Below are positions 1 to 64,000 of a stretch of DNA of 64,000 bases, one piece after another. Position numbers and translations under genes: made by a program. Position 1 is the stretch's first letter. Each line of letters opens with the position of its first letter. The DNA is taken from contig NC_043014.1 in the NCBI RefSeq assembly GCF_006345805.1, positions 37,200,001-37,264,000 of the forward strand. The letters are read 5' to 3'. Below the pieces are notes generated by a model. It was not told where the DNA came from. It saw only the letters and a list, made by a program, of their open reading frames with translations, and searched no databases. This DNA comes from Octopus sinensis. Taxonomy: Eukaryota.

Positions 1-199
1 GAATAAACATCTTTAAAATTGCATTTTCAAACCTTCTTTCTTATATATATTTCCACTCGAGCAGTACCTTACAACTTCACTTTGTTATATATATATATAT
101 ATATATATATATTAGTAATAATTATAAAGAGTATGGAGACTTGTTCATCCTCAAAATTTATTTTCTTTTATTTTACAATTTTATACAGCATATTACAAT

Positions 200-283
200 A
201 ACCTACACATGTTTCCACTGCATGGACTACTAACATTTGCAGATGCAACCTGTCACGATTATCAGTTCAGCTTCTTCAGGGTC
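200..283 (-). ncRNA. Degenerate type I hammerhead ribozyme motif (PLE-associated)
   Basis: Minus strand: gacc-CTGAAGA-aGCTG...CAGTg-GAAAC-atgt-GTA-ggtt; inverted duplicate of 22295-22378. Confidence 0.55.
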
Positions 284-315
284 TCAAAAAGCTTTGGCCA
301 GTCTCAAAGAACTGA

Positions 316-537
316 GTGGAGTTAGTATTTTTGTTAGTTAACACTAACATATCTATTAGGCTAATATACCCTTCGAAGTCTGACTTAGGTAGAATAAGCA
401 AACACATTATTGATAAATGTATACCTACACTTAGGAACATGACAAAACTAAATCTCTGGTACAGTTCATATGAGGCAATCAATTGGTTTGATAGAATTAT
501 AGCAAAGAAAATTAAATTTGCACAGTTGGATATATGC
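316..537 (+). mobile_element. Penelope-like element reverse transcriptase fragment
   Basis: RLIYPSKSDLGRISKHIID...NLW...INWF...KFAQLDI resembles PLE RT motifs; truncated. Confidence 0.75.
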
Positions 538-1756
538 TGAAAGGGTCAGAAGCAGGAGAGATCATTAATCAGGTGCTTGGAGAGCTGAGCATCTGGTGCA
601 ACAGAGGGAAGGAGACAGAGGCAGGAGAGTTCATGAATCTGACGCTTTAAAGCATGAACTTGTGAACCAGTCCTATGATGACATGAACGAATTGAAATAT
701 TTAACTGAATCATCATAAAATTAACTTTCATTTCAATGCAATGTTGATATCAGCTTCAATGTTTTATAACCTGAACTATCAGTGTCCCAAAAGGTCATTG
801 GTAGTCTAGTGATTAAAAAAAGCCAAAATGTTAGGATATATGGAGGGGCAGAGTTAGGAAATTAAAAAAAAATTTCTCAATTGTTTTTAAATTATGTTTC
901 ATTTTATCTTTGAAACTAATGTGAGAATTGTGATGGTGATCACTGATTTCCCAAATTTTATGTTTTGTACCTTCAAGGTTTTTCCCATCGTTTTAAGTGT
1001 GTTGGCCAAAATTGGTTCTGAGTGGGGGAAACATTGGCCAAAATGGGTACTAAGTGGGGGGAAAGGGGTTTGAAAAAAACTGAAAAAAGTTTCCCTTTTC
1101 TTTTTTAATCTGCAAAGGCATCTCCAAATCTTTTTAAGTGATTGATCCGAAAAAAGAATTTGAACAAAATCAATCCAGAAGGAGTGGGGAATCATAAATT
1201 TTCAAAAAATTCTCTTTGTGGAAAGTACTCCCCATCCCCATCATTTGCGAAGGTGTGAAAAAATAAAAATTGAAAATCCCCATAAGAAAATCCAACTAAT
1301 GTAGTTGTGCTGTCCTGAAAATCTGCCAAGGCATTCTAGTGTGAAAATTACTCAGCAGCAACAGGATACACAACTGGAATATATACTTTGTGCAATTAAA
1401 ACAAGTCAAGAATAGTTTTATTCTGTGTTTATATGTATGAAAAATAAAAACATAATAATTTGTTTTTACAGAATAAATGTTTTTGTAATATAGTTCAACT
1501 GAAATAATATTAATATACATATTCTTATGGTGACTTTGGCATATATAATTTACGTAAGCATATGGGAACACCAAAAACTAAAGAGTCACACATTATTTCC
1601 CATCTTTTGTATAGAAAATAGTTTCAGCATATACTTTTTCAAACGGTTTTTTTTTGTAGTATAGGAAGAAAAGTCATATTACACAGAACTGGATCTGGTT
1701 TCACTGATTTCAATTCCAAAATTTTAATGTAACTTTTCCTATTTTTTTCCTTATTT

Positions 1757-1922
1757 AGGCGCAGGAGTGGCTGTGTGGTAAGTAGCTTGCTAACCAGCCA
1801 CATGGATCCGGGTTCAGTCCCACTGCATGGCATCTTGGGCAAGTGTCTTCTGCTATAGCCCCAGGCCAACCAATACCTTGTGAGTGGATATGGTAGGCGG
1901 AAACTGAAAGAAGCCTGTCGTA

Positions 1923-1977
<55 letters not shown>

Positions 1978-2016
1978 CTGTGTTTGTCCCCCTAGAATTG
2001 CTTGACAACCGATGCA
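1757..2016 (+). mobile_element. tRNA-derived SINE (3'-truncated)
   Basis: Pol III A box TGGCTGTGTGG, B box GGTTCAGTCCC, central cttgggcaagtgtctt, internal (TA)n(TG)n; same family at 59786-60375. Confidence 0.8.
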
Positions 2017-2284
2017 GCTGTCTGACTGGCAGGATGAAGCGGTTGACCTCCCCTGTTCGAAGGTTTATAATGGACGCAGGTTGTGTGTCAAATAGCTAGC
2101 TTGTGGCGGTGGCCTCTTGGAGCTAATCAGCGACAGCTTTAGTCTTATTTTTATAAGACTGCCATATAAGTATGGCGATAACTATTAATTTCCAGTAATG
2201 CTGCCGTAATCTCCTTTAGAGAGACTTAGTAATTTTAATATTTCTATTATTGAAAACAAGTGGATGTATTCCACTGAAACTAGG

Positions 2285-2508
2285 TAAAAAGCACCATCCG
2301 ATCGTGGCCATTTGCCAGCCTCGTCTGGCACGTAAAAAGCACCCACTACATTCATGGAGTGCTTGGCATTAGGAGGGGCATCCATCCGTAGAAACATTGC
2401 CATTTCAGACTGGGCCTGGTGCAGCCTTCTAGCTTCCCAGACCCAGTTGTGCCGTCCAACCCATGCCAGCATGGAAAGCGGACGCCAAACGACGATGATG
2501 ATGATGAT
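2285..2508 (+). mobile_element. RTE LINE 3' end with (GAT)n tail
   Basis: Matches the 3' UTR of the RTE copy at ~34380-34610. Confidence 0.8.
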
Positions 2509-2981
2509 ATTTGCATCATAAAAATTTAACATTATCATGTTTCTTTTAGTTACCTATTGTAAACGACATTTTATATTACCACTAAAATGACGATGACGTC
2601 ACATTTTCTATATGAGTGTGTTCGCATGTTCGTTAACTATGTTAGGCTGATGACTGACAAGTATAAGTGTGTGACAGTGTATGTGTCTCTCAGTACACAT
2701 GCATTTTTGCAACGACTAACATTCACACAAACACACATACACACATACATTTCAAGACTAAGAACAATACACGCAGGGAGAGAGATAGGCTTCAGGTGTA
2801 TATTAATGTATGCATGTGTGTTTCTTTGATTATGTAACGTCCCCATCCCCAACAGTGAAATGCGCCGATATTGAAAGTTTACTTGTAGCCTTGACTTCAA
2901 ACAACCAGCTACATTCACTTTCAAGTACTACCAACATGAAAATTTGGCTCATTTAACACCACTATTATTATTGTTGTTATC

Positions 2982-4581
2982 ATTCGTGTATCACCTGGTT
3001 AACTATACGGGTGACCAGGCTAATGCCGATACTGCCAGATATTTTGAGCATCTCTGCAGTAATTCCTGATGAGCCGGGGGCTTTCCCTGTCTTCATACTT
3101 TTAATTGCTTTAACTATCAAGGTACTGTCAACTCGGATAGCTGGTTCCTCTGTTGGGTCGACAACCGACAGGCTCTCTTTCTCCCATTCATTTTCTTTGT
3201 TCAGCAACCTTTCATAGTGGCGTCTTCCAACCTCTCTCGCTGCAGCCTCATTTAGTGCAAGAGAACCATCATCCATGCAGACACATTTCTCTCCTACAAC
3301 ATCACGATTCTCTCTCACGCACTGTCTTGCAACACGAAATACCTCAAGTCTTTGGTCCTCACGGTGCAGAACATTGGCAAATTCTTTCTTATCTGCTTCC
3401 CCCCTGGCTAAATAAACCTGCCTTCTAGCTTCTCTTCTGGCAGTCTGATACAATTCCCTGCTACCACCATTCTTCCGGTCCCTGCTACCACCATTCTTCC
3501 AGGTGATACACGAAGGAGTCATACCCAATGACTGGTGTAGCAGCACTATAGTCAACTGCTACAAAGGAAATGGTGACGCTTTAGATACAAATAATTACAG
3601 AGGTATCAAGCTCTTGGATCAGGTAATGAAGATCACGGAGAGGGTCATAGCCCAACTAATTAGGGAGAGAGTCAGTTTGGATGAGATGCAGTTTGGTTCG
3701 TACCAGGGAAAAGCACCACTAATGCTATATTTCTGGTTAGACAGCTACAGGAGAAATACCTAGCTAAAGATAAGCCCGTGCACATGGCTTTCGTTGACAT
3801 GGAGAAAACCTTTGACAGGGTCCCCCGTTCCCTTATCTGGTGGTCAATGAGGAAACTAGGGATAGATGAATGGTTAGTGAGAGCTGTGCAAGCCATGTAC
3901 AGGGACGCTGTCAGTAAGGTGAGGGTTGGCAACGAGTACAGTGAAGAATTCTGGGTAGAAGTAGGGGTCCACCAAGGTTCAGTCCTCAACTCCTCATATT
4001 TACCATAGTCCTCCAGGCAATAACGGAGGAATTCAAGACAAGATGCCCCTGGGAGCTCCTCTAACTGATGACCTTGCTCTAATTGCTGAGTCACTAAAAG
4101 AACTAGAGAAGTTTCAAGTGTGGAAACAAGGTTTAGAATCGAAGGGCCCTAGAGTCAACCTTAACTAAAACCAAAGTCCTAATAAGTAGGAAGTCAGGCA
4201 AACCACAAATCCCTTCAGGTAGATGGCCCTGCTCGATCTGTAGAAAAGGCGTAGGTAGAAACTCTATAAGATGTACCCAGCATAAGCTATGGACACATAA
4301 GAGGTGCAGCAATATCAAAGGAAGGCTAACTAGGAGGATAGTTTTCATATATGGCAGATGCTTGGGTGCTATAAATAACACTGACAACGTGCAGAGAACA
4401 ACTTCCGCCATATTTCAGGGAGAAAAACTAGAAGTAGTTGATAGCTTCCATTACCTAGGTGACCAAGTCAGTAGCAGGGGAGGGTGCACTGAAAGTGTAG
4501 CTGCTAGAATAAGAATAGCCTGGGCAAAGTTTAGGGAGCTCTTACCTCTGCTGCTGACAAAGATCCTCTCGCTCAGAGTAA
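2982..4581 (+). mobile_element. RTE-clade LINE fragment with 5' inversion (2982-3500 minus, 3499-4581 plus), frameshifted RT
   Basis: Minus arm ...MKTGKAPGSSGITAEML...QVIHE; plus arm QVIHEGVIPNDW...NYRGIKLL...QFG...FVDMEKTFDRV...GVHQGS. Confidence 0.92.
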
Positions 4582-7500
4582 ATTCTGTTTCATCCTATTA
4601 AACTTTCTTGATGTTCTCCAAGAGATTCCTCACACCGATGAGAATGATAATGCATATATTTAATTATAATTACTATGATTAAAATTTGTTTCTTATACAT
4701 TCGCATTGTTTTTCGAAACGTACGTATGCATTGAATCCAGTTTTGTAATAAATCTATTTCTGATTCAACATTTTTTTCTCCATTTTTATACTTCTTTATG
4801 GTATAGATTTATACGTATAACGAAACTTCTCAAATATTATTTTCATATTGTTATTACTTGCTCTGGCTGACTTTTATGAATATGATGAATCTTTATAAGA
4901 AATAATGTTTTCTCTCTTTTTGAATCCACCCCCAAATGTTTGAATTGTTCTTTCTGAACTCTATCATATATATATATATATATATATATTTCCCCGGTTC
5001 GTAATCTCTGTATTTTTCTACGTAGATTAAAAAAAAATTTGAAAAAAAGTTAAAAATTAATAAATTACAGTGGGAATAGAGGGATACTAAAATTTTGAAA
5101 ACGTGATTTCTGGACGAAATCGTATTAACTCACCTTAATATGATGAAACAAAACGTAGTTTGTGATCCTTCTTTAGAACAGAAAGCACTTTCATTGAAAC
5201 CCATGCAAATTGTAGCCTCACCCTTCACTATTAAACAAAAAATAACTTCTATTATTCCATGAACTATATATCAGCTGTGCCAATTCTGCACATAAGAAAG
5301 GAGCAAATAATACAAGTGCTTCTAGGTCATATACCCGGGCAACGCCAGGATGCATTGCTAATATGGTATAAAGCACTTGGATCTTTTCTGTTGCTGTCAC
5401 AGTTTTCTATTTTTAATTTTTATTTGGTTTCTATTTTGTTCAAATTTGGTGTGCACTGCACTTATGTATTCTGATTATGAAAATGAAAGTCATTTTTGCC
5501 CCAAATCTCTCTATATAAAAACGGCAAAATATCTGTCTGTGTGTGAGTGTCCTTTATACAAATTCACAATTTTTCAGTTAGAGGGCTCGCACTTTCTATG
5601 GTCATTCAAAACCGTCCAAGGGTGATTGTGAAGATCTTTTCATTTCCCCAGTTACCCCTGAAAGCTATTTTTAAACAATCGATAAACCGACCCCTTGTTT
5701 CAGGTAACGAGTCTTTAATACAAGGGACATAACTCACTTAATCCAGCAGTTTAAATCTAAAGAAATTAAACCATTGCAAGGGAAATAACTCATTAAAACT
5801 CTGCATTTCCTTCCCTTTGTTGTGCACCACACCTCAATACTGTACCAGACCAATTTATCCAATTTAGGACCGGAACTGTCCCGGGTTCTGGATTTTCCAG
5901 TTTCCCAGAGAATTTCTAAACGTTTGCTTAAAATCTCTATATCTATAAATGGCAAAATGGCTGTTTTTTGATTCGACGGAGATAATTTTACACCTGTCAG
6001 TTTGCTGCACGTGCGCATTTGCAGACGGTCTGTATGACTGCACAATTTTATGTTATTGAAATTGCCAAAATTGAAGAAAATATCATACAAACTATAGAAT
6101 TTTCTCAATAAAGCCAAGAGAAAAGGAGGTTTTATAAACACATTCTACCAGTATACGAAGTTCAAAATTTTTTAGTTACCGAGAAATTATGTGAAAAACT
6201 GCCGTTCAAACCGAAAAGATCCAAATGAATTTCAAAGACCGATTGAGCGTGAAAAATTACTGAATTCTTTCGGAAAAGACCGTGAAAAGTGACGTTCTTT
6301 GTTCGGTAATTTCCGTAAAACTTTTTCGCACGTGTGTGTATGTACATGTATGTGTTTATGTGCATATATGTATATTTCTGTATGTATGCGTTTCTGTATG
6401 TAAGTGTTGCCAGGATTTACCTGAATACATCTAATTGGAAGGATTCACTTAAATGTAAATTTTCTAAATATCTGTCAGCAAAAGAAAAATCCGCGATAAC
6501 TTTTGTGATAGGCGGACACAGCTTGAGAGGAAGACAAAACTAATTAGAGATTAAAGAAAAAGGTGATGCAATAAACTAGGTCGTTAAGATAATTTCTGTA
6601 TGAGACGGCAGTTATATTTATACTGAGAGGTAATGTTATCGCCATTTAAATGTGAGTGCCCTTTGAACAGACGATACTGCTGTTATTCAGTGCGCTTTGC
6701 ACTCTATATTGCAAACAGAGATCGAACTTTCTACTACTCTGGCTCGGAGATTCTTACACCGGTGACATAACAACAAAATTATGGGTGACGTTGGTAAGGT
6801 GTTAATTTTCTTAATTTAAACTTGGTTACATTTTTATATAGCAATGGAATTATATGGTTAGTGTTTTGGGGTGGGGTTTCTGCTAGTATATGTAATACTG
6901 GTTTTATATATGTACATATATATATATATATATATATCTTGAGATCACAGCGATCCCACCCACAATCCTGAACCTGAAAATCATGAGCACTTGTGGATCA
7001 TGTAAGGTGGAGAGCGTCTATAAGGTGTCATGGAAGGCTTGGCAAAACTTCCTCAACCACATTTTAAGAAAGTTTATTTTTGACGTCCCCACCTTTTCGG
7101 CTACGGGGAATACGAATCTGCAAAACAATTGGCAAAAACCGACATTTCTTTATTATCACCCCCACCTCCATTCCATTCATTTTGAACTTTTTTAAGAATT
7201 TTTTTCTTCAAAATATCTGGAAAAATACGGAGATTATGATTCTGTAAAAAATTTCCCAAAATCTTTATAGATTTTTCCCCCCTAAATATGTGGAAAAATA
7301 TGGATATTATGACTCGGACAAAAATTTCAAAACATTTCTGTACTTATGATTAGGGTTAGGGTTAGGGAAAAAAGTCAAAATTGAAGAAGCTGGGGTGGGG
7401 TGATTTCACAATGCCGATTTTTGGCAATTTTCCCGAACCTCCGTATCCGAAAACGGGTATTTTTGGCAAAAAATTTTTTTACATAAACAAATTTTGGAGA

Positions 7501-7776
7501 AAATGGGGTGGGGCGGAAGTCTTTCCGAAGTCTTATTGGATCTAAAATTTTGTACAGGCATTGTTGACATTTTGCATAGGTTTTGGTCAGTGATGATCAT
7601 CGTCGGTCTCGAGTGGAAAATCATCATTATCATATATGCACAAAAATCAAAGGTGGGCGTCGTTAATCGAAAAGTTAACTTCGTTAAGCGTTAACCAGTT
7701 AATCCTTTAAAAATGTTTCGGAAGTTATCGACAAACTGTTAACATTAATTTTTACCGGCTTTCCTTCGATATAAGA

Positions 7777-8408
7777 ACAGTGAAGAATTCTGGGTAGAGG
7801 TAGGGGTCCACCAAGGTTCAGTCCTCCTCCTCCTCCTATTTACCATAGTCCTCCAGGAAATAACGGAGGAATTCAAGACAAGATGCCCCTGGGAGCTCCT
7901 CTATGCTGATGACCTTGTTCTAATTGCTGAGTCACTAACAGAACTAGAGAAGTTTCAAGTGTGGAAGCAAGGATTAGAATTGAAGGGCCCTAGAGTCAAC
8001 CTTGTCCTAATAAGTAGGAAGTCAGGCAAACCACAAATCCCTTCAGGTAGATGGCCCTGCTCGATCTGTAGAAAAGGCGTAGTTAGAAACTCTATAAGAT
8101 GTACCCAGCGTAAGCTATGGACACATAAGAGGTGCAGCAATATCAAAGGAAGGCTAACTAGGAGGATAGTTTTCATATGTGGCAGATGCTCGGGAGCTAT
8201 AAATAACACTGAAAATGTGCAGAGAACAACTTCCGCCACATTTCAGGGAGAAAAAACTAGTAGTTGATAGCTTCCATTACCTAGGTGACCAAGTCAGTAG
8301 CAGGGGAGGGTGCACTGAAAGTGTAGCTGCTAGAAAAAGAATAGCCTGGGTTAGGTTCAGGGAGCTCTTACCTCTGCTGCTGACAAAGATCCTCTCGCTC
8401 AGAGTAAA
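7777..8408 (+). mobile_element. RTE fragment (duplicate of 3938-4581)
   Basis: GVHQGS, YADD, GRWPCSICRKGV, DSFHYLGD motifs. Confidence 0.9.
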
Positions 8409-8793
8409 TTCTATTTCATCTTATTAAACTTTCTTGATGTTCTCCAAGAGATTCCTCACACCGATGAGAATGATAATGCATGTATTTAATTATAATTGCT
8501 ATGATTAAAATTTGTTTCTTACACATTCGCATTGTTTTTCGAAACGTACGTATGCATTGAATCCAGTTTTGTAATAAATCTATTTCTGATTCAACATTTT
8601 TTCACCATTTTTATACTTCTTTATGGTATAGATTTATACGTATAACGAAACTTCTCAAATATTATTTTCATATTGTTATTACTTGCTCTGGCTGACATTA
8701 ATGAATATGATGAATCTTTATTAGAAATAATGTTTTCTCTCTTTTGGATCCCCCCCAAAAGTTTGAATTGTTCTTTCTGAACTCATTTTTTCT

Positions 8794-8871
<78 letters not shown>

Positions 8872-10904
8872 CCCCGGTTCGTAATCTCTGTATTTTTCTA
8901 CGTAGATAAAAAAAAAATTTGAAAAACAGTTTCAAATTAAGAAATTACGGTGGGAATAGAGGGATACTAAAATTTTGAAAACGTGATTTCTAGACGAAAT
9001 CGTATTAACTCACCTTAATATGATGAAACAAAACGTAGATTGTGATCCTTCTTTAGAACAGAAAGCACTTTCATTGAAACCCATGCAAATTGTAGCCTCA
9101 CCCTTCACTATTAAACAAAAAATAACTTCTATTATTCTATGAACTATATATCAGCTGTGGCGATTCTGCACATAAGAAAGGAGCAAATAATACAAGTGCT
9201 TCTAGGTCATATACCCGGGCAACGCCAGGATGTATTGCTAATATGGTGTAACGCACTTGGATCTTTTCTGTTGCTGTCACAGTTTTCTATTTTTAATTTT
9301 TATTTGGTTTCTATTTTGTTCAAATTTGGTGTGCACTGCACTTATGTATTCTGATTATGAAAATGAAAGTCATTTTTGCCCCAAATCTCTCTATATATAA
9401 ACGGCAAAATGTCTGTCTGTGTGTGAGTGTCCTTTATACAAATCCACAATTTTTCAGTAAGAGGGCACGCACTTTCTTTGGTCATTCAAAACCGTCCAAG
9501 GGTGGTTGTGAAGATGTTTTCATTTCCCCAGTTACCCCTGAAAGCTATTTTTAAAAGATCGATAAACCTACCCCTTATGTTTCGGGTACGAGTCTTTAAT
9601 ACAAGGGACATAACTCACTTAATCCAGCAGTTTAATCTAAAAAGAATTAAACCATTGCAAGGGAAGTAACTCATTAAAACTCTGCATTTCCTTCCATTTG
9701 TTATGCATCAAACCTTAATACTGTACCAGACCAATTTATCCAATTTAGGACCGGAACTGTCCCGGGTTCTGGATTTTCCAGTTTCCCAGAGAATTTCTAA
9801 ACGTTTGCTTAAAATCTCTATATCTATAAATGGCAAAATGTCTGTTTTTTAAATGGACGAGATAATTTTACACCTGACAGTTTGCTGCACGTGCGCATTT
9901 GCAGACTGCACATTTTTATGTTATTGAAATTGCCAAAATTGAAGAAAATATCTTACAAACTATAGAATTTTCTCAATAAAGCAAAGAGAAAAGGATGTTT
10001 TATAAACACATTCTACCAGTATACGAAGTTTAAAACTTTTTAGTTAACTAGAAATTATGTGAAAAACTGCCGTTCAAACTGAAAAGATCCAAATGAATTT
10101 CAAAGACCGATTGAGCGTGAAAAATTACCGAATTCTTTCGGAAAAGGGCCGTGAAAAGTGACGTTCTTTGTTCGGCAATTTCCGTAAAACTTTTTCGCGC
10201 GCGTGTGAATGTATATTTATGTATATAAGTATATGTATGTATTTATGTGCATGTATGTATATTTCTGTATGTATGCGTTTTACACATGCACATAAACACA
10301 TACATATACAAAAAATTACATAAACATAAGCGGTTCAGCTGAAAAATAAATATTTACGAAAATTGCCGAACAAATAGTTTCAGTTTTAAGAACGCGGAAG
10401 TGTTGCCAGCATTGCCTGAATATATCTAATTGGAAGGATTCACTTTAAATGTAAATTTTCTAAATATCTGTCAGCAAAAGAAAAATCCGCGATAACTTGT
10501 GTGATAGGCGGACACAGCTTGAGAGAAAGACAAAACTAATTAGAGATTAAAAAGAAAAGGCAGCTCGTTAAGAAAATCTCTGTTGGAGACGGCAGTAATA
10601 TTTATACTGAGAAGTAATGTTTATCGCCATTTAAATGTGAGTGCCCTTTGAACAGACGATACTGCGCTTTGCACTCTATATTGCAAACAGAGATCGAACT
10701 ATCTACTACTCTGGCTCGGAGATTCTTACACCGGTGACATAACAACAAAATTATGGGTGACGTTATTGGTAAGGTGTTAATTTTCTTAATTTAAACTTGG
10801 TTACATTTTTATGTAGCAATGGAATTATATGGTTAATGTTTTTAGGTGGGGTTTCTGCTAGTATATGTAATACTGGTTTTATATATGTACTTATATATGT
10901 ACAT

Positions 10905-11111
10905 AATGGCCCAGTGGTTAGGGCAGCGAACTTGCGGTCGGAGGATCGCGGTTTCGATTCCCAGACCGGGCGTTGTGTGTGTTTATTGAGCGAAAATACC
11001 TAAAAGCTCCACGAGGCTCCGGCAGGGGATGGTGGTGATCCCTGCTGTACTCTTTCACCACTCTAAAAGGCGGTGCTCCAGAAAAAAAAAAAAAAAAAAA
11101 GGCGGTGCTCC

Positions 11112-11127
<16 letters not shown>
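10905..11127 (+). mobile_element. tRNA-SINE head plus doubled short tail, present only in duplication unit 2
   Basis: TGGCCCAGTGG A box, GTTTCGATTCCC B box, then aaggcggtgctcca-polyA twice; same head family as 31523-31906. Confidence 0.75.
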
Positions 11128-11142
<15 letters not shown>

Positions 11143-12166
11143 CTTGAGATCACAGCGATCCCACCCACAATCCTGAACCTGAAAATCATGAGCACTTGTG
11201 GATCATGTAAGGTGGAAAGGGCCTATGAGGTGTCATGGAAGGCTTGGCAAAACTTCCACAACCACCCTTTAAAAAAGTTTTTTTTTGACGCCCCCCACCT
11301 TTTCGGCTACGGGGAATACGAATCTGCAAAAAAATTGGCAAAAACCGACATTTTTTAATTACCACCCCCACCTCCATTCCATTCATTTAAAAACTTTTTA
11401 AAGAATTTTTTTCTTCAAAATATTCGGAAAAATACGGAGATTATGATTCTGTAAAAAATTTCCCAAAATCTTTATAGATTTTTTTCCCCCTAAATATGTG
11501 GAAAAATATTATGACTCGGACAAAAATTTCAAAACATTTCTGTACTTATGATTAGGTTTAGGGTTAGGGAAAAAAGTCAAAAGTGAAGAAGCTGGGGTGG
11601 GGGGGATTTCACAATGCCGATTTTTGGCAATTTTCCCGAAAACGGGGATTTTTGGCAAAAAATTTTTTTACGTAAACAAATTTTGGAGTAAATGGGGGTG
11701 GGGCGGAAGTCTTTCCGAAGTCTTATTGGATCTAAAATTTTGTACAAGCATTGTTGACATTTTGCATGGGTTTTGGTCAATGATGATCATCGTCGGTCTC
11801 GAGTGGACAGTCATCATTATCATATATGCACAAAAATCAAAGGTGGGCGTCGTTAATCGAAAAGTTAACTTCGTTAAGCGTTAACCAGTTAATCCTTTAA
11901 AAATGTTTCGGAAGTTATCGACAAACTGTCAACGTTAATTTTTACCGGCTTTCCTTCGATATAACTCGATAACTTTTGACAGGTCAACTCGGATATCTTC
12001 GGTATAACTCGACAATTCACTTCGAATATCACCATGACTGCTGCTAAATTGAGAGGTGGAGAAGAAAGCTAATGGGTTGTGTGTGCGTGCTTGTTCTTGT
12101 CTGTGTGTGTGTGCCTGTTCTGTTTTTATGAATGTATGGGCGATCCTTCGGTATAAGTACACATGT

Positions 12167-12266
12167 NNNNNNNNNNNNNNNNNNNNNNNNNNNNNNNNNN
12201 NNNNNNNNNNNNNNNNNNNNNNNNNNNNNNNNNNNNNNNNNNNNNNNNNNNNNNNNNNNNNNNNNN
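12167..12266. other. Assembly gap (100 N) followed by (TA)n
   Basis: Run of N. Confidence 0.99.
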
Positions 12267-12269
12267 ACG

Positions 12270-12300
<31 letters not shown>

Positions 12301-12315
12301 TTAATATATATATAT

Positions 12316-12347
<32 letters not shown>

Positions 12348-12989
12348 GTTATATATATTTATATATATATATATATTTTTATATATAAATATATAGATTT
12401 TTATATATATATTTATATATATATTTATATATATTTATATATATATATACTTCCGGTTTTCGTAGTGGAAAGACGTGTTTGCTTTTGCTCTGTGAAAAAA
12501 ACAAAAAAGGTTTGCATTAATCGACGAAATAATCTACTAAAAGTTAATAAAACATAGAACTTGTTAACTCATAAAGTTTACTAAAATACATTAATTAAAA
12601 ATATATTAATTAAAAACGTAATATATTTCGCTTCAAGCCAAATATAATACAGTAAAGTTAGTTACGCATGCTAGAATCTTCCCCGAAAAAGCACGTGGTG
12701 GCAAGTATTTAATTTATCTCCAGCTAAATGTAAGAAGGAAAAAGAATTGTTTTCTTTGCTGTTGTGAAAGAAAACTTCTTTGTACAAGCACGAGGGTTTG
12801 GACTGTACCTTTCAAGATAAGTATCGCTTGCAATTGTTTGTTTATTAATTTTTTATTTTCCTTTAATATAAGCTAACATCTCAGTTACGATTTACGACGC
12901 CATCTTTGTTTACATTCTGAGAATAACTTTCTTTCAATTTCTGTTTTGCTTTCATATGTTTATTTTCCTGTAATTAGTTTAGAATTAAA

Positions 12990-13620
12990 TAATTCCTTCA
13001 TTTCCTCACTTTCTTCAACCCCTCTCTCCTCCCTTACATATATTCCCCCATTTCCAGCTCCTTTCTTCCTTCCTTTATCTCTCTTTATGCTTACCCTTTC
13101 CCTCTCTTGCATATCTTACTCTTTTTCTCATCTCCCCTCCTCCCTTTCATATCCTCCTCTTCTCTCATTTCTTTTTCTTTTCCATCTCACATCTACTTCT
13201 CCTCTCGTCACCTCACCCTCTCATATACTTCTCATTCGCCCATTCTTCACACTCCGGGATCTCCCTCTCATTCACATACTTCATCCTGTCTCTCCTTCAC
13301 TCTGTCTCTCTTCCTCTTGCTAACCTCTCCTCCCCTCTGTTTCTCTTTCTCTTCCCCTCTTCTCCTTCACTTTGCCTCTCTTTCTCTTCCCCTTCACTCT
13401 CTCTCTACTTCTATTTTCCTCCTCTCCCCCTCCCCTACCACCCTCTATCTTTTTAACACCTCTTTGCTTTCCTCCTATCACTCTCTCGATTTCTTTCCAA
13501 CCACCTCTCTCTTTCCTTCATATCTCCCTCCCTCTTTCCCTATTTCCCCCCTCTGTGTTTCTCCGTTTCTACCTCTCTCTATCCCTCATTACCTCTCTAG
13601 CCTCTACTCACCCTCTGGAC
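12990..13620 (+). repeat. Polypyrimidine (CT-rich) low-complexity tract directly upstream of LINE ORF1
   Basis: ~630 bp almost entirely C/T; ends just before ATG at 13633. Confidence 0.85.
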
Positions 13621-13632
13621 CTCAAAACGAAG

Positions 13633-16600
13633 ATGGCACCAAAGTGGGAAAAGAAAGAATTAAATCTTTTGCTGAGAGTATAGACGATTGCTAGTGGCGA
13701 TCCGCCGAACAACATCACCACTGCCGCGCTAAAAAACAATGGATTTCATAGAACCATTAACCAGATAGAGCGGAAGAAAAGTGAGTTTATCCGGTCTTAC
13801 ATGTTTATAAGACCACACATCAAAACACTGGACAACATAATTGAAAATTATTGTGGCAAAGCTGATGAGGATGAAGAGGACGAAAAAGAGAAGGAAGCCG
13901 GAAGTCTCTGTGATCCAGGGGTTCCTCAGGAAAATGGATCACCTACCCCAGTGAACGACCAGGTAGTGAAGGATAGGGGAGCCAAGGGAGCAGAAACCGG
14001 AAACCCCCCTGTACCAGTGGTCCTACGAAGAAATGCAAAATTAGAAAAAAAGGAATGACCGTAAACAAAAAATAAGGAGGGAAAAGGAGGAAAAGGCAAA
14101 ACAGCCAAAGCTGAAAACCCAACCCACCACACAAACAGCAGAGAAACCCATGGAGGATCCAATGCCACCCAGTACACTTCAGGAAAGAAGAAATCTGGAA
14201 GGCACCAAAGAACCTGTAAGTTCTACCTGCGGGGCAAATGTTGGCATGGTGAGGACAGCAAAAACTGCCGGTTCACCCACCCAACACCCCGCCAGAACTT
14301 CAGGGGACTCAAAGAGAAAAACTTTACCGAGGGAACACAAGAAATGTCTCCCAGGAAAACTTTCAAAAACGAAGTGCGCTCCTCAGATGTTCTGCGCAAC
14401 GCAGCAGCTAAGCAAGAGTCTTTTTATGCATGGCACAAAGAATTGTCCGGCAGCTAACCTGGCTACACCAAGCACAGAGAAGGAACCCTGCACACCACTA
14501 TGCAAAACCACCACAGTCAACAGACACGGGATGGCCTCCCCTAACGCCTGCACAGCCATCACCCCAATACTTTTACTAAATATTGGGGGCCTGTTGCATC
14601 AAAATAGAAACAAAATTTCTTTCCTGAGAGATCTTACTGCATGCAATCAAGCCCTATGCATAGCACTTGTGGAAACTCACCTCAACCCTGATATAGGGGG
14701 CACAGAAGTACACATACCAAACTATGCCATACTGCGGACAAACAGAAAGGAAAGGAGCCATGGTGGAGTTGCTGTATACATCCGAGATGACCTCACACCC
14801 CAGGTCTTAACGACATACGGTATGTGACACTTTAATTGTATACATAAGACAACATAATATAATCATATGCACTACATATTGCCCATCGGATCCCCCAAAT
14901 CACACAGGCAAGTTTGAAGATTGCCTCACAAGAATTAAAGAAATCCTCATGAATCTGGAACACCACGTGACCATATTTCTTATGGGTGATTTCAACTTCC
15001 CAACATCAAATGGCCCGAAGGTCACATACTCTCAGGAATGATTCATTGCAAGCAAGTACACGTGGAGTCCCTGCTCAACCTCACCAATGCCTTATTCATG
15101 GAGCAAGTTGTACTTAAGCCAACTAGGGCGAATAACATTCTGGATCTCTGCTTCATGAACAATATGGACATCATTCATGATGTGAAAGTGACACCGACAT
15201 CAGTTTCGGATCACAACATAATAGAGCTGTCTATGTTTGGGCCAAAAGTAACCAGAGACATACAGCCTAAAGGAAGCACCCAAAATCTCTCCAATCTGAA
15301 CTTCCACAAAGCAGATTGGAAATCGATCCAAAAAGAGATCCTCAGAGAGGACTGGCCGGAATGTCTCTCCACACCAGACATTGACATGAAACTAGAATGT
15401 TTCATGTCTTCTGTGCAAGCCGTATGCCAGAAATATATCTCAGAGCACAAGTCCAAAACAAATAGGAGCAAGATTCCAAGAGACAGGAAGATCCTCATAA
15501 GACGACAGACGAAGTTTGCAAATCGTCTCAACCAACATCCCAAAAGTAACGAAATGTCCCACCTAAAAACAATACTGATGGAGATCGAAAAAAGGCTGCA
15601 ACAACCCTAACCCTAACCCTAACCCTAACCCTAACCCTTAACCCTAACCCTAACCCTAACCCTAACCCTAATCCTATGTGAAGGAGAAAGCAGACAAAGA
15701 AGCCTGGGTTATAAAAAACATTAAATCAAACCCAAAGGTCTTCTTTCATTGTGCGAAAGAAACAGTCTCAGTGCACTACAAGATAGGACCCCTCCTCCAT
15801 AAGGATGGCTCCCTCACAGACAGTCCAACTAAGATCAGTGAGATGCTGAATGACCAGTTCAAAAGTGTCTTTACCAGCCCGTTGGAACACAGACAAGTGA
15901 ACGAACCAGTGGACTCCTTTGCCGCCTTACCTATAACCAGCGAGGTGGTTACAATAGAATGTATTGACATTAGCGAGAAAGATGTCCTACTAGCCATAGA
16001 TGAAGTGGACACAAACTCAGCTGCTGGTTCAGATGGTTTCCCAGCCATCCTCCTCAAAGCGTGTAAGCATGCCCTGGCAAAACCCCTCCAGATTCTCTTC
16101 CAGAGCTTTCTTGCGAATGGCAAACTGCCAAGCAAGCTGAAGGAGGGAATAATATGCCCAATACATAAAGGGGGAAGTAGAGCAGATGCCAAAAACTATA
16201 GGCCTATCTCTCTGACTTCACACATCAGCAAGGTCATGGAAAGGATAGTTAGAAAGAAACTAATTGCATTCCTTGAGGAAAATAAGTTGTTGAGTGATAC
16301 CCAGCTCTTACAACATTATGACTGGGTGTTGAGGCAGTTACTCAACAAATCAAATGTGGACGTAATATCCCTTGATTTTGCAAAAGCTTTTGACAAGGTG
16401 GATCATGGTATGATATGCCACAAACTGCGTGACCTCGGCATAGCTGGAAAACTTGGAGTGTGGTTGCATGACTTCCTGAAAGATAGGAGTCAGGCAGTAG
16501 TGGTTAATGGAGCCACCTCTATGAACACACAAAATAGTGAGTGGTGTTCCACAGGGCACTGTCTTGGGACCACTGCTTTTATAGTGGCCTTCTCAGATAT

Positions 16601-17517
16601 GCCCAGATAGCCACTCTGGCCAGCTATGCAGATGATACGAAAGTCTGGCAGAAAATACAGAACCCCAGCAATGTTGCACAACTGCAGTAGGAGTTGGACT
16701 CAATCTACAGATGGGCTGAGGATAATAATATGCAGTTTAATGCTGAAAAATTCCAGGCCCTGCACTACCAGCATCCAAAACTGAATATTAAACTTACAGG
16801 ATACACCGGTCCACAGGGAATTTCAATCCCAGAACCTAAGTCTGTGAGGGACCTGGGTATCGACATGAGTGATGATACCTCTTTCCAAGTGCACATTACC
16901 AGGATGGCGACAAAGTGCAGACGACTGGCTGGGTGGATCCTAAGAACATTCAGAACCAGAGATGAGGAAACCATGATGGTCCTCTGGCAGACATTTGTCC
17001 TCAGCCGCCTGGATTACTGCTCACAGTTATGGTCACCCACCAGTGTAAAATGAACAGCGGACCTTGAAGCAATCCAGAGAAGATTCACAAAGAAGATCAT
17101 CTCTTTGCAACAGCTCAGCTACTGGGAAAGGTTGAAACAGCTAAGACTCTACTCCCTGGAGAGACGACGGGAGAGGTATGCAGTAATGTATGTCTGGAAG
17201 ATCCTGGAAGGAATTGTGCCAAACTTTGGCATTGTAAGCTACACCAATGCTAGAACGGGACGACACTGCATAGTGCCAATGATCCCAACAATGCCATCAC
17301 GCTTCAGGACCAACTTCTGCAACAGCCTGGGTTTCAAGGGCCCACAGCTTTTTAATATTCTCCCAAAGAGTCTGAGGGACTTGCACAAAGTAGATGTAGT
17401 GGTTTTTAAATCAAAGCTGGACATCTTCCTGTCAAGAGTCCCAGATGAACCTACCTCACAGCAAGAGGTGCAAATGAGAGTAGCTATATCAAACTCCATT
17501 CTTCACCAAGTGCTACA
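13633..17517 (+). mobile_element. Near full-length decayed CR1/L2-group LINE (ORF1 with CCCH finger; ORF2 APE endonuclease + RT)
   Basis: ORF1 frame 13633-14457 with in-frame stops and CKFYLRGKCWHGEDSKNCRFTHP; EN motifs (ETHL, GGVAVY, GDFN, PTR.NNILDL, SDHN); RT motifs (NYRPISLTS, LDFAKAFDKV, YADD, RDLG, LDYCSQLWSP, SLERRR). 3' tail missing. Confidence 0.92.
15605..15671 (+). repeat. Interstitial telomeric repeat (CCCTAA)11 inside LINE ORF2
   Basis: 67 bp, 11 units with one CCCTTAA variant, splitting ORF2 between EN and RT. Confidence 0.95.
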
Positions 17518-17950
17518 TAAAACTATTCTTGACTTGTTTTAATTGCACAAAGTATATATTCCAGTTGTGTATCCTGTTGCTGCTGAGTAATTTTCACACT
17601 AGAATGCCTTGGCAGATTTTCAGAACAGCACAACTACATTAGTTGGATTCTCTTATGGGGATTTTCAATTTTTATTTTTTCACACCTTCGCAAATGATGG
17701 GGATGGGGAGTACTTTCCACGAAGAGAATCTTTTGAAAATTTATGATTCCCCACTCCTTCTGGATTGATTTTGTTCAAATTCTTTTTTGGATCAATCACT
17801 TAAAAAGATTTGGAGATGCCTTTGCAGATTAAAAAAGAAAAGGGAAACTTTTTTCAGTTTTTTTCAAACCCCTTTCCCCCCACTTAGTACCCATTTTGGC
17901 CAATGTTTCCCCCACTCAGAACCAATTTTGGCCAACACACTTAAAACGAT

Positions 17951-19676
17951 GGGAAAAACCTTGGCGGTACAAAGCATAAAATTTGGGAAATCAGTGATCA
18001 CCATCACAATTCTCACATTATTTTCAAAGAGAAAATGAAACATAATTTAAAAATAATAAAGAAATTAAAAAAAAATTCCTAACTCTGCCCCTCCATATAT
18101 CCTAACATTTTGGCTTTTTTTAATCACTAGACTACTAATGACCTTTTGGGACACTGATGGTTCAGGTTATAAAACATTGAAGCTGATATCAACATTGCAT
18201 TGAAATGAAAGTTAATTTTATGATGATTCAGTTAAATATTTCAATTCGTTCATGTCATCATAGAACTGGTTCACAAGTTCATGTTTTAAAGCGTCAGATT
18301 CATGATCTCTCCTGCTTCTGACCCTTTCCCTCTGTTCCAGCAGATCCTCAGCCTTTCCTTTTTCAGTCTCATTGATCCTTCTATTCGCATATCTGTCCTG
18401 ATCCTGTTGTTGGCATTCACCACTATACTGCTCACGTTCTTTGGTTCTCTTTAGCCATGCTCTCTTCCCACTATCTACAGACCAACCAGATGTTTTCTTT
18501 CTTCTTCATCAAGACATAATCTAAGAATACAAGATTGTATTTACCATAGAAAAAATTCCTACTACCTCAAAAAATATCTTTTTTAAATCATTACTTAATA
18601 ATGTTCCTAAATAATTAAAATAGTGTCTGTTTAAAGAGGGATAAATATAAATATTTACTCTATAAACAACTTGTATTTTTCAAATCATATTCACTCAGAA
18701 GTACTTTTTAATAAGCTGTACAAATAATTTGTATTTTTTAGGGTTATGTTACTTTTGGAGTATTTTCCCATTATGTGCTGTTTTGGCTATTTATGAAGAG
18801 GCCCCAGAAAACCATATATTTCGGGAATCCATGGTCTGATGGGAAAAACCTTGAAGGTACAAAACATAAAATTTGGGAAATCAGTGATCACCATCACAAT
18901 TCTCACATTATTTTCAAAGAGAAAATGAAACATAATTTTAAAACAATAAAGAAATTTTTTTTAATTTCCTAACTCTGCTCCTCCATATATCCTAACATTT
19001 TGGCTTTTTTTAATCACTAGACTACCAATGACCTTTTGGGATGATGGATGGTTCAGGTTATAAAACATTGAAGCTGATATCAACATTGCATTGAAATGAA
19101 AGTTAATTTTATGATGATTCAGTTAAATATTTCAATTCGTTCATGTCATCATAGGACTGGTTCACAAGTTCATGCTTTAAAGCGTCAGATTCACGAATTC
19201 TCCTGTCTCTGTCTCTTTCCTTCTGTTCCACCAGATGCTCAGCTCTCCAAGCACCTGATTAATGATCTCTCCTGCTTCTGACCCTTTCCTTCTGTTCCAG
19301 CAGATCCTCAGCCCTTCCTTTTTCAGTCTCATTGATCCTTCTATTCGCATAATCTAAGAATACAAGATTGTATTTACCATACAAAAAAAAATTCCTACTA
19401 CCTCAAAAAATATCTTTTTTAAATCATTACTTAATAATGTTCCTAAATAATTAAAATAGTGTCTGTTTAAAGAAAGATAAATATAAATATTTACTCTATA
19501 AACAACTTGTATTTTTCAAATCATATTCACTCAGAAGTACTTTTTAATATGCTGTACAAACAATTTGTATTTTTTAGGGTTATGTTACTTTTGGAGTATT
19601 TTCCCATTATGGGCTGTTTTGGCTATTTATGAAGATGCCCCAAAAAACCATATATTTCGGGAATCCATGGTCTGAT
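17951..19676 (+). repeat. Tandem duplication of ~890/835-bp non-coding unit
   Basis: Units 17951-18840 and 18841-19676 both start gggaaaaaccttg and end ccatggtctgat. Confidence 0.9.
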
Positions 19677-19906
19677 TTAAGCAAAACGTGTTTTATTCCA
19701 TTTGTATTCACATTTCAGAGGTACCTTACTTTCAGAGTATTTTCCCATTATGCACTGGTTTGGCTGTACTAAATTACAGACAAGCATGCATGGAAACAAT
19801 CACAGAGTTTAAGTAGTATATAGATAGTTTCAAAATATGGACAATCCAAATCTGCAATTTGTTTCTATTTATAATTTCAAAATAATTTTCTAATAAAAAG
19901 GTGATT

Positions 19907-20132
19907 TAATGCTTTAGCATTCAGATTCCTGTCAAATGTAATACATACTCATTCACAATGATTTGAACTATTCATGCATTATCTTGTAACTTATAGATTT
20001 CAATGATGTGATTGTTTATGTTTTTAATGACATTGTTGGATAGTTGTGAGTGGCCAGATTAGCAAGTTTGAACATAAAATAAGAAGAAAATTTTGGGCCG
20101 GATATGACTGGTTTAAATGCTATAAAGGGTTA
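19907..20132 (+). mobile_element. piggyBac-like MITE (~225 bp; further copies 35798-36022, 37973-38189)
   Basis: Three similar copies; consensus ends TTAA-CCCTTTAGCATT...AATGCTAAAGGG-TTAA, each copy partly decayed. Confidence 0.65.
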
Positions 20133-20251
20133 AGGGAGATTTAGTTAGTGTTTCTAGCACATCTCACGACCGCCTGATACCATCCACATATCTTTGTCAT
20201 TCTAACATGTATTGATGCTTTTCAATATTTTTCTTTCTGCAGATACATTTT

Positions 20252-21082
20252 TGTTGTGAGAATAATAGTAATAATGGTACACCCGTCCCACAAGATGAGT
20301 GGTATGTGGTAGTCACTATAAATAAGTGACATTGGTTAGTGTAGAGGGAGAGTATGCAGTTGAGGGTTTAGATAGTTGTGGTCTTTACTTGTCTTACTAA
20401 CTATACTGCTACACCAGAGTGGGCATTATAACAATCCCAAATTAAGGATTACAACAGTGGCAACGAGGGTTAGAAGGAATTAACAAACTCAAGTTTTTTT
20501 TGTGTGAATTTTATGGAAGGAAAATAAGTAAAATTATGGAAAATTTGTTGGCCAGTTTGCTTGAGTTGAAAAAACAGCAACAACTGAAAGAACAAAACAG
20601 CAGCAGCTACAACTTCAAGAACAACAGCAGAAGCAACAACAATTACTATTACAGCAACAAATGCTGCAATTAATGAAGAGTAAGTCGTCAGGAAATTCTG
20701 AGAAAATGTTCTTGCTAGATTATATTGCAAACTCAATAACAGAGTTTAAGTATGAACCAGACAAAGGGGTTACCTTTGAGGCGTACTATAGAAGATACAA
20801 ACAAATCTTCAATAAAAAGAGCAAAGATTGGGATGATGATATGAAAATGCGTTTAATCTTGAGAAAACTGGCAGCTAAACATGAACATTACAGCAATTAT
20901 GTACTCCCGAGAAAACCTTCTGACATAAACTTTAAAGATACAAAAGACATGTTGTATAAAATTTTTAGTGAGGAAAGCTTATTGTTCAATATACATTGGA
21001 AATGTTTGAGTCTAGAAAAGAACAACAAGGATGGCTACATCACATATTCTTGAAGAGTTAACAGGGAATGTGAAAAGTTCAC
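20252..21082 (+). mobile_element. Gypsy LTR retrotransposon 5' stub: 205-bp LTR, PBS, gag fragment
   Basis: LTR TGTTGT(20252)...ACAACA(20456), PBS-like TGGCAACGAG at 20458; gag-like ITEFKYEPDKGVTFEAYYRRY...RLILRKL...VNRECEKF; cut by a Helitron-like element. Confidence 0.75.
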
Positions 21083-21085
21083 ATG

Positions 21086-21812
21086 TCTCTGTATATATAA
21101 AAGGCAGGATGTGTGTGTGTGTGTGAATATAATTTATCCACGTCCACAAATTAGCACGCAAGTTGCTTCAATTTTAGGAGGAAATTCATCATGACCCTGG
21201 CTGTATTTTCGTCAACTTATTTTCCCCAGAGGCACCAGCAAATAGCAGTAAAAATAAAATTTCAACCAAAACTTTTAACAATTTTCAAGTCAGAGAAATC
21301 GCCATTGTTTGCAAACAGGAGTTAAGTCCCCTTCTAGCGATGAATAAGTTTTTGTTAAGACTCTTTTTTTTTTCCATTGAAGAAAAATGTTTGATTGAGT
21401 GACGGGCAACACACACAAACAAACATGTATGCATACAAAAAATATGTATGCTATAGGTGTACGTATGAATGTGTGTGTGTGAGTGTTGCCCATATGTATA
21501 TATATATATATATATATATGTGACTGTGGATTTCCACCTCGGCATCCAAAACACAGAGTTTTATCTTGGCTACTGAATAATTGTTACATATTAATTTACA
21601 GATAAATTCCTCTATTTACATAATATTGAGGTCTCTTTCTTTCTTTTGTTATCTTACCGTTTTTTTTACAAATATATATATATAAATAAATCAATTTCAA
21701 CGGATTTTGCCAAAATTTGACGTTGACGTTACTTAGTTTGGTTTGAAATAAAGAACTTGATGAGCTTAATAATCGTAACTTAATCCCAGGCAAAGCCAGA
21801 TTATACTGCTAG
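21086..21812 (+). mobile_element. Non-autonomous Helitron-like element
   Basis: 5' TC-tctgtatatataaaa-(tg)n start, decayed subterminal hairpin, 3' actgCTAG|t end shared with 59288-59678. Confidence 0.55.
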
Positions 21813-21956
21813 TAAATATATCAATTTCTACCAGATCAGTTACCCAGGCAGAGTCAGTCAATCCCATTGTTGTGTGGAACATGTCCAGCCTATCCTTTCT
21901 CAGTCACTACTTTGCTTCAAATTTAATAACTGACTTTCTAGCAGCTAATACTAGAT

Positions 21957-22262
21957 CTACTTCTTGAAGTAGCTCAGAGTTTTCATTGCATATATAAGTG
22001 CTTTGTTGAGGAGGATGGAGTTAATAGAGGCATAGAAGCTGGATATATCCAACTGTGCAAATTTAATTTTCTTTGCTATAATTCTATCAAACCAATTGAT
22101 TGCCTCATATGAACTGTACCAGAGATTTAGTTTTGTCATGTTCCTAAGTGTAGGTATACATTTATCAATAATGTGTTTGCTTCTTCTACCTAAGTCAGAC
22201 TTCGAAGGGTATATTAGCCTAATAGATATGTTAGTGTTAACTAACAAAAATACTAACTCCAC
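21957..22262 (-). mobile_element. Penelope-like RT fragment
   Basis: ...KFAQLDISSFYASINSILLNKALIYA (RT D..FY.SI motif); longer version of 316-537. Confidence 0.8.
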
Positions 22263-22294
22263 TCAGTTCTTTGAGACTGGCCAAAGCTTCTTGA

Positions 22295-22378
22295 GACCCT
22301 GAAGAAGCTGAACTGATAATCATGACAGGTTGCATCTGCAAATGTTAGTAGTCCATGCAGTGGAAACATGTGTAGGTT
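22295..22378 (+). ncRNA. Degenerate type I hammerhead ribozyme motif, antisense to the adjacent PLE RT
   Basis: Stem I gacc/ggtt, core CTGAAGA, stem II GCTG/CAGT with A.G closing mismatch and long insert, GAAAC-atgt-GTA. Confidence 0.55.
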
Positions 22379-22462
22379 ATTGTAATATGCTGTATAAAAT
22401 TGTAAAATAAAATAAAATATATTTTGAGGATGAACAAGTCTCCATACTCTTTATAATTATTA

Positions 22463-22517
<55 letters not shown>

Positions 22518-23049
22518 CAAAGTGAAGTTGTAAGGTACTGCCCGAGTGGAAATATATATAAGAAAGGTTTGAAAATGCAATTTTAAAGATGTTTATTCAC
22601 TTGACCAGTTTCACTTTTTTAGAAAAAAATTGTCAAAAGTAAAACGTAAAGCTTTGTATAAGCTATGTTGCGTTAAGTATTAGTTGTCACAAGAGTATTA
22701 AAATACATACATATATTCTTTGATAATAGAAAGAAAATGTTATAAATAGTTTACAAGAAAGTATTTAAGAAAACATTCAACACAAAGTATTAGGAGTTCA
22801 ATAAAAATCATGTTTGTTTGGTAGTATACACAGGAGATATATTTAAGAGTTTAAAAGAACTTGAGAGGAACCAGCCTAGCATTTTTTATTTTGTGTGTAG
22901 CTAAGGATTGTTTGCTATTTTAAGGGACAGTATGGGACGTTAGTTGGGGTGGGGGGAAGAAGAGCAATGTGGAATTAAAAGGATTTTTTTGTTTCTGGGC
23001 TAGTCTATCATGGTTCAGTGGTTTTTGGGACTGGTCTGAGAGATCAGAA

Positions 23050-24660
23050 TGGTGTGAGTGTGTGTCTCTGTGCACATCTCTATGTGTGTGTATATAAACA
23101 TGTGTTTGTGTGTTTGATTGGTCCCAGAGTTTATTGTGGTGTCTGTAAATGGGTCTGTGTGTGTTTTATATTTGGTAGGATGGTGTGTGTATATGTGTGC
23201 ACGTTTGTGTGTGTATGTGTGATTGATATTTGTTAGGGTGTTGTGTGTGTGTATGTGTTGTTCCCATGTGTGTATGTGTGCGTCTGTGGATGTGTGTGTA
23301 TGTTTGTGTGTGAGTGTGTGTGTACATGAGTGTGAGTGTTTGTGTGTGTCTGTCTGAATATGCTTGTCTTGTTATAATTGTCCTGGTGTTGTGTGTGCGC
23401 ATGTGTGTGTATATGTGTTAGTTCGTGTGTGTGTATGTGTGCATCTGTGTGTGTGTATGTGTGCATCTGTGTGTGTGCACGTGTATGTTTATGTGTTTTG
23501 TGGTGGTGGGGATGTTATGTGTGTGTGCATGAGTGTGTGTGTGTGTGCATGAGTGTGTGTGTGTGCATGAGTGTGTGTGTGTGTGCATGAGTGTGTGTGT
23601 GTGTACGTGAGTGTGTGTGTGTGTGTGTGCATGTGTGTGTGTGAGTGAGTATGTGTGTGTCTCTGTTTGAGTATGTTTGTGTTGTTTTAATTGTCCTTGT
23701 GGTGTGTGTGTGTGCAACCATATGTGTGTGAGGGTGCATATGTATGTGGGCGTGTGTATGCTTGTGTGGTTTGTGTTGGTGGGGATGTTATGTGTGTGTA
23801 CGTGAGTGTGTGTGTTGTGTCTGTCTGAGTATGTTTGTGTTGTTTTAATTGTCCTTGTGGTGTGTGTGTGTGAGGATGCATATGTATGTGTGTGTATGCA
23901 TGGTTGTGTATGTGTGTGTAAGTGTGTTGTATTTATCAGGGGTTCTGTGTGTATGCATGTGTGTTTTGTGTATGTTGGTGCTGAGTATGCATTTGTGTGT
24001 GTGTATATATGTGGGTATGGTTTATGTAGTTTCCGTGTGTGTGTGTGTGTGTGTGCTGCATTTGTGAGTGATTTGTTTTGTTTGTATTGTTAGAGCAGTA
24101 TATGTGTATACGTGTGGGTGTGTTTGTGTGAGTGTGTCTATGTGTCTTGTATTTGTAGGGGAGGTGTGTGTCATTGTGTGTGTGCATGCTTGTGTGTATG
24201 TGTGTTTGTGAGTGTTGTGGTTGTTCAGATTGTATTGTGTGTATATGTGTGTGTTTTTTCTTTTGAGTGTGTGTGTGTGATTTTTTTACTGGGGAATGGA
24301 CATATTGTGTGTGTGTGGGTTGTGTTGTATTTGAATGTTTGTGTGTGTATCTGTGTGTGTGGATGTGTTTGTGTGAATGTTGTTTGTAATTGTCGGGGTG
24401 GTGTGTGTAGGTGTGTGCATGTACATGTTTACATATGTGTGTATGTGTGTGTGAGTGTTGATTATGGTTGCTAGAATCGTATTGCAAGTGTATATATGTA
24501 TGTGTTTTTTCATGGCGTGTGTGTCGGTTTGTGCTCTAGTGTGGGGATATTGTGTTTGTGCATGTGTGTATATGTATGTGTGCGTGTTTGCGTCGGAGGT
24601 TTGCATTGTTTTTGTGTGTGTGCGATTTTGTATATCTATATGTGTTTCTGTGTGTGTTCG
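23050..24660 (+). repeat. Degenerate (TG)n-rich satellite, ~1.6 kb
   Basis: TG dinucleotide mosaic with gcatgagtgtgtgtgtgt subrepeats. Confidence 0.95.
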
Positions 24661-26516
24661 TTTTGGATGTTTACCTGGGGGTATGTTAGAGTGTGTTGAT
24701 AAGGACCTTAGAGAATTTCTTAAGGACTTTTATAATTTGAGCATCGTTTTTGAGAATAATCCTAAAGTGGCAAATTTCCTGGATGTCACTCTCGACCTGA
24801 ATACCAGCTTGCACTACCCCTTCCGAAAACCAAACCAAACTTTCCAATATATCAATGTTTCCTCAAATCATCCCAAATCAACCATCAATAGCATCGTAAC
24901 TGCAATTTCTATCAGAATCTCAAACCTATCGGCGAATGAAAACATCTTTAATCAACACGCTCCAATATACAACAATGCCTTGAAATTGAGTGGGTTCACA
25001 AATAACATTGAATACATACCCAATACCAAATTAAAAATTAAATTGGCCAGCATGGTCAGCAACGATATAAAACGGATTTCGGATGGCAGAGGCTCCCCAC
25101 ATAGTTCCCAAGGAGCTAGCAACAAGCTAATAATGACCAATATTTGTGCTGATAAAAGAAGCTTTGGAAATAGGAAAAATGAATGCGATGTGGTTGGTCT
25201 TGTAAATGGTAACCACGTTAATAAGGCTAATAATGAGATTTGTAAGGATGAAAATACCATGGACGATAACGGTAATGGGAGGGAAGGGGTTACAAAAAAT
25301 ATGAATCATAAATGTGAACTAAGGTGTAAAGTTAGGTTTAGGTCTAATGAAGGTGGTAATAGAAATAAGAATAATACTAGTAGTAATAGAGATATGAATA
25401 TTAGTAATAGATACAGGAGTGCCCTTACATTTAGTACATCAAGCCAAGCAACATATTGTAATCCCACTATTAATACTAAGCCTAGGATTCGTCAAGTTAC
25501 TTGGTTTGCCCCTCCCTTTTCATTAAGGGTGAAAGGTTTACCAAAGCTATTTTTTAAGTTATTGAAGGAAAATTTCCGAAAACACCATAAGTATTATTCA
25601 ATATGTAACAAGTCAACAATCAAGCTGGCCTACTCAGTCACTCCCAATGTCGGATCTATTATTGCTTCGTTGAACAGAAGTAAAATAAGGCGCTATAATG
25701 ATAGAAATGATGACAGAAGCTTTAATGGAAAATTCATTAAAGACATAGAAGAGGGTATTAATATTAATAGTACGTCTTCTGAAATCGATTGTGAAGGGCG
25801 TGTTGGGGTGACAAATAATGTAAATAGTAGAGATAATCATAATACTGATGTCGGTGATGATATTAGTGTTTATAATGATTATCAGGGTGGTCATGATGGT
25901 GTTAATAGTAGTGGAAATTGTAATAAAAATATTAGTAAAAATAAAAATGAAAATAAGAAGAATGGTAATAGTAGGAATAATAATAGAATAATTATACCAG
26001 AAAATAGTACGAACGATGGTGTAGATGATATGGTGGACCCTAGTACTGGGAGTGCGCACGGTTTTGGAGTTATCAATAATACAAGACCCTGTAGCAGGTT
26101 GAAGAAATCTAATTTTAGGGACCCAACTGAATGTCTGATTAGCGGAAATTGTCACCAGGAAAATGTGGTTTATAAATGTAGTGTTGAGGCTCAAGGAGGC
26201 CAGAGAAAAATATATATCAGAAGCACAGTAGACTTTAAGCAGAGGTATCGATCCCACCTGGGCTCCTTCAACAATCCTAAATATAGGACCTCTACAACAC
26301 TGGCAATACATATTAACGACCTCAAGAAAAGGAATGTTGAATTTAAAATATCATGGGCTATCCTTGCGCATGCCTACCCTTATAGAATTGGGTCCACTAG
26401 ATGCAGTTTATGCATAAGGGACGCATACACTATATTGAAAAATTACAACAACGCAGTATTAAATAAGTTCACTGATGCAATACCGGCGTGTATGCATAAG
26501 ATCCACTCAACGTTCT

Positions 26517-26773
26517 ATAGGAAATTTAGAAATAGAAAAAGCAATAAAAGTTTGAGCTAAGCAATAACAATTGAATTAAGTTTAGTAAATATAGTGAGTG
26601 GTAAACGAGATTTAGCTAAAGTAATGTAATTATTAAAAAATAGCTAGGAAATTTAGAAGTAGAAATAGCAATAAAAGTTAGAGCTAACCAATAACAAGTG
26701 AATTAAGTTTAGTAAGTATAGTGAGTGGAAAACGAGATAAAACTAAAGTAATGTGATTATATGAAAAATAGCT
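26517..26773 (+). repeat. Two tandem ~128-bp repeats spanning the PLE stop codon
   Basis: aggaaatttagaa...aaaaatagct repeated twice. Confidence 0.85.
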
Positions 26774-27060
26774 GTTAGTCGAGGATTCGAACCTGAGTAT
26801 GTGGCTTTGCATGTATGGGAGAATTTATAAAATTGGAATAAAATAAAATAAAATTAATTAAGTGCTGAAGTGAAATGGGCCAGACGGCGCTGCATGCATA
26901 CAATTTCCTATGGCAACTGTATCGAATGGTTTGCGTATAAAGTTCCATTCAGGATCGACATAAAAAATTTTCTGGGAGTACGTAAGTATGGTGTCCTGAG
27001 AATGGCCGGTATGTGACTATGTATTTGTGTGTTTGTTCATGTTTTATATGTGTTGTATAG

Positions 27061-27156
27061 GACATCCTGACGAGGGGAGTGCCAATTTTAAGTACTATTT
27101 TAAGTACTGATATGTCAAGTATTGATTGGCACATCCCCGAAACTGCTTGTAGATAA
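27061..27156 (+). ncRNA. Type I (minimal stem III) hammerhead ribozyme in PLE 3' UTR
   Basis: atc-CTGACGA-GGGGAGTGCCAAT...ATTGGCACATCCCC-GAAAC-tgctt-GTA-gat: intact core, long stem II, GUA cleavage site at 27149-27151. Confidence 0.75.
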
Positions 27157-27719
27157 TGGACTTCTGTATATCTTATATTTTTGTAAGCTTGTATGTGTAT
27201 TATATTTTGTGTACTATTCGCCGGAATTTTACTCGTGTCTTGATATGCTATATTTTTATATTATCACTATATTTATTCCTCTTATTCTAACAGTTTTAAG
27301 CGTGTTATATGCAAAATTTATATTTATATTTATTTGTATATTTATATTTGTATTTATATTTGTATTTATATTTTTATTTGTATATGATACTTATATATTA
27401 CTGAATTTTTAAATTTCTAATATGTCGGACTGTATAGATATAAACTAGTATATAAGATTTGCATGTGTTTGGTCTATCTTTGAATTTTATGGTGTTCCTG
27501 TGGGTGTTGCTCCTATTGCCTCCCCTTGGATAAAAAAGTGTATATATATATATATATATATACAGATATAAACACGCACACACATATATACTCACATATA
27601 TATGCATATGTAGATACGTATACAAAAACATGTTTGTTATTTCTGTTAATTAACAAGATAGAAAGTGGGTGGGAAAGCTGAGAGATGGAGCAAAGACAAA
27701 AGTAGAAGAAAGGAGCTAA

Positions 27720-27925
27720 TCAACGTATGATAATCTTTTTCTTAATATGTTGCCTACACATATGACATTTATCAAGTACTTCACCACATTTTTTACAAGT
27801 GGTATGGCCACAATGAAAGACCATATCCCAACGATGCTCCATACATATTGTACATATCAGTTCATCACTGAGTTGTTTGTTTTTGAACTCCTGAGGTGGA
27901 TTTACTGTTTTAAATTCAGACCCAT
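27720..27925 (-). CDS. Terminal exon: second C3HC4 RING finger and stop
   Basis: tcatttcag|(D)GSEFKTVNPPQEFKNKQLSDELICTICMEHRWDMVFHCGHTTCKKCGEVLDKCHMCRQHIKKKIIIR*; MIB-type C-terminal RING (CxIC...VFxCGH). Confidence 0.92.
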
Positions 27926-30900
27926 CTGAAATGATAAATATACAAATTTTACATTATGATATTAATCAGAGGCACATCTAAAGCAATAAATATTCAATTA
28001 TAACAAACTATAATATTAATCTGTAACCCATCTGAATTGATAAATAAACAATTTTATGCCAGAATATTTAGTTAAAAAATTAAGAAAATGTGTAATTTGA
28101 GAGAAAATTGCAGTTAAAAAATCCTCATCATTATCATCACCATTTAACATCCACTTACCATGCTGGCATGGGTTGGACGGTTTGACATGGAGCTGGCTAG
28201 CAGGGAGCTGTCCTGATTCAAACTCTGTTGTGGCATGGTTTCTATGGCTGGAATCACTTCCTCATACCAACCACTTAAAAGAGTGTGCTGGGTGCCTTTT
28301 ACGTGCCACCAGCATGGGTGCAATTACACAGCACTGGCACAGGGGCATTAACACAGCACCAGGCACAGGTGCTTTTAAGTGACACTGGTAACTAAAACGA
28401 CAAGCCTGTATGTGTGGGAGATAGCAATTTTACTTAGCTTGACATATCTCATCAAGTACAGCAAATCACCACATCTCCCAGTCCCTTGTCATTTTCTCAG
28501 TGAGGTCCAACATCTGAACATCCTTTCTCAACACTTTGTCCCACGTCCTCCTTGATCTACTCCTTCCACAGGTACCCTCCACAATTAGAGCTTGGCACTT
28601 CTTTATGCAGCTATCCTCATCCATATGCATCACATGACACACAACATCTGATGCCTCTTAGACCCAATTTTCCTCTTAAATCATTCACACTCTGTCATGC
28701 ATGTACACTAATATTATCTTTCCAGCAGAACATGCTAGCTTCATTTCTTTCAAACCTTTGCAAGTCCCCTGTAGTCAAAGCCCATGTTTCACTGCCATGT
28801 AATATAGCTGTATGTACACAGGCAATATGTCTTTCACTCTGAGAGAACAGTCTTTAGTTAACAACAAAGGTAGAAGCTCTCTGAGCTTTGCCCAGCCCAT
28901 TCTTATCCTAGCAACTACTCTTTCAGAACTTCCTCCACCTCTCCTAACTTGGTCTCCTAGGTTACAGAAGCTATCTACTACTTCTAAGGATCCTACCAAT
29001 CATTTGAGAAAGTCTATTGTCTGCACATTTTCCGTGCTTATTGTACCTGCACATTTGCCACACACAAAAACTATAATCTCCATTAATCTTCCTGTGATAC
29101 TGCTACAACTTTTATGTGTCCAAAGCTTGCACTGGGTACAATGTATGGAGTTTCAATCAACACCCATCTTATATATTGGCAGAGCCATCTCCCAAAAGGG
29201 ATTTGTGATTTGTCTGTTTACTTACTTAGTAGGACATTGTTTTTTGCTAAATTAACCCTAAGGCCCTTAGATTCCATATCTTGTTTTCACATCTGAAATT
29301 TCTTCTCTAGGTCAGGTAGTGATTCAGCTACAAGAACAAGGTCATCAGTATAGAGGAGCACCCAGATAAATAGGAAGGGGCTGAGGACTGAGCATTGGCG
29401 AACTCCTACTTGTGCTCTAAATTCATCGCTATACTCATTGCTAACCTTCAGCTTACTGACAGCATCCCTGTACATGGCTTGTACCACTCTTACTAACCAC
29501 TCATCTATTCCTAGCTTCTGCATTGACCACCAGATAAGGGAGCAGGGGACCCTGTCAAAGGCTTTCTCCATACTGACAAAAGCCAGATACAGAGGTTTAT
29601 TTTTGGCAAAGTACTTCTCCTGCAGTTGCCTAACCAGGAATACAGCATCAGTCATGCTCCTGCCTGACACAAATCCAAACTGCATCTCATCTACACTTTC
29701 TTCCTAATTAATTGAGCTATGACCCTTTCTGTGTCTTTCATCACCTGGTCCAGCAATTTGATATGTCTGTAATTATTACTGTCTAAGGCATCACTTTTGC
29801 CTTTAAATAGCATGACTCCTTCATGGGCCATTAACTATACAGATAACTTGGCTATATCCTACTCTGGCAGATGGTGATACCTGATGGGCCAGGTGCTTTA
29901 CTTGTTTTCATATCTTTAATTGCTTTATCTACCAAGCTACTGTCTATTTCGATAACTGAACACCTCAGTTGGGTCTACAGTTAGCAAACTCTCCTCCTAT
30001 TCATTTTCTCCATTTAGCAGCCTTTCATAATGGCATTTCCAAGCCTCTTTCTTCGCAGAATCATTAAATTGCAAGTGAACCATTATCCATGCAGACACAT
30101 TTCTCTCCTATGACATCATGATTTTCTCTCACACACAGTCTTGCAATTCAAAACATTTCAAGTCTCTTCTCCTCATGTCACAGATCATTAGCAAACTTTT
30201 TCTTTTCTGCTTCTCCCCTGGCTAAATATACTTGTCTCCTAGCTTCCCTTCTAGCTATCAGATACAGTTCCCTGCTACCACCACATTTCCAGTCCTTCCA
30301 GGTCTGTTTCTTTTCTCTAATGGCCCTGATAACTACACTGTTCCACCACCATGTTGCCTTCTATAGTAAAGTTAGATATATCAATGTATTAGTATTTTAA
30401 GACATTTTTCATAATTAGATTGGTGTTACAAAAGGCACAAACCATGCCAAATCAGATTGGAACCTTATTATAACCTTATATATAACCTTATTAGTTTTTT
30501 GATTACGTCAAATTATATCCATAATACTTGAGATGTAAACTATGGACTAACATCCAAGATGTTTATATATATATGAGGCCATTAAGAATGAAATGTTTGA
30601 TTTCGAACTGAAAGTTTATTTTACTTTATCTCAACAAAAAGCAATGCAGCTAATCAAAGTATGCACGTAAATTATTAACACAATTTTGCCATTTTATCGG
30701 CAGCTTATTTATGCTGGCAGTGAAGAATTCTGGAGAGCAAGAGGTGATGAAACATGAAAGGCTGTTTTTGCGTCTTCTTCAGATTAAAAAATTTTTCTTT
30801 ACAAGAAGTTGTCTAATGCCTGGAAAACATAATAGTCAGTTGGTGCAAGGTCTGGTAAATATCACATGTAACAATACATTACAAAAATGGTTCTTTTATG

Positions 30901-32748
30901 TCATGACAGCAAAGAGCATCAAGTTTCAAGACAATGTATAATTCGATGCTCTTTCAGTTTGTGTGGTACTCACTTGTCCAGTTCCTTTGCCTTGCTGATT
31001 TGTTTCAGATGGCCCAATACAGTTGGAATCAAAAAATCAAATCTTGCTTCTAACTCAGGCATAGTTTGAGATGTATCCACTTGTACTACAGTTTCCAGCT
31101 CATCATTATCCACCTTGGTCTCAGGTCTACCAAGGGGCTGATTTTCAAGAGTAAATTCACCAGACTGGAACATTTCAAACCATCGATGTACAGTGCGCTC
31201 ATTCACCACATCTTCACCAAATACCTCATTGATGTTTCAAGCTGCCTGGAATGTATTGGTTCCATTTGGATGCATTGGAACTCATAAACAACATGAACTT
31301 TTGATCTATCCATGGGTTCACAAAAATTGATTTACAAGAGAAAACTCACAATATAATCAGACACCATTTCAGAAAGTGATGATGCAACTCTTTTCAAGTT
31401 ACATCATCAATGTTATAAAACAAAGTATTGTTAGGATAAAACATTAGAGTTAATGACTGTTAAACTCAGTGCATAAGAGAATCAGACATTTCATTCTTAA
31501 TGACCTGATAGTATGTTTGTAAGTGGAGGCACAATGGCCCAGTGGTTAGGGCCATGGACTCGCAGTCTTAGGATCGCAGTTTCGATTCCCAAACCAGGTA
31601 TTGTGAGTGTTTATTGAGCAAAAACACCTAAAGCTACACAAGGCTCCAGTAGGGGGTGGTGGTGAACCCTGCTGTACTCTTTCACCACAACATTCTCTCA
31701 CTCTTTCTTCTTGTTTCTGTTGTACCTGTATTTCAAAGGGCCAGCCTTGTCACATTCTGTGTCACGCTAAATCTCCCCAAGAACTACGTTAAGGGTGCAC
31801 ATGTCTGTGGAGTGCTCAGCCACTTGCACGTTAATTTCACGAGCAGGCTGTTCTGTGGATTGGATCAACTGGAACACTCGTCGTCATAACCGATGGAGAG
31901 CCAACCATGTTTGTAAACATTAAATGGTTACATTCACTTAATAAATAATTAATTTTAATGGATACTATATCAGTTTTGATAATTAGTATACCAGTTCAAT
32001 CAACTGCATTGAATTATAGTATTAAGCAGCTGCATATTGCCAAAGCACTAGTATCCTTAATGTAATCCTTAGGGAGACTCAGTATGATAATATATGTAAG
32101 TACATGAGTCTTCCAGAGTCACTTGCATCATTAATAAAATCTTCAGGCAGAATTAGTGTGGTGCAGTGTAATATGTATCAAAGCTAGTTCTCTGAATTAC
32201 AGTCCTTCTGATGGACTTCTATCCAATTTTCTGTCGACAAAATTCTTTTCACAAGGATTGAGTTAATCCAAGGCTCTGACAGAAGATATCTGTCCAAGGA
32301 ACTGCACAGTGGGACTGGATTTGGGACCTCATGATTGGGAAGTAAACTTCATAACCATTTAGCCATGTCAGCACTTACACACACACAACATTGATAACAA
32401 CAGCAGCAGCAATTTAGGTTTCATTAGAAGGTTGGGGAAGGAACAAGGTTTCTGAACGTTGTGATTGCTGACTTTTCAAATATAAATGATGTGGTTCAAC
32501 TCCAGGTCAATGGATAAGGTTTGAATACTCAACAGTTTTGAACATATAGTTGTTTAGGGACAATGGCAATAGATTTTTAAATTCTTCCTTCTTTACAAAT
32601 TTGGTTTTAATATCTAATTTTTGACTTCACCAACACTATTTCAAATGTATCTATAGTAGAAGATACATACAGCGGCACATTGGGCAAATGACTTCTACTA
32701 TAGCCTTGTGAGTGAATTTGGTAGACAGAAACTTGAAAGAAGCCCATC

Positions 32749-32795
<47 letters not shown>

Positions 32796-35700
32796 GATCC
32801 CTCATCTGGTGGTCAATGAGGAAACTAGGGATAGATGAATGGCTGGTGAGGGCTGTGCAAGCCATGTACAGAGATGCCGTAAGTAAGGTTAGAGTTGGCA
32901 GCATGTACACAGAAGAATTCAAGGTAGAGGTTGGGGTCCACCAGGGTTCAGTACTCAGCCCCCTCCTATTTATCATAGTCCTCCAGGCAATTGTGGAGGA
33001 ATTCAAGACAGGTTGCCCCTGGGAGCTCCTCTATGCTGACGACCTCGCTCTAATCGCTGAGTCACTATCAGAACTGGAGGAGAAGTTCCAGGTGTGGAAG
33101 GAGGGTTTAGAATCGAGGGGCCTTAGAGTCAACCTAGCTAAAACCAAAGTACTAATAAGTAGAAAGTTAGAAAATCCACAAATATCCTCAGGAAGATGGC
33201 CCTGCTCGATCTGTAGAAAAGGTGTAGGTAGAAACTCTATAAGATGTACCCAGTGTAAGCTATGGACACATAAGAGGTGCAGCAATGTCAAAGGTAGGCT
33301 AACTGGGAAGATAGTTTTTGTATGTGGCAGATGCTCTGGAGCATTGACCTCCGAAAATCTGCAGAAAACAACTTCCGTCACTTTCCGGGGGGAAAAACTA
33401 GAAGTAGTTGATAGCTTCCGCTATCTAGGTGACCAAGTCAGTAGTGGGGGCGGGTGCGCTGAAAGTGTAACTGCTAGAATAAGAATAGCCTGGGCAAAGT
33501 TTAGGGAGCTCTTACCTCTGCTGGTGACTAAAGGCCTCTCGCTCAGAGTAAAAGGCAGACTGTATGATGCATGTGTACGAACAGCTATGCTACATGGCAG
33601 TGAAACATGGGCCGTGACTGCTGAGGACATGCGTAAGCTTGTGAGGAACGAAGCCAGTATGCTCCGATGGATGTGTAATGTCAGTGTACTTACTCGACAG
33701 AGCGTTAGTACCTTGAGAGAAATGTTGTACCTAAGAAGCATCAGTTGTTGTGTGCAAGAGAGACGATTGCGCTGGTATGGTCATGTGGCGAGAATGGATG
33801 AAGATAGGTGTGTGAGAAAGTGCCAATCCCTAGCAGTTGAGGGAACCCGTGGAAGAGGTAGACCCAGGAAAACCTGGGACGAAGTGGTGAAGCACGACCT
33901 TCGGACGTTAGGTCTCACCATGGAAATGACTAGAGACCGAGACCTATGGAAGTATGCTGTGCGTGAGAAGACCCGGCAAGACTAGTGAAGCCATAATCCG
34001 TGGCCCCTACCTGGGACGTAGTCAGTCCACCTGTGCATACCTTCCTTCTTGTGACACTTGTGAAGACCTGTTGAGGCAAGTGAGAATCGAATCGAATCAA
34101 ATCAAATCAAATCGAACCAAATCAAAATAGATGAACATCAATGGAATTTGTATCCTTGTGGTACCAGTGCCGGTGGCACATAAGAAAACCATCCGAACGT
34201 GATCGTAGCCAGTACCGCAACGACTGGCCTCCGTGCTGAGGGCACGTAACAAACACCATCCAAGCGTGGCCGTCCGCCAGCCCCGTCTGGCACCTGTGTC
34301 GGTGACACATAAGAAAACACCATCCGAGCGTGGCCGTCAGCCAGCCTCGTCTGGCACCTGTGTCGGTGGCACATAAAAACACCATCCGAGCGTGGCCGTC
34401 TGCCAGCCTCGTCTGGCACCTGTGTCGGTGGCACATAAAATCACCCACTACACTCTCGGAGTGGTTGGCGTTAGGAAGGGCATCCAGCTGTAGAAACACT
34501 GCCAGATCTGACTGGCCTGGTGCAGCCTTCGGGCTTGCCAGACCCCAGTTGAACCGTCCAACCCATGCTAGCATGGAAAGCGGACGTTAAACGATGATGA
34601 TGATGATGATATATATATATACTAGCATTAAAGACCCATCGTTGCCGGGTCATAGTGCTAGTGCATGTATATATGTGTATATATATGTGTACATATTACA
34701 TGTACATCTATATATATACATCTACACATAAAATACAAAATACAAAGTTATATCTTGATATCGCTAGTGATAACAATACTCAAAATATATAACAGACTGG
34801 AATTGTTAGCCCGTCACTTGTAATTTCGATCAATTGTATCTTGTCCTCCCTCTTGTATAGAAGTGTGGCTACAATCCAGCCTACCTCTACTTCTGGGGGG
34901 ACATTTTTAATTTTTATCCGGGACATCCTATGTCCCAGATATAAAGGTAAAAATAAAATATTTCCACTTTACAAGTACGAGTCGAGTACTCCCTTGCACG
35001 CTCTGTTGACTCGAACCTTGCTTCTATTGTGGCGAATTTACCGCCTCTGATTAGATACCTTTCATAGTCGCACCAAGACACTTTTCGAAGGTGCTTTCCT
35101 CCATGTATTCAAATCTTTTTTCTCTACATTGTATACTTTATAGACAGTAGTCTTTTCTTTAATTTAATTTTTTATTATCCATCTGGACTATTCCATTTCT
35201 GCACGCTAATTTTATTTTTAATTTATTCTCATTCATGTGAAACCACTTATTCAAGTTCAAATCACTGATGCAAATTTATACCAATTGCTATTTTTACTTT
35301 TGTTATGTTACGATTATATTATACGTTAGTTTGATTTTAATTATTACTTACTACATATAATTCAATTATTATTATTATTTTTATTATTTAAGTGAAAGCA
35401 TCTGACATAAAATAGAGAAATGTTTTTGTTTCACTTTTAACACGTAATACTGAAATAGTGGAGAAGATATGATATTGCTATGGGCTCGCTCTAGGCAAGA
35501 ACTTGAACATTTGTTTTGCCCATGAAAGTACATGGACCCTAAGTAAGGCATGTGTAAAATTTGAATGGAATTGGTTGTGTAGTTCTCAAGTTTTAGGGAA
35601 ACACACAGACAGACAGAGAGACAGACAGACACATTCTCAGTTTTATATATATAAAGATAGATATATATGTGTGGGTGTGTGTGAGTTCTTTGTGTCTGTG

Positions 35701-38700
35701 TTTGTCCCCTTCCACTGCTTGACGACCAGTTTGGGTTTGTTTACAACCCTGTAACTTAGTGATTCAGCAAAAAAGGCTGATAGAATAAGTATTAGGTTTA
35801 ACCCTTTGGGATTTACATGATTCTGTCAAATGTAATGCTTTTCATTCACATTGCTTTGAATAAAGCTGCTTTATTTTGTAGCTTAGAGATTTTGATAATG
35901 TGATTGTATATTTTTAGAATGATATTGTAGGGTAAGTGTTAGAGGCAGGATCTAGCCAGTTTGAACATAAAACAGGTAGAATATTTGGGCCTGATATATC
36001 CAATTTAAATGCTAAAACGTAAAAAAAAAGTACTGGGGTTGTTACATTTGACTAAAATTCTTCAAGGTGGTGCCCTAGCATGGCCACAGTCTAATGACAG
36101 AAACAAGTAAAAGATAAAATTTTTGATTTTCCCAACACTATTTCAAATGTACCTTTGTGCAGGCATTGGGAAATTATGTTTTTTGTTTCTATGTTATATA
36201 AAACCTTGTCTTACAGTTCATTAACACTTTTGATAATAATCTGCATGTGACTGCTTCTGGTGTTCAATAACTGCTAACTTTCAGATTTTAAGTAGTCTAA
36301 ATTAAAGCTTTCTTCCATCAAAGTTTCATCTTATCATCATTTTCATTTAGCGTCCGCTTTCCATGCTGGCATGGGTTGGACGGTTCAACTGGGGTCTGGG
36401 AGGCCAGAAGGCTGCACCAGGCCCAATCTGATCTGGCAGTGTTTCTACGGCTGGATGCCCTTCCTAATGCCAACCACTCCGTGAGTGTAGTGGGTGCATT
36501 TTACGTAACAGACGGGGTTGGCAAACAGCAACGGTCGGATGGTGCTTTTTACGTGCCGCCGGCACGGGCACCAGGCGAGACTGATATAATTGATAACACT
36601 TACTACTACAGGAACAAGGCCTGAAATTTTGAAGGACAGGGCTAGTTGCTGAAGTGGTAAATATTTTATCAATCCTGAAAGGACGAAAGACAAAATTGAC
36701 CTCAATGGAATTTGAACTCAGAACATAAAGACAGAAGAAATGACACTAAGCATTTTGTCCAGTGTGCTAAAGATTTTGCCAGCTTGCTGCCCTAAACATC
36801 AGCTTAATAATGACAAAGTGATTTTACTAAATACTTCATTACTTTCAAAATTTACTGAAACAGAGGCAGCGCATTTCAACAGAAGTGTTGTAACAAAACG
36901 ATTAAAAATAACATACATTTTACATGTGAAATTCTGATAAGAACATAATCAACTAAGTTTATTACTCTTCCTGTTAGCAAAATCCAGAGAAATGATTGGA
37001 TATAAAATATCCCATTTTGAATCAAAACAAACACATCAATCAACATCATCTAATGAGACAGATAAACCTTCAAATATCTACTTACCAAACCTAGTTTTGC
37101 GAATCACAGTCTCTTTGCATTGACTACATTTTTTAATCTCTATCTTAGAGCAACATTCTTCACATATTGTCCTATGTCGGCAGGGGTGGAATTTTATAGA
37201 AACTTGATTATCTCCACATACATAACACTCATACCTGTAAAAGAAACACACACAGACTCACCAATAAAATCATCTGATAACAAATATTTCATTGAATATA
37301 AATGTAGAAAGAATATTTTTTATAATGTTACCATAAAATATCATTTGAAGAGAACATTTTAAATTATTATTAAACCTTTGGAGATGTAGCTAACTGATGC
37401 ACATTTTAAAACAAGACAGAATTATAAGATACGAAAACAATATCTAAATCTAATAAACACAGAAAAATGTATATATTTTCTTTACAGTGCAAAACAACAG
37501 ATTGACAGATCAGCCTAGTAATGGTGTTAAGAAATATTTTCTTTCAAAACACACACATGCTTGTTCGCACAGAGTTAATTATCCATGTACAACTAAAAAT
37601 AAAACATGGAGATTATATGAATATGAAGAGATTCTACAGTAATAATCCATTAAAATAATGGATTATAATGACTGACTGTGAGCAAGCTTGATAATTATTT
37701 GAGGTGTTGTGATTATGTGTAGAGCTAATTGAAATGTTTTACGCAATGAATGAATGGGTGAGTCATTGGTTAAAGGTTAAGCTACTATGTTTTTTCCATC
37801 ACTGAAACGTCAATCAAAACCTGTTTCGGCAGCAAGCAGATGTCTTCAACTTTGATATAATCATGAGCAATGACTTATGTCTTTGAAAATGCCTTTATAG
37901 TTCATTCTATTTGACTTTATCAGTCCATCAGTTTTAGCTATTACCCTCTGTTGTATCTTTTATGGATGGATGTTTAACTCTTTAGCATTTAGATTACTCT
38001 GTCAAATGTAGTGCTTATTTATTGATATTGTTTTGAATTAATCATAGCTTTGAGATGTTGATGATGTGGTTGTATACATTTAGAATGACAATATAGAGTA
38101 GATGTGAGAGGTTAGATCTAGCCAGTTTAAATATAAAACAAGCAGTACATTTTGACCAGATATGGCTGGTTTAAATGGGAAAGGGTTGAATACTCAAACT
38201 TTCATCACTGTTTCATTGTTGTCAGGTAAGAAAGGTATAAAGGCATACAGATAGCGAGCTACATACTGACTACTGTTTAGAGAAGAGACCAACATAGCAA
38301 TATACAGCAGAGGCAAAGTTATAGTATTAGCAGTAACAATCCACTGTATTTGTGGAAGTAAAAATCAACACATAATTATGCATAAAATATAAAATACAAA
38401 GCAACTTGCTGGTGTATTTAGCAATCATTAGGGAATACTTACACTTTTACAAGATATAGTTCCAGTCTCCTTTTCAAATCTGAATTCTTGATGATGTCAA
38501 GTGGTGTGGTGTTGTTTTTGTTTTTATGATAGAAGTTTGCTCCTTGTTTTGCCAGATATCCAGCTACAACTATACTGGACAATCTGTCTTCTTTGAGCTG
38601 ACAGGAAATCTATAATTGATGAAATATATATTTATATATACACCTGTGTCGGTGGCACATAAAAAACAACATCCGAGCGTGGCCGTCTGCCAGCCTCGTC

Positions 38701-41700
38701 TGGCACCTGTGTCGGTGGCACATAAAAAACAACATCCGAGCGTGGCCGTCTGCCAGCCTTGTCTGGCACCTGTGTCAGTGGCACATAAAAAACACCATCC
38801 GAGCGTGGCCGTCTGCCAGCCTCGTCTGGCACCTGTGTCGGTGGCACATAAAATAACCCACTACACTCTCGGAGTGGTTGGCATTAGGAAGGGCATCCAG
38901 CTGTAGAAACACTGCCAGATCTGACTGGCCTGGTGCAGCCTTCGGGCTTGCCAGACCCCAGTTGAACCGTCCAACCCATGCTAGCATGGAAAGCGAACGT
39001 TAAACGATGATGATGATGATGATGAATAAGACTATTTTTCAATATTCTTTTTCTTCGCCCAACACATTTTAGCGTCAACAAATTTTAGTTTTATTCAAGA
39101 AAATTCCAGTTATATTCTGAAGTGTCAAAGTAATATCAACAAGTCTGCCGTTGGTATGTTACAGTCTTAATCTATAGCACTCATTAGGTTACTTTTGGGA
39201 TTTAAAACTAACAAGGGCTGTGATGAAGTTTGAGAGAACCAGCTTATATCTAATTACTTCCATAATCTAAGAACAAAGTATTTGCATACGAATCAAGCAA
39301 ACTATGAAGCCAAATATTGATGAAGATATCAGAGATAACCAATTGATATGTTTATGTATGATAAACACAAGCAAATTTGAGAAGTAGAACTTGTTCTTTG
39401 AATGCTTTACAGTATGCATGAGGGGTTCCCAAAAGTAACTGGAAACATTCTCTATGGGCTGAGCCCATTGCAGTTCAGGCTTCTGCTACTAGATGCCACT
39501 TGATGCCACCTTCAGAAATCAGTCTACCAACCAGTGGTGTCATGTGAATTTATACCTCCATGTGGTGTGCCTTTGTTTTGCAGTGATTCTCTTCTGTTCA
39601 TCAATTTTTGCAATGGCTGAAACAAAGGAACAGCATGCTACCATGAAATTCTGTTTCCTGCTGGGGAAAACAGCAGCTGAAACAGTTGTCGTACTTCAAA
39701 CAGCTTACAAGGATGCTACCTTGAGCAAAACACAAGTTTATGAGTGGTTTTCACACTTTAGGAATGGTCATTTGTTGCTTGAAGACCAACCTTGTTCAGG
39801 GCGACCACAAACCTCTGGAATGAATGAAAACATCACAAAAATTTATGAACTGATCTTGGAGGACCATTACTGAACAATTTATGAACTTGATATGACTGGT
39901 GTATCCTGGAGCTCCTGCCAACAAATTTTGAACAAGGAATTGTGAATGAAATGAGTTACATCAAAATTTGTGCCTCGCTTGTTCACTGAATATCAAAAAA
40001 CAGTCATGACTGAATGGATGTCATGAACATTAAGAACAGTTGGATGTTGATCCAAATCTTTTTCTGAAGGTCAATATTGGTGACAAAAGCTGCTATGACT
40101 ACAACCCAGAAACAAAGCAACAATTAAGTCAATGGAAGCATTCAATGTCACCATACCTCAAAAAAGCACGTCAAGCAAAGTCCAATATCAAGACAATGTT
40201 GATTCGTTTCATTGATGTGAAAGGAATTGTCCACACAGAATTTGTTTCTCCCGGTCAAACTGCTAAGCAGACATTTTACTTGGCAGTTCTGAAGTGTCTG
40301 CAAGACACAGTAAGACAAAAACTCCCCAACCTGTGGCAAAAGTGGAGTGTGGTGGCTTTATCATGACAATGCACCTGCACACACTGTCTTGAGTGTGAGA
40401 CAGTTTTTGAAAAAATAGAATGACCTCGCTTATCCATCCTCTCTATTCACCTGATCTTGCTCCCTGTTCCTCCAAATAAAAAAGGTCCTGAAAGGAAAAC
40501 GTTTTGCAGATGTGGAAGAAGTGAAAAAAAAAAATACAACGGAGGCATTAAAAGGCATCACTTTGCAAGAGTTCATGGACTGCTTCAAACAGTGGAAAAA
40601 GAGGTGAGACATTAGTGTTACAGTGATGCACATCAAGAAGTTTCACTTGAGAAATTTTTAAACTGTTACTCTGATAGATAATTCTAGTAGCGCTATATAG
40701 GTGGCTGTTAAGATAGCTTACAAAATAGACATAGCAGCAGCAGCCACTACCATCACAGCAGCAGCCACAGTCTGATTTGACTTGGTTTCTAAGGCTGGAT
40801 GCCCTTCTTAATGCCAATCACTTTATAGTGTGTACTGTGTGCTTTTAACATGCCACTGACACAGGACTGTTACAGGCCAATCCTTTTCACCAGGGGATGC
40901 AGCAGCAGCCACTGCCTCCTCCTCCCCCTCCTCTTCTTCATATTCCTCCTCTCTATCCTCCCCACAAGATCTCTATGCCAATTACTCATCCCCTAACTGC
41001 ACTTTTATTTACTTTTTGTTTCCTCCTGATATAAGCTAAAAGATGATGTCTGGAAGACACACATGTCACAGCACACCTTTGATGCAAGTCTGATAAAGTG
41101 CTACTCTAATGTCTAAAACTACAAACATTACATAAATTTTGACTTTGAATTTTTGCATAAACTGGCATTGCAAGTAGAATTGGTACAGAAACAATTATAA
41201 TGAATCATTAAAGATGTGTTAAAGAATTTCTTGTCTTCTTATTACTTTGATTATAGTTTACTCTTCGCAAAACCGACACAAGGGTGCAACCATCGTGGAA
41301 CCAGGATTTTCTACACTTGAAGAATTTCAGCATTGGTTTGGAACCTGACAGTGTTGATAGCCCAGAATTTGGGGTACTTCTCTGGAAAAATCCTATCTTT
41401 ATACCCTACCAGGACCTAAGATATATATATATATATGTATATATCAGGGTGTGTCAATTTTAATAACTTACTAAAAATCTAATTTGGCAGTGAAATTATT
41501 GAGTCTTTTTACTCCCTGACTTGAGATATATATATACCAAAATGAATTAACACAACTCTAACTTACATCAATCTTATCCTAAATTTTCAATATGGTGTTG
41601 TTTTGAAACAATAACTTAAAATTTACAGGAAAAACTGATTAGACTCAAAATATCATTCTTATATTATCTTTTAATTGGTTAAATGAATCATATCATCTTT

Positions 41701-41922
41701 TAATTGGTTAGATGAATTTTTACTCTTTCAGATATTCCCAAGATGTCAACACTGAAGACTAGAGGCTTGATGTCATCCCACTTGAGCCTGTTAATTTGTA
41801 CATGGAAAGAGCTTCTTGTATCAGAGCTTCCAATAGTGAGAGATATTTTAAAACTTGGGTTACTACTTTGGGAATTCCAAGGATGAATTTTCCTATTTAC
41901 TCCCCAAAATTGACACACCCTA

Positions 41923-41970
<48 letters not shown>

Positions 41971-42169
41971 TTATAGAAGGAGCTTCTACAGGACTAGAAC
42001 TGTTTCATTCAAAAGAAATCATCAGGAAGCATCAGGAGCTTCCTGATGATTTCTTTTGAATGATACAGTTCTAGTCCTGTAGAAGCTCCTTCTATAAAAT
42101 AAATTAATTTACTCTGCTATGTATTGAGTACCTTATTTACTGTGGTTAACCCTGACTCAACCCGGGACC

Positions 42170-42207
<38 letters not shown>

Positions 42208-45200
42208 TGCAAATTGACTTGCATCAATCTTATTGAAGACACAGTATACAAATTCAATTTAGGACAGATTTTTACCATAAAAAAATCATTTGATATGTTC
42301 TTCAAAGAATTTAATATATGCTATTAAATGTGAAGGATGTAATGAAGATTACATAGGTCAAAGTTTACTCTCAGAAATAGACTGACCATTCACCACAAAA
42401 AATACGAGACCCCAGTACTAGACAGATTCCACTGAGTGGACACAGACATATGTGCAAAAAATAAGTCCCCCCAATTCCAAGTCTTCCCACTCTATCTTTG
42501 TTGAGTGAAGTTGTTTAGATCTAAACTTGATTGGTGGCATTACTTACTCTCCTATAATGTTGCTGCAAATTTTGATGTAACATTTTTCTACTGGATCAAA
42601 TCTCAATATTTTTATGCCAAAATATAGCTAGGGACCAGCCCTCTTTAAAAATGTTAACAGTTTTCAATTTGGTTAAGAACTGAATTAGCAACAAGCTCTG
42701 AAAGATGTTGCATGTGAGTAAATTGAGGCCTTAAGAATATTATTCAACTACTACTGTAGTTGAAAGGTATCTGTCTCACATAAAAAAAAAAAATTCTGAA
42801 ACTTACCTCATCTAAAATTTCAAGATGTTCACTTTCAGAGTGAAACATTTTCTCCCTCAATGCAATATGCAAGCAATTGTCACCATCTTTATTTATAGCG
42901 TCAACATCTGCTCCTTTTAATACTAACATCTGCATGATCCCAAGGTTACCCTTAGAAACAGCCTGGAGGAATGGTGTCTGATTATGAGTGTTACGAATAT
43001 CAAATTCCACTTCAGCCTTTGTGGAAATGAAAATAAAAAGTAAAAATATCAATGTATCATGAGTGTTTTTACTGGATATTTGATCAGACTGTTACTGTGG
43101 ATTTGATGTGGTCAATAAAACAAACCATTCATAGGTTGCACTGTAAGATGGTATGGATGTACATTAGAGACATGATAAATTTATGAAAATGACAAAAACA
43201 GGTTGTTTCAGGACAGTCTACTTTTATCCCTAGCTATATACCTAACTCACAGTAAGTTATAGACTATTTGAGCTAGAAAGAACAATTAATTAGCAAATGA
43301 AATCCATTGAAGAAGAATCATTTGTCCAATGTATACTTTTGATGTTGCTATATCATTAAATGATCCATAAAATTGCTTTGTTGGTTAGAGTCAATGTTAA
43401 AATGATACCTACTTAGATGTTATATATTTGTGTGTTTCATACATTCAATATATAAATTTGTGTGTTTAATATGTTAGTTAGTTAGTTAGTTAGTTAATTT
43501 GGCTCACTAACTAACTAACTAACATATTAACATTGAACTGCAAAAGATTTGCGAGACATGTATAACTGTGAAATATGCTTGAATTTCATTATGTCAGAGA
43601 TAAATTTTGATAAATCTGATAAAGTCAATTTCTTGGATACACTTTGACCACAGTCTATGGTTGTTATCATGTGTTCTGGTAGTGGGCGGATCCAGTACAT
43701 CAAGATTGTAGGGTGTGACATGTTCAATACTGTATATGCTCGCCCTGAGTATTCAAAATGGCCATACACCATTGGTACATGGAGTACATGAGGCAGTTCA
43801 CAAAACGCATTGGCATCTGTGCCCACTCCCTGAGGGAAGCTGCCTCCAGTTCCACATGAGTTGTCGGCCTTGGGAACACCTGATTCAGCCATCTCTGGAT
43901 TTCATCCCACAGGTGTTCAACTGGGTTCAAATCCGTGCTGAGAGCTGACCATTACATGGTTCAGATGTTGTATTGATGCAGGAAGTCCATGGTGACCCTG
44001 ACTACGTGGGAGGGAGCATTGTCCTGCTGGAACACGTGGTTATGGTGACGTACAAAGAAGGGCATGATGTTAGGTCTTAGGATGTGGTCAACGTAGTGCT
44101 GCGCTGTGATGTGCACCAACATTTTGGAACTCATGGGGCCCAATTCTCTGATTTAGGCCTATAGTATCGCAAACCATGATGTTATGGCCACCCCACGTCT
44201 CCCTCCATGGCACATGCATCTCTGTAGCATTCACTCCTCCTACACCACACCCTCACTCTGCCATCTGAGGTGGAAATGCAGTACCAGCTCTTGTCAGAGA
44301 AGACTATCAACCTCCATTGTTGATGCTACAAATGTCAGTGCTGTGTAGCCCACTGTAATAGTGCCTGATGGTGGCAGGTGGTGAGGACAGGCCCTAGAGC
44401 AGGATGATGGCAACACAGGTTGTTGGTAACCAGCCAATGTCATACCGTGTCATGGCTGATGGGTTGCTGTCTAGTGCTGTCATGCTGGCTAGTCTGAAGA
44501 GATCATGGAGATGTTGCAGGTGGATGAAGCAGTCCTGCCTGGGTGTGGTCACCTGGGGGTGCCCTCTGCAGGCACAGTCTGCAGTACTATTGGTGTTTTA
44601 TTGCTGTTGCAAGCAATAGATGGTACTGACATGAACAGTGTAAGCTTTCGCAACAACTAGGGCATGCTACCCTGCTTGCAATCAGCTGATAGCTTGTTCT
44701 CTCTGTGCTGCTAACTGGGTCATCCCTGATGTGTCCAAATTACGAATGTCAAGAACATGGTTCAAGTTGATTTTTATACCCATAACCTTCACAAGGTGCA
44801 CATGCATTTCGGTTTTCATGACAATTATTTGCGACTGCCACCCATGGCATTCGGCATCTCATTTCACGGAAAATTGAAAGATTACCTGTAATTTGGGTCT
44901 CAGTCATAAAGGAGCATGTCTTGGAATATTTACACTTACATCCCCAAAATAAATTTTCAGAATCTACCATATAAAAATGACATTTGAAAAAATTGCATTT
45001 CTTTTGCAGTTCAATGTATAGGAGTGTTAATATATTTGATATATATTGGTGTGTTAATACATTTAAAAAAAGTGTGATTAATGTTTCTGATATATACTAA
45101 CACAAAATAATGTAATACATTTTCATTAATTTGAAAGTGATCTTGTATATGTGTTGCATAATGAGACTATTAAAGATGGAACAGTTGACATAAGTACTTT

Positions 45201-48200
45201 GACTGGCTATTATTGCCACTGCCAACACACTCAACATCACTGCTATCATCATCATCATCACTATCATGATCATCATATTCCTCTAAAGACACAAGACTTG
45301 GCATTTTAGTAGGTGGTGTATAGTGAATGAAATCAACCCCAGTATTTCACTGGTACTCTGATGATGATGATGATGAGAATATTGAACAGAATGATGAGAT
45401 CAATAAAATACTAAGGTAAGGTAAAGACCCCCTTCGGTCATGAATGACCATGGGATTGCACCTAGAAAGTTACCCTCCTAGACACAAGTCCGGGCAAGGT
45501 TGTTTATGGAAGACCTGCAGTCGCCCATGCATACCAGCCTCCCCTCTCCACGCCACCAGTGTTATCCAAAGGAAAGACAAAGGTCGATACAGCTTGGCAC
45601 CTGTGACGTCGCAACTCATTTCTACAGCTGAGTGAACTGGAGCAGAGTGAAAATAAAGTGCTTTGCTCAAGAACACAACACGCAGCCCAGACCGGGATTC
45701 GAGCTCACAATCTTCCGATCGCAAGCTCGACGCTCTAACCACTGAGCCATGCGCCTTCACAATAAAATACTACACTGTGAATAATATATGTTAACTAACC
45801 TGGGATAGTATCACTTTCACTATCTCTTGGTGTTGCCTGAAATTATAAAAGGGAAAATAAAAATAATACAAACATCACAAAGATTGAATTAATCAATAAT
45901 TAGATCTTCAATTAAGGAAAACAAATGTAAATACAGGTGTAATGAGACCCTGACTGAGATTTGAACCATAGATCTGATTTTCCCTGTCAAGAACTATGAA
46001 CGGATATATTTTCATAAAAGGAAAAGTGCTGCTGTAAAAGTTAATAATGCCCATGTAAATATGGCTTGACCAATCAGCACTGGCTGACTTTTTATAGCTG
46101 AGGTGACAATTTTCAAAAGAAGTATTCAAGTTTTTTCTGCAAAACTGAAGATTCTAGAGCTGCTAAGCCTTCCAGGGAAATTTACATTGCTTGTCTAACA
46201 AAACTGTTTTGTCTCTTCTCTTTCATTTCTAAGTAACATGCTTACACCATAGTTGATGAAAGCTAACCTTTACTTGTAGTGTCAGTAATACATACTAATT
46301 ATATGCCATGATTAATTTCCTTGTATTATCTTCATTACATCATCCTGCAGGTTATATATAGAAGATTCCTAACTGTTATGTTCACTGAACATTGATCCAG
46401 TAATTTATTGACTGTACGTGAGTAAATATAATAATGCTCATTAATAAAATATTTTAAAAAATTTTAATTTTAGTAAGATCATTGTCTATACCCTTTTTAA
46501 CTTGTGAATGGCCAACAAAGAATATATGGCAAATTGCCACACTAAGCAGGTATTCCTAGCATAAAGGTGAAAACCTTGCAGTGATGTGAAGTTCCATAAA
46601 ACAAAACTAATTTTTCCCATTTACTTGCCTGTTACACAGAAGTCAATGGACATGCAACCAATGGGAAAATAAGTTTTGTGTCATGGAACTGTACATTACA
46701 GATAAATTTTCAAGAGGAAGTGCAGCATATTTGCATGTGTGTGTATGTCTGTATGTGTGTGTTTATATCGCTTACATTATATATGTGCATATGGGGGTGG
46801 AGGCAGTTATATTAAGTTGTCTCCTTTGTTGCATATATATACATATATATGTATAAATGACATCCTCACCAGGTATGAATGTTTCTTTAAAAAAAAAACT
46901 CAAAAAAACTATAGCAACATAGAATTGTTTTTCCAGGTGTTCAATCATTCTGCTTGTTAATATATCAGAAGAAAATGAAATGCTAGCACATACCACGTAT
47001 ACTCATTGTTGTGTTACTTCAATTAACACGTAAGATTACAATATTACAAAAATTGTAAAAAAATTTTAATTAGAGCTCCAGAGCAGAGAACAGAAATAAG
47101 GCTGCAAAATTCAAGCACAGGAAGAAATGTTATAAAATATTTTGTCCAGTAAGGGAATAATTCTGTTGGCTTACTACTACTACTGCTGCTGTTGCTGTTG
47201 CTGTTGAGCGAACGGTCTTTGTCCCAGGGCTCACAAGATGGGAAAAGTCCAAAATGTGGTCCTTTGCTATTCGTAAGACTCGCAAAAGAGAAAGCAGGTC
47301 AACCCCCGACACCGAGAGCATTGATGGATGGATGAATGCGCATCCAGGCTCAGCGGCTGCAAAGGAAATTGGTGGACAAGAAACAGGAAGAAAGAGTGAG
47401 AGAAAGTTGGGGTGAAAGAGTACAACAGTGGTCGCCACCACCCCCTGCCAGAGCCTTCGTGGAACTTTAGGTGTTTTCACTCAATAAACACACACAATGC
47501 CCAGTCTAGGAATCGAAACCCCGATCCTCTGACTGTGAGTCAGCTGCCCTAACCACTGAGCCATTGCGCCTCCACTTGCTGCTGCTGCTGCTGCTACTAC
47601 TACTACTACAGAAAATCTGCTTGCCCTTCCCACCCAAAGGAAAGTTGAAGGCTAATCTTCAAAAACAACAACAACAATGGCTTCCAATTTTGACACAAGG
47701 CCAGCAATTTTAGAGGGAAGGAGTTAGTTGATTACATCAATTCCAGTACTTGACTGGTACTTTATTTTACTGACCTAGAAATAATGAAAGGCAAGTGACT
47801 TCAGTGAAACTTGAACTTTGAACAATAATAATCATAATTTCTAGCTTAGACACAAGAATAGGAAAAAAGTAGAGCACAGCTTTCTGAATTAACCCCTTAA
47901 CTTTACTGGAATAAATTTCTATTGACCCCTTAAAATGACAATTCCTGGTAGGAATTTAACTTGAAACAATGTGACAACAGTTAATACTCTTAAGTATATA
48001 ATTCTGAAGGTGACTGTTCCAGGGATTGGTAATGGTGGTGACAATGATGATGATAAGGATGAAAGTGGTAGTGATGATGATGATGATGATGATTTCTTAA
48101 TGAAGTAGATTTAAGAGTGAGGCCCCATAGTGGAATGATGGCATTAAGTGATTTGTTAAAAATTAAAATTTTGGCAAAACAGAAAAATAAAAGAGAACCA

Positions 48201-49065
48201 GATGCAAATATTCTGGATTATTCTTGACTTACCGTAGAACTGCACACTGTAGGGATGTTTCATTATATTTATCCTTTTTATTAATGTCAGCTCCAGACTG
48301 TATTAACAAGTCTACTATATCAGTAAATCCTTTATTGCAGGCAATGTGGAGTGCTGTATAACCACTGGCACTGACCATATTAATGTCAGATTTGGACTGT
48401 ATTAAAAAGTTTGCTATATCAGTACATTCTTTATCGCAGGCTATGTGAAGTGCCGTGTAACCATGGCTGTTGACAATATTGACATCAGCATCAAACTTTA
48501 CTAACAACTTTACTACATCAACAAATTTTTTACTGCAAGCTATGTGAAGAGCTGTGTCACCACTGGTACTGATCATATTAATGTCAGATTTGGACTGTAT
48601 TAAAAAGTTTGCTATATCAGTACATTCTTCATCGCAGGCTATGTGAAGTGCCGTGTGACCATGGCTGTTGACAATATTGACATCAGCATCAAACTTTACT
48701 AACAACTTTACTACATCAACAAATTTTTTACTGCAAGCTATGTGAAGAGCTGTGTCACCAGTGGTACTGACCATATTAATGTCAGATTTGAATCGTATTA
48801 ACAAGTCTGCTATATCAGTAAATCCTTTATCGCAGGCTATGTGGAGTGCTGTGAAACCATTGTTCCTTACAACATTGCTGTCTTGTTCAGACTGTAAAAT
48901 CAACTTTACTGACTTAATGTGCCCAACACAACATGCCAGATGAAGAGCTGTGTCATAACCCATCTTTACCACACAAAATTTCAGTAACAACTTAACCATG
49001 TCAACATTATTACTATCACAGGCGAGATCCAGAAGGTTTGTATTATTACCAACTTTTTTACGGGT
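27720..49065 (-). CDS. MIB2-like: Ankyrin-repeat + double RING finger E3 ubiquitin ligase, Mind bomb-2-like (5'-incomplete, 6 exons, 533 aa)
   Basis: Manual splicing of exons 49065-48233, 45836-45800, 43016-42807, 38609-38443, 37234-37086, 27925-27720: all introns GT..AG, phases 2,0,0,2,1 all compatible, total 1602 nt ending in TGA. Ankyrin array followed by two C3HC4 RINGs is the C-terminal architecture of Mind bomb ligases. Confidence 0.88.
28130..30360 (-). mobile_element. Decayed RTE LINE in last intron
   Basis: MQFGFVSGRSMTDAVFLVRQLQEKY...YTDD; IRMGWAKLRELLPLL; 3' UTR and (GAT) tail near 28130. Confidence 0.88.
30572..31509 (-). mobile_element. Internally deleted mariner transposon
   Basis: ~28-bp TIRs (..ggccattaagaatgaaatgtttga / tcagacatttcattcttaatgacc..); VNERTVHRWFEMFQSGEFTLENQPLGRP HTH remnant. 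Confidence 0.8.
31523..31906 (+). mobile_element. tRNA-derived SINE with 10-bp TSD
   Basis: A box TGGCCCAGTGG, B box GTTTCGATTCCC; TSD atgtttgtaa at 31513 and 31907. Confidence 0.85.
32792..34610 (+). mobile_element. Young 5'-truncated RTE LINE (RT C-terminal half open, 3' UTR minisatellite, (GAT)n tail)
   Basis: Uninterrupted frame to 33985 with GVHQGSVLSP, LLYADD, FRYLG, RLRWYGHV, RGRGRPRKTW; ~60-bp repeats 34160-34440. Confidence 0.95.
34622..35657 (-). mobile_element. Non-autonomous Helitron (~1 kb)
   Basis: Minus strand: a|TC-tttatatatataaaactgag start; hairpin GACCC-ggcaacgat-GGGTC then CTAG|t; its 5' part recurs at ~53730-53908. Confidence 0.75.
36325..36580 (-). mobile_element. RTE 3' end
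   Basis: Reverse complement of the RTE 3' UTR. Confidence 0.75.
37086..37234 (-). CDS. Exon: first C3HC4 RING finger (149 bp)
   Basis: tttcttttacag|YECYVCGDNQVSIKFHPCRHRTICEECCSKIEIKKCSQCKETVIRKTRF|gtaagt; CxxC..CxH..CxxC..CxxC. Confidence 0.92.
38443..38609 (-). CDS. Exon: last ankyrin-like repeat / linker (167 bp)
   Basis: caattatag|ISCQLKEDRLSSIVVAGYLAKQGANFYHKNKNNTTPLDIIKNSDLKRRLELYLVK(V)|gtaagt; not in the ORF track. Confidence 0.88.
38641..39024 (+). mobile_element. RTE 3' end with three ~62-bp UTR repeats and (GAT)n tail
   Basis: Near-identical to the 3' end of 32792-34610; ~30 bp from the acceptor of exon 38609. Confidence 0.88.
39419..40630 (+). mobile_element. Decayed mariner transposase
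   Basis: MAETKEQHATMKFCFLLGKTAAET...VYEWF; FVPRL, GDKS.YDYNPETKQQ, HDNAPAH, YSPDLAP motifs across frameshifts. Confidence 0.85.
41445..41923. mobile_element. Tc1/mariner-type MITE
   Basis: TIRs agggtgtgtcaatttt / aaaattgacacaccct flanked by TA. Confidence 0.65.
41962..42172. ncRNA. Palindromic double hammerhead-ribozyme mini-element in (TA)n
   Basis: 69-bp arms (41962-42030, 42038-42106; 1 mismatch), each gcttc-CTGATGA-tttcttttgaat-GAAA-CAG-ttctagtc-CTG-TA-gaagc; minus copy has intact GAAA, plus copy GATA. Confidence 0.75.
42807..43016 (-). CDS. Exon: ankyrin repeats (210 bp)
   Basis: tttccacaaag|AEVEFDIRNTHNQTPFLQAVSKGNLGIMQMLVLKGADVDAINKDGDNCLHIAL...ILDE|gtaagt. Confidence 0.92.
43531..45016 (-). 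mobile_element. Decayed Tc1 transposon
   Basis: TIRs cattgaactgcaaaaga / tcttttgcagttcaatg-TA; FQQDNAPSH...DLNPVEHLW motifs with stops. Confidence 0.88.
45414..45759 (-). mobile_element. tRNA-derived SINE with 13-bp TSD
   Basis: Minus strand A box TGGCTCAGTGG, B-box-like GCTCGAATCCC, (TACCT) tail; TSD caataaaatacta at 45401 and 45760. Confidence 0.88.
45800..45836 (-). CDS. Microexon (37 bp), completes an ankyrin repeat
   Basis: ttttataatttcag|G CAA CAC CAA GAG ATA GTG AAA GTG ATA CTA TCC CAG|gttagt = (R)QHQEIVKVILSQ; phase 2 in and phase 0 out match both neighbours. Confidence 0.85.
47200..47576 (-). mobile_element. tRNA-derived SINE inserted in trinucleotide repeat
   Basis: Minus strand gtggaggcgcaaTGGCTCAGTGG...GTTTCGATTCC, same head family as 31523. 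Confidence 0.82.
48233..49065 (-). CDS. Exon: ankyrin repeat array (833 bp)
   Basis: Acceptor tctcttttcag|ACC CGT, donor CG|gtaagt; TRKKVGNNTNLLDLAC... then repeated GxTALHIAC...DIN motifs (ORF 48229..48999). Confidence 0.93.
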
Positions 49066-49130
49066 CTGAAAAGAGATAGATATATATTAAGATATATTTA
49101 TATTATTTGCCTATACAGATGTATGTATTC

Positions 49131-49164
<34 letters not shown>

Positions 49165-50189
49165 GCATGCACACACAAAACAAATGACAGTGTTGGAAAC
49201 CATGGGAAACTTTATTGCTCACAATGGCCGTTTCTACACATTGTGCATTGGTTGTTCTGTGAGCAATAAAGTTTCCCATGTATTACATTTTCTGTCTCCA
49301 TCATTTGTTTTGTATTCAACATACACTGAGGATTTCCTGAGATAGATCCAGCTACAATTGAGTAATTACCATGGATGATGTCAGGTAACTATAGGCAGTG
49401 AATGTGCTTTATCAGTGTACTACTAGGAACATACTGAACATTTAAATATTTACTTATATATATATATATATACATATATATAATTATTATTTAAGAAGCA
49501 CAATATATGTTTTTATGTGCTTTTATTAGTTTCATGTGCTGAGAACATGCCAAACATTGTTTTATAGCATGTCTGGTATCCCAGCATGATCCTTATACAC
49601 TGTCCACAAGGCATAACAAAACTAAAAATGGGACATGAGAAAAGGTGAGAAGGAAGTATATATAAAAAGCAGAAAATGAGAAAATAATCAGAAAGAAACA
49701 AAAGGGTAATAAGAGTTATTTTCCTTAGACCATAAATCATAAAGCTAGAAAAGTGGCTAAGAGCCTATGGTACAGTTATTCAATCTGGTTGAGGAGGCAC
49801 TTTCCAATTCTTCAACAGGAACTTAGGTATATGCTTACAACTGCTGAAAAATTCAGATCTAGAGTTCAGCAGAGAGAGTTCTTAGATCTGTAAAGGAGCC
49901 GAGTTCTTTCAGCTGAAAGAGGGGCACAGGCTGAGATAATTTTTGCAGTAAGCTTCAATCACATACTCTATCTCAATTATATATCAACCCATTTCTCAGC
50001 AAGAAGAATGCCCACACCACCAATCCCATCACTGTTCCCTACCACTCAGATTTGGCCATCGCATTGTTCATGAAATTTCAGCTAAGTTTTATCATATTTT
50101 ATTCAAATGTGACACAATAATACTTAAAATTTCTCTCCGGAAGAAACAGGGGGTATATATAGGGATTATGCCTTATTTTCTTCTATACA

Positions 50190-51560
50190 GAAGTAGTAAA
50201 GTACAGTTAGAAAGGCACAGGAAAAATTTCTTTGGACTTTTCAAAAATTTAGGACTAAACATTATTATTGGTAAAGATTATCGTAGAGTGAATTTTCTTG
50301 ATGCAATCTTCTGTCTTGATACTGGATTATTGAACCATTTCATAAGCTGAATGATCATATTAAGTACATTAACGTAGCATCCAACCATCCACCCTCGATT
50401 ATATGGGGGCTAATTAAGAATATTTCTACAAGAATCTTTAGATTATCTGCTAACAGTAAAAATTTTCAAATCTCATGCATCTTATTATAATGATGCTCTA
50501 GCTAAGGCAGGGTACCATGATAAAATTCATTATATACAAGATACTGGCATAAGCTACATTGGTAATTCCTGCAACTGCGATGCACATCATATAACACCAC
50601 AACGTTACCATTTGAGAAACCACTCGGATAAAGAATACAGGCCAGAAAGAATTGGTCTTGTCAATGAACTCCCAAAGAAAACTCATAGACACATGCAACA
50701 CAGTAATTCAACTGCTTGTTCCAATCCTGTACAACACACTCAATCAAATAAATTTAACAACAGATATAGGATTAAGGATGTCCTCTGGTTCAACCCAATT
50801 TTTGGTTTGCATGTTTCAACCAGGATCGCTGGAAAATTTCTTGCTGCTTTGGACAAGTGTTTTCCTAAATCTAATTGGTATCATGCTATTTTTAATTGAT
50901 ACACTATGAAGGTATCCTATGCCAACTCTGCTAATTTAGCAAAATGCAGCAAAGGTTCAATAACCAACCTACTGGATCTAGTAAGTATTTGCATCTAAAT
51001 ACCAACCAAGGAGATGTAAACCACATTGATAATCATCAACTTCAACCAATTTGTAGTAGTAGAAATACTCATGGTACAGCTAGTACGATAACAACGCCGG
51101 TAAATGGAGTCGGGATTACCTTATATATAAATATGATAAATGCTCATGCAGAGATAAATCAAAATGTCCTTTGATGAATCTCTGTATGAGTACAAATCTT
51201 GTATATGAATGTACTTGCACACAAGGGGAGGGCCCTATGTTTACATTGGGCAAATGGCTGATTCATTTAAGAATCGTTATCATAACCATGTCACCAGCTT
51301 TAAGTCAATCAATAAGAGACATTCGACATCTTTGACAGATTTTATATGGTGATTGAAGGAGGGTAAAACAAAGTACAACATTAATTGCTCCATAGTTAGA
51401 CATGAAAAACTATACAGTATAATTTCCAGGAGATTCTGTCTCTGCTCTGAGGAATCCCTTCTATTCTGTGGACTAATGAGAAGATACTTAATAGAATTTC
51501 TGAACAACTATCGAGATGCCTACATGCATATAAATGTACTTTCACACAATGCAGTGACAA
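50190..51560 (+). mobile_element. Decayed Penelope-like element (RT thumb to GIY-YIG)
   Basis: VNFLDAIFCLDTG, YINVASNHP, WFNP, LVYEC...YIG...FKNRYHNH, FCLCSEE across frameshifts. Confidence 0.85.
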
Positions 51561-52312
51561 TGAATTTTGAGTAACTGTTAATTTAATGTAATTTAATTTA
51601 AGGTATGGTTGACTTAAGTTTACTTTTAACCTCCCCGTTCTTCTAAACACCTAGTAAATAACTAACTCGCTTTGTGATCAGGAGTGCAGCAAACCTCACG
51701 TGTGCATATGCTCACATTTTTGCTGATGCTTGTATGAGTGTGTGTACTCATGCCCTGTAACTTGCCTGAGGGCGTTTATATATCCATATCTGTTAACAGT
51801 TATTTTCAATACTTTTCTCGCTGGATTACGGGTTTGTTTCTCTTTTTGTCTCCTGCAATTTTATATATATATATATATATATTCAAAGTAAGCAACAAGA
51901 ATATCTTCAGTAATTTGGTAGGATCGTTTCACGCTACATCATTTTATTAAACATTGTGAGTGTTACATCAGTTTTAAAATGTTGAGCGATCATCAACCAT
52001 CCATAGAGGTTTTCCATCAATACATATGTTTATTTTCATGTCCATTGCTAATATTATGATGAGGGTAGATATACAGACAGACAGAGGGGTTTCATTGATT
52101 GTTAAGAACATGTTAATGTTGGAATTTATCTACTGACTGTAGATACTTCTTTTAATTATTTGGATCTGCTAGTGAGGAGGAAGGGATATATGGTTGAATG
52201 GAGACAAAGAGATTTTCTATTTATAGATATAGGAAGGGCTAAAATAAAAGTCAAAAGTTATTCATGTTGAAATTCAAAGGTAGTGGGATCATAGACTAAT
52301 AATGTCTTAGAG

Positions 52313-52513
52313 CAGTGGTTTTCAACCAGGGTTCCGCCAGTACAGTCCAGGGGTTCCGCCAGAAGTTACAAAACTGCTAAAATCAGCAGTAATTTTTAAT
52401 TCTCCTGTGCAGATATGTGTGCAGAAGACTATTAAATTATTGCACAGGGGTTCCTCGAGCCAGTGGAATATTTCCTTGGGGTTCTGCTCCAGCAAAAAGG
52501 TTGAAAAGCACTG
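52313..52513. mobile_element. hAT-type MITE with 8-bp TSD
   Basis: TIRs CAGTGGTTTTCAACC / GGTTGAAAAGCACTG; TSD TCTTAGAG on both sides. Confidence 0.9.
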
Positions 52514-53580
52514 TCTTAGAGAATACCTACTACTACTTATCAATCTAATGAAGTATCAAGAAAACTAGGCCAATACACCTTATACAATTAACTAGATAAT
52601 CTCAATAAACATTTGTAACTTATATAGTAATAGAAACTTCAGAAACTCCTTTACATTTGCATAAATATATATCTATATGCATTGCATTAATATATATAAT
52701 CATAATTGACTAGTAAGTGGTGATTATTTTAATAAGTTGGATTACAAGAGAATGCTAGAGAAAAAAAAAAAAAACTATTATTTGTTTTGTATATATATTA
52801 TGAGTAGGTATAATATTTAATAAGCGTGGACAAAGCCTTATTTATTATGTACATATATTAGGAAGTTCCTAATATAAAAAAAGAGAAAATTTAATTCTAA
52901 TTATGCAATGAAGTTTCCTATTAATCTATGCAAGTTGGATAAAAGCTAGTATGGTATATTCATTTTTATTTGGTTATAAAGCGTTATGATTTGAAAATTT
53001 AGGGGTGGTCAGAATATAATTATTTAAAATATCTAAACGTATAGGCTGCATGACGTATGCAACATGCTCCTAGTTCAGAACGATTATTTAACAAGTTTAC
53101 ATTACTCCTATGCTTTAAACTTTCATGTTTCCATAGAACAAAGTTCACAACCATCTCTGCTATTTTTATACAGCTGTACCTTTCTTATTATAAATTTCAT
53201 TGCAAATGAACTGACCTGTTTCACCATATTATCGTAATATAGTGAAACAGGTCAGTTCATCCAAAATTCTTAGAAAACTAAAAATATCTCCTTCGTTGTA
53301 CATATATATACTACCAAAATATGACCTTTTTGAACTTATAATTTTCTGTGTATATATATATAGATACAATACCAAATTCTTTATGAACTTTTTAATAATT
53401 TTTTCTGTAAAACGTACAATATTTTGTGACAACCAGTACCAAACACAACAAAGCTTTTACATGTTACTTTTGAAAATCTTTTTTCTAAAAAAGGGAAACC
53501 GGTCAAGTGAATAAACATCTTTCAAAATTGTATTTTCAAAACCTTCTTTCATAGATGTATATATATATATACATATATAT

Positions 53581-53660
<80 letters not shown>

Positions 53661-53669
53661 CATATATAT

Positions 53670-53736
<67 letters not shown>

Positions 53737-54371
53737 AAACTGAGAATGTGTGTCTGTCTGTGTGAATCTTTAAAACTTGAGAACTACACAACCAATTTCA
53801 TTCAAATATCACACATGCCTTACTTAGGGTCCATGTAGTGTCATGGGCAAAAAGAATTTTTATCTTCTTGCCTAGGGCGAGCCCACAGCAATATCATATC
53901 TTCTCCACATACACCTCACTCAATAAGAATTCCCTACTTGAATGGACCATAGTAAACACAAAACTTGACTTTAAAAGGATTTAGATAACCCTATCAGGTG
54001 GTGCTATTAAGTTAGACATGGCTTGGACCAATCTTTGGTCGAAACATATCTAAGTTTTATGTATATATATGTGTGCGTATATATGTATGTATATATACAT
54101 ATGTGTGTGCATATATATATGTGTATGTATGTATATATATGTGTGTGTGTATAAATGTATATATATACACACACATATATATATATATATATACCTACTG
54201 CATATGTGGTAAATTCTGTTTGTGGAGTTGTTAGCTAACTCCTCCTTCACTATTTTATTGATTTTGAGGAAACTTGACATATAAGTAGAACTCGTGTCTG
54301 GAAACCTCATGGCATACTCAGATTGTTGAAAAATCGATAATAGAGCCCCTGGAAGGGATCTTTATATATAT

Positions 54372-55101
54372 ATCTGATACATTTTATTTTAAAAACCAAG
54401 GGAAATACCCATTCACCCCTAGACGGGATCCTTGTATATAGCCAAGGGAAATAACCCATTCATTTTCCTAAATTATTGGGAAAAATGAAATCGAGTATGC
54501 TTATTTCTTAGTATTTGAACTGTTAGAGTTATTTTCGCAATTTATCCAGTACAACCCTTAAACTAGTAAATAGTATTTTCCTAAACAATAGATCCACTTA
54601 TTTCAGTTAGTGACTTATTCATGAATATCCCAACATTAAAGCCCCTGAGTGTAATATTCTCTGGGAATGCACAAATGCCCTTTTCAGAGTTATTTAATTT
54701 GAATTGTTATTATCTCATATCTGATTAGCCTGTTATTATGTAACATGCTTCACGATTTTAGTATACATACGTTATGAGTATTTCCTTCTATGTATACTCT
54801 ATACACTCTGGGAACACATGAAAGCCCTTTTTGGGGCTACTTTATTTGAATTCTTACTATTGGGTAACTAATTTCATGTTATTGCATAATGAATTCACAA
54901 TCTGGGTATTCATAACTTATTTGGAATTTCTAAAAACAACATCCTGTGTAAGACAGTTCGGTATTCTCTATAAATGCACAAAAAAATTGCTTTAAGGGCT
55001 ACATTCTTTGAATTGTTGTTATTAGATTAGCAAAACAATTATGAGAACGGAACCAAGGGATAAGCCCCGCTTTCCCAGGAATTACTGGGTACATCAACTA
55101 G
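54372..55101 (+). mobile_element. Possible non-autonomous Helitron with internal degenerate repeats
   Basis: 3' hairpin CCCAG-gaatta-CTGGG followed by CTAG|t; 5' boundary uncertain. Confidence 0.4.
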
Positions 55102-55162
55102 TGTATACATACATACATATATGTATATATATATATATATATATAATATATATATATATATA

Positions 55163-56791
55163 CAGTGGCGGCCAAAATGTTCAGAACGGCATTGTTTTCG
55201 TCAGAAAAGTAGATATAATTTTTTATCAAAGTTGTTTTATATTCTATAATTTTCACAGACAATAAGTACGATATTATTTGTTATTGCCTGAGATTTTGGT
55301 GTAATTTGAGAGGATAATACAAAAGTTATGGATGGTTTAGTGATTTACTGCAAAACCCATGGCAGCCAAAATGATCAGAACAGTTGCTTTTACTCCGTGG
55401 TTTAGTATATTTAACCAGCAAACTCTAATGTTTTGAATTTGTTTACGTGACGCTTCGTTTACTAAACATTAGTAAGAATATTTGCAATGTACTTTGTTAA
55501 TATAATGCCACTTACTCCGTTACCAATTCGTCAGCAGATTATTAAGCTTCGAAGGAAGGATAATTTAAGTATTGGATCTATTGCAAACCTTGTTAACAAG
55601 TCAAAAAGTGTTGTACACAGTATTCTTAAGGTCTACGATGATTCTGGTTCGTGTGAAGCAAGAAAGTTTACAGGTAGGCCAAGAAAAACGACCAAGAGAG
55701 AAGATCGTGCTATGGTAAAGTTGGTTAAAAAGGACAGATTTAAAACTACTGCTGCTGTTTCTCGGAAAATGAGCATTGTATTTAAGAAAACTTTATCTCG
55801 AAAAACTGTGTCTCGTCATTTAGTTGAACATGACCTACAAGCAAGAGCACCTGCAGTGAAGCCACTGATCAGCTCCAAGAATAAAAAGTGTTGTCTTACC
55901 TTTGCAACCGAACATGTGTTGTGGTCTCAAGAAAAATGGCAAACGGTGCATTTCAGTGATGAATCTAAGTTTATGTTATTTGGCTCAGATGGGAAAAGGT
56001 ACGTTCGTCGAAAAGTAGGTAAAAAATTGTCGCCTAAATGCCTTAAGACTAGTGTTAAATTCGGTGGAGGAAGTGTCATGGTTTGGGGGATGATATCTCG
56101 AGATGGTGTGGGCCCTTTTGTGTGATTACATGGAAATGTAAATGCAGGAGTTTATAAACAACTTGTAAAAGATCATGTCTTGCCTGTGCTGAGAAATTCA
56201 ACTAAGCGACCATCCATATTCATGCAGGACAATGCCCCATGTCACAAGGCTAAGGTGGTCATGAACTTCCTCAAGGCTGAAAAGGTTATTGTTATGGATT
56301 GGCCTGCTCAAAGCCCAGATCTCAATCCTATTGAAAATGTATGGAATATTCTAGGAGAACGTTCGAAAGCCAGAAATCCTAAAACAACTGAGCAATTATG
56401 GAATGCCCTTCAGGAAGAATGGAATGAGATCACCCAGCAAGAAATTGAAAATTTAATTTCCTCATGCAGTCGAAGATATCAGAGTGTGATTGAAGCTAAA
56501 GGGCTTCACACTAAATATTAAATAATTCTAGTATTCTCTGTCATTTTTTATTATTTTGTTATTTTTTCAACCGTTCTGATCATTTTGGCCGCCATGGGTT
56601 TTGCAGTAAATCACTAAATCATCCATAACTTTTGTATTATCCTCTCAAATTACACCAAAATCTCAGACAATAACAATTAATATTGTATTTATTGTCTATA
56701 AAAATTATAGAATATAAAACTACTTTGATAAAAACTTATACTTACTTTTCTGACGAAAACAATGCCGTTCTGAACATTTTGGCCGCAACAG
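55163..56791 (+). mobile_element. Full-length Tc1 transposon (DD34E, IR/DR-type ~220-bp TIRs)
   Basis: TA-CAGTGGCGGCC...GGCCGCAACAG-TA; outer/inner direct repeats gccaaaatg(t/a)tcagaac; transposase 55487-56521. Confidence 0.96.
55487..56521 (+). pseudogene. Tc1 transposase with one in-frame nonsense codon
   Basis: ORFs 55487..56125 and 56180..56521 share a frame; TGA at 56123-56125; FSDES / QDNA-34aa-E catalytic triad intact. Confidence 0.92.
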
Positions 56792-57112
56792 TATATATAA
56801 ATCTGTGGCTTAACTTCAGCTTTGATGAAAAGATAAAAGTTGTTATTTTGGATATTACAATTGAATTTGAGGATGTATACAATGATAACCATATTCTAAC
56901 TGTATGTTATATGTTTATATGCATGTATATTTGTATACATGTATATATGTATGAATATATATATATTTAGTCTTGTATCGTAATTTTCTGATATGTTAGA
57001 ATCTATTATATGTATGGTCTAGTGAAGATTACTATAAATATAATTATATTGTTACATTTATATATTTGTTGTGCAAGATTTTTTAAGTGAAATCGTGTGA
57101 TGAAACAGATAT

Positions 57113-57407
57113 TGTTGTATTTCAGAATGGGCATTTTGCCAGTTTAGCCAATAAAAACACATGCACAATATATTTGGTGTTACTTTGCTTCAGTGTTCTT
57201 TATTTTTTACATTGATCTTAATCTTATTTCGGCCAGAGTTCTTTCGTCACACTCCTGTGACCGCATCAGTGGTCCTTTGCTTTCTTCTTTCTTATTTGTG
57301 TGTCTCTCCTTACTAACCATCAGCCGTTTTGTATTTCTATATTTCAAATATATAGTGTGTGTGTTTTTATTGGCTAAACTGGCAAAATGGCCATTCCGAA
57401 ATACAAT
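57113..57407. mobile_element. Element with ~60-bp inverted ends enclosing a hammerhead-like motif on the minus strand
   Basis: Inverted arms ~57113-57177 / ~57344-57407; minus strand cca-CTGATGCG-GTCAC-aggagt-GTGAC-GAAAG-aa-CTC-tgg at ~57230-57275. Confidence 0.5.
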
Positions 57408-57437
57408 AATTATATTGTTATTATTGATAAACATAAT

Positions 57438-57537
57438 NNNNNNNNNNNNNNNNNNNNNNNNNNNNNNNNNNNNNNNNNNNNNNNNNNNNNNNNNNNNNNN
57501 NNNNNNNNNNNNNNNNNNNNNNNNNNNNNNNNNNNNN
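57438..57537. other. Assembly gap (100 N)
   Basis: Run of N. Confidence 0.99.
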
Positions 57538-58029
57538 ATTTTATCTGCCTCCCTTTGGGAGTTATACAAATCTACAATATAGGATTTCTTCAATTACAAT
57601 TTACCTTGCATTTTAAGAGTACAATGCATCGCGTCATGCCAGGTCCAGTTTTTAAAATTTAAAATCCAGTTAAGCAAAATTTACAGAAAACTCACATTCT
57701 GGTGTGTGTGTCAAATGCTTTTCTTAGTCTGGTTTACAGCACACGCAAACGCACACACACAGTGGGCAACGAATAAATGAAAGTAATTGACTTACTGTAG
57801 TGAGTGATTCTTTCACTCTGCCTCCCACTTCCTATTTCCACACAGGACACGCAAATATATAAATAAAATTGTAAGCTAACGTGCGTGTGTGTGAGTGGGT
57901 GTGTGTGGGTGTGCGCGCGTGTGTGTGTGTGTGTGAGGGTGTGTGTGTGTGGTGTGCGTGTGCGTGAGTGTGTGACAGGAAAGTTTTTTCGACGAATATA
58001 ACACCTATATCCAAGTAGCAGAAAGATAA

Positions 58030-58500
58030 GACAGTAAGGTGTGATTTGAGGGAGATTTGGCTGCTATTTCTACCATGTCTAGCTGCCATGTAGGGGTCTC
58101 CTCATAGGCTCATACATACACATATATACATAGATAGACTGTAAGGTGTGATTTGGGGGAAATTTGGCTGCTATTTCTACCAGGTCTAGCTGCCATGTAG
58201 GGGTCTCCCTCATAGGCTCATACATACATATTACATAGATAAGGCAGTAGTAAGTGTGATTTGGGGGAAATTTGGCTGCTATTTCTACCAGGTCTAGCTG
58301 CCATGTAGGGGTCTCCCTCATAGGCTCATACATACATATACATAGATAAGACAGTAAGGTGTGATTTGGGGGAAATTTGGCTGCTATTTCTACCAGGTCT
58401 AGCTACCATGTAGAGGTCCGCTCATTGGGATATATATATACATACATATGACAGTAAGGTGTGATTTGAGGGAGATTTGGCTGCTGTTTCTACCAGGTCT
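58030..58500 (+). repeat. Minisatellite, ~105-bp unit x4.5
   Basis: gacagtaaggtgtgatttg...gctgctatttctaccaggtctagctgccatgtagggg units at ~58030, 58137, 58245, 58350, 58450. Confidence 0.9.
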
Positions 58501-58868
58501 GTTAGGCCTTCTCATGTAAACTCAGCTTTCTCATGCCTTCAACATAAGACCAAAGCAGAGAATGTATTCTTTTATTCTTCTGCTTTTTCCAGCCATTGGT
58601 CTGTGGCCATGCTGGGGCAATGCCTTGAAGAATTGTAGTTTAATGAATAAACTCCAGTTTTATTTTTGTAAGCATTGTACTTATTCTATCTGTTTCCTTT
58701 GTCAAACCACTAGGTGACAGGGATGTAAACAAAACAACATTCGTTGTCAAGCAGTGGTGGAGGACAATCACAAGCACAGACACGCACCACACAACACACA
58801 CATACATGCATACCATATACACACATACATACATACATACATATATATAATATGTGTGTATATATATA

Positions 58869-59126
58869 TTGCAGCGTGGAAGGTGTTTGTAAGCCATTTA
58901 AGAAAACACACAAAAACCGTTACATTCACTTCAACATTTAAATTTAATTTGCCAAAATATTTTCGTCGCTTTCAGACCGCGACCTGTTCACTGACAAAAT
59001 ATCGTGCTAACAGGTCACAGTCTCAAAGCGACGAAAATATTTTCACAAATTAAATTTAAATGTTGAAGTGAATCTAACGGTTTTTGTGTGTTTCTTAAAT
59101 GGCTTATAAACACTTCAACGCTGCAA
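58869..59126. mobile_element. Foldback MITE with ~120-bp inverted arms
   Basis: ttgcagcgtggaaggtgttt...gacctgtt / aacaggtc...aaacacttcaacgctgcaa. Confidence 0.8.
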
Positions 59127-59287
59127 CTGTTTCGTTCCAGCACACGATCTCAGATCAAGTCACTTGCTATGCAAGTACATCTCTGTAACTATATATATTT
59201 ATATATATATATATATGTATATTGGTAAAAAAACAGTAAGATAACAAAAGAAAGAAAGAGACCTCAATATTATGTAAATAGAGGAAA

Positions 59288-59678
59288 TCTTTATATATAA
59301 AAGTGAGGTTGTGTGTCTGTCTCCTACGATTTAGATTCCTAACTACTCCCACATTTTGCGGTGCAGTTTAACCAAAACCGGGTATCTTATAGTCGTGATC
59401 ATATCGACACCGTCTGGGTATTAGCGCGCGTCTACGATGAGTCTACGATTTAAAAAAAAATTTACCATCAATTTTCCCATTTTTAATCCATTTTTGACAT
59501 ATATAAGGAGAGTACTCTCTTAAATTTATTATTAAATCTCAGAACGTAAAAAGCTACAGTAACACCCCTCCCCCTTTGTGGTTAGCCATATTGAGATGGC
59601 TATTATACTTTACATCTCTAAAAATGCTATATAATTATTTCCCTTACAAACCCGAGCAACGCCGGGCGATACTGCTAG
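59288..59678 (+). mobile_element. Non-autonomous Helitron (391 bp)
   Basis: a|TC start, hairpin CCCG-agcaacgc-CGGG, CTAG|t end, no TSD. Confidence 0.82.
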
Positions 59679-59785
59679 TATATATATACATACATACATA
59701 TATTATATATAAATATATTATTATATATATATATATATATATAATATATATATTATATATATATATATACATACATATATATACT

Positions 59786-60375
59786 CTTTTACTCTTTTAC
59801 TTGTTTCAGTCTTTTGACTGCGGCCATGCTGGAGCACCGCTTTAGTCGAGCAAATCGACCCCGGGACTTATTCTTTTTAAACCTAGTACTTATTCTATCG
59901 GCTCTTTTGCCGAACCGCTAAGTGAAGGGGACGTAAACACACCAGCATCGGTTGTCAAGCAATGCTAGGAGGACAAACACAGACACACACACACACACAC
60001 ACAGACATATATATATACATATATAAGACAGGCTTCTTTCAGTTTCCGTCTCCCAAATCCACTCACAAGGCAATGGTCGGCCCGGGCCTATAGCAGAAGA
60101 CACTTGCCCAAGATGCCACGCATATGTGCATATGTAGCTTGCTAACCAACCACATGGTTCTGGTTCAGTCCCACTGCGTGGCATCTTGGGCAAGTGTCTT
60201 CTGCTATAGCCCCGGGCCGACTAATGCCTTGTGAGTGGATTTGGTAGACGGAAACTGAAAGAAGCCTGTTGTATATATGTCTATATATATATGTATGTGT
60301 GTGTGTGTCTGTGTTTGTCCTCCTAGCATTGCTTGACAACCGATGCTGGTGTGTTTACGTCCCCGAAACTTAGCA
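59786..60375. mobile_element. Head-to-head pair of SINEs
   Basis: Minus copy 59786-60121 with full 3' tail; plus copy 60135-60375 truncated at both ends. Confidence 0.85.
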
Positions 60376-60377
60376 AC

Positions 60378-61462
60378 AGAGAGACTTTGTTGCATGCAAT
60401 CAAGCCTTATGCATAGCACTTACGGAAACACACCTGAAACCAGACATAGCAGATGCAGAAATACACATACCACAGTATGTTGTACTACGGACCGACAGAA
60501 AAGAAAGGAGTCATGGAGGAGTTGCTATGTACATCCGTGAGGACCTCACACCCCAGGTTCTTTTGTCATACTCAAATTCGGTGTGTGACACACTAATTGT
60601 ACATATAAGGCAACTTGGTGTAGTTATATGTGCTACATATCGCCCTCCAGATGCCACAAGCCATGTAGGCAAGTTTGAAGACTGCCTTATAAAAATACAA
60701 GAAGTTCTAGTCACATTAGAACAACACATAAGTGTACTTCTTATGGGAGACTTCAATCTACCCAATGTCAGATGGCCCGAGGGCCTTTCTCTCCCAGGAA
60801 TGACACGATCTGAACGAGGACAAGCGAAGTCCCTCCTGAACCTCATCAACACTCTGTACATGGAGCAAGTAATACCCCAACCAACCAGAGCAGGTAACAT
60901 ACTGGATCTCTGCTTCACAAATAATATGAATCTCATCCATAATGTGAAAGTGACACCGACACTACTCTCGGATCACAACATGGTAGAGCCGACCATGTAC
61001 AGGCCAAAGGAAAGCATGGACATGCAGCCTACAAGAAACTCTCAGAATCTTTCCAGCTTGAACTTCCATAAGGCAAACTGGAAACAAATTGAGAAAGAGA
61101 TCCTCAAACAAAACTGGCCTGAATATCTCTCCTCGTCAGACATCGACATGAAACTTCAACAATTCATGTCTGTAATGCAAGCCATATGCTACAAATGTGT
61201 CCCAGAGAGAAAGGCCACTGTACACAAGAACAAAATCCCCAGAGAGAGGAAAATTCTAATGAGACGGCGTACAAAAGTTTCAAATTGCCTAAACAAACAA
61301 ATTGAAAGCAGTGAAAAGTCCCGCCTGAAAATAAAACTGTTGGAAATTGAAAAATGTCTGCAACTCTCCCATGAAAAAGAAAGAGCAGACAAAGAAGCCT
61401 GGGCTATAGACAACATAAAATCTAACCCCAGAGCTTTCTACAGGTATGCCAAAGAAACAGCT
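60378..61462 (+). mobile_element. CR1/L2-group LINE ORF2 endonuclease fragment
   Basis: YRPP, MGDFNLP, PTRAGNILDL, SDHN in open frame 60527-~61462; same family as 13633-17517. Confidence 0.92.
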
Positions 61463-61693
61463 ATGAAAGCCATATGTATGGCTGTTTCTATATATGTATA
61501 TAATATACATATATATATATACAACTTATAAATAAGGGCAAACGAAAAATTTGACATTAGAAATTTTTCGTTTGCCCTTATTCATAAGTTGTTTATAATT
61601 TAACCTTTAATGGTATTTTTTAATATGCTGGCCATTGATAAAACTTTTTTTCGAAAAGTTTTTATCCTACATTAGATATATATATATATATTA

Positions 61694-61734
<41 letters not shown>

Positions 61735-61735
<1 letters not shown>

Positions 61736-62217
61736 TAGCAGTATCGCCCGGCGTTGCTCGGGTTTGTAAGGGAAATACCTATATAAGCATTTTAGAGAGT
61801 TACTCCTTATAGATGCCAATTCGGGCTTTCTTAGCCATTTTTGTTTTGGTGTCTTCAAGCCATGAAGTCGTTGTTCTAAAAGAACGCTGGTCTCCTTGAC
61901 AACGCTTTACGACGTTGATTTCCTTACACTCCCTTCCCCACAGCTTCATGAGGGAGGGAAGAAGGGGGAGAAGCAAACAGGTGCAGGTGTGACCATGGAC
62001 GCCAACTCCGCCGCCATCGACACACGAAAAATTATGCATTAAAATGGAATAAAAAATGATGTTAAATTATTTTTAAAATCGTAGACTCATCGTAGACGCG
62101 CGCTAATACTCAGACGGGCTTGATATGAATCACGACTATAAGATACCCGAATTTGGTTAAACTGCACCGCAAAATGTGGGACAGACACTCACACAACTAC
62201 AGTTTTATATATATAGA
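61735..62217 (-). mobile_element. Non-autonomous Helitron, same termini as 59288-59678 but different interior
   Basis: Shared 5' segment and identical 3' cccgagcaacgccgggcgatactgCTAG. Confidence 0.82.
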
Positions 62218-62497
<280 letters not shown>

Positions 62498-63019
62498 AAT
62501 TAGAAAAAAAACACCTTTTATCAATTCGATAACGAAAAAATTAAATTATACCATTTAGAAAAATTACATCTTAAGGAAAGATAAAACATATACCAAATAT
62601 ATAAATATAAGATAAAACATATACTAATGATTAAGTAATGTGCAAAATAATAAATAAAACGTATATATTTGGTTACACGTTTTTCGTGGCTATACTTAAG
62701 AAATGTTAATAGTAAAATCATTTCAATATAAATATAGTCACTCATCAGGTTAAAGATAAAAACAATAAAATAATTAATTAGATAAATTAATAAATATAGG
62801 TATATAATCTTGTAAAATACGAAATATCTTAAAAATATATTCTTGTGTTAAATAAAAAAAAAATAGAATAAAAGGTATATAATATTTATTATATCTAGAA
62901 AAATAAAATTTTAACATATATAAGAAAAGAAATAGCTATAATATATCGTATATTAGGAAATAAAATACAATTAATTAAAATATTTAAAACAAATAAATAA
63001 ATACACACACACACACATA

Positions 63020-63111
<92 letters not shown>

Positions 63112-63115
<4 letters not shown>

Positions 63116-64000
63116 TTGATTTTGATTTTGATTTTTCCAGTTTCAGCTAATGAGCTGTGGCCATGCTGGGGCACCGCCATTTGGTTGCTACACGATTTTA
63201 CCTCACGGATGCTTTTTAGCAAACGCCATCTGATGCATGAGAGAGTTCGATGCAGCTGCCCTCATCTGCACCTCCTGCCATGAAGTGGTTCATCCGGGAC
63301 ACCTGACAGGAAGAGGTCCAGTCCTACTTTAAGACATCCGCATCTACACCATGCAGGTCCCTCAGGTTCTTTGGGAGGATATTGAAGAGCTGTGGGCCTC
63401 TGAAGCCCAGGCTATCACAATATCTTGTCCTACATCTTGATGGCAATTTGGAGTCCTTGGTACTACACAGTGGCGCCCCGTTCTGGCATTTGTGTGACTC
63501 TCGATGCCAAAGTTTGGAACAAGTCCTTCCAGGATCTTCCAGATATATATTATGGCATATCTTTCTCGCCTACGCTCCAAGGAATAGAGCTTTAATCTCT
63601 TGAGTCTTTCCCAGTAGCTCATATGCTGCACAGAGGCTATCTTCGTGTAGCTTCGTTGGATCGCCTCAAGTTCTGTGATCATCTTGACACTGGATGGTGA
63701 CCATAGCTGAGAGCAATAGTCAAAGTGGCTTAGAACAAGTGTCTTCCAGAGGACCATCATGGTTTCTTGTTCTCTTGTTCTAAAGGTTCTAAGAATCCAG
63801 CCAGCCAGCCGTCTACATTTCATTGCCAGTTTAGCAACATGTACATGAAAGGTCGCGTCATCACTCATGTGAATACCCAGGTCACGCACTGATTGTGCCT
63901 CTGGGATTGCAATCCCTCCAGGTCCAGTGTATTCATTGGTATTGCATTCAGTTTTGCATGCTGATGTATAAAGCTTGAAACTTTTCAGCATCGGACTGCA
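63112..64000 (-). mobile_element. CR1/L2-group LINE 3' end with complete tail and (AAAATC)n terminus
   Basis: RDLG, FDYCSQLWSP, SLERRRERY; 3' end ggcggtgccccagcatggccacag...gaaactggaaaaatcaaaatc. Confidence 0.92.

Follow-up and report, generated by a model that had tools for sequence, protein, structure and literature searches.

The palindrome that lies between two (TA)n runs of the window (the whole 64,000-nt stretch of Octopus sinensis DNA analysed here) is probably the shortest product left by insertion of an ORF-bearing Penelope-like element (PLE) of the Hydra clade, made from twin cDNAs that ran off the end of a capped and uncleaved sense RNA. As reconstructed from sequence comparison, this capped, uncleaved RNA would start at the ribozyme of the element. 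One cDNA would be primed on each strand of the (TA)n tract, at the two internal sites where reverse transcription of the element starts, and both would run off the RNA 5' end after copying its first 70-135 bases, the hammerhead motif included. Joined head to head, they would constitute a palindromic stump that lacks the TATA box and the ORF and would likely be a dead end.

The formation of the inverted pLTR and tail of PLEs, and the strand of their RNA template, are stated as open questions in PMC3846280, PMC8557442 and PMC11167929. The ~1,000 junctions that share one base, taken with the TATA box at -29 and the G that resembles a cap, constitute a direct and testable in vivo argument that the template is sense, capped and uncleaved, and that priming is twin.

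Anatomy of the palindrome

The palindrome is built as the first-pass annotation had described it, with two arms of 69 nt (41962-42030 and 42038-42106), one mismatch and a 7-nt spacer, set between a left (TA)n run (41924..41963) and a right (AT)n run (42173..42208), both of which are target tract. The inverted arm without tail (41962..42030, minus strand) ends in an AT-rich internal priming site. Its hammerhead motif, as read from the sequence, retains an intact core: on the minus strand, helix I is formed by 42030-42026 and 41986-41982, the core occupies 42025-42019 and GAAA 42006-42003, and cleavage is predicted between 41987 and 41986. The tail-side arm (42037..42106, plus strand) would, by comparison with parent elements, start at RNA +1 (A 42037, the first base of helix I); its core is located at 42043-42049 and its predicted cut lies between 42081 and 42082. 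The only arm mismatch falls, as had been noted, in the core of this plus copy: it is A14->T at 42064, a private mutation common to the locus and its duplicate (L002), on account of which the plus arm fails the hammerhead core (A14U). The 66-nt PLE 'tail' that follows (42107..42172, plus strand) is identified by comparison with ORF-bearing copies as the start of the parent 5' UTR. The junction between the arms (42031..42036, plus strand) consists of 6 nt that repeat the partner arm, the last of them a G at -1, and likely represents a short snap-back extension of a cap-extended cDNA end. (Several cDNA ends in the family have A, not T, opposite the putative +1 base, in the window at 42026-42032 and also in L273, L280, L285 and L290; this could be a misreading of a modified cap-adjacent A.)

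The type I hammerhead core (CUGANGA / GAAA / UH) with helices I-III is present in the minus arm and in the parents, and the hammerhead parts of each arm read on both strands as annotated, with one reservation: the GCTTC/GAAGC part of stem I stands, and its 9-bp extension on the plus strand does not, being a product of the junction (helix I of the ORF-bearing parents is 6 bp). Helix II is 3 bp long and closed by U.U; a G10.1-C11.1 pair is absent. Helices I-III are invariant within the family, and subfamily differences are confined to N7 and loop II; in other PLE families of the genome the core is kept and the stems are wholly different (8/8 loci). A covariance-model search had been proposed as a check on the ribozyme, and gave no hammerhead match: Rfam yielded nothing at the gathering threshold for the whole window and, at E<=10 in 41700-42500, 49 matches, none of them to a hammerhead model; what it did return were sub-threshold miRNA matches driven by the hairpin. 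The hammerhead itself is marginal as modelled, in the sense that the predicted energy of the isolated arm folded as a hammerhead is -5.7 kcal/mol against an MFE of -6.0 kcal/mol, and that the predicted pairing probability of helix I in a parent's first 142 nt is ~0.05. Low or protein-assisted activity has been reported for PLE hammerheads, and the marginal predicted fold is consistent with it.

The parent element

The window's plus arm and tail match the pLTR of ORF-bearing elements at 132-133 of 136 nt (L124, L125, L127) or 128-130 of 136 nt (L126, L128), which provides the linkage to a full PLE that had been sought. Four of these copies (L124, L125, L126, L128) share a layout of hammerhead, tail, ORF, microsatellite 3' region, hammerhead and tail extending over ~6 kb; each has a stop or frameshift, so that no copy among these four is intact. 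The tail of the parent is its leader; in 13 exact matches it continues via ATAT and on to the ORF. Opposite-strand arm pairs, in the first 100 listed matches to a 32-nt core, lie anywhere from 4 bp to 6.4 kb apart and form a continuum, and the longer-spaced pairs contain reverse transcriptase (RT) and endonuclease pieces and the microsatellite-rich region. Two further loci entertained as longer family members (L014, L023) were rejected, their flanks being unrelated.

The single ORF joins RT to a C-terminal GIY-YIG endonuclease (YRDD and VY...YIG...RY motifs, identified by eye in the natural ORFs of L092, L095 and L097). A CxCX5C linker, DKT, RWR (not RWK), and CxxC and CxH flanking E and N are present, and CCHH is absent. 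The ORF has 802 homologues at ~40% identity; a Pfam scan and a PDB sequence search with it returned no named family. Insertion into (TA)n, pLTR, inverted copy and tail are all present in the family. Placed by its ORF motifs against the clade definition in PMC8557442, the parent is best regarded as a new Hydra-clade Penelope-like family. The suggested PLE pLTR origin and (TA)n targeting of the insertion are borne out by the identity of arm and tail to ORF-bearing copies and by an empty TA site (described below).

The parent 3' region, 2-4 kb of microsatellite-like (TA/CA/TG) sequence, is found in every long copy (L124-L131). The genome also holds at least 3 further PLE families (L132-L139; ~48% ORF identity) with type I hammerheads located by a relaxed motif scan; several of these have a long branched helix II and inverted copies.

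A family of stumps

In the 2.72 Gb of genome searched, exact matches to the 32-nt core number 1,664 (0 for the control), in agreement with the expectation of many genomic copies that keep the core. A looser pattern collects 4,527 arms into the family; of the 100 listed, 65 have A at N7. The first base of helix I is the fold-back point, with <=13 nt between cores, in 512 cases with U7 and 494 with A7, or ~1,000; 514 U7 arms retain the upstream body. Fold-backs at the second AGCT, beside the cleavage site, number only 16, and helix-I mirror jumps account for 11 copies. Set against ~1,000 fold-backs, these numbers imply that neither AGCT microhomology nor ribozyme cutting alone fixes the junction point. 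Ribozyme-cut RNA as the main template (16 versus 1,006 fold-backs) and a helix-I mirror snap-back as the main route (the 11 copies only) were accordingly rejected.

Stump structure was analysed in 46 of the first 50 U7 fold-back loci (4 left out), which constitute a non-random sample. The tail arm ends in (AT)4 in 43/46, and 44/46 of the arms without full tail reach (AT)4 within 30 nt of helix I. By loop II, 24 stumps are TT, 11 AT and 5 TC, with 6 gapped or mutated; the two arms agree in subfamily in 40/46, and the remaining 6 have gaps or single mutations. The centres fall into 19 classes in the 46 loci (with the caveat that centres of perfect palindromes may change after insertion or be mis-sequenced), and there are ~30 left-end variants. 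The window's exact centre recurs only in its segmental duplicate among the 30 best matches. Stumps have neither TATA box (the promoter is excluded) nor ORF. What these features indicate is that stumps are produced repeatedly from each parent subfamily, and not from one short master.

Compound insertions (L072/L119, L111, L112, L117) join the run-off end at helix I to ORF-start pieces and a second hammerhead-tail unit, and are taken to reflect template jumps from the RNA 5' end.

The template RNA's 5' end

In 64 of 73 promoter-bearing parent arms, TATAAAT begins 29 nt upstream of the base that opens helix I, a conservation that is partly circular since these arms were picked with a motif including TATAAAT. 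At -1, parent arms have T, A or C (90/90) and never G (0/90), and non-parent, non-perfect junctions have G in 71/77, a G that could derive from the partner arm in 56 of those 71. Genome-wide there are 201 T[AG] junctions, with 93 TG and 7 TA among the 100 listed. GA and CA contexts are commoner, so that single mutation alone should favor TA; the observed excess of TG is the opposite. Inspection of 24 TG contexts by eye found 12 in which neither partner nor target supplies the G, and 12 that are explicable by the partner arm. The extra G directly abuts (TA)n in L281 and L296, and in L030 and L262 it is present in both arms. In full-length L1 insertions, an extra G marks the copied cap (PMC11702581).

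From the TATA box at -29 together with the extra G, we infer that the template is a sense RNA, capped and with its start at the hammerhead. It can quite confidently be proposed that transcription begins with the first base of helix I, and the G at -1 is probably a copied cap. The arrangement is not a clade-wide rule: related families (L132-L139) have no clear TATA at the corresponding place, although hammerheads are present in 8/8 loci. The Penelope element of D. virilis has a TATA-less internal promoter (PMC2377424) and an intron that ends at helix I (PMC4209133), which again implies that the TATA/hammerhead-start arrangement is not general.

Two probable priming events and the alternatives to them

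The two ends are, here, an AT-rich site 10-25 nt past the cut site and ATAT 66 nt further on. In vitro, a PLE protein nicks and extends both target strands, two internal starts define the tail, and uncleaved RNA is used (PMC11167929). In 9/30 loci the tail-less arm carries a hammerhead that the tail arm never reached; one snap-back cannot yield a tail-less arm with sequence absent from the tail arm. At L171 (G000:C1:76371810-76372490), one arm has six sense-strand A>G changes and the other none, and it looks like ADAR-edited RNA copied into the genome. (The stumps in general have no A>G excess: 9 A>G in all, versus 16 T>C, in 92 arms, with one clustered arm only.) Judged on these sequences, the arms on balance reflect two priming events rather than one snap-back.

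On the other hand, no locus has arms of two subfamilies (40 readable pairs, with 0 clean mismatches), and private variants are common to both arms in L176, L180 and L187. The two cDNAs would thus derive from a single source locus, unless snap-back or conversion gave rise to some of the loci; the concordance and the private variants are more simply accounted for by one snap-back or by gene conversion than by two RNAs. The same parent and the same RNA end would then be used, but one tail-primed cDNA would snap back and be copied to the AT-rich site (or antisense RNA would prime itself). The 7-nt and slipped centres look like snap-back, which has been seen after full-length cDNA synthesis with R2 proteins (PMC11371274), and self-priming on an antisense template has been proposed for A. 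vaga (PMC3846280). Such an origin is nevertheless rather unlikely for the family as a whole, in view of the 9/30 loci, of L030 and L262 with their extra G in both arms, of L171, the arms of which differ by A>G only, and of asymmetric centres that are evenly divided between the two directions (5 each way in the oriented one-tail loci). That the boundary at helix I marks a stalled RT or a splice acceptor, and not a transcription start, is very unlikely, although it follows a pyrimidine tract and reads YAG|C, like a 3' splice site, the Penelope intron does end at helix I (PMC4209133), and completed helix I lets cDNA mis-pair (the 11 mirror jumps): a spliced RNA would run on into an upstream exon, of which there is none in the junctions examined, and a stalled RT would add no extra G. 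Contigs of runs X1, X3, X5 and X6 likewise yielded no joints and no peaks of starts or ends, features that contigs are not suited to reveal.

Two readings of the palindrome as an entity in its own right had been put forward in the first-pass annotation, and neither is supported. A distinct, non-autonomous mini-retroelement (retrozyme- or SINE-like), amplifying itself from stump transcripts mobilised in trans, would account for ~1,000 stumps of near-fixed size, and non-autonomous PLE derivatives and retrozymes do exist (PMC8557442; bioRxiv 10.64898/2026.07.22.740005). However, the stumps mirror each autonomous subfamily and vary in centre and ends as described above, the window's exact centre is confined to its duplicate, and no internal promoter is present. 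The short master, fixed ends and own promoter of a MITE/SINE-like family are lacking, and stumps are single head-to-head units in place of the tandem head-to-tail hammerhead units of non-LTR retrozymes. An independent mini-element is thus improbable. Less probable still is that the palindrome was co-opted as a conformational switch by which the host pre-mRNA would cleave itself within the intron. Such a switch has in its favor the intact core of the host-sense arm and the location of that arm in an intron, but any stump has one arm per sense, and the hammerhead fold lies ~70.7 kcal/mol above the hairpin in host-sense RNA (predicted with the core held unpaired). In addition, the antisense partner strand is transcribed first, the hammerhead is weak even in isolation, and the insertion is recent and absent from a paralogous intron (L299).

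Relation to other elements

The origin from twin cDNAs that is preferred here can be compared with what has been described for other PLEs. With C-terminal-endonuclease (EN+) PLEs of the Hydra clade (Craig et al. 2021, PMC8557442), the parent has in common the C-terminal GIY-YIG, the CxCX5C linker, DKT, RW(K/R) and no CCHH, as well as CxxC and CxH around E/N, (TA)n targeting and a type I hammerhead. U.U at the base of helix II is found here and in most Hydra hammerheads of File S2 of that paper. Hydra-1_Obim of Octopus bimaculoides is, by eye, a different family, with another N-terminus and hammerhead (PMC8557442). Described Hydra elements are <3 kb (PMC8557442) in contrast with the ~6-kb parent and its microsatellite-rich 3' region, and, also unlike them, the family has an 8-nt helix III loop and ~1,000 minimal fold-backs.

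The standard PLE unit (a pLTR, an adjacent inverted 5'-truncated copy and a one-sided tail; PMC8557442, PMC3846280) has the same head-to-head arms, palindromic junction and tail on one side. It differs in that the stump is reduced to hammerhead and tail, in that the tail is 66 nt as against 30-40, and in that the junction is here confined to a single base and has an additional G. The inverted pLTR, tail and palindromic junction were described in PMC3846280 together with putative TATA/Inr elements in pLTRs, antisense self-priming being favored there; the G evidence favors a sense template here. Anolis Poseidon PAc in vitro (Frangieh et al. 2024, PMC11167929) has the same two RT starts bracketing the tail, with both strands extended, uncleaved RNA and AT-rich targets; what distinguishes the octopus family is TA microhomology at both ends, starts in the 5' leader before the ORF, and a joined product in vivo. 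Metazoan PLE hammerheads and non-LTR retrozymes (PMC4209133; PMC7229834; bioRxiv 10.64898/2026.07.22.740005) share the type I pLTR hammerhead, many dispersed copies and some opposite-strand pairs, but here there are no tandem head-to-tail units, no G10.1-C11.1 and no sign of own amplification.

The anatomy of inverted pLTR plus tail is, then, already published. Evidence from TATA and cap G for a sense, capped, twin-primed template was not found in print: a literature search, with Repbase, subscription papers and some supplements outside its reach, found no report of a cap G or of a TATA-defined start at a PLE hammerhead.

An mRNA capped at the first base of the hammerhead suggests one further, distinctly tentative, idea. 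The ribozyme would be a self-decapping switch placed 45 nt behind the cap; uncut RNA would be translated and would yield stumps, and double cutting at the pLTRs would free a unit-length (possibly circular) RNA templating long copies that regenerate the promoter. If so, stumps would be an in vivo record of the PLE replication cycle, and ~1,000 perfect hairpins of 60-70 bp would have been seeded for ADAR or small-RNA pathways.

The host intron

The insertion lies in a GT-AG intron (42806-38610, minus strand) of an ankyrin-RING gene, which we take to be Mind bomb-like. An ankyrin exon (43016-42807) precedes this intron and a 167-nt exon (38609-38443) follows it, both on the minus strand; the RING exon of the same minus-strand gene starts from 37234. 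The exon frames are in phase, which upholds the earlier assignment of the palindrome to an intron, with its minus copy in host-sense orientation. A 17.6-kb inverted duplicate at 99.0% (window 29463-47005 versus G000:C18:37193688-37176121) carries an identical element. In a third paralogue (L299; 95-97% identity) the element is absent and the insertion site is a 13-nt TA run only, as compared with TA tracts of 40 + 36 nt at the filled site; the tract may have grown during insertion, through primer slippage, or later. That third copy is near C18:37342065, and further paralogues make up a local cluster of ankyrin-RING genes. An assembly artefact as the source of the palindrome is excluded by the duplicate, by the empty site, and by the junction also being present in other sequencing runs (X3 and X6, where it appears in loose contig ends).

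By comparison of these paralogues, the window locus is a recent insertion. The existence of a paralogue without the element implies that host function does not require it, and the single locus is likely an ordinary and inert insertion. The minus-strand RNA of 41962-42172 is predicted to fold at -122 kcal/mol (z = -21; 0/200 shuffles as good), and what is predicted for the host pre-mRNA is a 69-bp hairpin, not a ribozyme. Double-stranded RNA is a more likely fate for it than a switch. (Contigs of X3 and X5, which are presumed RNA runs, have loose ends rich in A>G, a weak hint of such a fate at most.)

A MITE-like element of ~480 bp, with terminal inverted repeats and TA flanks (41445-41923), adjoins the target tract on its left and is also present in the empty paralogue. 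The same intron holds a degenerate transposase remnant (39493-40620), presumably Tc1/mariner-like from its translation. Elsewhere in the window, 12 copies of AACCCT form an interstitial telomere-type repeat (15603-15676).
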